DNA of 63,156 nt, filler included, from Reticulomyxa filosa (Eukaryota; Protista; Foraminifera), in NCBI GenBank assembly GCA_000512085.1. It is 18 parts of 18 records of this genome, joined end to end, with 100 filler letters (N's around TTAATTAATTAA, not from the genome) between each part and the next. Parts side by side here need not be neighbours in the genome. Positions count along the whole stretch, not along the records: positions 19,161 to 23,665 come from ASPP01002064.1; 17 more parts are not named here. One strand, given 5' to 3'. This document shows, piece after piece, positions 1 to 63,156 of the stretch. The notes under the pieces are model-generated. The model was given only the letters and a program-made list of their open reading frames with translations, was not told the origin of the DNA and searched no databases. Numbering within the stretch: position 1 is the first letter of the stretch; every line of letters starts with the position of its first letter. The position numbers and the translations under genes were made by a program.

Positions 1-14
1 TATATTGAACTTAC

Positions 15-209
15 TGCGGTGTCCCACAATTCAAGTTGATACGTTGTGTCTTGCCACATTATACCAATAGAGTTACGATCAAGTACGGTGGGAATATATT
101 CGTCTGGAAAGTTTCCTGTTACATAAGTGATCAGAAAACAGGTTTTGCCCACTGCTCCATCACCTATTGTTACTAATTTTATGCGTCTTGTTGATTGATA
201 CTCTGTCAT
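15..209 (-). CDS. Rho/Rac-family small GTPase, exon 1 (rest outside window)
   Basis: Not in the ORF track. Manual translation gives MTEYQSTRRIKLVTIGDGAVGKTCFLITYVTGNFPDEYIPTVLDRNSIGIMWQDTTYQLELWDTA, then a GTAAGT donor. It has G1 GDGAVGKT, switch I YIPTV and G3 WDTA(G). Confidence 0.93.
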
Positions 210-1589
210 TATTTACAAAGAAGCTACTTTGATACGGAGTCCCTTTTTGATTCATTTGATTTGATTGAATGCAAGCATTAAAAGATTTGTTCTATTTTTG
301 TTTGTCTTATTTTTTTTAAATACACTCATTCTTTTCTATACTTTTTTTTTTTCTTCCGGTCGGAGATGTTTGAAGTTCCAATCAATGACACTAATGGCTC
401 GGTATTTGCATTCACATGATCAGGATCTTTGTTCGTAAGGCTTTAAATTAATTTTTATCAATTCTACTTGTGATTATATACTTTTTGAAAAGGTAATAAT
501 TTTTTCTTTTGTTGACAATTGTGCATTTTACTAGCATTTTCAATAACAAATGTAAAAAGATAAATTTTTAACACAAATTTCGTTAATAAAACTGATCAAT
601 TTTTCAACTGCAAATTTGATACAATTGATTATAAAAAGTGTTATTCATGTGCTGAAATAATATGATTATATTTCAGATTTGTGTTTATTAAGTAAAAATA
701 ATACTAATTGTTGCTCAAGCTAACGACATTTCATTTATGTATTAATTATTTTTTTTCATATTCATTATAACTGACTGTCTACAGAAAAAAGATTAAATAT
801 ATATACTGTTCATCTTTCATTAATCAAACTCCTTTTTTAAAATTTTTTACTAGTTTTGTGATAACGCCTTTTGCATGACAGAATAAAAAAAGTATATGAC
901 TATTTTCAATAAAAAAGTATGTTTGTAACAAATTACAATATCATAATCGACAGTACATTATTTCATTATACTTGTACTATTAGTGTTGAATAAAAACGAC
1001 ATGTGCAGTGGATGAACAAAATAAGATTTTTGTTTTTTGAAAGCAAATTCTTGATAACTTGAAATACCTTGCTTTTGCAAGTTTTTAATATCTTTCTTTC
1101 ATTTTGTAAGTGGATGTTAATTTAAAATTGAATACTAATCACGAAATCACTTATCATAGAACAGTTAACTTAAATAATTTTTTTTAATGAAAAGCAAGAA
1201 AAACTGCAACAAGTAAAATTTGTTTCAAAATCAATTAAAAAAAGATAATTTGCAAAAGTGTGCTTGTTTTATTGTAAGTGTAAATTGAATTATCTTTGGA
1301 GGCGGATGAATGATCTGCTTGCGACGCTTTAAAAAGCCGCTAAAGCTGTTGACTTTTTTTTGCTTATGCAACATCTTCGCATTTTTTTGTATCTTCGTCT
1401 TCTTTCCAGACAAATCTAATATTTTTGTGGAGTAGTTATGAAAATCAAGTCTTATACAATTTTGTGTTTTTTGAGTGTCAGTATTATTTTAACGAGGATT
1501 GAAAGTTACTTTGCTTTCTTCCAGATGCGTGATGCCTTACTTGTACTTGAGGAGGAAAAAAAATGTTAGTTAACATTGGTGTCATTTTC

Positions 1590-2410
1590 CTTAAGGGGAA
1601 AAAAGTAACATACTCTCCAAATCTAATCTCAAAAAAACATTTCCTGTCAATTTTGTAAGAAAGACAAAGAGAAAGGAAAATTGAAGGGCCCAATCCTTGA
1701 ACTGGAAGACCAAAGGGATCCAATTCTGGAATAACGTTTTTAAAGAATCGAAATAATACTCGTCATAAAATTCCATGTTAATTTTGAACACAAGACTATT
1801 ACCAAACATAACAAAATGAACAACAAGATAATAACAATTTTCCACTGCGATTCCTTCGACAGTATCAACCACATGCTTTTTGCATATTTCCGTGGTATGC
1901 TTTCGTGGTGTTTCTTGACTTTGTCTTGTTATTGTTATATCAGCATCATTGTCATTTCACTTTCGTCCTCGCATTCACACTCGTGTCTTTATTTGTCGTT
2001 ATCATCGTCATTGTAGTCGTTACAATTGGCTTCTTCCTCGTTGTCTTTCTCAAGCAGTGTTTTTCACCTTCTCTTTGTGCCAAAGCAGACATCGCATTTA
2101 TTCCAAACAATTGATAGTCGTATTTTCGCGTGGATATTTCATGAATGCAATTTTATTTTTTTTACCTAAATCTCGGTTCCTCCTTGTTTCCCTGGTGTAC
2201 AGACCAACCGAGGTCACAACCAATGTGTTCTCGTCGTATGTCACTCGTGTCCAAGATTGGATAGATTACACACATACATCTCATAAAAGGCAATGAAAGA
2301 GGGTGAGAGGACAACATTGACAATGAGCGAGAGCATATCGAATTTGAATAGATGAGAGTCGAGTTGTATGTTCGCCACACTCCTCTCATCGAATGGACAA
2401 TCCTACTCAC
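1590..2410 (-). pseudogene. Disrupted coding-like sequence of unknown family (acidic low-complexity segment)
   Basis: GC-richer, protein-like stretches (EKDNEEEANCNDYNDDDND) are broken by stops. No family recognised. Confidence 0.25.
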
Positions 2411-2776
2411 AATTCACATAAAATGAATAACAATGATCGATATACAAAATCGTTACCACCGTTATTAGCACTTTGCCTGTGGCGACTACTCAATCCCACA
2501 CAGAACAAGACTCTATCACTTTTCGAAGCATTGCAACGTGGAGGTCATTGTCATGTGCATATTATCACTTTGCATGTTCTTTTTATAAATTTTTTTTTTT
2601 TTTTGAGTGCATTACTTTGCAAATGATTTTTTTTGTACGTATACATATCTATTTATTTATTTATTTTGTTCACATACTGAAAAGCAATTGTGGAAAAAAA
2701 AAAAAAGAAAGGTGGAGATTGGTGACACATTCGACACGCAAAATGAAGAATATCGAGTGGTGGAGTTGTACCTCTG

Positions 2777-2876
2777 NNNNNNNNNNNNNNNNNNNNNNNN
2801 NNNNNNNNNNNNNNNNNNNNTTAATTAATTAANNNNNNNNNNNNNNNNNNNNNNNNNNNNNNNNNNNNNNNNNNNN
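2777..2876. other. Artificial contig-joining linker (first of 17)
   Basis: Identical 100-nt N44-TTAATTAATTAA-N44 spacer with stops in all six frames. Also at 5851, 7227, 8450, 9587, 17364, 19061, 23666, 26364, 35447, 36628, 44426, 48180, 57347, 58500, 59743 and 61190 (start positions). Confidence 0.98.
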
Positions 2877-3777
2877 ATCCATATCCATTGTTTGTGGGAC
2901 ATTGTCGCATTGGTTCATATATTCACAGGGATGGGCCATCGCCCCTTTGTTATGGTCAGTCGCTCTTTGTCTTTTATGTAGCTTGGGAATCCCGGCATTA
3001 CAAAATTAACAAAACAACAAAATAAAAACAAACATGAGAACAGATGTATCATTACCAATTGTAAACAATGACCAAAATCCAAACATTAAGTTGGAGTGTG
3101 TTGCATGTGTGCAAGGTTGGTGCAAGGAAAAAAATAGTTACATTACATAAATAAATAATGAAAACAATAAAACTAAACAGGAAACAAAGCATCTTGGTCA
3201 GAGATAACTTGATCTCGATGCCTTTTTTTACATTTAATTCTCTTTGCTTTTGTATTTGTATTTGTATTTGTATTCGTATTCGTATTTGCAGTCGTTTGTT
3301 GTGTTTTGTCATCGGGCAAACAACCGTGTGCAGATAACCACGATGTCGCCATTTCGCTATTTGGCACTTGTCTTTTCAATGAACTGTAAAATAAGTACCT
3401 TGAGTCTAACTATGTGAGCATGTAATACATGTTCATATTATGTATACGTATACATATACATACATATATGTATATATCATAAAGGTAATGAACAAACACG
3501 GTCTGAAATGTCTTCGCATTCTTCATCGTCTTGTGATTCTTCATATTCATATCCATCTTCATTATTATAATCATTTTCTTCCTTTTCGCTTATTTCTTCT
3601 TCTTTTTTTTCGATCTTTTGTTCGTCTTCATCTGTCTCACTCCAATCCAGTTTGTCTTCGTAGCACACGGACCTCATTTTTTCTTTCGCTTCTTTTCTTC
3701 GCTAATTTTGAATCTCTCTTTTTTGTTTCATGGACAAAATGCACATTTTCTGCATCTGAATTCGAATCAATATCCAT
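2877..3777 (-). CDS. Hypothetical acidic protein, multi-exon, 3' truncated
   Basis: ATG at 3777 (MDIDSNSDAEN), a short GT-AG intron, the exon RRKEAKEKMRSVCYEDKLDWSETDEDEQKIEKKEEE..., a (TA)n intron and an exon with an (NT)n repeat. Divergent from the RACK1-like gene. Confidence 0.5.
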
Positions 3778-4744
3778 TGGAATGTCCCCTTGTCAAAAAA
3801 AAAAAAAAAGCAACCCAAAGGGACTTCAATTTTTTCCCCTCTTAAATTAATTAAATAGTTTTGTTAAATGATTCACAATAATCGGTGCGTCCCGCTTTCA
3901 AAACAATTCTTATTACCATCAAGCTATTCAGCTAACTGAACATTAAGATTGTTAAAGAGACTCAAAACTATATCGTTCATTTGATGAATTGTTCATGGAA
4001 CATGAAACAACATGCTATTAAAATCGTGAAAAAAAGTTTGATAATATTTTTTTTTCTCATTCAATGTTTTAATTTTCATTTTCTTTTGTCGACTGACACT
4101 TTTAATAATAGTATATACATCAAAACAAGTGAAAAATCATTTGGAATTATCATAGAAGTTAGTGATTTCCTTTTTAAATAGAAAAAAAATTTATACAGTT
4201 TTCTGAAGATTTTAGATGATATAAGATCAAAAAAGTTCGCTTTTATCTTAAAATCAATGAAGTGTTGTCAAAAACATTATAACGATAAAAATTGAACAAC
4301 GTATGGCTCTTTTTAATTAGAAGAAAGCAGTTGTCAAAACTGAGTACAATTCCTACAAGTAGTTCAATATGAAAAGTTTAACAAAAACTTTTAAATAATT
4401 GCTTTGCTAATCTTGTTTAACGTATGATTTGTTTTTAACATTTTTCTCCTTTAAATCTAAATGAACTTTTTAATTCTTTTATGCTCGAAAATTGACTAAA
4501 GTAATGATCACTAGAAAAAAAAATAAAAAGAATAATTTAAAAACTACACTTGGAGAATTGTAAATCGAATATTTACTTAAAAAAAGCAACCCTCGAAGTA
4601 TATATGTCAATTAGTGGAAAGAAATGCTAATATTGTTCTTATTGTTACAGACAAACAGCCAGACTCCTTCAATATCCTTTTCAAGAAAAGCTCTTTTAAC
4701 TTTGAATTTTCAATCAGCAACCTTATTACAATCAAATTCGGGCT

Positions 4745-5850
4745 ATGGCAGAAAAAGAACAAGAAGAGACTATTGGGCATCAATATACATTGTCAGGCCA
4801 TACCAATGGGGTAACAAGTATTGCGATAGCACCGGACGACAGCAACACAATAATAACAGGAAGTCGGGACAAAACCATTGCCGTGTGGAAGCTGTCAACA
4901 GGAGACAAAAAATATGCAAAAATCAAAGGGACTGTAGTGAGAAGGTTGATCGGCCACAGCCACATTGTTACTGCCGTTGACATATCTACCGATGGTTTTC
5001 ACGCATTGTCATCCTCATGGGACGGGACGATACGGTATTTGTTTTTTTTTTTTAGAATATCCAATGTAAAGTGCTTATTATTTTTTTTTTAATGTAATCC
5101 CTTCGCATTTTTTTATGGCAACAGATTGTGGTACTTGCAAACTGGTGACTGTCGCTATGTATTCAAAGGCCATAAACAAGAGGTTTTGTCTTGTGCATTT
5201 AGTGTAGACAATCGCTACGTAGTCTCTGGTTCAATGGACAAATCGATTTGCATCTGGAACATGTTAAGTTTTCTTTTTTTTTTTCAAAAAAAAAAAAAAG
5301 ATGGAGCCATTTAAAAATATATTTGATTGGAACACTGTTAGAAAAGGAGAAATGCTAAGTTCATTGAAAGGAAATGAAAGCCACAAAGATTGGGTGAACT
5401 GTGTGCGATTTTCTCCGGATGCAAAAGAAAGATTAATTGTAAGCTGTGGCCAGGACAAGACTGTAAAGATGTGGAGCCTGAAAGACGATCGAGGCACATT
5501 GAAATATACTTTGGCTGGACATACCAATTGTGTCAATAGTGTGATCGTATCTCCTGACGGATCTTTGTGCGCCAGTGGTGGAAAAGATGGTGTCGCTATG
5601 CTATGGAACATGGATAATGGCAAGGAATTAGCTGCCATGAAAGCCGGTGGTGAAATCAATTATTTATGCTTTTCACCTACGCGATTTTGGTGTATTATTT
5701 GTATGTGTATACGTATGAGATAATGATAATAATTTTGAAACAACAAAAATTAAAAGGCTGTGTGCGGCTGTGGAATCAGAACTAATGATATGGGATTTAG
5801 AGGACAAGGAAAAAGTTGCAGAGATTAAACTTTTACAATCAGAACGAGAG
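4745..5850 (+). CDS. RACK1: RACK1-like (G-beta-like WD40) protein, 3' truncated
   Basis: Exons 4745-5034, 5125-5262, 5342-5689 and 5757-5850 splice in frame at GT-AG. RACK1 signatures: [54 protein letters not shown] and LCFSP.RFWLCAA. Confidence 0.88.
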
Positions 5851-6079
5851 NNNNNNNNNNNNNNNNNNNNNNNNNNNNNNNNNNNNNNNNNNNNTTAATT
5901 AATTAANNNNNNNNNNNNNNNNNNNNNNNNNNNNNNNNNNNNNNNNNNNNTGTTGAAACGACTTGACTTTTCGACGATTTTGAGATATATCGATATATCT
6001 ACTTGTTTTAAGTTTACTTGAAGTGATCTCGAGATAATCTTGACGATTTTTCACGATGATAATAAGATTTATTTATTTT

Positions 6080-6503
6080 TTTCCAAAATGGTTAGAATTG
6101 GAATATCCAATCAATGGTATTACGATCAATATTGACTCATTACAGAGTGATTAATGCAATATTCAACAAATGGGATGGGATTCTGACATCTATAAATTGC
6201 CAAAAGATATTGAAATCATTTAATGATTGAGATCTATTGGATCTTGTTGCAAATAATGCTCGCAGGAAAGCGTTGCAATTGCAACCAGATTTGATTGCAC
6301 AACATAGATCAGCTGCATTTCTGAATAATCATGGATTGAATCCCTATTTCAGACATTGGATATTTGAAGGAGTGTATAATCCAAGACATATTATACCACG
6401 ATATTTCTTATCTAACCTGATGGAAGCACAATCATTTGAGAAGATTGCTATGCATTCATTGACATTTAGTGAAATAATTCATTGTTGGAGACCGAGATAT
6501 TAG
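6080..6503 (+). mobile_element. Possible decayed retroelement pol C-terminal (RNase H-like) fragment
   Basis: Frame-broken sequence with DLVANNARRKA, resembling the RNase H terminal (A)D.LA..A helix. It lies next to a clear LINE fragment. Confidence 0.3.
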
Positions 6504-6844
6504 GGTCTTGGAATAAAATCCGTTGATATTATTCTGGATCTAGATTTTTTTTTAGATGGCGTGTCGGACTACTCGCTTCATCATCAACCCGCACTATTTT
6601 TTGCCCTCTCTACCTGCACAAACTCAGGTCTTTCAAGTTAAAAGAAAACAAAAAAACAAAAGAAAGAACCTCACAAACTCTTATAACAACCAAAAGGTCC
6701 ACACAAAAATAATTAAAAGAAAAACATTAAAGTTATAGATAATGAACTTCGCTGCTGCCTTGACAACCTTGGCCCAAATACTAGAACAGAATTTGCATTA
6801 CAAGCAGTCCCGTGTCTGTTTATTGCAAGAAGGATTTAGATTGT

Positions 6845-7226
6845 ATGTGTACTCGGATCATCTCCCAATCACGTTCAATATCAAAATCACGTGATCTTCA
6901 CCACGAATTGAACGATTGAGACTTGGGATCTGAGGAGCAACAAATGTGAACAATTTAGATTGAGATTGAAAAGAAACATTGACAATTGGATGCAATATAT
7001 TAATCCTATTGTATTGGGTAATACTGAGACATTGGGCAAAGCAGTTGAATTTTGGATCAAATGTGTTGTTGAAGCTAGTGAAGCGACAATTGGTATTAGG
7101 ACAATATAGAAGGGTAACAAGCCATGGGAAGTAATAGTTTAAGAAGAACCGATTTCGTAAACAAAGAACACCAAAAAATTTGATGCTAATAAACAGTATC
7201 AATTCGCTACATGAAGGCAACACAAA
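6845..7226 (+). mobile_element. Decayed non-LTR retrotransposon ORF2 fragment (end of APE endonuclease plus linker)
   Basis: YSDHLPITFNI is the APE terminal SDH motif. It is followed by W.L....F.....LGKAVEFWIKCVVEASEATIG...*KGNKPW, the typical EN-to-RT linker ending in KPW. Stops and frameshifts are present. Confidence 0.7.
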
Positions 7227-8559
7227 NNNNNNNNNNNNNNNNNNNNNNNNNNNNNNNNNNNNNNNNNNNNTTAATTAATTAANNNNNNNNNNNNNNNNNN
7301 NNNNNNNNNNNNNNNNNNNNNNNNNNCAGAACTTCAATTCACAAATCTCTGTGTCATTCTTTTGTTGTTTTAATTCAAGACCAGCCAGAGCCTTTTTTTT
7401 TCAATTTTTTTTTGTAAAGAATAAATATGATTGCGAAAAAATATTTTTCTTTTTCACAAAAAAGAAACTTAAAAAAATTTCTATATTCAAAAACTTTTGA
7501 TTTCAAAATTTTTAATGTTTCCTAAAGTGCTCTCCCCCTTCTCTCCCTTCAACGCTCTTGTGCAACAGCTGCGACTTCAAAAACTTACACTTTAGAAGTT
7601 TTGTACATGCGTTAGTTTGACGAACGCATAATTATCATACTTACATATGACAGTACCATCAAATGTTAATTATTTTGTTGAAAAGAAGACGAAAGCAGCC
7701 AAATATTCTCAAACAATATTTGAAGATAAAACTATTCAAAGTTATGATGATAATTTTTTGAGCATTTGGAAAACTCGTTATTTGTGAAACTGCACAAAAG
7801 CCTGTTCAATGTCAAGATACAATGTTATATGATATTCAATTTCATTCAAATATCAAATGACTCTTTTTTTTCCAAGAAGAAATAATCAATACTCCAAAAA
7901 AGGAATTTTCTGACAATGCTGCAATTTGTTTGTCCTTGAAAGAAAGACATTACACATGTCTATCGTGTCTGCTTAACATTTTTTGTTACTTTCTATTTAT
8001 TCGTGTTGATCAATCGTTTAATAAGCTATATCGAAGTTTAAGAAGTCACTGTGCAAAAAAATTGGATTCATTTAATTACATTATTTTTATTTTTCAATAT
8101 TAATTATCTGGGAAGTTGAAGAGAGACATAAAAGACAAAATAAGCATTTTTATGTGAAAAAATTTAATATCAGAAGCGAATTATCTGATTTCAATTTATA
8201 CAATTACTGATATCGTCTAAAAGAAAAATGTTTGAAAATTCTGGAAACGCTGTTTAGCAAGAAAAAATATAATCAAACATTCTTTTTACAAAAAAAATAT
8301 CAATGTATAGAAAGTATATATGATCTAAAAAGTGTTCATTAAAAAATCAATCAACAAAGTTAGAACAAATATTGTTCACGAAAATAAAAGGTAAAAAAAT
8401 GACAATCAATATCTTAGTGATAAAGTATCTACAAATATCTTTTTTTTTTNNNNNNNNNNNNNNNNNNNNNNNNNNNNNNNNNNNNNNNNNNNNTTAATTA
8501 ATTAANNNNNNNNNNNNNNNNNNNNNNNNNNNNNNNNNNNNNNNNNNNNAGTAGATAGT

Positions 8560-9090
8560 GAGATGAAGCGAGATAGTAGTCCAACAATTCATGGCTGGAG
8601 TTTGCTCAAAGTGCAAAAAAATATCGTGTAAGTCATGAATATGTGTAAATTGAAGCTGACGTTCAATCATAAAAACATAAAAAGTTGGTGGAAGCATAAT
8701 CGTATGTTCTTGCCTTGGGTTAGGCCTGTTTATGCATGCAACATTGATTGATGTGTCAATGCAGATATTTACAAAGAAATTTTAGGTAATGAAATGCTCA
8801 AAAAGCATTAATTGGTGTTTAGAAGATAATGAAGATTGGATATTTCGGCAAGATAACACCACCATCCGCACAGCAATTACAGCAAAAGAATAGTTTGAAT
8901 AAAATGTTATCAAAGTATTGGATTTCACTCAAATTCTCCAGACCTGAACCAAATCAAAATCTATCGTGGATATTTCAAAAATGGACCATTCAGATCAAAA
9001 GAAGAAATCTAAAAACAATTTGAATTAGAATGTGAAAAAATTGACAAAGAAACTTGCACAAACTTAACAAAATTAATGCCAGAGCGAATA
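8560..9090 (+). mobile_element. Tc1/mariner (DD34E) transposase remnant
   Basis: GGSIIV, VNADIYKEIL, WIFRQDN, SNSPDLNQI and LMPERI are present. Allowing for one frameshift, 34 codons separate the second D from the (mutated) E position. Multiple stops. Confidence 0.85.
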
Positions 9091-9769
9091 CAATTTTACT
9101 ACAAAAAAAAATTTTAGTTCTTATGTTTTGAATTAGTTTAACTTATTTGTCATTGGACAAAAAAAAAGCAAAAAAAACCAATAATAAGTAAGACAAAGCA
9201 AACAGTCAAAACCATCGTGCCTTTACAATGTACAAACTTTGAAAATAACATTAAATTCTGCAAAAAAAAATTTTTGTTAACAAAAATTGAGTTTTCTGTA
9301 TAATAAAAGGTAACTTGATTGCATTAAGTAATAATCCATTGATTGTTTCAGTCAGAACAATACTGATTTTTCAAATAGTTGAACAATCAAATACGTATCA
9401 AAAATAAACAGATGAGATATACAAAAAAAACAAGAATATTTATATGTACTAGAATATATCATTCCTTTCAGAATCTACAGCAAATTGAAAACTCTCTTCA
9501 AAAAACTTTTATGCGAAGATAATGTGTGTTGAATCAAACACAGTTTTTTTTGAAAAATTGAAAACATTTAAATATATTAAGATTATNNNNNNNNNNNNNN
9601 NNNNNNNNNNNNNNNNNNNNNNNNNNNNNNTTAATTAATTAANNNNNNNNNNNNNNNNNNNNNNNNNNNNNNNNNNNNNNNNNNNNGTGGATTTATCATC
9701 AGATCATGTACTAGAAAATTTAGTGTTAGTTCTGCATCTGTAATACTGTTGAGTACCCTTTATCATGAC

Positions 9770-10959
9770 AAAGGAATTGTAACTAAAAAGACTGGATCCA
9801 GTATGTCTGAAAAAATTACTGTAAAATTGTTATGTTGCTTGTTTCTGAAATGGCGAAACAGCAAAAGATGTAAAAAAGGAATTATATAATGATAATGAAA
9901 CTAAAGTTTCGTATGCAACAGTAACAAGAATGCTTAAAAGAAATAGTTTAATTGCTGTCACCAAGAAGAAGAAGCTAAATTTGGAAGAAAACCATATTAA
10001 TGCAAGCTTGAATTTGCCAACGAACACAAAAGTTAGACAGTAGATGATTGTAAGAAAGTCATGTTTTCAGATGAAACAAAGATTAATTTATGTCATCAAA
10101 TATACGTTGAAAAGACCAAATCAAGACTTAGGAGATCGTCGCATAATTAAAAGATCAAGGTCTGGTGGAGGCAGTATTATGGCGTATGGTGTTGGAAATG
10201 CATGCAAAATAGATAGATGCGTTAACTATGAAATTTATAAAGAAATACTAAAAGACGATAGTTAAATAGCATACGATATTGTCTAGATGATGAAAAAGAT
10301 TTGGTGGTTCCAACAAGATAATGCAACTAGTCACAAAAGCAAAGATATAATGGATTAGTTTGAAAAAAATAATAAAATTTCCACTAAATTCGCCATATCT
10401 GAATCCAATCGAAAACCTTTGGTGGATACTAAAAACAAGGTTATATAAATGAAAAAAATAAATACAAAGCAAGATCTATGTGAAAAATTATCAACAATTA
10501 TCAACAATTATGCCAAACACTAATTGAATCCATGACCAAAAGAATTCAAGCAGTAATTGATGCAAAAGGAAAACCAAAAAAATTTTTAAAAACAATACTT
10601 TAAATTTTTTACTAAAAACTAATTTCAATATTAAAATTTTAATCATTAGGCACACAAAGGGAATAAACTGGAATAAAAGAATATGATTTTTCTCAAAGAC
10701 TACGAATGATACAAGCATAATTTTTTAAAAAAAGTATATACTAGAATTTTCAAAAATCATTTGAAAGAATGGTAATTTCATCCAACAAAAAAAAAAAATA
10801 TTAAAAAACCAATATCATATTTAAAAACTGCAATATTTGTAGATATTTTTTTAAAAAATAAAAAAAAATTAGGTATAGATGTTGATTTTTCGTGGAGAAA
10901 ATCAATTATCATCATAAGATATCGTTTTAGTTGTTCAGTTTTCTTTGCAACCTACTGTA
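9770..10959 (+). mobile_element. Tc1-family element remnant: transposase pseudogene plus right terminus
   Basis: KVMFSDETKINL, GGGSIMAYG, FQQDNATSHKSK, NSPYLNPIENLW and SMTKRIQAVIDAKG. It ends ...TTTGCAACCTACTG|TA (reverse complement TA-CAGTAG, a Tc1-type TIR start with a TA target site). Confidence 0.9.
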
Positions 10960-11298
10960 ACTATTGTATTATTTTTTTTTTACTGTTAGGTTTTGTAAAG
11001 CGTGCAACGAAAAAAACCAAAAAGTATATGCTTAGATACTATGAGGTGTAAATATCAGTTAAAGGTATGTCTTTTTTGAAATGAAGCTGAATTTAAAAAA
11101 AACACGACATGAGTAATAAGATAAAATAAAACCAAGAACGCTAAATCGTTGACTAAGTGGATAAAATTGTAAACCATATCGAATAAAGGTATGAAAACGA
11201 GGCAACTATGGAGTGCACAACTGAACAAGGTTTCAACTTTGCGTTTTGGAAAAATTAGAAAAAGCATAATGAAATGAATTTCAATTGATGTATTTCAT

Positions 11299-11662
11299 TT
11301 ATTTGAGCTTATTCTGTAACAATGTACTTTCTCTACGCTTTATTTGCCATTCAAGTTCTTCCAAGGTTTCTTCATGCTTAGATAGTTCCATATACTGTTC
11401 CTTGGTTTTGGGAAATGGATTTTTGTAGATACCTCTGTGAATTTTCATTGGCATATGAACTTCACCACAAACCAGGCAAAGGGGAAAAAAAACTGAACGG
11501 ATTTTGCGTCGCTTGTTCTTTTCGTGGCCCAGATTGACGAGCCGTCTCAGACTGTGAGAACCTGAAAGCAGAAAAGCCCATGAAAGTCACACCAGATATT
11601 AAAACCCCTGCAGCGATTAGATCTGTTTTTCTTGCTGCGAATAATAACATCTTCCACGACAT
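11299..11662 (-). CDS. Small (99 aa) single-TM protein
   Basis: Exons 11662-11499 and 11434-11299 with a 64-nt GT-AG intron give an intact 300-nt CDS: MSWKMLLFAARKTDLIAAGVLISGVTFMGFSAFRFSQSETARQSGPRKEQATQNPGIYKNPFPKTKEQYMELSKHEETLEELEWQIKRRESTLLQNKLK. Confidence 0.7.
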
Positions 11663-12349
11663 CTGTGCGAAAGTGTAATGAATCCTTTGGTTCACAAAAA
11701 AAAGTTAATTTCCCCTGCAAGGCTCTAAAAACACGATTCATACAATGACAATTTTGACCGATCAGTGAACAATTTATTTACTTTTGGTACTGTGCATATA
11801 CGAGAGAAAATACAGTGTGCAAAGTATTATATTTGCAGCGTTACGACAGACCACACAAATTACAGTATATGCCGACATTCCGCTACGTTGCAAAAATTTG
11901 GAGCTTTTTCGTCTGCAGCTTATGATTCAGTCAATTAAATATTGTGTGATTGTAACCACTACATTTGCACGGGCGCCCTTGCAATATTATGATAAAAACA
12001 TAAACATATAATACAATAAATAATACACACTTATGACATCTTTGTTGCTTTTAAACTTACAATTACTAACGCAAAAAAACAAGAAAAAAAACTAAACGCA
12101 AAAATAATACCAAAAAAATTAAATTTCATAAAATAAACTACCAAAAATTTTAAAAAACACAAAAAAAACCCCAAATTTACAAAAAAAATCAATAAGCAAA
12201 ATTACAGTATCTACATGATCTGAAGATTCCTAAAAAAGAAACAAAAAGATTTTAAAATTTCATCTTGGCAATGCACGTTTGGTTTATATGCATTTATCAA
12301 AATTTTGAAAAATAATATGAAAAAACATTAATTTTAACCAACCTAGAAA

Positions 12350-12505
12350 AAGGTTATAAAACCAATTTTATATTTAAAACTAAAAAATTTGCAGATATTT
12401 TTTAAAATGAAAAAAATAGGTTTAAATGTTTATTTTTCATTGAGAAAATCGATTCTCTTCATAAGGGTGCCATTTAGGTATGCCAGTTTTTTTTGCAATC
12501 TACTG
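12350..12505 (+). mobile_element. Solo Tc1 terminal segment
   Basis: Aligns by eye with 10800-10957 (GAGAAAATC.ATT.TC..CATAAG...TTTAG...CAGTTTT.TTTGCAA.CTACTG). Confidence 0.75.
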
Positions 12506-12666
12506 TGTGAAGTAACGTGTAGTATGGAGATGAAGGCTACAAAATTGAAATTTTGAGTTTAAAAAGACAGTTAAAAAAAAGTGTTTGTAAGTACGCACAA
12601 AAGGTACCAAGGGCCTGAAGAGCACAGTTTTTGTTGGTATTTTTTGTCAAGAAGACTTGTCTCAAA

Positions 12667-15600
12667 ATGACCTCCATAACAACTTCTCCAAAAGGCACAT
12701 CCTCAAACTCTTCACAAGCTTTGCATGACTTGGAAAAAATTGTGCGAGCAAATGTGAGAGGTTCGGACAACGAGCTACGAAGTAAAGCGGAAGTGGAACT
12801 GAAACAAATCAAACAACGACAGCCCGCGAACTATTTTACAGGATTGTGTGCATTGATGGCTCACTCGAGTGACCCAATGATTCGATCGTTTGCAGCAGTA
12901 TTGTTGAGACAAATTCTTGCCGTCACCGACGACACATACGACAACATTCCGTTTCAGTGTCAAGCGCAAGTGCGTCAAACTCTGTTGACCTGTTGTGCCG
13001 AAGAAAAAGACCGAGACACGTTATTGCAAGTCAGTCACGCTTTGGGTCAATGTGCAGTGCACATTTTATGCAAACAACGTTGAGTTTTGGACAAACAAAT
13101 AAACAAATAAATAAATATATTTTTTTGGTTTACTTTTTTTTTTTTTTTTGGAATGTTTGGCAAAATCAGCAAATGGGAGGAACTGTTGTCGGCTCTAATG
13201 AAATTGGCTTCCTCCAGCGAATCTTCTCACCGAGAGGCGTTTCTTATTGTCTTGGACAGGTTCTTTTAGATGTTTTTTTTTTTTTGTAATTTTGTGTATT
13301 ATAAACTTATTCACACGACACTTTTTTTTTTTAGATTGGCCGAGTTTGCCTTGGATGTTCTGCGAAAAGATATGAACAATGTTCGAACGATGTTGGTTGG
13401 CGCTTTGAAAGATAAAGCAGCATCAGTCAGAACAGCGGCACTGCGTGCAGTCGTATCGCTGCTGTTGTCACTGGACAAAAACGACGAACTCAAGTATTTT
13501 AGTGATTTGATACCTTTACTTTTTCAAAATATTGCACAGACAGCCGGCGATGAGGTTGTCACCAAGGCGTGTGAAAACTTGCATCACTTAGTGGAAAACC
13601 GACCCGAATTCTTCGCTCAGTACATGAAACCCATTGTCGATTGCTTATCTAAATGCGTTGCCGGCAATCAATTAACCTTTGGTGAGATTATATACTTAAA
13701 AATATATACATACATATGTATATATTTTTAAGTAATTCTAATCCAAAAAAATTTGTTCGGGGTTTTGAAGGAGAACAAAAAAATGTTTGTGACACAAATC
13801 GAAAAAAAAAAAAAAAAAATGCTGACTAAGCAAAAAATTTGGAAGAGCAACACTTGACAAGAAAAATGTTTTTATACGTGTGTATGTGAAATTTAAAAAT
13901 GAATTGTAAAGAAACTCGTCGAATTGCGATGGGCTTGCTGTTGGGAATGCTTGAAGTGAATATGGAAAACTGTGACGAAAAAGAGGTGGCTGCGCAGGTG
14001 ATTCCTCTGGCGTTTCTGTTCGTTGAACAGTATGACGAAAGCTTGGAATGGAATTCTCCAGATGACGACACGGAACAAGTGGATTTCCAATTTGGTTGTG
14101 ACTGTCTTGCCCAATTATGCAGTCTATTAGGTTTGTTTTTTTATGCAAGTACGCAAGTACATTGTATCAATACCAAAATAAAAAAATAAAAAAAAATGGA
14201 CAGATGGCGAAATATTCCTTTCGGTTGCTCAGCCAATAATAACGAAAGGATTGAAATCAGATCAATGGGTGAATCAAGTGGGCTCTTTGTTTGTAATCAA
14301 ACATATATTGGATGGCGTGGCGGGACTGTGGCAGTCGCAATTGGACACAATCGTGAAAGCAGTTGGCAATTGTTTGGCTCATTCGAAAGCCCAAGTCAAA
14401 TATGCGGCCTTGCATGCCATTCAACAACTGTCTGTTTCTTACGCCGAGCAGGACTTTGAAAGCACCTATCATCGACCTATCATGAGCGCGTTGTTGGATA
14501 TGGTAAACTCGGCGAGCAAGCAGCATCGATGTGTTGCAGTGCAGGTCTTGTGTATATACATTATATTACATACACATATATATATATATATGTAGATGAC
14601 ATAAACTTGATAGACGTGTGACGCATTGGCACATTTTGCGTATTATTGCAAACAAGAATTGTTTGACGATTATAGTAAGCAATCATTGAAGAGTCTGTAT
14701 GAAGTGTTGGTGAATTGCAACGACGGTTTGATCAATCGTTTGCACTGAAGGCCGTCTCGGTGATTGTCGGTGTGTTGGAAGACCATATTACCCCTTATTA
14801 CGATCGCTTCCTGGCATTATGCATGAAGTTACTGCAAGAGACGCAAGGAAAAGCGAATCTGTGCGAATTGCGAGGTCGTGTGATGGAGTGTTTAGGACAG
14901 CTGTGTGCCAATGGGCCTCTCGAAGAAACCAAGGGACACAGTCATCAAATTTTGCAGCTTTTGATTCCCATTCAAGGTCCTTCCTACGTGTGTACGTGTG
15001 TAGTATAAACAATGATACAATGATACAATGAAAAAAATAGAAAAAGAAAAAGCATTGGGCGGAGTGTCATACAACTTTATGATGAAACTATTTAATCGTT
15101 TGTCAGAGGTGTTGGAAGGCGACTTTGTGAGATATTTGCAACATATTATCCCTCCTTTGATCAAGTCGGCGCAATTGAATCCCACGTCGATGAGCGACGC
15201 AAAAGACCCCGACGAAATTGGTATCTCTTGTCAAGGAAGTGTTATTTCCACGAGTGTTCATTTGCATGCCTTTGGAAGCAAGGTTTGTTTTTTTTTTGAC
15301 AAGACAAAGTCTTTGGAAATAAGCAAAAGCGAATGAAAATGCAAATAGAAAATATCAGTAAATACGAGCGAAGTAGAGGAAAAGACGATTGCTTGCAAGT
15401 TGCTCGTGAGCTACGCATCGCATTTGGAAGGAGGCTTTCTCGAGTACGCAAAGACAGTAACGAAGGTGATGAAACCGTTGCTCGAGTACAAGTGCCATCA
15501 CAATATTCGACGCAGCGCGGCAGAGTCAGTGCCGGTGCTGTTACGCTGCATTGTGTCGGGCTTGCGCGGCAAAGAGGCAGACAAGGACGCAGTCACCAAT

Positions 15601-16821
15601 GCAGTGAGCGCGTACATTAAGGAGGTAATGATGCCATTTGTGCGATGCATGGAGATTGAGGATGAAGTGGAGCCATTTACCAATATGTGTGGCTATTTGG
15701 TGCAAGTGCTGGAGTGTGTCGACGAGTTGAAAATAGACGCGTGTCGCTTCATTTCCGAAGACATGGTTCGAGACATGGCGCAGCAAATCACCAATGCCAT
15801 TAGCGAACGCATTTTGAGACATTTCAACCAAGAAGAGTTGGGAGATGATGCTGCCGCCGAAGAGTATAGCGAAGATATTGAGGCGGAATTGGCTGACAAT
15901 GTTGTTTTTTTTTTTTTTTTTTTTAGAGCAAATTGTTTTTTACTTTAGAATGTTCTGTGCTCTGTCTCTGTCTCTGTCTCAGTTGAGCGATATTGTCTCG
16001 AAACTGTGCAAATTGTTTGGAAGTCGATTTGTGGAAATATTTGACAAAGTATGTGCGGAACAAGTGAAAGAGTTAGTGGATCAGTCGCAATTTGTTGACA
16101 GCGATCATATTTTGGGATTAACGATATTCACTGAGGTGATACGCTATGGCCAAAAGTTGGCTGCAAAATATACGTCGTTTGTTTTGAAGACGTGCCAACA
16201 GGTCCTCCAAAAAACAGATGCTTCCGACGGTCTACGCCAATCGGCCGCGTATGCTATTGGCATTTGCAGTGATCAACAGTTGTTGTCCGATGCCGATCAA
16301 TGGCTGAAAGAACTCAAACATTTGGTAGATATGCCCGGCTCGCGCGAGGATGACCACGTTTTGGCAACGGAAAATGCCATATCTGCCATTGGCAAAATTT
16401 GTCGTAATCAATCCAAACAAATTGAAGATTGGAATAAAAAAGGTCGTCGTCTGGATTCAAATGCTGCCCTTGATCAAAGACACTGACGAAAGAGAATGTT
16501 GTAACGCATTTGTCTTAACTTTGATGCAATCGTTTCGTCTTTTTCTTTTTATCATTGTACACTGCTTATCTTTTTTTTGCTTGCGTTTGTGTGTGTGTGT
16601 GTATGGTCGCCTTCAGATCCTTTGATGATTTAGTGAAATTACATCCGGGTGTCGTCGTAAAGTGGTTGGAGGTGATGGCCGTGGCAATCAAAGATAATGA
16701 CAAACACAGTGATCAGTTCAAAAAAGCTTTTGATTTTTTGTGCACAAAACTAGGAACGACCAATGTTCGCTCAATGGTGTCCAAGTTGTCTGAAGATTTA
16801 CAAAATGTTTTCCCACAATAA
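12667..16821 (+). CDS. IPO5: Importin-5 / karyopherin beta-3 family (HEAT repeats), 10 exons, three apparent 1-nt frameshifts
   Basis: IRSFAAVLLRQ (IBN_N-like), V.YAALHAI.QLS, ELRGRVMECLG, ISVNTSEVEEK..AC.LL, H.NIRRSAAESVP, LRQSAAYAIG and ATENAISAIGKI are Kap121/IPO5-type motifs. Eight of nine introns splice in frame. Confidence 0.88.
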
Positions 16822-17019
16822 AATTGATTTTTTTTTTGGTTGCTTGGTTATAGTTGTTCTTTTCTTTTTTAAAAAAACATATTGGGTTTTATTTACACGT
16901 ATTAAAAGAATTTACTTCATCAAAAGTAATCTTAATAGTCATACTGAGCTGCGGTTACAAAATAAAAGTTGTTTTCTCTCCATTCTTTTTAAAAAAGGGG
17001 TCAAAACAAGCTCTCTGAA

Positions 17020-17262
17020 ATGACAACTCTCCCAGAGGCCATTGTTCTAGATAATGAGAATGTTATGCTGAAAGAAACATCTCAGCATGGACGAGGTCTA
17101 TTTGCGAAGAAGAACTTCAAATGTGGAGATATACTTTTTGAAGACACACCTTTTGTGTACGCAATGAAGCCAACAGTGTGTCACTATTGCTGGCAGACAA
17201 AAGGACCATTGGAGCGGTGTTCGAAATGTAAATTTGCACGATATTGTTCCAAGAAATGTCAA
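17020..17262 (+). CDS. SET and MYND domain (SMYD) lysine methyltransferase, exon 1
   Basis: HGRGLFAKKNFKCGDILFEDTP (SET-N), then the MYND finger CHYC...RCSKCKFARYCSKKCQ and a GT donor. Truncated by the contig end. Confidence 0.9.
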
Positions 17263-17539
17263 GTTTCGCAAAGCCAAAGCAGTGGCAATTAGAGAAGAAC
17301 TACACGAAGACGCATCTGTTCATCCACAAAAAAAAAAAAAAAAAAAAACGTAAAAAAAAAAAANNNNNNNNNNNNNNNNNNNNNNNNNNNNNNNNNNNNN
17401 NNNNNNNTTAATTAATTAANNNNNNNNNNNNNNNNNNNNNNNNNNNNNNNNNNNNNNNNNNNNTTGTATAGTACTTAACTTTTAATTAACTTGATAAGTT
17501 ATGCATTATTTTGAGTTATGTATTGAAATATTTACCCTA

Positions 17540-18000
17540 TTTAATGTGTCCATTAAACGATCGGTGATATAATTGATTTATACGTGTGTACAATAGCATA
17601 GTGCAATCATATAAGCAAATAATCAAAATTGATGATTTTCCCATTTTTAACAAAACTATAGCATTTTGTTTCACTTCGTTCATATTTTGCACATTTTTTG
17701 ATTTTAATAAGACAATGCGATTATATCCAATTGTAATGAATTGGACTGTATTTAAATTAAATATATTAATTTTATTTTTTGAATAATCGATAAATAGCAA
17801 ATCCTTTTTTTTCATCAATCGTTGCATAAATTTCTTGGTAATTTCTTGAATGATTGGATGTCTGTGAATTACAATATTTGACTCATTCCTTTTTGTTAAT
17901 ACTCTAAACGCTTACATAGTTTATCTCCAATTTATGTTTAACATATCCACCAAAAGGCAACAAAGTGCGTTCATTACAGCCACTGTTGTTCTATCAAACT
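17540..18000 (-). pseudogene. Kelch-like beta-propeller family pseudogene
   Basis: TLLPFGGYVKHKLEINYVSV*S ... NKINIFNLNTVQFI. Same family as 38500-38985; many stops. Confidence 0.55.
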
Positions 18001-19266
18001 TTAAAAGGGAGTTAAGGTAATATGTCGGTTTTGTTTAACTTGTCTTTTAAGTATGTTTTTATGCTGTAGTTCGATTACACATGTTGTTAATGTTAAGTAT
18101 TTTGACTTTCTTTAAAAAAATGTGGATGTGAATAACCCTTTTAAAAAACGAAAAACAAATGTTGGATTAATGTTTTTATTTGTTTTTGTAGAAAGACATG
18201 TAATATACTTATTATTGTTCGGTGACTCAAATAAAATACAAATTACTTCTTTTCACAAGAACTAGTCAATAGACTTGGTACAGAATTGGAGTAAAATTTT
18301 CTTTGCGAGACATCTTGCTTGATTAGTGAAATAAAAAATTGAACATAATCGAATTAAAAAAACTAGTTGTCATGTTGTGCTTTAGAAAGATTTTATAAGT
18401 TTTCAATTACGAATATATCTATTCTTATTTAAATGTATTGATTAAACACTCGAAGATAACATGAACGTGTTTCATTCAATTTCATTGAGTTGTTCCGAAT
18501 GAGCTTGTACATTTTTGATGCACGAAACTCACATTATTTTTATTCTATTTTATTAAAAATTATATATGTTTTAAATAAATTTGTTTATTTATTTTAAAGC
18601 TTTATTTGCAAATAACACTTTATCAAACATTTTGCATAAGATATTTCCTCAGGGTGAAATTGTAATAATTCAAGCAAAAAGAGACGTATTTATTTTTTGA
18701 TAATGACATTATTAGATTTAAAAAGAAAGCCAAGCAAGTTTCACTGCTACAAAATAATTGCAGATTGGTTGATTCCAGGCTTGTTTTCTCTTTTCCATTT
18801 CCTTTTGAACACTTTTGATTAATTTCATTTACTATATTTTCTTGTTCTTGTTTTTATTCATCATTTCAAACAAAAAGAGATTAAATATGATAATTTGAAA
18901 TAAAATAAAATTTTTGAAACAACAAACAAAGAACTGAAATTGAGTAAGAAATGTTCAGAAGAGTAATCTCTCTAAAAAAAAATGTCATCTTCAAAAAAAA
19001 CTTGCGAGTAGCAAAAGATCGTCGAAAGTTCTAAAGGGGGGAAGAAGTTTTTTTAAAAAANNNNNNNNNNNNNNNNNNNNNNNNNNNNNNNNNNNNNNNN
19101 NNNNTTAATTAATTAANNNNNNNNNNNNNNNNNNNNNNNNNNNNNNNNNNNNNNNNNNNNTGATTATTGATATACTCTTTCACTTTTTTGTTCCTATTAA
19201 TCTTTTCATCATCTTTCTCTCTATTCAAATCTAAAACAAATCATTCCACAACGAAAGTGTCCATGT

Positions 19267-21100
19267 TCACACTGTCTTGGTCGAGACGTATAAATTCACA
19301 TCGATAGTGAGATACAACATTTTTGTTCTTCTATCCCTCGTGATATCGATCTTGCACACTTTTTCTGTTTGATTGTCTTGAATTTGAGTAATGCAGGATT
19401 GCACGTCACAAGGGAAATTTTCTGCGTCCATTTGAATATCTCCACCAGGTACAATCACAGTAAATTTATCTTTCTTTGATTGTATGTATTGCATATATTT
19501 TATGGATTGAGATGTAATTGCGATATATACCAAAAAGCGGAGTTGGACAATGATACAACATTCAGTTAATGACTTGCTCTCTGCAGCAACACGACTTTGA
19601 AAATGAGCAAAAGCATATAACAGTGCTATTGTCGGAGCCCAAGTCAATACCATTATTATCGAGGAAAAGACATTCAATTTTTGACGCTTTCATCTGGCTC
19701 CAATATTTTCATTTGGATAAAATCTTTGGATTGCTGTCTTTATTACTCAAATATACGATTACAGGAGAAGAATTGAACAGTAATGCACCAATTTCTTTTC
19801 CAGTACGTGTTGAAGATAATCGTGATCACTTTTATTGCGCCGGTACAAAAACTAGTTGATATGCAATTTTATGAGTCAGCCATTGATTCAAATGAATGGT
19901 TGTATGAATCGCATTGGTGCTAAATGAAAAAAAAGCGAGCCATTGACTACAACTGCCGTCGTTCCAGCCATCTTTGCGATACATCGTAAAGATTGTGGCA
20001 ATATTAAACATGTTGATTTGATTGTATACTTGCTTGGAGAATGGTTTGCTTGGAACGAAATTGGTTTGCTTCCCAAACATAACAAAAGTGGAGCGACAAT
20101 GGACCAGTAATTGCATTGAACGCATATGGCGAAAATGGTGATATTATAGGCCACATTAAATGCAGTAAATTCCTTGCTTTGCGCACTCCTTGCCGACAAT
20201 TCGTTTGGACAACTTTAGTATCCAGATCGCATGGATACTGGCGTTTCACAAGAAGGTGAATCAAAACGTGACCCAAATTGAAATAAAAATTCTTGTGGTC
20301 GAGTTCTTCGGCAAATACACGAAAGACTTGCAGCAAATCCAAAGCTTGATTATTATAATGTTCAAGCCCGTCCACCATACGACATTTGCTTGATTGTTTC
20401 GTATTGCAATGGAATAATTGGAATCCTCCATCCGATGGATATACCGATCAAATTTCAACAAATCGATCACATCCTATCATTATAGCAACAGATTAAATTT
20501 ACTTGATGTAAATATTGACGAAAAAAAATTGGAGCGGAGAATAAGACGAAATCCATGCAAAAGAGATCTGGTAGATGGTTGCGTAGTATAGTGACTTGGA
20601 TGGCGTGCTGAATTGTGACTAGGACTTCGGGTCTGTGAGAGACTTTGGTTGACTCCTTCGCACTAAGTGTTGTTGCCAGAATATATCGATGTTCCACTGA
20701 CAATAACACACATATCGCCTCCCCGACGTCTATAACAAATAATTTCTTGGACCAAGTAATTGGGCTTGATCATTTGACGTGTAGTTCTTTGATGGCATTG
20801 CACAACAGATTAGTTGCATTTTTTTCTTCCAATGTGAAACACTTTCAGAGCACATGCAAGACTTTTTCTCTATATGTGCAATACACCACGTTCTTCAAGC
20901 ACTTGCAAGGCTTCGGTTCCATGTCCTCTTAGTATATGTATCGCAAACAAATGTCTTGATAACAACTTTTTATTTTTATCTTCAATTTGTTTTTTTTTAC
21001 ATTTTTTTAAATTCAAAACCAATACTTGTTGTCTCTGGAACAGCTACAGCATTCACCACAATATCTTACGATAGTTTCATCGACGTCCATTAAATGCCGA
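19267..21100 (-). pseudogene. Large frameshifted gene remnant, family unrecognised
   Basis: About 1.8 kb of coding-like composition with overlapping short ORFs in alternating frames and one intron-like AT block. Confidence 0.45.
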
Positions 21101-21392
21101 CCGATCTCTTTGAATGCATTGGCTCTTTCCCTTTCTTTTTATTGACGCTTCCACACGTACATCTACGTATACTTTCTTTGCCACCTATATTTCAAAAAAA
21201 ATACTATTTTATGATTGAAAAAAAAAATTAGTGAATACACTATGATAGTATGTTAAATGAAAAGAAGTAAATTTGATATGATTTTTTTTTATTATTGGAA
21301 CTTGTTTTTGTGCTAATTCGTGTCGTCGTCTTCAATTTCTATTTTTTTATTTTAAACAAGTCAACATAAAAAAGATGTATATTTGTTTATTC

Positions 21393-22255
21393 CACTTAAC
21401 TATCCATTTGGTACCCGCATGAAATAACAATTTTTGGAGCATAGCTCCAACTTAAACAAAATATATATTCAATTTTATTTTTATTTTTCTTTATTATTTT
21501 TTTAATATATTTTTTCTTCTTTTACAACGTTTTCATTTTTTTCTTTTTCTTTTATTATTATTATTTTTTAATCACAATCTTTTATTTTTTTTCTCATTTC
21601 TTTTTCTACCCCTTTTTTTTTCACTTCCACCCTTTTTCTATCTATCATTTACTTTTTTTTCCTTCCTATTTTTTTCTATTATTTTCACTATACCCTTTTT
21701 TTTTATTATTTCCTTTTGCTTCCCCTCCCCCCCTTTCTACAATTTCCTTTCATAAAAATAGTCGAATATCTTTGTCTTTTTTTTGCAGCTGGGACATCTA
21801 TAACACAAGCAGAGTTATTTTTATATTTTTAAAGAACAACATAAAAATATATATGTACTTGTTGTTAGTGTAGATCAAGCTCCGATTTGCATTTCTTTTT
21901 CCTGGTACAAACACTCAAATTAATTTTTTTTTATTTATATAGGGTGGGGAAAAAACAACATATATTTCTTTGATGGGGGAATTCCTATTATATCACACAA
22001 CATCACATTATTTAACAAAAGAAAAATATAAAAATATAAATATAACAAACCATTAATCCTTCTTTTGGAGACTGGAGCGGCTTTCAACCCCAGTATTCTT
22101 TTTTTGTGTGTGAGGAGAAAACATGTAACATTTTTTTGTGACGGGTGGGATCCTATACAAAAGACAAAAAACAGATTAATATATTTTAAAAAATAAAATA
22201 AAGTAAACATACAATTTTGCTCCTTTCGGAGACGGGGTGTGGTTTCTACCCCATT
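21393..22255 (-). repeat. Unclassified ~0.85-kb interspersed element, copy 1
   Basis: Co-linear motifs shared with 54313-55166 and 57535-58287 (plus strand): CACTTAACT end, T-rich tract, GGGGGAATTCCTAT, CTTCAACCCC-like motif, GACGGG..GA.CCTAT and CTCCTTnCGGAGACGG...CTACCCCATT. Confidence 0.85.
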
Positions 22256-22259
22256 CTGC

Positions 22260-23300
22260 TGGTGTTGGTGTTGCTGTTGTCATCATCTCTATATTTTTTT
22301 CAATAACATACAACATACATAATGTACATTATACATTTTTTGTGGATACATTAAAAAAGTATTTACACATATATACGTATGTAAAAAAATTGTGGATATA
22401 CCACTTGGCCGTATCGAAATTGCGCACGGTCAACTGGCCATTCGTGTTGTTGTGATTGGCAGTCATTGTGCCCACGTGCCGATCATTGTGTACCTCAACG
22501 GAGTTCCACAGCCAAAGCATTGAGCCAACGCCGGCCAAACAAACAACATTATCATTATCACAATCAATAAGGCAATCATTTTGTAGACATTGACAGGTGC
22601 CAACACCAACCTTCCGCCACCTGAATCTTCAATCATATTGTTCATTGTCTTGAATAAAGACAACAGCATATCAACACTAGTCGTGTTATGATCCAATAAG
22701 CTGTTACGACTTGAAAACAGCCATATAACCTTTTCCACTTGCCATAACACTAGCAGTGCAAACAATTCCATCGCTTGTGCGTAGATTGTTGCTTCTACCA
22801 GCATTTTCATGGCCGTGCAAACTGCTATTGTGGCCATAATTGAACAAATCGTTAGTGCTTGAAGTCTATTGTACGTGTATATGTGTACGTATAAAAAATT
22901 GAAATAAGTTTTTGATTATTTTTATTAAAAATTTTTTCTCATATGTCATTTTTTTTGTTTATTTATTTTTTAATTGAATGAAATGTGCAGACGAAGTAAC
23001 TGGAACAAATAGTCACACGATATCTAGTGACACCATCTTTTTTTTTAACAGAGCCCGTGATCGGGTGAGCACGAATTGAACAAATTGTATTCGATTCGCT
23101 GTTGGTGTGCTGGTGATTGCTGTTGTAGTTGTTGATATGTTGGTTGGTGATGTAGTGGTGGCTGGTGCGATTGTGATATTCGCTGAACGTGGCCGTTGTG
23201 TTTTGTTTTGTTGGGTAGTGACGGCCAGAAGCATGTAATAATTTGAAATGGATGATTTGGATATCATCCTCAAGTGAAAATTGAAATGGCGTGTTCATTC
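22260..23300 (-). pseudogene. Cys-rich, Thr/Pro-rich (mucin-like) surface protein pseudogene
   Basis: TIAPATTTSPTNISTTTTAITSTPT, GTCQCLQNDCLIDCDNDNVVC, intron-like blocks and stops. Confidence 0.4.
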
Positions 23301-24679
23301 AGCGCCAATACTAAAGAGCTTCGAACGTCGTCAAAAAAAAAAGAAAAAAGTAATTTTTATGACGGTCAAATATCACAACTTTCATATAAAGGAAGTTTGT
23401 AATTTCCAATTTTACTCAGCATATTTTGTTAAAGTAATTTGCTTTTAATCAATACATTTTATCTATAACTTTATGATTTTTGGCTTACACGTTGTCACAA
23501 GGAAAATACCGTACAAGAGCTCAAGTTAAGTTTGAATGTTATCTACAACTTTTTTTTTGTTAACTTGTGAAATAAATGCACAAAAAAAAACAACAAAAGG
23601 ACAGATTTTAAAATGGAACAATATATTACATAAACGAACACTGAATCAACAGGTACAATAGTTTGNNNNNNNNNNNNNNNNNNNNNNNNNNNNNNNNNNN
23701 NNNNNNNNNTTAATTAATTAANNNNNNNNNNNNNNNNNNNNNNNNNNNNNNNNNNNNNNNNNNNNAAAAAAAAAAAATAGGTAGATTGGAAATTAGAAAA
23801 TAAAAAATAAAAAAAAAGTGACAATGGAAAAAATTAAAAAGAGAAAAAAAAAGAAAGAATAAAAATGAGGAAAAAAAAGAAAGAATAAAAATAGAGAAAA
23901 AAAAAAAAAAAAAGAATATGAAAAGAAAGAAAAAAAAGAAAAGGAAGAAGAGCGGCAACAACAACAGCAAAGATTGGACCGTGATGCCGCAGGTTTGTTT
24001 GTTTTTAAAAAATAGTTTGAGGAATTTGGTTGTAAGTGTGGCGACTTTGCGCGCTTATAGACATGGACTACCTTCAAATATCGCTCAAAATGGAAATGAT
24101 GAATTAGAGTGGCAGTGACAATCGAAGGCATTGAAAGACTTGTGCCTAAATTGGTGGCAAAAAAGTATTTGTTGATTATTATTGTATAGTCAAAGCACCA
24201 AAGAGCGATGACAAAAGGTGGAATTAAATTGTTGTGGAAATATGCGCAAACTTTGGGACGCAACAATCGAGGAGAATAGACTGGTCGCTCCTATCGAAAC
24301 TGATAGTATACGTGCGCGTATGCGCAAAGTTGAATTTCGTCATGAGTGTGCTGGTATATAGAAGTGTGAGCTCGGAAACACTTAGCATTGGTGTGATTAT
24401 CGCTGCAAAAGTCGCGCCTTTCGTTTGTCAAATAGGCGCCGATTACCTTTGTGAATTGTCCCGGCATCGATTATGGACAGACTGGAGACTTGCTGGGTGA
24501 AAACATTACTTTTTTCCGTTGAATTACGCCAGCACTTGAAGAAATTTGGGTCGCTTTATATTCGTTTGCGCAGTGCTCAAGTCGACATGATTTTTGGATT
24601 TTGAAGTTCGTAGAACATTTGGCATACTCAAACATCTGTTGAACTATGACACGCAAGAAAGGGACAAAGAATAACGACA

Positions 24680-25090
24680 ACGAATACGTCCAATAATGAA
24701 GAAAATAAGAATTTTGCCTTCCTACTTAGATCAACAATCCAAACGTTGGGTGTATTGAAAATACTATCTATTCAACAAGACCAAAGTGTGCCATCATTAC
24801 AAGGGCGACAATAGAGAAATAGTTGGACAAATTCTCTCAGACCAATCGTGGGCAATCTGGATCTTGGGACAGAATATGAAAACAAGCTCGCTAAGAAGAA
24901 AGACAAGAAGAGCATGATATCGCGCAAAGTGACAACAGCAGCAGCGACTGGACTAACAGAAAAAAGGGAAGTCGAGGAAGAACAGAGTGCAAGCGTTGTC
25001 AAAAAAAAAATCTCAACAATGTGCTCGAGCAAACAACTACATGGGAGAATCGTTTCGTGTGATCGGTTCAATTTGGTGGATAGCTGGAAA
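24680..25090 (+). repeat. Degenerate coding-like repeat, copy A
   Basis: Shares GAATACG.CCAA.AATGAAGAAAA, AATCT.GATCTTGG, GCGACTG.ACT, CGAGCAAAC.ACTACAT..GGAGAAT and TGGTGGA with 25780-26270. Confidence 0.7.
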
Positions 25091-25169
25091 CGCACAAATT
25101 CGCCACTAACGGGCGTATACTAACTTCCCGCATCGTTCATTCAATGGAAAATGATGAGCAAGTGCAGCA

Positions 25170-25420
25170 GTGTTCAATTTTTTCTCCCATTCTCCAGACA
25201 ACGACTCCTCACGTGGAACTGACGCGTTGTAATAGCGCTGCATTACTTTCGTGTTTTTTATAAATGCGTAAACAAATCCGTTGAACACCGCCAAGTTTTC
25301 CAGTGCAAACACTTTTCTCCAAACGTTGTCGTCCAACCAACCATTGCTTGGATTGCTCACCATAGTATTCGGTGCGTGTCCTACTTGAACCAAGAAACGA
25401 TAAGCGTATGCGTGCGTATA
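25170..25420 (-). pseudogene. Dynein heavy chain fragment (post-AAA5 / pre-AAA6 helical region)
   Basis: YRFLV..G....NPSNGWLDDNVWRKVFALENLAVFNGFVYAF.......YYNASVPREESLSGEWEKKLN matches the axonemal-type DHC pattern NP..WL....W..I..L..L..F.G...F.....YY.S..P..E.LPGEW..KL. Confidence 0.75.
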
Positions 25421-25779
25421 TCCGCAACATTGGGATTGAATCTTGAGCTCGCGAGACATTGAGCATTGATGATAAGTGAAGAGAGAGCCGGTTGCATTTT
25501 TTAACTCCATCGCTGCGATAGTCGCATTCCTTGTGTTTATCGATCCAGGAGACAATTTGGCGCTTGTTTCGATTATGGGCTACAGAAGACGTGTTGGATG
25601 AGAATCAATACTTTGTATTCGCTGCATTATCCTAGTACTTGGTAAAAAATAAAGTGTGTGTATTGCCAATTTGTGTTTGTTTGAGTAGGATTTGAATAAT
25701 CAATTTTGAATTGTAAAGACATAGAGATCGTTGGCGTACTCAAAAATCATGTTCAACTATCGCACGCAAGAAAGGAAGA

Positions 25780-26270
25780 AAGAAGACCAACAAAGAATAC
25801 GCCCAACAATGAAGAAAAAGAGCCATTGGATCTCCAATTACAAACATTGTCCAATGGGACACATTGCGATGAAGCGAGCACTTCCAATAGTAAGCTTTAT
25901 CCAAGGTCAAAGTGTGTTTGTCATCACAAGGGCAAAGAGATTGGATGAATTTCGTAGTTGGAAAATGTCCATTATATGATGGCACTAGAACAATGGGACA
26001 AGATTACCACAGATCAATAACAAATAATCTAGATCTTGGCGCCGCCATAACATAAAAGCAATCTCGTCAAGGAGAAAGTAAAAAAAAAAATAGTGAAAAC
26101 GATGTCGCAATTATAGTGTAGCGACTGAACTGGAGAAGAAGTAGATGGCGATGAAAAAAAAGGCAAGGAAGTTGTCATGAAATACACATTGATACCGATC
26201 GAGCAAACGACTACATCAGGAGAATTACTCCGTGTGAAAGTGGCCCAACCTGGTGGAGGAGTTTTCTAAA
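25780..26270 (+). repeat. Degenerate coding-like repeat, copy B
   Basis: Direct-orientation paralog of 24680-25090. Confidence 0.7.
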
Positions 26271-26465
26271 GCAAGAACAGCGAAACGATAAGAAGGATGA
26301 TGCATTGAACAAAAAGAATTCCTAGTATATATCATGTTGGATTTTTTTTTTTTTTTTTTTTTANNNNNNNNNNNNNNNNNNNNNNNNNNNNNNNNNNNNN
26401 NNNNNNNTTAATTAATTAANNNNNNNNNNNNNNNNNNNNNNNNNNNNNNNNNNNNNNNNNNNNAT

Positions 26466-27227
26466 GGAGTCAACTCAAACCATCTTTCCATCTCGAAACA
26501 CCACAATCAAGACATTCATTTCAGAAATGAACTCCCGGCTGCTGTTGCACAGAAAATGCCAACTGCCGCTCCCAAACGCTTACTCGTCGATCCAAAGACA
26601 ATCAATTTGAGGTCTTATCAAACATACTGCCAGTTGCAGTATATTCAAACGGATCCCTCCACCCAACTATTTCATCCTATTTTCTCCCCTGTCTCTTCTG
26701 GCTTTATTGGTAATTTTTTTTTTTTTTGTGTGTATTAAGTTTATATTACTTGGTTTTTTTTTTTTTTGTTAAAAAAAAAAAAAAAACATTCAATCAAAAC
26801 ATGCCGGCAAAAAGAAATGAGAGACGAAAAAGAAGAAATGTTTGCTGATGCCATTCTTCCGGCATCACAACGCCAACAAACAGGAAATAGAAATGCAGGG
26901 GATAACAAAGCCTTTGCCCATCGAAAGGACGAAGAGGACATTCCCCGCAGCATGTCATTGGAAGAGGCCTTGCAATTGCCTCCGGATCATCATTTACAAG
27001 TTGATATTGGAAGGGGAATTTTAAAAAAAACTTTCTTGCCAATTGAAGCCGTTTTAGATATGAAGAAAATCAACTTGTATCAACCCACTTTCAAAAGAAA
27101 AGATTGGAGCATCGACTATGTGTTGGTCAACTTTCCTGTCAACCATGTTAAAAACTATGTTTTGGGAAAAAGGGGTGGCTTGTCGGACCATTTTTTTATT
27201 ATCACTGAATTTAACCCTACCGAGTAA
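26466..27227 (+). CDS. Endonuclease/exonuclease/phosphatase (EEP) fold protein, C-terminal exons
   Basis: PTF...SIDYVLV...GGLSDHFFIITEF are the terminal EEP motifs. There is an open upstream exon at 26466-26709 and a GT-AG intron. A stop follows shortly after SDH, so this is a host enzyme rather than a LINE ORF2. Confidence 0.75.
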
Positions 27228-27672
27228 GCGCTGAAGTGTTAAAAGAAGATATATTGTTGTTCCGCATCAGTCCGGTCTACAGTTGTTGTTTTTTTTTTTG
27301 AATTGAATCGTGATTGAAGAGCGATTCGCTTTGTATTTGTTGTTTATCTGAAAAGTATTGAACATTTGTTTCGAGTTGGTTGTGTGAGTTGAAGTTCCAA
27401 GAAACTGAAAACGATGGCCTCTTTTTTTCTTTTTTTTATGGTATGTTTCAAAAACCTTGTTTGTAAAAAAAAAAAAGTCTTCAATTCATGATGAAGGTTG
27501 AGCCATTTGTGCAGTCAAATTTGCCTTTGAAAATATTTGAGTTTTTCACTTGTTTGATTTAAACACTTTGAATGTGACGAGAAAAAAAAACTCACCAAAA
27601 ATTGGGGTTTTTGATTATTACAATAACCATTTGACCAACTTGTTAAGTGCAAGCTTTGTTGTTAACGTTCTT

Positions 27673-29510
27673 TTAATTGTCCACGTTTTCCCACAAAGAA
27701 AAATCAAAGCGATCCATAGCCAAAAATGGAAAAATGTCAAAAAGTTGCTGGAGACGTGCATTACAAGGTTGATAGAAGCTGTATAACTTTTTTTTGACAC
27801 CACTATTCAATTTCGTTGTAAAAGCACTTGTTTTTTCAGTATCATGTGCATTGTATTGGAGTTGCGTGATTTGGCTAGTGCGGCAAGAATACGGTTGATT
27901 ATATGTAATGTTGTAAAGTGGCGCTTCAACCCATTCCTGAATGCGTTGAATAGTTTGTGGGACATCTTTGAAAAATAATTCGGATTGGATGACTCGAATA
28001 TTATCAAGATAACCACCATTAGAATGACCCCGTGTTTGAAATAGATCAGAGTTGAACGTAACAGTTTCGTTATGATGATTCCATTGAATCAGGTCATATA
28101 CCTTTGCCCACATTAATAATGGGAAGTAATAACAGCTCACAATCCCCCTAACCTCAAACTTGTCATCAGCATGATGAAAAATGTAGGTATTGTACAAAAG
28201 CAGTTGCTTCGTCAGCATTTGATAGCAATTTTTTTTATTTGTTGGCGTCGTCGGCACTTGTGTCGAGCCAATGCAATCCGACCGAATGTTCTTAATCATT
28301 GGGTAGTCATCCACTAGTATTTGTCTTTTGTGATCCCCCCCCCCCCCGGAGAAAAAAAAAAAAAAAAGCATGTACAACAACAGCAACAAAAAACTTGCAA
28401 TATGCTGCGAAAATAAAAGTAATGTATACGTAGGTATAAACAATGCATTGTATTTCAATGTATTTACAATGCACACCTGAATTGGAATTCAGTGTTGCTA
28501 TTGATGCTATTGAGAAGCCAGCTTTGCGATTGTGGACCGAATCCGTCATTTTCAGTAAAGTGTAGCATTTGTGAGAACAGCCTGCGAACGGGGTCGCGAA
28601 GCAAGACAATGAGTTTGGTGTAGGGATAGTAAGTAGAAAGGATTGTAGCAACGTGAGGCTCGCGTACATAAGCCGGGGTTTTCTCAAAGAAAAGTCGTTG
28701 AGACATGAGTCTCTGGTCAAAAACGACTTTGGGCTCGCGGTTGGGAGCCCTGACACGTAGTTTGTGCGCAATAGTTCCCCATCTCGTCATGTAATGATCA
28801 TGACTGCAACGATTAGCAAATCTACGAAGGTTGTGCAAATGGAAAACGTCCCAATCCATGTCGATTACATTTCGAATGGATAAGCGTTTATTTTCTGCCA
28901 TTATGATCTGGTACATTCTCATGTTCTTCGGTGATATCGACCTGAAATCGAGAAATCGCTTCGAATATACGTTCATGTCCAACATCGACCCAATACTTGT
29001 CGTGTTGTCAATAAATATACAAGGTATTCCGAAGCTCAGCTGATCGATTGGCAAACAATTGCTCCAATAAAATGTCTCTGGTTGATTACTATGCAAGAAT
29101 TGCCCACACACTTTTTGCAATACTTGGCCCAACGTTGTCGTTCCGCTGTGTGCCGTACCCATTATTATAAACGTTGGTTGGGGAAGCTTTTTTATGTCAA
29201 GTGGTACAAACAATGAAGAATTACTCTTTTGTGGCCGGCTTAGCTCCGCTCTTAGTACATTATTTTCCTGCTTTTGTTCTTTTTCCATTAACGGAGGATA
29301 CGCTTTTGCTGTCGACAAAACCTTCTCTTCTTTTGCTGATGAAATTCTCTCCTCTCCTACTAATTGCAATTTTCCTTCTTCCATTGATGACAGCTTTCTT
29401 TCTTGCTCAGAATCCACAAACGCAAACAAAGACCGGCAAATAGCTATTGCTGCTACCACCGCTATTATTGCAATGATTCGAACAGAACACTCAATCCGAA
29501 CACCTGTCAT
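27673..29510 (-). CDS. Type II membrane PAPS-dependent sulfotransferase (heparan-sulfate ST/NDST-like fold)
   Basis: N-terminal signal anchor, 5'-PSB PTFIIMGTAHSGTTTL, FEKTPAY, 3'-PB KLIVLLRDPVRRLFS and L..FY.P.N.RL..L. Exons 29510-28477 and 28324-27673. Confidence 0.88.
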
Positions 29511-29819
29511 TTCCTTATATTTCTTTATTATCAAAATCAATCAAAACTGTTTGGCATGCCACATGACAAAGCCAACAAAGGGCCTTCCGTGAAGAAAAAC
29601 AAACAAATATACTCAGCAACACCGTGGCATTTTTCATTTTTTAGATATAAGAGAGAAACAAAAATCTGCAAGAACTTAAAGAAAGATTTTCCTTGCTATT
29701 GTTGCAAAAGACGTCAAGCAATATGTCAACTTTTAGATCGTAAAGGGGATTACGAAGTTGAGGAAGTTTGTGAAAGCGATCCGAGACCATTTTTAGCAAA
29801 ATAAAGTTAGCAGTCGAGC

Positions 29820-32800
29820 ATGTCGGCCCATTTAGCCCAAGGAGATATAGTCATGATTTATTTGGCAAAGAATGCGACAGCTATTGGGCTGATTCGTTTC
29901 ATAGGAACAGTATTCAACGCCGGAACAAAACCCTACGTAGGAATGGAAATGGTGGAGCCGATTGAGCAGGGACATGATGGTACGATAAATGGATTTTCCT
30001 ATTTTAAAGCCCAGAGAGGATGCGGTATTCACGTAGAATTGGCGAAAATTGTGAAAAAGCTAACAAACGAAGAAATTTTCTTGAAATTGAGAGAAATGAC
30101 TCAAATGTTTAAAGTTAGGTTTAGATATAGGAGGAAGAGGGATCAAAGTTGATATACAAAATGCATTAAATTTGCTCTACTTTCTCTCAACATTTTAAAC
30201 ATGAAAGGTAAGATGGAAAGATTGTTCAACTGCAGTGGGAATGTACAATCAACATGTGCAAGCGCATAACACTTTGGAGCGTGAGTGTCGCATGTACGGA
30301 ACGTTTTCGAGTAGCCTTTCATCGCAAACGAAACATGATCACAATTACAATAACGCAAGTATTCATGAGCATGTAGGAACACATCGAGGCGTATCTCAGA
30401 GCAACAAAACCCGAGTGATATACACTCACACGATTCCAATGAGTGTCATTCATCCTTGCCTTTGTCTTCATTTGGCCCTCAAAATAAACCTGGAACTATA
30501 CCTGCGAATATCCCTTCAACAACGACAAATACAACAGATTCATTTAACAGTCTTCGAAATTGCAAAAACACCTCTTTGTTTCATAAAAATGAGTGTCCAA
30601 ATGAAGCTGGTCTTTTCTTTTTTTTTTTTTTCCTTGTTGTATGCGTGTTTTTTTTTTTTTTTTTAAGTATACGTACTGTCACTTTGCAAAACAAATATAA
30701 TTTTTTTTTTGAATTGATCGTTATTATTATTGCTCTTTTGTGTGCAATGAATGAAAAGGACCAAATCACATACCATTTGCAAACAGTATCAACACGGCCC
30801 AGATACGAGACTGTACAGCCTCATTTACAAGCGATACAAACGTATGTGTAATTGTTTTTGTATTGCAGTTCTTTTAAACATAAATTGATCACGTTTCCGA
30901 CGGATAATGAATGTACTTTGTTGTTGTTGGATATCTTCACGATTTTAAGCACAATGAAACATGTCCAATACGCCGACGTGCATCAAGTCAAACATACGTA
31001 CCGACGGACGAGATTACCCCTGTCCAAGTGGGAAGAGGTAATGGCAACCCAACGTATACAGATGCAGCCAACATAGAACTATCAGGACAATATCGTGATG
31101 GGACAGGTGAAGATGACAAAGAGAATGAGACGATCAATGCAGTGACGGCTACGAGAGCGAGACGGTCATGGACGTGGACAGGGAGCATCACGGCCTTGAA
31201 GCCAATGCGATCACAGCCCCAAACACATCAACCATTGATGTTGCAAGAAGACAATTACCATGACCGATCTCAGGTGAATACTCAGTTGCAAAGCACTTGC
31301 AGCTCTCATCAAACCGTTGTTCAGAGAAACCAAGAGAACACGGAGCTTGCAAAAAGCGTTTAAACGCAATTGATCTCCTTCAAGATGCCAGTCGTCTCAA
31401 TTCACATCACAGTTTCATATCCTTTTTCTTTTTTCTCCTCCCTTTCCAATGAACAACAGTACAAATGAATCTACAAGAAAATGTGCAAACAGCGACCAAA
31501 GTACATACAACTCCGAAGAATAATCCGAGAAGTGCAATTCCTCACCACACCTACATAAGAACTACGTTGGAAGAAGAAAGAACAGCAAAGTCGACACACG
31601 AGAATCGAAACAGTTATGTAAATAACTCCCAAATCCAAAGTGTTAATGCAAGCGAGCGTGATAATTTCAGCGCTACGAAAGTACACTTCAAACAAGGTGC
31701 AAAATGTACAACAAATGTCAAACCGATCCCCTTTCTTTCTGTAGACATCAAACAACAACCCAGACAATGTGATGGAACAACTCCGAGGTTGATGCTTGTT
31801 AACACTCCATCGTCTCCAATGGTTGTCCAGAGACAGTCCCTCTTCACTACCACAAACAAGGCCAGAAAGGGAACACGTGTTCCTGCGGATGGTCAAGAAC
31901 AAGAAGGAAGACTAGAACATAACCAAAAGGATTTTACGCTATCATCCAAAGCGGACAAAAGAGCTTCAGGATCTACAACCAAACAGCATTCAAACTGTAA
32001 AGAAGGAACAATAATAAAGCGCAGAGGCAAAAGCAATGCCATTACCTTGCAGGGCAATGAGGAAAAAGAAACAAGTTCATTGAATAATGCGAACAAAGAC
32101 AGCAATTGCCATTACAGTTTTTTTCTTTATCAGAGAGTTTGCAAGAGGGGTGAAAACAAAAAATAGCAAACACTGGAAGAGGTAGTGTTGACGGGAAACT
32201 ACATTTCAATACAAATAGGATCAGGAGTGGGCAAGACTACTTCAAATTTGCACGTAAGTGCCAGACAACACTGCCCACCCTCCACGGGACATAACAAAGG
32301 AAAAGAAGGTGACCGACAAGCGCATGAATGTACTATTTCAAGTAACAACGAACAAACACAAACACTCAGACCATCCTCTCAACAATGCAAGATGCCAATG
32401 GCAAATAATTGGCCACCTATTTCGACACCATCTTACTCTTTGCATCCAACATTCAATGCAACCGCTTCCAGAGCGTGCTCAAAGAATGGTCCATTACAGT
32501 GTAAAAAGCATCAAAGGGCGCTCTTATCTCCACTAAGTGTACCATTCGATCCTCGAGAAATCAATCCCACGCCATTATCACAAAATGCGTTGATTAACGT
32601 CCACGTTATATACACATATACATTTATAAATTTGTATATTCGTATATATCTTGCCATCCCTTTGCATTTCATGTTCTGACAGTAAACTGTTCCTGACAAA
32701 TAAGCTTCAAAAAAAAAAAAACAACAACAACAACAAACAAAAAAGGATGGCGGACGATTACACATGATGACATATCCACCTGCGTCAATGCAGCCTTCCT

Positions 32801-34150
32801 CCATCCCGAAAGGTAATGTCAACAGCAACAGCAGCAACAATGAAAAAAAGGCGGACAGAAACAAACAAGAAACAAGGCCAGGAGCAGTAGAATTTGGAAA
32901 CCGCACCGAAAGCAGCTGCCATGTTACCACAAATGGCGCCACGACATCATCGTCACGATATCTGCTGCAACGAACAATTTCGAACAGTGAAATGACGTCA
33001 CCAGAGATATCTCCTCATTACATGATCGGCGACATAGGCGATAATGACACCAGTTCCACGCCCCAGTTTACAACCACAGTAAGCAACAGGTCTGAATTGC
33101 ACACAAATTCAAACGCAAATTCGGACTTAACAAAGCGACAAAGCAACACGCAACACCACTTGTGGGATGACTCGAATATCGTCAATCCCAAAATGAATGC
33201 GGCGAAATCACAACCGTTGTTCCTTAGCACTGGAGCTACGATTGATGCCGTAACCAGTCAACGAATTAGTACTTGTAACAATAGTACTCATTCCCAGAAA
33301 CAATCCTTAACACGACCTTTGATATCTTTGGAAACAAAAAACAGTGTGTCGCATGTGCCACGTATGTGCCAGTTGTCTCCCAATATCTTCAACACTTATG
33401 GACAAGACGGTGTTGCCAGACCCTCCTTGATCAATCTTTCATCAACAAGCAATATAACGCTAAGCTCGAATCGCACATCGTCATTCTCACTTTCACCAGC
33501 ACAAACAACACGGTTGGATACACATCACTTACCCTCAACCCAAGGATCGCATCATTATTCCTTCGTTTGTCCAATACCCAAATCCACCAGAGATATCACT
33601 TGTGCGGACAGCCCTTATTTAGACCATCAGCTACTTAACAAACGTGCTACCGTTTCGTCGTCATTCAACGCAGCTCATTTGAATAATACCGTTGACCAAA
33701 AACAGTGCCGTCCTCGTCGTCGTCGTAATTCAACTGCATCTGCCAATCTTGAATTGCTGCGGAAGAATTCCTACTTCGACTTCGAATATTCACCCAATGA
33801 AAGGGGAGCGAAAAAACACAACCAAACCTCCCAAGCTGACCATCACCAAACTCTACCTCAAAATACTGCATTTCACCTTTCCTTACGAAATTCAGTTCAA
33901 CGTTCCATGTCTTCAAGCCCTGAAAATGTCCTTGTACAACAAGTTACAACAACTCATACATATAAAAAAAAAATAATATGGTGTCAAAACACTATAATTA
34001 TATATTGGTACTATTTTTTTGTATGATGAAATGAAGGCTCATGTGCGCACATTGACGGAGTCAAGTTTGTGGAGTGATAGTGGCTCTGATGAAGAACCTT
34101 GCCTTGCTACTATTATTTATGAACAAAATCATCCCCAGCAAAAAAGGTAG
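29820..34150 (+). CDS. CAP-Gly domain protein with long low-complexity S/T/N/Q tail, multi-exon
   Basis: GLIRFIG.....YVGMEMVEP..GHDGTING..YF......GIHV is a CAP-Gly domain. Successive open exons are separated by T/A-run introns, and the last exon ends in TAG at 34150. Internal boundaries are approximate. Confidence 0.78.
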
Positions 34151-34745
34151 TCATATCATAAATTCAATTGTTTTAATATCATATAATTGATGTATGGTTT
34201 TATTTATTTTATTTTATTGTTTATTTGCACACGACTTGTTTTTTTGCAATTTTTAAATTTTTTTGATTTTATATTTGATGGAAAATATTATTTTTAAAGT
34301 ACTGTTGCGCGTTTTTGATATATTATAAAATGTTTGGTTTTATTATATTTTTTCTGTTTTTTACTTTGTATAATTTAATCACTGATAGTGAAACATTTTT
34401 GTTTGTTTACTGTTGTTTCATTTATCCGTTGCTATTTTAGTTATGAAAAATGTATTAGAACATTTTTATACTAACTTTTAGGTTCTCAGGTTATAATATA
34501 AAATAGTCAACTATGAACTGAATATTGGTTATCCCACACTTACTTTCAATTGAAAAATTCAACAACTTCCAACGTCAATTTTTTTTTAAAATCTAAAGTA
34601 CAAATATAATAGCAAAAATATGTGAAAGCAGTGTTTCGAAATAATATATTTGTGTTTTTGTTTTGAGTGGTGTTGTTTTAGTAAGTTTGAAAAAGGGTCT
34701 ACATTATTGTTTTTTTTTCCTTCTTTTTGATATATATATCCGAAC

Positions 34746-35320
34746 ATGTCACAATTGACCCTCTTTCCAGATACTTCAAAACGAAATTCTGGGAAGACGG
34801 ATGGACCAGGTCCAGAACCAGAGCCGACGGTTGGGACTCCGCAAGAGTACACGACCTCTCTGGAGTTTAAAAAATTTCAGGACAAGCACATGGAAGCACT
34901 ACTAAAAGATGAAGATTTGGCAAGCTGTAAAGTGGCGGTGGGTTATGGAATAGTGAAAGCAGAATTTCCAGTGGTTCGAGCAAATTTAGCAAAACTGAGT
35001 GAATTTTTCAGGTTGCAATTATAGGATGAGAACAACTAATACAATTAAAATAAAAAAGGTGAAAAGAAGACAAAGTAATAACATTGAATGTTGATTGCCT
35101 TTGACAGAAAGAAGTTGTATGATGACGACGATGATGATCCAAAATTTAAGTTTATCCCCGCACCGGCGTTTGAAGTGATATTGCGGACAGCATACCACCT
35201 GGACCCCAAATTGGATGGAAAGAATGTGATCCAAACACTGTACGTGAGCAAACGACTGAAGTTGGATGAATTGCGCAAAGAGTGTGAGCGTTACTTACGC
35301 AAAAATATTAACCCTCAAAC
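34746..35320 (+). CDS. BTB/POZ domain protein, 3' truncated
   Basis: V.VG....EFPVVRANLAKLSEFFR | I.APAFEVILRTAY....LDGKNV..TL..S.RL.LDELRKECE.YL.KNINPQ. Confidence 0.85.
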
Positions 35321-35409
35321 GTGCTCCATATATGGGACCAAGCAATGAAATACAAGTATTGTTCCAAGCTCAAAATCGACTTTCGAAGTCCACCAAAAGA
35401 TCACAATCA

Positions 35410-35446
<37 letters not shown>

Positions 35447-35985
35447 NNNNNNNNNNNNNNNNNNNNNNNNNNNNNNNNNNNNNNNNNNNNTTAATTAATT
35501 AANNNNNNNNNNNNNNNNNNNNNNNNNNNNNNNNNNNNNNNNNNNNCAATCGCACTCACTCTTGCAACTCTCACAATAAAATTGTGAAAAAGAATTTTAA
35601 AATTGAATCAGTATCTTGAGAAGGCGTAAATAATGCAACTAAAAAAAAAAAGGTATACCATGTTCGAAGTAATGATTTGTTTTCTTATCACACTTACTTC
35701 AATTTTTCAAAATAAGTATGGATGGATGCAATGGCATACTTTAATGTATGCCCTCTTTTGGCGAAAGACAGCTATGGTATTCCAGTGTCAAAGAAATGAA
35801 ATGCGTTTGACAACAATAATTATGTGCTAATAACACAAAAACTTTGACAGACAAAGGAGCACAAACAAAAAAAAAAAAGTAAAGAAATTTTAAACACAAT
35901 GCAAATATTGAAATAATTTTCTTTATAAATCTTTGCTTTGAAATTGTAGGATAATATAAAATAATAAATTTCAGATATCCTTTGT

Positions 35986-36610
35986 TCAATAACTTTCTTT
36001 TTGTTCATTCATACTTATATTGTGATGTGTTCTATTAAATACAAAACTTTTACCTTCTCGATTACGAAACCATTCATAAATGATATCACCCAAACGAATT
36101 CGATATCCAATATTATGGTTTCGCAAATAACAATTTTCTGCATTACCTTGAGCAGGACGATATGACCAATTCTCTACAATTGATGGCAGTTTTTCTTTAC
36201 AAGGAAAGATATTACTGCAATATAAATGTTTCATAACCTCACTACTTTTATTATTTCTCAATATAAATGCATCTTTAATATAATTTTTCAAATATTCTTT
36301 ATGTTTGACATTTATATCATTACAACTAAATAAGGCTTTATTAATGTACAATCCTTATTTTTTGTTGATCCAATCTTATTTAAATGAGTATCAGATGAAA
36401 TAGTTTTCATCAATCGATTGTCAATTCGAATCAAAATAGGAGTAGATGTTTTACACAAACTCAAATAAATGGAATGATCTTCATGACCAATCACTAAACT
36501 CATTTCAAAATATTCACTATTGGATGATAATATTAGTGTTAAACGATCCACCATATTCCAACTTCAATCAGCAAGTAAATCTGGACAGATGTAATGAAGT
36601 CTCATGGCTA
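35986..36610 (-). pseudogene. Frameshifted gene remnant, unknown family
   Basis: Two overlapping ORFs (36554-36312 and 36351-35986) read as one protein broken by a frameshift and an upstream stop. Confidence 0.45.
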
Positions 36611-37202
36611 TAATATAATCCCAATATNNNNNNNNNNNNNNNNNNNNNNNNNNNNNNNNNNNNNNNNNNNNTTAATTAATTAANNNNNNNNNNNNNNNNN
36701 NNNNNNNNNNNNNNNNNNNNNNNNNNNCATTATTCTTCTAATTCAAACAAATAAACAAAGAAAAGAAAGACGTTTCGTTTTTAACAGATTGAGTTTTTTA
36801 CTTCTTTCGAATTTCCTTAATTTTGCTCACTTGTCCAAGCAACTCAGGTTTAAAGGTCAAGCACAGCACAAATTTGCTACGAATAGTTTTTATATTATAT
36901 TTCAATCAGAAATTTCAATACTTGAGAGATTTTTTGATAGTTTGACAATGCATAAGTTTTCCCATTTAATGGCATTTGAACTCAAACTAAATGTAAAATT
37001 GATAGTTATTTCTTTAATCTTATTATGTCCCCTTCAAATTAAAATTAAGACAAATACGTAAAAATAAATTATAATGATCTATACAAAAACAAATTCACTT
37101 CTACTGAAAAAAAATAACTTTGTTTGAAACTATTTCTTAAACGAAGAAAATACAAAGCATTCCGTACTATTGATTTAATATAGTATTTTTTGTGACATTG
37201 TT

Positions 37203-38160
37203 ATGTCTGGCAATTTGTGGAGACTTGGTAGTGTATCAAATTCATCGGTTTTGAATAACAACCAAGAAAAGCGCATTGACGAACAAAAAAATTTAAAAAC
37301 GGAATTAGACCCTTTTTGGCAAACTGTTCGTCAACAATTTGTACATATTTTTCTGAGTATAACCTTTTATTTAATGCTATTTTTTCAAATGTTATGTTGT
37401 ATTCACAGGTACTAATGTTACTTTTTTTTTTGTTGAATGTACTTGAAAAAATGGGAGCTGAACGATTTTATCAAAACATAAGCTGTTAGGTATTGCAAAA
37501 TATCACTTTGAATAATGACTATCATGGTGGAGCAACATGCTAAAAAACTAATAAAAGTTGAAGTATGTGGTTTGACGGATACAAGAAAGATCAAGGAAGT
37601 AGACAATATTTGAGACCCAATCAACGAAAAAGAAAAGAGCGAAATTCGACTAGTGAGTGTAGGCACATCAACTGACACAGTATAGGAATATATTAAAAGA
37701 TTGATGATAAAAAATGACTATATGTTCTGTGTGATCACAAATCAACTGGGAATTGGGAAGGCAATTATAAAAGACTGATTTTTTTCAGTTAGTTTTGATT
37801 TGCTTTTTAAGATAAAGAAAGAGAAGAAAAAAGTGGAGGATAAGTACGGACAAGTTCAACAAAAATGTATTAGTTTTTAAATAAAAATTGATAAGTTTCT
37901 ATTTTCAATATGGATTATATTTGTGGAAATATTTAATGAAAATTGACAGATCGCCAAAGAATTGATATAAGTAATACTGCATATTGGTGAATTTCAAGAT
38001 AGTTTAAAATATCACAACATTTAACTTGAAGTAAGCATGAAGATTTTAAGATATTTACATCCGAATGTGATGAATCAGATGAAAAATAGGATATTTCTTT
38101 GTATATTTGTTAGAAGAGAAATTAAAGTGTAAAGATTTACTTGTTATGTAAGCATAATAT
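37203..38160 (+). pseudogene. TPR-protein pseudogene
   Basis: GEFQDSLKYHNI*LEVSMKILRYLHPNV resembles kinesin-light-chain-type TPR repeats. Many stops. Confidence 0.45.
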
Positions 38161-38499
38161 GTTAACTTATTTTGGTTGTTGTTTAAAATTTCATAAAGTT
38201 TTTTCAAGTACAATTTTTGCAACAATTGTATTTTATCAAATGTTGTAATTTTTTTGTTTTGTTTGAAAAAAGGGTTAGTATAATTTTTTTTATAAAAGTG
38301 ATAACATACACTATATTTATGTCCATTTGACAATGTCTTGAAACAATCAAAACGAAATTGAAGTACATTATAATACAAAAGAAAGTTGACAAATAAAAAG
38401 GCATATTATAGAGATAATAGATTTTCTTCATGAAAAACAACATACATATAATTTTTTAAGAAATACATATGAATACTGTAGTTTTTAAATATGATTTTG

Positions 38500-38985
38500 G
38501 TTTTATTAAATATTTACTAATTGTTTCAAATCGATAAAGTCTATTTTGTTTGACCAATGTATAAGGCACAATACATTTCTATTATTTACTCCGATTATAC
38601 ATAGCAATCCTTGCAAATGGCCTTTTTCTCTCCAATTATCACTGTTTTTTCATTGTGAATTAATGGAATGCATTGATTTAACACTTTCCATTTAATTATC
38701 TTTTCGGTTTCCAAACACTAATATATTTCGTTACCAGCATGTGCTTCTTTTGATCCACATTTTGTCATCCAAATGATCTAATTTTTATTACGCAATGACC
38801 CTCCAATTTTATGTCGATTGGATATGAACAGATCAACTTGTATTCGTTTTGGAGAACATGATAAGAGTAGCAGTTAGGCTTATTGTAACCACCACAGATG
38901 AGAATTTCGTTGTCATATGCCACACATTGCGTTAAAGAAAGAGGCACAGGCAAAGGAGGCAAAGATTGAAATGGAAAATCATTAT
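38500..38985 (-). pseudogene. Kelch-like repeat protein pseudogene
   Basis: FQSLPPLPVPLSLTQCVAYDNEILICGGY...CYSYHVLQNEYKLICSYP..IKLEGHCVIK is a kelch repeat (GG, Y). It is followed by SFG* and KHMLVTKYISVW, with stops. Confidence 0.8.
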
Positions 38986-41379
38986 CCTTTTTTTTTTACT
39001 GTTGTTTCCCGTGGAAAATCTTTTTTCAACTTTCTGGCAGTTTTTACTTTTGTCAACGCTTTCAAAAAAAAGTTAAAACGTATACATATATAATAAATTA
39101 TAATAATCCCCATGAAAGTAAATTCTCTCCGTGAAAAATAGTTTTCATTCCCAAATTACGAAGAATAAAAAATATGTGTATTGTATCCCTCTTTTCCTTT
39201 TGGCAGTCCTTAAAGTCAAAAACATTTATTTCATTACATCTCAATACTACAATCCATTCAAAAAAATGACAAAACAAAAGCACTTACAATAAGTATCAAT
39301 TTCAATAACAAAGCAAAAATATTTCAACTTTTATTCGTAAAAAGAAAAAACATTCAAATCCAATAAAGAAAAACTATGTCGATTTAATGTCGATAATATT
39401 GTTGGACGTCTGCTGCTGATAAGAGACTGCACTAAATATAATACAAAAGGTTCAATCAAAAAGATGTCGGTTTTCAACAAAACGAAAGTAAATTAAGTTA
39501 ATGAAAAATGAATGACACAATAAAAGAAAAAAAACAAACAAATAGTGAAGCAAGTTGGTGGATAAGTTTAACCAACTGGTGGTTCATCAAATCCTTCAGA
39601 GTTCAGCCATATATATAGTAGGGACTTGCCATACAATATTGCATCAACTGACAATAAAATCAAAGCAATTATTGATGCGATTTAAATTTTGACTATATCA
39701 AAGTGAACGTTATACAAAAATTTAATCTATTGGATCAAAGAAAATCCTACGTTCTTTTTTTAGAAAAAATTTTGTAAATGATATCTTCAAACAGAAAAAA
39801 GATTGATTTGAGGCAAATACGTATCAACAAAAAAAAAAAGGTTATTACTAACTACTAAAGTCTGACGTTGAATGTACAATATGTAAAATAAACACGAATA
39901 GCACCATTACTATGCATATAGTCATTGCACAAACACAAAAAGAATTTTTCATCAAAAAAAGTCATTTATTTGATAAATATCTAGTAGATTGCAATAACAT
40001 TGAACCGATCTGTAATATATTTATTATCGAACGCCACCAAACTGAAATTAAAATAAGAACTACAAATGTCATCGTAATGATAACTGAGACCTTGAATCAA
40101 AAGTGCAAATTAAATCTGTTTGGCTGATACAGTTATTGATCAATCTTGTCTAGGACATGATCAAAGCGATTATGATTAATGATATCTGACATGACAAGCA
40201 CATGTTTTGAAAAACTTATTTTCTCAACAAATACAAAAACTAAACAAAATGCTTAATTGCCGATTATATAAAATGAAAAAGTCGACTGAGCAAACAATTG
40301 CATAATTGACATTACTGTACTTTGTCTTGTGATTATTTTGATTATTTATTTCTTTTGCAAAGACTGTTCACGCCAAGAATAGTCTTTTTAAAACATTTTG
40401 TTTTGTTAAAAATGTTTTTAACCTTTATGATTTTATATTGATAAATTTTCCAAATGTCTTGACATGTAAATGCTCTATTTGTTTTCTTTTTTTTACATTA
40501 CATAAAATTATGTAAGAGGATTCAACTTATGTAAACAATCAAAAAATAAAAATCTTAACAAGATTAGCCAGCTACGACTTCAAAAATTAATATCAATTGC
40601 TTGTCGTTGCTGAAAATCGCTGAAATTGCATACCGAGAAAAATTACAAAGCAAAAGATTTATATATTGACAAAACAAGGAAGATTATTCTTCTATCAGCT
40701 TATTGTTCATAAATGAAAGAAAAAACATTATGAACTATTTCTATCTTAATTTTTGCGTTGAAAAAACATTTGAATTTGTCCTCTTGATAAGCTTTTTTAA
40801 AAAAATGAGATTATTTGCAATCTGATCGAATTTAATGATTTAGATGATCTCAACCAAGAAGTTTACCAACTTTTTTTAAAACAGTTTCAAAAAATGCTCA
40901 ACCATAATATTTTCCGCCATTTTTTTTAAAATAACAAGATTTCGCAATGAAAGTGAATGACAAAATGTATTGAAAAAATGCATTAAAAATAAAATTATTG
41001 ATAGAGTCAAAAAAAACAAAAATAAAAGGACAGTATAGCAGTTTTTATGATAAGAATATTATAATTCAAATAAAAACTTTTCAAATTTAATTTTTATTTT
41101 TTATTTTTATGTTTGTTATTTTGCCATCACGTATCAATTTTTTGGCTTGTAATTTAATAATTATTTTTTTATACTATTTTAGAGAAAAGAGTACAAATAA
41201 TAAAAATGCAAAAAGAAAAAACTAATAATACAAAATAAAATGCACAAACGCAGTCAAAAAACAACAAAAACGGCAAAATTTCAAAAAAATTCAAAAAACT
41301 TAAAAAGTAGCAATTCTTTATTAAAACGAAAATTATGTTGAAAAAATTATTTAAATTTTTGAAACAATTAGTAAAAATT

Positions 41380-41523
41380 TAATAAAAAACTAAAATCATA
41401 TTTAAAACTACACGACTCGAAGATGTTTTTCAAATAAAAATTAAGTCTAAATGTTTTTTTTCATGAAGAAAAATCAATTATCTTTACAAGTGCCATTTTA
41501 GGTGTCAACTTTCTTTTGTACTG
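41380..41523 (+). mobile_element. Solo Tc1 terminal segment
   Basis: Aligns with 10800-10957 and 12350-12505; ends GGTGTCAACTTTCTTTTGTACTG. Confidence 0.65.
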
Positions 41524-42017
41524 AAAGTTAGCAATTGCTTTTTAATAATTTCCATTCGTGCTGTTGTTTGCTTTGTTGTTGTAGGCATAGTGATGAGACT
41601 AAGTGTAATACAAAAGAAAACTTAGTTCCGAAAAGTAGTTTCAGTAAAAAGAAAGTAAATTAACGAAAATAATTGCAACACAATGAAAGGAAAACAACTA
41701 AAGAACTAGACAAAGTGAGTTGTATTGTTAAGAAGGTTTAACCCACAGGTCCCACAGTTCCTTTATTTGAACTTGTATAATAGGGTTTTACCCTACATTG
41801 TCATCATTTTGAAGTGCCTCTCTTGGGCATTACATCAAATGCGACGTTCAACACATGATACTTAAAAACAAACAAAATAATAGAAATTTTTTTTAAAAAG
41901 AGCACACTTTTTAAAAAATACTTGGCAATGAGCAGCATGAACGCGATAGCAATGCGCTTTGTTTTCAATAAATCTCCAGTTCGAGGAATATGTCATGTTG
42001 TAAACTCTTTATAGAAA

Positions 42018-42260
42018 TCAATAAGCCATCCTAAAGAGTATTTCCAATCTGCTTTTTTTGTTTGTGGTTTTCATATCTGAAATTGCATTTTTGTTTTGAT
42101 CTTTTTTTTTGACTTGAGTAGAACAAGGAAATATATCTTTGAAATTTTTCTTTTCATGTGCAGTAATCATTCTCAAAACTAGCAACGTCAACGTGCCAGA
42201 AACTAAGAACAAACTTGACAAAAACAACACAAATACTTTTTCAATTGTTTCTAATTCCAA
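42018..42260 (-). pseudogene. Possible membrane-protein remnant
   Basis: A hydrophobic N-terminal helix, then stops. Confidence 0.2.
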
Positions 42261-43350
42261 ACACTGTAAACATTTGCTCTGTCATCTCCAGACTTACTTA
42301 GACAAGCAGCCCTATGACGGGAGAAAAAAAAAAAAAATGAACTAGGCCCTTTTTGGAAGAGACTTTACTCGCGAAATTTGTTAAGACGTACATTTTAAAC
42401 AATTTGAAAACGCTTAATTTTATGAAAATTTCTCGACTATAAAGAAAATTGAAAATAATAAGCTGCAAAACTTTGACGACTGTTTGTGTGCCAGTGAATA
42501 GGGAGAATAACCTGTCGTGGATACACGCAAGTTGGGCGTTTGTTTGTCAGTAGTCAAAACTTGACATTGCAATTGTTCTGTTTTAGTCTTTTTTGGAAAT
42601 TCTTACCTACTTCTTTATTTCAAAAATGTGGTTTTTACAAAAGCAGATTATATTTCAATAGGTTAAATATTGGAGTCCGATATTTTTCCACCTTTTCAAT
42701 AATCTTTGCTATTTACACGTCCTTGACTTGGATACTGTTAATTAGGTAGTTTTGTTGCTTCTGTATAATGTTGCTCTCGTCACAAAATTTCACATTTCTC
42801 AAATATAAACAAAAATGTGCCACTTTTTGTGTGTGACCAACAATAAATGAATGATTTTTTAAAGCGGAAATAACCCTTTGCGCAGTAGAAGTTGTCAAAA
42901 ACTGTAAACTTTTTGTTGTGAAGAATGTCAAGAAGTGAGGGGAGTCCAAAAGAATTGAGTAGCAGTGGAAACAGTGACGACGAAGAGTTAATATGTGTGT
43001 CTACTGCTACTTACTGTTTTTAAACTGGGATGGACAAATTGCGTGCCCAACAGATATTCGTCCGAAACTAAAGTAAAAGACGCTACATTAAAAAACTCGA
43101 CTATTTTTTGCAAGCAAAAGCTTTTCAACCTTTTTAAAAACTTTTTTTTAATGTTGATTGACCCAATTTAAAAAACATTTTAAAGAAAAAAAAAGATACC
43201 GAAGAGGAACAATACCCTCAAAGTAAAGAGGAAAGCAAGGTTAGCACACAAAAAAAGTAGCTCTATTTTTTTAGAGCCGTTGTTTTATCCATACGTTGAA
43301 TAAAAATAAACTAGGAAAAAAGTGGTACACTATCTGTAAGTATAACAGGT

Positions 43351-44392
43351 ATGTACACAGAGCGGAATATCCCTCAAAGAAATAATGGAACACAGCAACG
43401 GGATGAACCAAGTTCTTCAACAGGAACACAATACAACAAAAGTTGTAGGGTATTTTATCCATTTATAATATTGTGGATTGTCTTCCTCGCAGGGATTCTT
43501 GCAGGACTTCTACCCTTGTTTCTGTGGATGGGTCGTAACAACAGAGCGGATACCAAAGTGGCGATACAATGGACCATAGAATCAGTAACACAACGCTTTT
43601 CCAACAAAATTGGATATGAATTTTTGATCTCACATCAAGTGTCACAGCTGATGTTGAGTGCGGTTCATGTTGAAGATTTGCCAATCGTTCTGAGCAATGA
43701 GACATCGGGGGAATATGATCCTGTATTTTTGCAATATCGACATCTTCGTGGTACCTCAATCATTAGCGGCGTTTACATAACAACAATTAGTTTAGTTCTC
43801 TTTTTTTTTTTTGGCAAGATACGAAAATGTTTTTATACGTAGCAAAAAAAAAATAGATAAAACAAGTGGTGACGTATACATGACTGGAGGTTGCCAACTA
43901 CAACCAAATTCCAGTTCGTATGAAATCATGATCTACAATGGCACATGCTTGTATTACCTGGATGTTGACATAAATGATGACCGTCGTGTGAATAATAACC
44001 CATTGCCAGGTGGCTGTGTGGACGGTTTTGATATTCACACACGAAATTGGTATATACTCGCCCAAAACTTGACCGGAACACAGTCCAAATGGACCGATTC
44101 GTATTTCTTCCACAACAACTACAGCAATACGTCTGGTATGACTTTGGTGACGAAGCGGAAAGCTGGAAGTGACATTGAATTCATTATATGTGTTGATGCT
44201 TTGCTGGAGAACATTCAACGAATGCTTGACGATGCTGTCAATGAGTTACTTATAGTTTCTTAAAAAAAAAAAAAAAGCAGAAATACAATGTCTTAAAAAA
44301 AATATCAATCTAATTCATGTAGAGTGCCTTTGGGAGGAACGTTATTTGTTACTTCTGAAATGTATACATTACTTGGAGCAAGGACTTGTGAT
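43351..44392 (+). CDS. Membrane receptor with extracellular dCache_1 domain, 3' truncated
   Basis: Exons 43351-43789, 43857-44244 and 44323-44392 splice in frame. TM1 is followed by a long helix, then FDIHTRNWYILA..WTDSY..MTLV..IICVDALLENIQRML..GGTLFV, the Cache consensus (YDPR.RPWY..A..WT.PY..IT..GV...D..L..I). Confidence 0.78.
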
Positions 44393-44525
44393 GTTAGGTT
44401 TATGTCAATGTTTTTTTTGCAAAAANNNNNNNNNNNNNNNNNNNNNNNNNNNNNNNNNNNNNNNNNNNNTTAATTAATTAANNNNNNNNNNNNNNNNNNN
44501 NNNNNNNNNNNNNNNNNNNNNNNNN

Positions 44526-46642
44526 ACTTCCGCAGGAGCCAAAAAACTTCTTTATTCCGACAAAATAACAGGTATATATAAATATATGTACATATATATA
44601 CCTGTACATATATATATATATATATACCTGTTATTTTGTCGCCCCGTTCCCTCCCTCCCTTCCTTCCTTCCCTCATTATACAATTATATATGATTACATT
44701 TGAATAAGTTATTCCTTTCTCCTCCCTCCGTTTTTTTTTTTTTTAAATAAAAATAAAAGCTCTCCTCGGATGGAGTCAGGTGTTCATGCAATGCAACAGA
44801 ACATACGTATGTTCAGTCGGTTCGATGTCATCCCCGTCATTCAGACCACACATAGCCACGCAAAGACAGTAAGCAATGGAGCGATCGACGTTGGCGGCCT
44901 CGGCGCTCGTGCGACAAGTAATCCTCGTGCCAACGTGGCGATGAAGCCTTCCACTTCTGGACTCAGTGTGTTTGCACATCCGAGTCATCACAGTCAACAC
45001 AGCAATCATGATCACCACTCCTTTCGTCGTCGCACCAACAGTGGAGGCAGTGGACCCGATGTGGAGCCCGAAAAGTCAGTCACGGCCACTTTGAAACCCG
45101 AACATGCTGGCAAGAAAACTCTGTTTCGCAGTGTCAGCGCCGGCGAAAGCGTCAAGCAAAATCACGCCAGTAAATTTGTCGCTGTCGACGTTGATACGTC
45201 ACTTTATCCTTGGACCATTCGATATCGACGTGTCTTGGGGAGGGTGCGCTTCATGATCGCATTGACTGTCGTCTATTGGATTCTCGTCACCTGCGCTTTC
45301 GCCTTGTTTTATTACCATGTCTTTGTATGCTGCAGTCAAATCAGGCGCATTGCTTATCTTCTTTACGTGTGGGGGCACTTGCTTCTCCTTATCATCTCCA
45401 CTTTGGCTATTATGTTACAGGCAAGTGAAATGCATGACGTCATGGGAATTTACAGTTTGTTTTTTTTTTAAAAAATTATTATTAAAAGAGAGACTCTATA
45501 TTTATTTCACATTTACGTAGCTACTCTTTTTATCTTTTTTTAAAAAAGATGGAGTCTGTGCATGTATGTTACTGTTTTGGACTGGCTCCAAAATATAAAC
45601 AGGTGAACTCAAATACATCTTGCTGAACTGCGTGATTTGGAGCCTAGTGATATTTGTGCTAATGGCAATAGGCGACTTTGAGAATGACACAGCACTGCTA
45701 TGGATTTGGTGTCCATCGTTGCTGAACGGTATCAATGCACTGATAATGATGCGCCCGTTGGACCTGTATGCGATCGACGACGAGCAAACGATGCAATTTG
45801 CGCATATGTATAGTACGGAAAACGCCTCGGCGACCAAGACGGAACACGAGCGAGGACAAGTCACTACTTCCATTTTGTTTTGTCTGTACAAAGCGCGGTT
45901 CATCGTGTGCAACGCGTTTCACGTCAATCCGAAATACCTCAAGCACAAGCTGCGTTTTCAAAACGGAGCCGGTGGAGAAAATGGAGCCCATTCCAGAGTG
46001 TCGATCACGCACACGAGTCACAACAAAGCGAGTGGCGGACATTTGACATTGAAGGAAGTGCTGAAGATGAAACATGGATTCAGTGGATTGGCCGCTCATT
46101 TGGTGAAAGAATTGTCTTTGGAAAATTTACTGTTTTTAGTGGAATATATGCAACTCAAAAAATTCGTATTGCACAATGAACTGTTGGAAGAAGAGTGTGT
46201 AAAATGGAGGATCGAAATTGCACCGGAAATCATCGACGAATCGATGAATGAAGATTTGCTTAAAAGCAAATGTTACATGTCTACTGAAGATTCATACCAT
46301 GTTGTGCTGTCCATGTTTCATTATCTTTATCAACATTACATTGACCGCTCCAGTGTTGCCAGTGTCAATGTGTCCTATCAATGTGTCACTCACATCAAAT
46401 ACACCATGGGCAAAGTCTTCCTATTCACTGATCACACAAGTACCGATGGCAAGGAGGAAAAAGATTTCCAAAATGACGTCTTTAGCAGTGGTGTCATGGA
46501 TATGGACATCATCGAACAACTCATTGACTCGTTCGATACTGCCGCCTTACAAGTCTTTCGTCTTCTGTACAGTGACTCATTCACGCGATTTTCAAAGACA
46601 AAAGAATATGAACTGTTACTTGAACAATCCCGTGAGATGTAG
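44526..46642 (+). CDS. 7TM-RGS protein (C-terminal TM helices plus RGS domain), 5' truncated
   Basis: Exons 44526-44571, 44760-45454 and 45603-46642. Four TM segments with the loop HDVMGIYSELKY, then the RGS box L.EVL....GF......LVKELSLENLLFL...LYQHYI..SS..SVNVS...FD.A..QVF.LL..DSFTRF..T.EY. Confidence 0.88.
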
Positions 46643-47710
46643 TATACCTGGTTTTGTTTTTTTTTTTTCCTTATTTTGTTCGTACTTTTGTTTGCTATTT
46701 GTTATTTGCTACTTATTACTTCCTACTTGTTATTTTCACACTTTTTTTTTTTGTTGTTATTTGGGGTTTATGTCTTATTTTGTTTTTCCACGATCTTTCA
46801 CTTCTTAAAAAAACAACAAGAGAAATACAATTTTTTTTAAACTATTGAACACAAAAATATTTTGTAATTTGTTTTCCTTTTGTAAATTATAATCAATGAA
46901 GGGAACTTTGTGAAAATAATTGATCTTTTTACAACTTATTATCACAACAAAACTCGCCCTAGTTTTGTAATAAACATTTGTGATAGCTATTCATCCAAAC
47001 TATAAAACAAATTACGTACTCATGCTACTCAAGAAACTGCTGGAAAAAAAAGGCTACACTGACGCAGATACAAATCTTTCATTTTCGTGAAACAACACAA
47101 TGTCTTGAAATTCAAAAGAGCGAAAATATAGCTTTTCGTTTTGTTCAAAATCGTTATCGTTTAATTTTACTTGTGTTCCTTTTGTGATAAATTTACACAG
47201 TAGTTTCAAAACGTTAGTTTTTTTTAATTAAAGCTCTTTTAGTGTAAGATTAGAAACAAATATTTAGAGATTTCCAAGAGTTGAATGGATAAGAAAAGAA
47301 ATTTATCAGGGACTTGGATGAGAAAGTTTCTGGGAGAAAAAAAAGGCTCCCTTAAAACTTTGTTAGTGAGCGAAAGTGCTTTATTTCGAAACTAGTATTT
47401 ATGGTTAAATAAAGATAAAAAGAAGATTGTGAACAGCAGTAGTGTCCAAACTCTCAAATGTGTAAGGATTAAGCAAGTATAAAAAATTTTAACAAAGTTT
47501 TCTGTTTAGAGAAAAGTGTAATTGAAAAGTTTTCATGAAAACAGAAAACAAGAAGGTGTTTTGTTTTCTCGTTTTCCCCGATGTCACTATAGGGGAAAAA
47601 AGTCGAGCAGTTTTTCCACCAAAATGAAATATGTTTAGCCAAAACAAAAAGCAGACAATGTCCGACAGACCGTGAAGTGCAAAAAAAAAAAAAAAAAAAC
47701 CAACGGAAAA

Positions 47711-48135
47711 TTACCAGGGAGCTAGATTTTCATCATCAATCTGGTCTCCTGGATTTTGTATTTCGACGTAATCACTCCATTCCCCAAAGTTTGGAGTCGG
47801 CATGGAAGGATCGTTGTGTTTACACCGAATCCGAAACCTGCACCGAACATTTTTGGGTCAACTTGAAAGGCGTTTTTGACTTTGTTGTCAGTGGTGAGAC
47901 GGTACCATCCGGGCGGGTCATAGCACTCCCACGACACGGTGACAAACCCATTTTCGAACATAAGTTGTGCTTCGATTTCATATTTCCACGCATTGCACTT
48001 GGAGAAATCAACGCATACGTCTCCTTGAGGAGAACTCATTATGCCTACAATTTTGGGCTCTTGCGCGACCATCACTGTGTTGACAATACCACGCATGTAA
48101 CCGTATGAGAGAGAGGAACATATCCAAATGCCCAC
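47711..48135 (-). CDS. Last exon of a fibronectin type III-like protein (one apparent frameshift)
   Basis: Adding one A at the run 47850-47854 gives ...EPKIVGI..DVCVDFS..KYEIEAQ...NVRCRFRIRCKHND...FGEWSDYVEIQ...LAPW*, which fits FN3 strands C, F and G. Confidence 0.55.
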
Positions 48136-48279
48136 TTTTTTTTTTTTTTTTTTTGGGGGGGAAAAAAAAAAAAAAAAAANNNNNNNNNNNNNNNNNNNNN
48201 NNNNNNNNNNNNNNNNNNNNNNNTTAATTAATTAANNNNNNNNNNNNNNNNNNNNNNNNNNNNNNNNNNNNNNNNNNNN

Positions 48280-48694
48280 CTGTAAATGTCCATTTGTGTG
48301 ATGTCTGTTGTATTGTCAAAGTAGATATGAATGACATTTTGGAGTGCCAGTCCTTTTTAGATTGTCTTGGATTTGCAATGAGATTGCTTTGGCAAATACG
48401 TATAATATCGTAAGTTGATTGCATCAACTCATTGTTGGAAATTTGTAATGAGGACGCGATTGCTATGTTGTTGTATATATTTTGGACATTGCCATTTGTC
48501 AACGTTTCCAATTTCCACAAGTGGTTGAGCAACATGTCACGTGATACTTCTAGTATGTTCATTTTGATGTGCTGATTGAAGTGTTTTTTTCTGTTCGTCC
48601 AGCTGCAATTGCTTGTATTCGTCTCACTTGTGCTTGATAACACAACGAATGCATTTGATACATGAAGCACTACCAACACTAGCAACGCTTTCAT
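48280..48694 (-). CDS. Signal-peptide protein N-terminus (paralog of 56319-56801), truncated
   Basis: MKALLVLVVLHVSN...N.S.CSWT..HF..H..MNIL....WKL.T...S.QISN...IIRI.QSN aligns with the 56.3-56.8 kb ORF. Confidence 0.6.
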
Positions 48695-49656
48695 GCTGCC
48701 ACTTAACTACCAAAGGACTTACTCAAGATTTTTCTCAGTTTGTCCCCTTCACTTCTACTGAGCACACTGAAACAAAAGAGCAATAAAGCACTTTAAGAAA
48801 AAATTTCTGGCAAACGAATGTATTTGTAAAACTTGCTTAAGAAGGTAAATATAAGTATATCACTATCTCCAATCAAAGAAAAAAAAATTAAATGGAAAAA
48901 GTGGCTACAGTAAATATTTCAGCGATTTCAAAAAAAAAAGAACAACAAATGTTTGAAGCAGCCAGGCCTGCAAAAATGCTCACTTAGAATTTCCTCCATC
49001 TTTAATATAATCAAATTTATATCTAAATCGTTCTACATTTTCTTTATTTTTTTTGACCGGGTGCAAAAATAGATCACCTGAAAAAAATTGATTGCACTTT
49101 GACTTATAGACTAGTGAACAAGATGCCTCTCCAAAAGGAGATACCTGTACAAGTCTCCGCGTTTCAGCACAACTGTCATTTGGTATTATCCTTTATGAGA
49201 ACTTATAGACCTAATCGGGCTAAGACAAGCCTCGCAAGAGAAAGAATGTTCTTTGACACGCCCGTGATAATGACATGCCTTTTCGAATATTATTATTCAA
49301 GCGATCAACATCAATGGGGTCATGACTTTAATGAAGTAAGGGTCCATGTGTTTGGGGACTGAAATCCCCATTTTTCATTGATTTTTTCAATAACACATTC
49401 CAAATTGCGATCGGCCATTGCAATGGTCAATCCAGCTAAGTGTAAGTTCCTCCTTGGAAAGGTGCTTGAACTGGTTACATCCATCAAGCATGATTAAGAT
49501 GTTGTTCGGATGAGTGTTACTTTTAAACTTCCTATTTTTAAAGAGTTGATATCTATGCACTAACAGCATTATTTTCAGAAAAAGCACCAGACTGGGCGCT
49601 ACGGATGCGTCATACGAGAAACAGTGCACTGACTCTGGCAGGTTGTCAGACCACGT

Positions 49657-49715
49657 CAGCAGGATAAACAGCAGGATAAACAGCAGGATAAACAGCAGGA
49701 TAAACAGCAGGATAA
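49657..49715. repeat. Tandem repeat (CAGCAGGATAAA) x ~5
   Basis: Perfect 12-bp units read directly. Confidence 0.95.
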
Positions 49716-51299
49716 GCATGCAATTGAATAAGGCGTTAGTACGTTGTACAAATCTCTCAGTTTCTTTAATGTGTTAGAGAAAAGATTATCATGCACAACC
49801 ATGAAGGGGATAGGAGAGAGAAAAAGCTCGTAAAGCAACATACTTGTGTGTGTGTTGACATAAATTCGTAGTATAAAGTTGAAACAATTCAAAAAAATAA
49901 GTAAATAAAAAGTTTAGCAATTTTAAAACAAAAATTGAAAAGTCTTTTTTTTTTGGTCTGACAATGTTGCTGTGAAGCAAAACGAGCCGTGAAAACGAAA
50001 AAAAGATTTTTTTGTTATAATCAATGATCTTTTGAAATACAGATAGTTCTTGAAGAGCTAATAACAAAAAAAATGACGAAAAAGATTGTGTCATTGTGGT
50101 GGGTGTTATGGTGCAGCACTTTGGTTGTGTGGACGATGTTGGTAACGACTGGTGACACGAGCCCGTATCCGTCAGACGACCCTTGCATTGGGTGTAATCA
50201 AGCGCAAAACTGTTTAACAGAAGATTGTGTATGTATCGAATTGCCAGCAAACGAACACAGCGTGGACGCACACAACTAGGAGATTGTTAGTGGAAAACGA
50301 ACTGAAAGAATTATGAAACAGTCACACTTACAATTGCGTAGTATTCCACAACACATTGTATTCGAAGATGACTAAGTTACTTGGGGTTTTGATAAGCTTT
50401 ATTTTGGCCATGCACATATAATGAGTTTTTGAATGGCGTAAATACCTTCCCCCCCCCCCCCCCCCTCCCCAGCCCGCAAGTATACGTGGACCAAAGTAAT
50501 ACAATCGCCATCTATGGATACGAATGGAAGAATAATCGCTTGTCGTCGTGGAAGACCTATTGATAGATGCTCATCATTATCATTATCAAATCACAGACGC
50601 GTATATCCTCGAGATCACTCAGAGCACACTTATCGCATATAGGACGACGATGCTTGATCACAACTCACCATACAAAAACACATGCATGGACTATCTATTC
50701 AGTTTATGTCTACTTTAGTGGTAATGAGACCACGTCACAGCCTGTTACCGTCTTTTTACTTTTGTGGAACGTTGGTTGAAGTATGTTGACTTGTTGGGTT
50801 TCATTTGCTCATTTTTTTTTCCACCAATATTTTTGAATTAATTTGATTATGCTGAAGAAGGGTTCGTGTTTTCTTTTCGCTTTTGCTATTTTCAAAAAAG
50901 AAAAGGATGCGATCTTTTTTTTTTTTAAGTAACATTATTCATCACCAAATTTTGTTGAGATTGAAAAATGAACTCTCCAAGGAGGGAACACTTGGAGATG
51001 AAAGATGTCTCAACTGCATCAACGGCGAAGAATGCAAGAAAGTATTAAAATTTGAATTACTTTTTAAAAAATCAACTGAATCAGATATGGATTAGAAAGA
51101 ATAATTTTTTAAAAAAATGCAGCTATATTAAAAGATAGCTACAATCATCATAGCACAACACACTTGCACTACAGTGACGATAAATCATACAATACAACTA
51201 ATCACATTGAAAAAACAACAAAAGAAAAACAAGTCAATGCGCTAACTTGTTATATCAACGAAGGGATTACTGACAATATTGTCAATATATATATATATA

Positions 51300-54200
51300 T
51301 GTATATATCGTGGCAATGTTATTTCCATTTTTGTCTTGTGTGCACTCTAAGGTCGTGATTAGTCTTGCTTTGCTTTTGCTCGATAATAACAATGGTATTC
51401 AATCGATTATGTCTTTGGCAGAAGCCAATGCAATCAGCAAAGAAGAGAGAGAAAATACGCTGGTACAACTGTGATCCCAAGATTAAATCATGGCATCGAC
51501 ACGATCTCAAGTGCCCAATGACGAAATAGCAACAAAATGAAACCAATAGAAGTGGCAATCGATTGTAAGGTAGTGTTTGTGATCTGATTTTTGCTTACAT
51601 TAAATACAATGACTTGGTCATTGTCTAATGTGTTGAATCGTCGCTTTGTCTCTAGGCAAGGGAAGGATCGGCATTGTTCTAACATGGAATGATAGTTCGT
51701 ACTTGTATTTACGATGTCACGACTGTTTATGCATTTGCAAGACGAAGTGATCATTAGGAACGCAGGTATTGCAACAATGAAGGGATATTGTATTGAATAT
51801 TTGCGCATTGTGCAAAGTAGGTCCACTATTTTCTTGACTCGCATACCATCTTGGAAAAGATTCACCAATTTGTATTTGACGGAGTGGAGACTTCATCATT
51901 GTTGGATGCTGTTTATTCATGAGAGGGTCACTATATTATTACCTTCGGTATATCGCTTACACGTTATTTTTTTTAAAACAGTTTTTGTGACACCTCCGCT
52001 CTAATCAAAATAGTAGTTATTGCTTCTGCATTTCTATGCATCCCGTTCTTTTTCTTCATTTGTGGTTCCACCATCTACCTCACCAGTGAATTTAGCACAT
52101 CCTAGTTGTTGTAAACACAACAACGTTAATTTGAACTGCTTTGAAAGAAATACAAAAGTAATCAATATTTTCTAACATCAATCTTCTTTCAAATGTATTA
52201 TAATGAAATCACCCAATTCAATCATTTCATTCCAATACTCCCTTGGACGACAATGCCAACGTTCTTTTATCATCAAATTGCAATATACCAAAGCTTTGAT
52301 CTCTTCAATCAAATTAACATGAAGGTCATACCAATTCTATGTAGGAAATGCCTCCATGCATCTTTGGTGTGTCGCCATCGGGAGCCGCACATATATAATC
52401 ACAAATACATACAATAGTATTTGATTAATTATACGTATGCTGAATCGAGTGAAGGTTATGTGCTAATTTGTATGTGGTTGTGTGACCATGAGCACATAAT
52501 GTTCATTGTCACTTCATTTTGTCTCAATTAATAACATTCATAACAACTCATACTCTTGGTGACACATGCCGATGCCTTTTAGATATTAATTGTACCGATT
52601 CTCTTTATTTACACTTGCTTCTTTTGATAAGTTCATCTTGCACTTTCTTTTTTTTTTTCCCATTACAAACCTGAAGTAAATTACCGTACAATGAAAATAT
52701 CTATGTCCACATTGTTATATATTACAACAACTGAAAAAAATTATAAAAATAAAATATATACCTTGAAATAGAACTTTTATGATTGATCTTTGCCATTTTG
52801 TGTGCTTGGAGTTCAAATGATAACAGAATTATACGTTATAAGAAAAGCTGTTCGTGGAATACGTATTTGCTCGAACATTCGCTCTATTCTTTACCACTCA
52901 TATTAATATCCATCACAACTCTGGTAACATCATTTTCTTGGATTGATGTATTGTGAATTGCATGGATTGACTTATGGGCTTACCACAAGTCATTCCACTT
53001 TTAAATTGTAATCACAACATATCAGAAGAGATCGAGTTTGACGACGTCATAATTGTATTGAACTTTGTCGATAGATTGGATTAATATCGTATCGGTCCTC
53101 GGTGGTGATTCGTGGCAAGGATTACATTTTAAGATTTGGCAATTCAGTTATAAATTTTTCCTTCGATTTTATTGACCAATTTGTGGAGCCAATTCAAGGT
53201 TTCTAAACCGATCCCGATTTATTTGTCTGCTTGCCATGTTAATAAATTAGTTATTTGAATCGCACTACTTATTGGAGATGCTAATATGGATCATAGACAG
53301 TGCAAATACAATCAAAATATAACTACGTATAATATACCGACTCAACTTTGGACAAACTAGTCATCAGTCCCAACGATTCCTTTTGGACGATGTTTTTTGT
53401 TATTTCAAATTTATCTATATGTATACATACAGGCATAACACACCAATTACAGATTATTAAAGAAAGAGAAAGGTAACCAATTTTTTCCCAAATTTAATTC
53501 AATAGATAGATTTTTTCTCCTTTTGATAGCGATGTTTCGGTCACATACGATTTGGTCTTGGGTTGTTTTGGAGTAATCGTGCAATTATCGATATACGGAA
53601 TATTTCCTCTAATCGAAGATAAGCGCATCATACTTTGTAATACTAGTCCGAGATTGCATGAATTTGCATAAGGGTCGAACATAGATAAAGCTGGACTATT
53701 GGATAAATGTGGTCTACTTGGTAGCCAATTTGAAAACACTTCAAGAAAAAGCTTGGAAGCGCAAGTTGTCCAACGAACATTTCTGTGTATTTTTTTCAAT
53801 TGGATCGGATAATGCGATTGTCGTTGCTGTGAGGGTTGATTTCTTGATTTGGTTTTGCAATTGATCATAGCGTTCGATTGGCCGTTGACGAGTATGTTGG
53901 AATTTGGAATTAAAGTAAGTGCAATAACATGTTTGATGCAAACAATGAATAGATATGTATTTCCACAATTATACGTCACATATGTTGACGTTGAAGCAAA
54001 AGTAGATCAATTGAACAGGATGAATTGGGCGCATATAATATTATCCACTGCATTGCATAATTCTTGCCAACAATTCACTTGATATATTCACAAATCAAAC
54101 AACTCTCATTTCGCTTTTGGTCATGTGCATATCGAGTCGAATATTCTTTGTTCGTATTGTTGCGTAATTGATGTTTTCTTTTCTTGGCTATGCTCTAATT

Positions 54201-56801
54201 GCTGTTTGTGTTATAATACTTGCAATTAGCATTGCCTTCAGTAGTTGGATTTCTATAATGTGATAAGTATGTCCAAATTTTTTTGTTAAACAAATACAAA
54301 CGAGAAAAAGATCACTTAACTGCTTCTATCCTCACGTAGGATAAATAATCTTTTTTACAATATAAAAAATAATTAACATTTAAATTATAATTTTATTATT
54401 ATTATTATTCTTTTTTTCTATTTCATCAATTATTTTCTTTCTTATCTTTTTTCCTAATCAAAATATTCTTTTTTTCTTTTCTCTTTTTCTTTTTTTTTTA
54501 TTTCCATTCAATCTTTTTTTTATTACTACATTTTTTTAATTTCTACTTTTTTCTTTTTTTTCTTATTTCTTCTGATTTTTTCTTTTTATTAATCCTTTTT
54601 TTTTACTACACCCTCTTAACACTTATTTTCCCCTTTTTTCAATTATACTTTAAAGAAAAAACAAATATACGTTAACTTTTTTTTGTTGAATCGAATCCTA
54701 TACTCAAACCAAACAAACACTTTAAAATTTTTTAAAGCAAACAAAAAATATAACATGTCGATCACGATCGAATATCAGTACTATTTTAACACTTCAAATG
54801 CGTTTGTTTTTTTTTATGTGGCAAATAAATAAATGTACATATACATATATGTTTTTCATTTGGGGGAATTCCTATATCATCATAAGTACAAACACACATT
54901 TTATTACAAAGTAATATATGTACGTAAATAAAAAAATATATATACAAACCTTTTGTTTTTTTTTCAAACGGGGTAGACTTCAACCCCATGATCATTATTT
55001 TTTTTTTAATGTGTGAGTTGAGGGGGTACTTAATGTTACGTCTTGTGATGACGGGGGAACCTATATCATAAAAAATAAAACATTTGAACATATACAAAAA
55101 AAAGACAAATAAATAGAACATACTATTTTTCCTCCTTGCGGAGACGGTGATGGTTACTACCCCATTTTCTTTTTTTCGTTCAATTGGATTGTTCTATTGA
55201 AAACAAACACATAATAGTTATAACTTGAACATAAAGGAAAGCAAAAGAATTACCTGATGCATTGTAATTGCGATTCATCACCCGCATTGCAAATTATAAA
55301 GTGGTTATTTGTTCTTCATCGTTGGTGTCCTCCAACTACAACAACAATTTCATAAACATTGATTGTCATCACATATATCCGTAAGTATTTTATACAAAGA
55401 TAACAATCGAAAAAATTACACTTATTATTGAACGGCAGAGAAAAAATAAAAATAACTTGGCACTGCCAATGATATCATTCAATGTGATGGAGAGTTTATG
55501 CATTGTTGAAATGACAATTTGATTGATTTGCTGCAAATGTTGGAGAAATGTGTTGTTTTGCAATGCGAGCTTGCCAATTGCATGCGATATATTGTACTGA
55601 TGCTAAGTGCCGTATGAAAATACGCCTTTATGAATATAGCTCTTATGTGCATAAACGAGTATGGGTACCACGACCAACTTGCTTGTCGGTTGCGTTGCGC
55701 CCAGTTTCCTCATTTGCGCCAATAGAGCTTCTATTACATCAAAAGCACGCTTGCAATTGAAAGTGAACGAGCGACTTGCAGTCACATTCTATCACAGAAA
55801 TTACAGTTAGTTTGACAATCATCACAAGTATGCATTGTCCTTTGATTTTCCATTTAACAACGGCACCGCATAGTTGTGCAATCTAATTTTTTTTTGTTTA
55901 TTATTTTTTTAAACAAAAAAAGATAGTAAAAGAACTTAACATTGCAGCATTGTACAAAATAGTTGATGAAATTGCAAAATATGATTTAGACTTGAAGTTT
56001 TGCTTCGAACAAGTTTCGCTTGATTGGATAATGTGATATTGAAAACAAGTCTGCCATGGCTGCGGATAGTGTTGGTGGTTGTCTTCTTGTTTGTTGCCAC
56101 CTTGTGCAAAGAACAGTTGATCAAAGACATAGCCTCCAATCCATACTTGATCCTCGATCTATTCGGCGATGACATACTTAGCATTAGCCTTACTTTGCAA
56201 ATTTTCAACAATCTGTTATTTTTATTTTTTTTTAAATAGATCCTTTTTAAATAAAATACATAATACACATTCAATCATCTCACTTCCTCTTTCTTGATAT
56301 ACGTAATCCCTACTTTTTTTAAAAAATTCTTTCTATAACTATTATGTACCTGAATGGTGCTTGTTTAAATGTCAATTTGTACGTTGTTGATAATAAACTC
56401 GAAGTGGACATGAAATTATTCTTGGCCAATGTTTTTATGATAAAATTGCTATTGGATTGATTTGGGCTTGTGACAAAATTGCTTTGAAGAATACGTATAA
56501 TTTCGTTTTCTAATGGCATCTGCCCACTGTTGGAAATTTGTACTGATGATACGCTTGCCACGTTGATGTAGACTTGTGGGCATTGATCATACTTCCATGT
56601 TTGCAACTTCCACATGTAATTGGCCGAGTGCTTGGCCAATATGTCACATAATATCAACAATATATTCATACGGCCATGTCTGTGGAAATGTGTTTGTCCA
56701 CTCGTCCAGCTGCAGCTGCTTGCATTTGTCTTATTTGCATGTAGCAGCGCCATCAATTCATTTAATACATGCACTACTACTAGCACCAACAACGATTTCA
56801 T
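51300..56801 (-). pseudogene. Large multi-exon surface/membrane protein pseudogene (possibly PKD/REJ-like)
   Basis: Intact signal-peptide exon at 56801-56340, then decayed exons (QVWIGGY, VVVVGG, GNTYLFIV, NIPYIDNCTITP) and hydrophobic segments near 51.4 kb. The REJ assignment is only a loose motif resemblance. Confidence 0.4.
54313..55166 (-). repeat. Unclassified ~0.85-kb interspersed element, copy 2
   Basis: See copy 1. It sits inside an intron-like segment of the large pseudogene. Confidence 0.85.
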
Positions 56802-57446
56802 GCTGCCTAAATAACCAAAGGCTCTCACTCAGTATTTTCTCCTCTGTTTGTCCCCTTCACTTCTACCTGGTACACTGAAACGGAGGGACATCCAACAAGC
56901 AATAAAACCATTTTTAGATAAAAATGAGAAAAGGTTTGTGGTAAGCTATAGAAATGCCGAGTTAATGGAAATTTAATTGTTGTACTTTGTCTTGTGTATG
57001 GTCACTTAAAAAGGCAGATTAAAAAAAGCATTATCTCCAACTTAAAAAAAAAAAGTTAAATGGAAAAAGCAGCTACAATAAATGCAGTAATTTCAAAAAA
57101 CAAAAAAAAAAATGTTCGAAGCGGCCAGGCATGCAAAAATGTTCACTTACTATTCCACAGTCCTTCATATTATCAAATTTATATCTATGTATGTGTTTAT
57201 ATTGTGTATATCGCAATCATTTTATATTTTATTTTATTTTTTGATTTAGTGAAAAAGTAGATTATCTTAAAAAAAATTGATTGGCTGCACTTTGAATTGT
57301 AGACAAGTAGGCAAATAAACAAGATAAGAAACCCCCTCCAAAAAAANNNNNNNNNNNNNNNNNNNNNNNNNNNNNNNNNNNNNNNNNNNNTTAATTAATT
57401 AANNNNNNNNNNNNNNNNNNNNNNNNNNNNNNNNNNNNNNNNNNNN

Positions 57447-57490
57447 AAGGTGGCATTTTAGGTGTTAACTTTCTTTTTTATCTTACTGTA
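57447..57490 (+). mobile_element. Tc1 terminus at contig start
   Basis: GGTGGCATTTTAGGTGTTAACTTTCTTTTTTATCTTACTG|TA matches the other termini. Confidence 0.65.
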
Positions 57491-57534
57491 TTTTGTACCT
57501 GATTTTTAAATAAACAAACATAAAAATAATATTT

Positions 57535-58287
57535 AATTAACTGCTATTTGGACGAGATAACATAAACTAAAACTAAAAATAAATTGTAAATAATTTCTTT
57601 TTTTCTTTTTTTCTTTTTTTCTTTTTTTTTCCATTCTTTTGTTTATTTTTCTTTTTCAATTAATGAAAAATTTCTATTTTTTCTAAATTTTTTTCTTAAT
57701 AAAATTTTTTTTATACCTTTTTTATCAAATTTTTTCTTTGTTATTATCCACTTTTTTTCCTTTATTATTATTACATTTCTTTTTTTTAATACTTTTTTTT
57801 CACACTTAATATTCATTTTTTTCATATTATTTAATATATATTTTTATTTTATTGATATGTACAATCAAACAAAATTATTTTTAATTTTCAAAGAACAAAC
57901 AAAAAAAGAAACAAATACTTAGCATTGAAGCTCAAGACCAAATTAAAATTTCTTTTTTCACTTTAAAAAACACTTACAATATATTTTCTTTTTATTAAAA
58001 GTTGGATAAACAAATAAAAAAAATACAAAATTTTTCTTTGGTATTGAGAATTTATATTTATCACAAGCAAGAACCATTATATAACAAAAGAGAAATAAAC
58101 ATAAACATAGATAAATCTTATTTTCTCATTGGAGATATTGTATACTTCAACACCAACTAATCTTTTGTGTGTGTGGATTTGAACTAAAGGTGATTAGTTG
58201 TAAATGTTTGTGTGATAATAGAATTCATTTATTCAAAACATATGACAATCTAGTATATTCTTTCGGAAACGATGTTGACTTAATATT
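57535..58287 (-). repeat. Unclassified ~0.85-kb interspersed element, copy 3 (decayed)
   Basis: TTAACTGCTATTTGG end, T-rich tract, GGAGA..CTTCAACACC, TGTGTGTG and TTCTTTCGGAAACG end. G/C runs are eroded. Confidence 0.65.
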
Positions 58288-59842
58288 CTTTTTTCTTTTA
58301 GTATTGTTATTTGTTATTGAATAGTACACACAAACAAACATTGTTTATTTGTTGAACAATTAATGGTATTATAATAATTACAATATAATTTTCATCATTT
58401 GTAAACACATACGCTATGTACTGTCGTCTTATGCTGTCATCGCTGGCGTCAGCTAGTAACTGTTAATGTTTGCACATTGTGCAACTCACGAGTATGCTTN
58501 NNNNNNNNNNNNNNNNNNNNNNNNNNNNNNNNNNNNNNNNNNNTTAATTAATTAANNNNNNNNNNNNNNNNNNNNNNNNNNNNNNNNNNNNNNNNNNNNC
58601 TACTGTATAATTCAAGGATTCCTTTTGTAGACAATTGCAATAATCCAATTCAAATGAATATCGTGGAGTGTGTTTGCAGTGATTGTGGAAGCAATAATAA
58701 TTTGCTATTTATCACTAATTATTAACTTATTTAATTTAAATATATTTCAGATGACATATATTTTCATTGCTTTGTATCAAATCCAGAAAATGTAACACAA
58801 TGATAAAAACCAATGAAAAAAAAAGAATGAATGTTGTTGTTTTGTAGATAAATAAGACTGTCAATTTCATGATCTATTTGTTGTGAATACTATTGCATAC
58901 TTATTTCAGTTTGTATCAATGATGCCATCATGTTCTTTGGTGTTTAAGTAAGACTGTTGTTTCAAAATCATTGCATAAATATTCAATCAGTTATTATTAA
59001 TTATCAACTTATTTTTTTAAAAAAAAAAGATGTTGTTGTAATCTATAACAAAACCATATGCACTGATTACTTGACTAGTAGTTGTATTAAGATTCAATTA
59101 GACCACCAATTACATATAGTAAATCGCCAGCTATATGTAACCTTAAATTGAATTTAAATTTCTGTTATATCATTGACAATTATTTTCAATATATAAACAA
59201 TCATATGTTACCTTGGACCATATTAGTGCATTATGCAAAACCCTCTAGTAAATGACATACATAAAGTTGACATTTACGCCGCTAGGACTTATTATGATTA
59301 CTAGTTGATAATATATTAGTTTTATTTTAATATATATACTAACAATATATTAACATTAATTTAATTAAGTGTTAGTACTTTTTCTTTTCTTTATTAATAT
59401 TAAATTGTTGAAAGTCTTGGAGGACATTATGATAACAGATTGTACGCATTGTGAGTATAAAAAGAAGATACTTTGCTTTTTTTTTTCATAGACTTGGCTA
59501 GTTCATCACACACTTCATGATAGACATAAAAAAAAAAGTTCTTTATGTAATGTTGAGTCTGTGTTGATTAAAATTGGACAACCAAACTAAGTGACTTGTT
59601 CTTCCATTTGAAGAAACAACAGTATGAAATTTTCAAATTCCTTGGCGTGACACTTTTTCAATACAAGAGCAAAACCAAAAAAGAAGATCAAACCCTACCA
59701 TCAATCATTTAGAAACTGGTGTGTGCCAAGGCATCATCTTTTNNNNNNNNNNNNNNNNNNNNNNNNNNNNNNNNNNNNNNNNNNNNTTAATTAATTAANN
59801 NNNNNNNNNNNNNNNNNNNNNNNNNNNNNNNNNNNNNNNNNN

Positions 59843-59880
<38 letters not shown>

Positions 59881-59923
59881 AAAGGTAAGGAAAACATTGG
59901 TGAAGTAACGATAGGAGGGGAAG

Positions 59924-60357
59924 ATTATATGCTGCAATTGTTATATGCGGAAATTTGTTACAATATTGGCAGCATCAATGAGCTGCAATTGGCGGTGAAA
60001 CACTTTTCACAGAGCATTATCTTGGGGGGTGACAATAATGTCAGGGCTTTATATGGACTGGTAATGAGTATGAGGAATTTGAAAGAGTTGACAGGAGGAG
60101 GAGGAGGGGCAAGTGAAGACACAGCCTTCAAAAACTCAAGTGATGAGAAAGATCACAAACGCGATACTGACAATGACGGAGATGGTAAAACCACTGCCTC
60201 TGCTTCGGGAGAAGCGTGGATGAAACGCTTGTCCAATGAGGAAAAAGACTTGTTAAATATTGCTTTGCAAAAAATTGCCAAAGCTTATGCTGACAAACAG
60301 TCCTCTTTACTTCCGCTTGTCAAAGACGTTTTGTTGCAATTCACACCAACCTCGTAA
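59924..60357 (+). CDS. EMC2: ER membrane protein complex subunit 2 (TTC35), last exon
   Basis: YAEICYNIGSINELQLAVKHFSQSIILGGDNNVRALYGLVMS matches the EMC2 pattern YAE..YT.G..ENL..ARKYF.QA..L...N.RAL.GL. AG acceptor at 59922-59923. Confidence 0.8.
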
Positions 60358-60877
60358 AAAACTCACTTTTTTTATTATTATCATTTCACCACAAATTTTA
60401 AAAAAAATTAAACTTTTTATTTTTTTTTGAATTATCGAATTTTTTTTTTTATTCCAATTTTTTTTTAAGTTGTTTTACAAAAAAAAAAAACAAATTCAAT
60501 GGATGGGAAACTATCTTTCCATTGTTTGGGGTTGTGCTTTTGTCGTTTCCCCTTTTTCAAATCAACAATCCATTCAACAGTAATATCTACTCATTTCAAT
60601 CAAATCAATCTTATCTCGTTTTAAGTTTTTCCATTGCAAAAAGCATGTTAATGAGAGGACATAAAAACAGAGTATACTGCGCTAAACTATAACAAGTGTT
60701 CATTTATGACTAATTTCCTATTCGTGTCGAGTACACTTTGAACTTGTTTTTTTTTCCCACGTGCGTTGGCGGTCAGTGGCCCTGTGAAGGGGGTTTTTTG
60801 GTTGGACATTCTCAAACATCTTCCAATTTTTTATTTACTGAATTTCTTTGGCAGTTGTGCAAGAAAAAAGAAGAACC

Positions 60878-61157
60878 ATGGTCCTGTCATTTTGGGATAT
60901 TTTGACATATCCTGTCGTGTATGTGCTGAAATCTCTGCAACAACTTGTTTGAGTGAAAAAAAAACGAAGACAACGAAAGTGATTTGGGCTGTTTGTAATG
61001 TTCTCTTGTTCAGAGTATTGGGTTTACTTCGTGGGGCATATCGTACTTATAAAAACTTGGATGAAAGCCCTGAAGACCAGAAAAAATTGTTAGAATTTTG
61101 GGTAGTGATGATAGGTTTATTGTATTTATTCCCATGGATCGAATGGGTTTTATCTTG
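60878..61157 (+). CDS. TB2/DP1/HVA22 (REEP/Yop1) family protein, exons 1-2
   Basis: Exons 60878-60918 and 61014-61157: MVLSFWDILTYPVVVLGLLRGAYRTYKNLDESPEDQKKLLEFWVVMIGLLYLFPWIEWVLSW, matching the AY.SYKA.E....D...L.YWVV pattern. Confidence 0.75.
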
Positions 61158-61363
61158 GTATTGACTACTTCACCAAACAAATAAACAAANNNNNNNNNNN
61201 NNNNNNNNNNNNNNNNNNNNNNNNNNNNNNNNNTTAATTAATTAANNNNNNNNNNNNNNNNNNNNNNNNNNNNNNNNNNNNNNNNNNNNAGACAAACATA
61301 CAATAAATACATATATGTAAGCATAAAAATCATATATAAAAACATATATAAATAAACAAATAT

Positions 61364-61394
<31 letters not shown>

Positions 61395-61421
61395 TATGTA
61401 CATATATATGTATATGAAGTT

Positions 61422-63156
61422 TTGACCACAGTGGCAGATGAAATATCACTATGGCAGCGATCGATATTTGGGACAGTAGCGTTTACTCTGGTAGAAGGCT
61501 ATATCCGTGAGTCGTTGGGACACAAGCAAACGAAAAAGAACGAAGAGCCGATAAAAAGAGTGCCGAGCTATTGCAATTCTCCGTTGTCGTGTCCGTCTTT
61601 ATGTCTTCGTGCAAATGACAACGACAATGAGAATGACAATGACAATAAGATGGAAGCGGAGATGGAAATAGACATTGAAAACGGGAGCAAACAGAGACAA
61701 TCACGATTTTCATTGGACGAGTTGCGTTTGAACAGTGACGGGGAAATGGAGGCAGAGGCGAAGATGGATGGCAGAGAGCAAGAGGACATGGCAGAAGAAG
61801 AAGAAGAAGAAAAAGAAGAAGAAGAAGAAGAGGAAGATGAAGAAGAAGGCAACGACAACAACAACAACAACAACAACAACGATGAAGAAGAAGAAGAAGA
61901 AAGTAAGAATAGTGTTGATGCACTGAAAACCAAAGACGAACTCTTGGACAATATAATGCCTTTCGACACTGATATGAGTTTAAATGACAATCGTCCTGGA
62001 TCGACAAGAAAGGGCGAAAACATGTGGCTATGCTATGAACGCTTTCCTCTCGATTTGATGACAATGATCGTGTGCTTCCTCGACCCTCTGCTCAAGTGGG
62101 CCATTGAAGACAACGTATTCCTGTCGCTGTTCATCAAAGACCATTTGCCCAGAAACCATCGTCTGGACATCCTGCAGTCGTACAACACTCGCTTTTTCGA
62201 TTACCGCAAAGGACTAGCCCACGTCTACTACTATTATTTGTCCTCCATCAAACGCATCGAGCGCTTCTCCGTCAAGTGCATACACATCAACAATGTCGAT
62301 TATATCCCTCCCAAGCTCTTCATCAATATTTGCAAAAAGGAAAGTCATAATTTGAAGCTACTCGTCATACAGTCTCCAAAAATACATTCCCAATGGCTTA
62401 GCTATGTTTTCCATCATTATTTTAATGCTGACATTCATAAATACGAAGAAGTATATATACATATAAATATATGTATATATATATTTTTTTTTTTTTTTTT
62501 GCACTTTTATTTTTGCTTACAAAAAAATTAATCTCTTTTTTTTTTTTTTGTTTGATGACGCTATCACTTGGATGTACAAAATCCAATACCATGTGCAATG
62601 ATCACGACACGCCAATCCCAAGACCAAAAAAAAACCCTTGCTCCATTTGGAACAGATCTTTTTGAAGGACTTGAGCAAAGAGATACTGGAGAATAAACAC
62701 AATGTGATGTACCACTTGCTCGAATTTGTTGTGAAAAATGCTCGCTATGCGAATGTCTATTTGTCTCGGAAAAAAAATATGCTTTGTGACTCGAAGAGCT
62801 TGAATAAAAGCTCTCGCCATGGACGTTATGGAAAACACTCGCTCCGATATTTGAAAGAACTTGTGTTTGAAGAATGTGGCAACCATTGTGACGTCCACAC
62901 CATGAATGCTTTCATGAAAGGTCTCTTATTTAACTTGGCTTATCAACCACCTTTGCTCAAATATATCAAAAAGGTCACTTTTCGAAATATGAAGTTTTTA
63001 TCCTTGGAACACATTCAAATGCTCTCCTCTTTTTTGCAGGAGATCAACTATCCTACGGATATTACTGAGAAGTCTTCTTCTCTTATCCCACGTCAATCTC
63101 AAGATAACAATAATGATAATAACAATAATGATAATAATAATAATAATAATAATAAT
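61422..63156 (+). CDS. Hypothetical protein with poly-E/poly-N tracts and an F-box-like segment; internal exons
   Basis: Long open exon to ~62450 (FPLDLMTMIVCFLD is F-box-like), an intron, then a second open exon from 62656 (IFLKDLSKEIL...YLKELVFEECG...). It runs off the window in (AAT)n. Confidence 0.65.

Follow-up and report, generated by a model that had tools for sequence, protein, structure and literature searches.

The element described here occupies positions 21393–22255 (0.86 kb, minus strand) of the window, by which we mean the whole 63,156-nt stretch of joined Reticulomyxa filosa sequence that was analyzed, and is located on a complete contig of 4,505 bp. R. filosa is a freshwater naked foraminiferan, an amoeboid protist. 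The contig carries two genes for hypothetical proteins, RFI_02088 and RFI_02087, which flank the element and were placed by tblastn (Table 1). In the protein search, the ORF just upstream of the element showed 95% identity to RFI_02088 (hypothetical protein, Reticulomyxa filosa), and a second ORF on the same contig showed 99% identity to RFI_02087. Both genes are on the minus strand, like the element, which starts 207 nt past the stop codon of RFI_02088 and lies inside the 2,382-nt spacer between the two genes. Because the locus numbers of RFI_02088 and RFI_02087 are consecutive, this spacer contains no annotated gene. The intron of RFI_02087 is 166 nt long (19852–19687), and that of RFI_02088 is about 170 nt long. 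A 2026 comparison lists the R. filosa assembly with 101.9 Mb in 50,809 scaffolds (N50 of 3.6 kb), a mean intron length of 87 bp, a median intergenic distance of 426 bp, and a repeat content of 30.5% (Table 1 of PMC13746701).

Exon 2 of RFI_02087 (19270–19686, minus strand) has a paralogue with 70% identity, the partial gene RFI_34219, on another contig of 1,008 bp. Genes of the neighborhood of the element are therefore duplicated elsewhere in the assembly, and segmental duplication of this neighborhood is a live alternative. Among proteins of 80–254 aa, no paralogue was detected with a fragment of RFI_02088 as the query, which weakly suggests that the upstream gene was not duplicated together with the element.

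The region around RFI_02087 also contains an unannotated ORF of 124 aa (20007–20378, minus strand), which is long for DNA of 35% G+C and overlaps the first exon of RFI_02087 in a different frame. More minus-strand ORFs are present upstream of it, reaching an ATG near 21090 (MDVDETIVRYCGECC...). The 124-aa ORF had no homologue in a word search and no Pfam match. RFI_02087 may be a truncated gene model here, or a pseudogene may be present. On the other side, the flank directly upstream of the element (22256–22292, minus strand) is rich in CAA, CAC, and CAG and resembles a coding tract of low complexity within RFI_02088 exon 1 (23100–23160, minus strand), with a score of 33 versus a shuffle maximum of 24. 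As judged by hand, an alternative splice from GAG/GTACAC near 22499 to an AG at 22289 would extend RFI_02088 to a TAG within AATGGGGTAG. Another intron-like GT...AG segment of 78–88 nt with about 80% A+T is located directly upstream of the element (22289–22376, minus strand).

Table 1. Features of the element and its flanking genes, with positions counted along the window
Feature	Position	Strand	Description
RFI_02088	22463–23298	minus	Hypothetical protein, 218 aa, two exons; stop codon 22465–22463; upstream of the element; tblastn
5' block of module 1	22213–22255	minus	Starts AATGGGGTAG; GGGGT/ACCCC stem and CTCC-GAAA-GGAG hairpin at the 5' end of the element
Intron-like segment I1	22153–22212	minus	60 nt, GTATGT...TATAG; T 62%, A+T 85%; TTAAT ~25 nt before the 3' end
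A/C-rich block	22051–22152	minus	Joins module 1 (3' half) to module 2 (5' half); contains TGGGGTTGAAAGCC...GTCTCC
Intron-like segment I2	21985–22050	minus	66 nt, GTTTGT...AATAG; T 58%, A+T 83%
Block	21859–21984	minus	Joins module 2 (3' half) to the doubtful module 3 (5' half)
Intron-like segment I3	21798–21858	minus	61 nt, GTACAT...TATAG; T 46%, A+T 80%; TAAC ~20 nt before the 3' end
Short A-rich block	21740–21797	minus	Follows I3
Homopurine tract	about 21465–21739	minus	About 275 nt; A 63%, G 20%, T 16%, C 1%
3' tail	21393–21464	minus	7-bp hairpin TTGGAGC-TAT-GCTCCAA at 21450–21434; ends AGTTAAGTG
RFI_02087	19267–20080	minus	Hypothetical protein, 215 aa; exons 20080–19853 and 19686–19267; downstream of the element; tblastn

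All motifs and coordinates that a first-pass annotation of this DNA had given for this copy (copy 1) were present when checked against the sequence. The element starts with its 5' motif at 22255 and ends with AGTTAAGTG at 21401–21393, and an AATAAA is located just beyond this end (21391–21386, minus strand). The homopurine tract (21465–21739) has the most extreme GC and AT skew in the contig, with C nearly absent from the minus strand and G, correspondingly, from the plus strand, and it is conceivable that it could form triplex DNA. The similarity of this tract to the modules was not significant. A candidate terminal direct repeat, AATGG...TAG at both ends of the element, was rejected as background because 30% of windows score as well.

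The element had been described as containing three tandem modules, and this description holds for two of them. M1 (22255–22095) and M2 (22094–21912) are clearly related: their local alignment covers ~150 nt with a z-score of 6.1, none of 500 shuffles was as good, and their overall identity is about 70%. The size of the tandem module is about 160–180 nt. The third module is doubtful. While the M2–M3 comparison gave a z-score of 4.6, the match consists only of a 27-nt A/T-rich stretch within the 5' part of I3 (24/27 identical) plus a shared ATAG, and the z-score for M1–M3 was 3.2. A consensus pattern built from M1 and M2 matched at these two sites only, with no match expected. GGGGTAGAAA recurs at 22252, 22091 (with one mismatch), and 21612, always on the minus strand, and three matches were not obtained in any of 100 shuffles. 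A metagenome scan with a 19-base degenerate M1/M2 pattern yielded two chance matches (L001 407–432 and L002 1205–1230) in unrelated surrounding sequence.

The 5' hairpins (22213–22255) had a DNA folding energy of −6.6 kcal/mol (z-score −2.2, reached by 5 of 200 shuffles) and the 3' hairpin (21450–21434) had a z-score of −1.55 (15 of 200 shuffles), both of which are marginal. The "exon" blocks between the intron-like segments are unstructured, with z-scores of +0.6 for 22051–22152 and +1.4 for 21859–21984. As a whole, the element did not fold convincingly better than shuffled sequences on either strand (z-scores of −1.7 for minus and −0.6 for plus, 20 shuffles each).

The three GT...TAG segments that had been proposed as intron-like are located exactly at 22212–22153, 22050–21985, and 21858–21798. 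They have canonical GT...AG ends, and their lengths of 60, 66, and 61 nt resemble those of host introns, as had been claimed, the R. filosa mean being 87 nt (PMC13746701). I1–I3 contain 80–85% A+T and 46–62% T and are set between A/C-rich blocks. On the minus strand of the contig, hardly any 60-nt windows other than I1 and I2 have T ≥ 55%. Branch-like TTAAT (I1) and TAAC (I3) sequences are found 20–25 nt before the 3' ends. A/T-rich GT...AG pairs are common in this region, with 42 combinations in 20928–22376 on the minus strand, and the two annotated introns of the contig are longer and, by eye, not T-rich. GT-AG ends, U-rich interiors, near-mean sizes, and plausible branch sites do not constitute evidence of splicing.

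Comparison of the modules and copies bears on the same question. In the M1–M2 alignment, I1 and I2 align at both ends (GT and TAG), which is weak evidence because the two modules are about 70% identical overall. M1 and M2 resemble each other to about the same degree in their "exon" and "intron" parts, and only the "intron" aligns between M2 and M3; such similarity does not match the pattern of constrained exons. According to the coordinates of the first-pass annotation, the "exon" lengths are 43, 102, and 126 nt in copy 1 and 43, 111, and 117 nt in copy 2, both of which sum to 271 nt, and in copy 2 the second segment is shifted by 9 nt relative to copy 1. Such a displacement, if the coordinates of both copies hold, would sit uneasily with the claim that the boundaries are kept. 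Because the block sums are equal even though the second segment is displaced, the length differences are located in the low-complexity parts, a pattern that would be expected both from selection on a spliced RNA and from replication slippage. On this sequence evidence, production of a spliced non-coding RNA from the element is possible.

The absence of a conserved ORF, another feature claimed for the element, fits copy 1. Inspection by hand found no reading frame through the proposed splice product, with stops in every frame across the junctions. One frame stays open throughout the block at 22051–22152 but meets a newly formed stop at each of the two adjoining junctions. The longest frame obtained by hand has 57 codons and reads through I1 from an ATG at 22286, beyond the shared region, to a TAA at 22056. 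A 91-aa unspliced ORF over the middle blocks had no match in a phmmer search of 1.84 billion protein representatives. This protein-level negative is weak, as the search covered a single frame and gene calling is usually preceded by the masking of repeats. Pfam gave nothing meaningful, and no Rep or helicase, for ten of the contig's larger ORF stretches. The Rfam check suggested earlier returned no family for the whole contig at E-values up to 1, and the scores for the element at E-values up to 10 were far below the gathering scores. ARAGORN detected no tRNA. The hammerhead core (CUGANGA...GAAA) is absent, as CTGANGA does not occur anywhere in the contig, and no Rfam ribozyme was matched.

We tentatively interpret the element, with somewhat less than even confidence, as an unclassified non-coding interspersed repeat that formed in part by local tandem duplication and is possibly transcribed from the minus strand. 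The length of the spacer that contains it (2,382 nt versus the species median of 426 nt) and the 30.5% of repeats in the assembly (PMC13746701) are consistent with this interpretation, as is the finding that the T-rich spacers are almost unique to the element on its strand of the contig. On the other hand, a single copy is present here, so "interspersed" depends on the first-pass annotation, which had reported two other copies, and copy 1 shows no terminal hallmark of any transposon class. Taken by itself, copy 1 looks like an ordinary non-coding spacer in which a local duplication has occurred.

The element is non-coding, with neither a recognizable protein nor a known RNA encoded in it, and its 5' half was generated by local tandem duplication of a ~160–180-nt unit. 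This unit comprises a block that contains G/C (TGGGGTNGAAA...GTCTCC), followed by a T-rich spacer of ~60 nt and a second block, and the duplicated units are followed by the homopurine tract and a tail with one hairpin. If the two other copies are real, the element would be an interspersed non-autonomous element, presumably moved by a partner encoded elsewhere. The strand-asymmetric make-up (U-rich GT-AG spacers and A-rich blocks), together with the AATAAA past the end, suggests that the minus strand may be transcribed. A considerably stronger version, in which a very high-copy element of an undescribed transposon class spreads as DNA with three functional spliceosomal introns and produces a spliced non-coding RNA, seems improbable to us.

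Several features of copy 1 could also be explained without mobility. The element might be a member of a multi-copy, non-mobile gene for a spliced non-coding RNA or a micropeptide, in which case the three segments would be true spliceosomal introns and the copies would be paralogues under selection on the mature RNA. The canonical U-rich GT...AG segments of 60–66 nt (against the species mean of 87 nt), the branch-like TTAAT and TAAC 20–25 nt from the 3' ends of I1 and I3, and the AATAAA past the end agree with such a gene, as do the "exon" sum of 271 nt in copies 1 and 2 with variable spacers and the 57-codon frame from ATG 22286 to TAA 22056 through I1. We nevertheless consider it unlikely, since the "exons" are unstructured (z-scores of +0.6 and +1.4) and no better conserved than the "introns" in M1–M2, and only the "intron" aligns in M2–M3. 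In addition, GT-AG pairs around A/T-rich DNA are frequent locally, the annotated introns of the contig (166 and about 170 nt) are longer and by eye not T-rich, slippage without selection would also confine the length variation to low-complexity stretches, and the 57-codon frame begins outside the shared region. A by-product of gene or segmental duplication, in which a 3' untranslated or intergenic region was copied with its neighbor genes and is still recognizable only owing to the fairly recent date of the duplications, has a still smaller chance of being correct. The 70% identity of RFI_02087 to RFI_34219 on another short contig, the likeness of the flank at 22256–22292 to the coding tract of RFI_02088 exon 1 (33 versus a shuffle maximum of 24), and the alternative splice that would end RFI_02088 at the TAG within AATGGGGTAG point in this direction, whereas the lack of an RFI_02088 paralogue among proteins of 80–254 aa and the earlier report that the same end motifs mark the limits of the similarity in three contigs point away from it.

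It is also conceivable, with only a slim probability, that the architecture arose by chance, that is, that a real local tandem duplication in A/T-rich intergenic DNA bears a superficial likeness to sequences in other contigs. DNA of 35% G+C readily yields short hairpins, A-rich tracts, and GT...TAG pairs; 1.4 kb of this region contains 42 GT...AG combinations that are A/T-rich, and the hairpins are marginal. Moreover, according to the first-pass annotation, the 3' hairpin of copy 2 has an unrelated sequence, and its coordinates displace the second segment by 9 nt between the copies. The same source, however, cites end motifs of 9–10 nt that are identical in every copy and parts that follow one order, and the first block is 43 nt long in both copies 1 and 2, all of which argue against chance. 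In our view, a non-autonomous element of the rolling-circle type (Helitron, Helentron, or HINE-like) is the least probable explanation of all. The internal tandem repeats, the short hairpins near both ends, the lack of a TIR, and the lack of a clear TSD agree with this analogy, but copy 1 does not support it: neither strand has 5'-TC/3'-CTRR termini, the flanks are G/G, the 3' hairpin stops 41 nt short of the end, the ends are not linked by subterminal inverted repeats, and no Rep or helicase ORF was recognized on the contig by Pfam among ten of the larger ORF stretches.

To our knowledge, foraminiferan genomes are almost unexplored, and a limited literature search found no description of R. 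filosa repeat families. If the interspersed repeat proposed here is truly high-copy, it would represent a major and uncharacterized component of the R. filosa genome, and it would offer a test case for intron-like sequences riding on mobile DNA in Rhizaria.

Copy 1 falls outside the definitions of Helitrons, Helentrons, MITEs, and SINEs because at least one tested feature of each is lacking. Helitrons have 5'-TC and 3'-CTRR termini, while the element reads AATGG...AAGTG on the minus strand and CACTT...CCATT on the plus strand. They insert between a host A and T, with no TSD, while the element has a G on either side (22256 and 21392, minus strand). Their GC-rich palindrome is located ~10–20 nt before the 3' end, while the minus-strand hairpin of the element (21450–21434) stops 41 nt short of 21393. 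The plus strand has a 5-bp stem at a distance of 3 nt from the end, but no CTRR, which a Helitron needs, follows it. Helentrons and HINEs insert between T and T and have short subterminal inverted repeats, while the element has G/G flanks and ends that are not linked by an inverted repeat. The internal tandem repeats of Helentrons and HINEs are found in the element (M1–M2 z-score of 6.1), a feature that is not family-specific. HINEs are further similar to the element in being non-coding and in having short hairpins near their ends, no TIR, and no obvious TSD.

The earlier statement that the element has no TIR is correct for copy 1, in which no inverted repeat links the ends. This separates it from TIR transposons and MITEs, which also have a TSD of fixed length, and the sole possible shared flank is a 4-nt GAAT, which appears only if the ends are shifted. 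The element also differs from SINEs and other LINE-dependent retroposons, as it has no tRNA, 5S, or 7SL head, its A-rich tract is internal and followed by another 72 nt, and no TSD was seen. SINE-like retroposons share with the element its non-coding nature and an A-rich tract followed by a hairpin tail, with 0.86 kb being long for a SINE. Hammerhead-bearing retrozymes and Penelope-like repeats are set apart by the hammerhead core, which the element lacks. In introner-type elements, similar short GT...AG units are repeated as in this element; here, however, the similarity spans the whole module, the units are outside annotated genes, and TIR and TSD are lacking. Compared with snoRNA-host-type spliced lncRNA genes, the segments are too short and plain for snoRNAs, there is no Rfam match, and conservation between modules is no higher in the "exons" than in the "introns"; nevertheless, the element shares with these genes several short GT-AG segments, the lack of an ORF, the asymmetry of one strand, and an AATAAA near the end.
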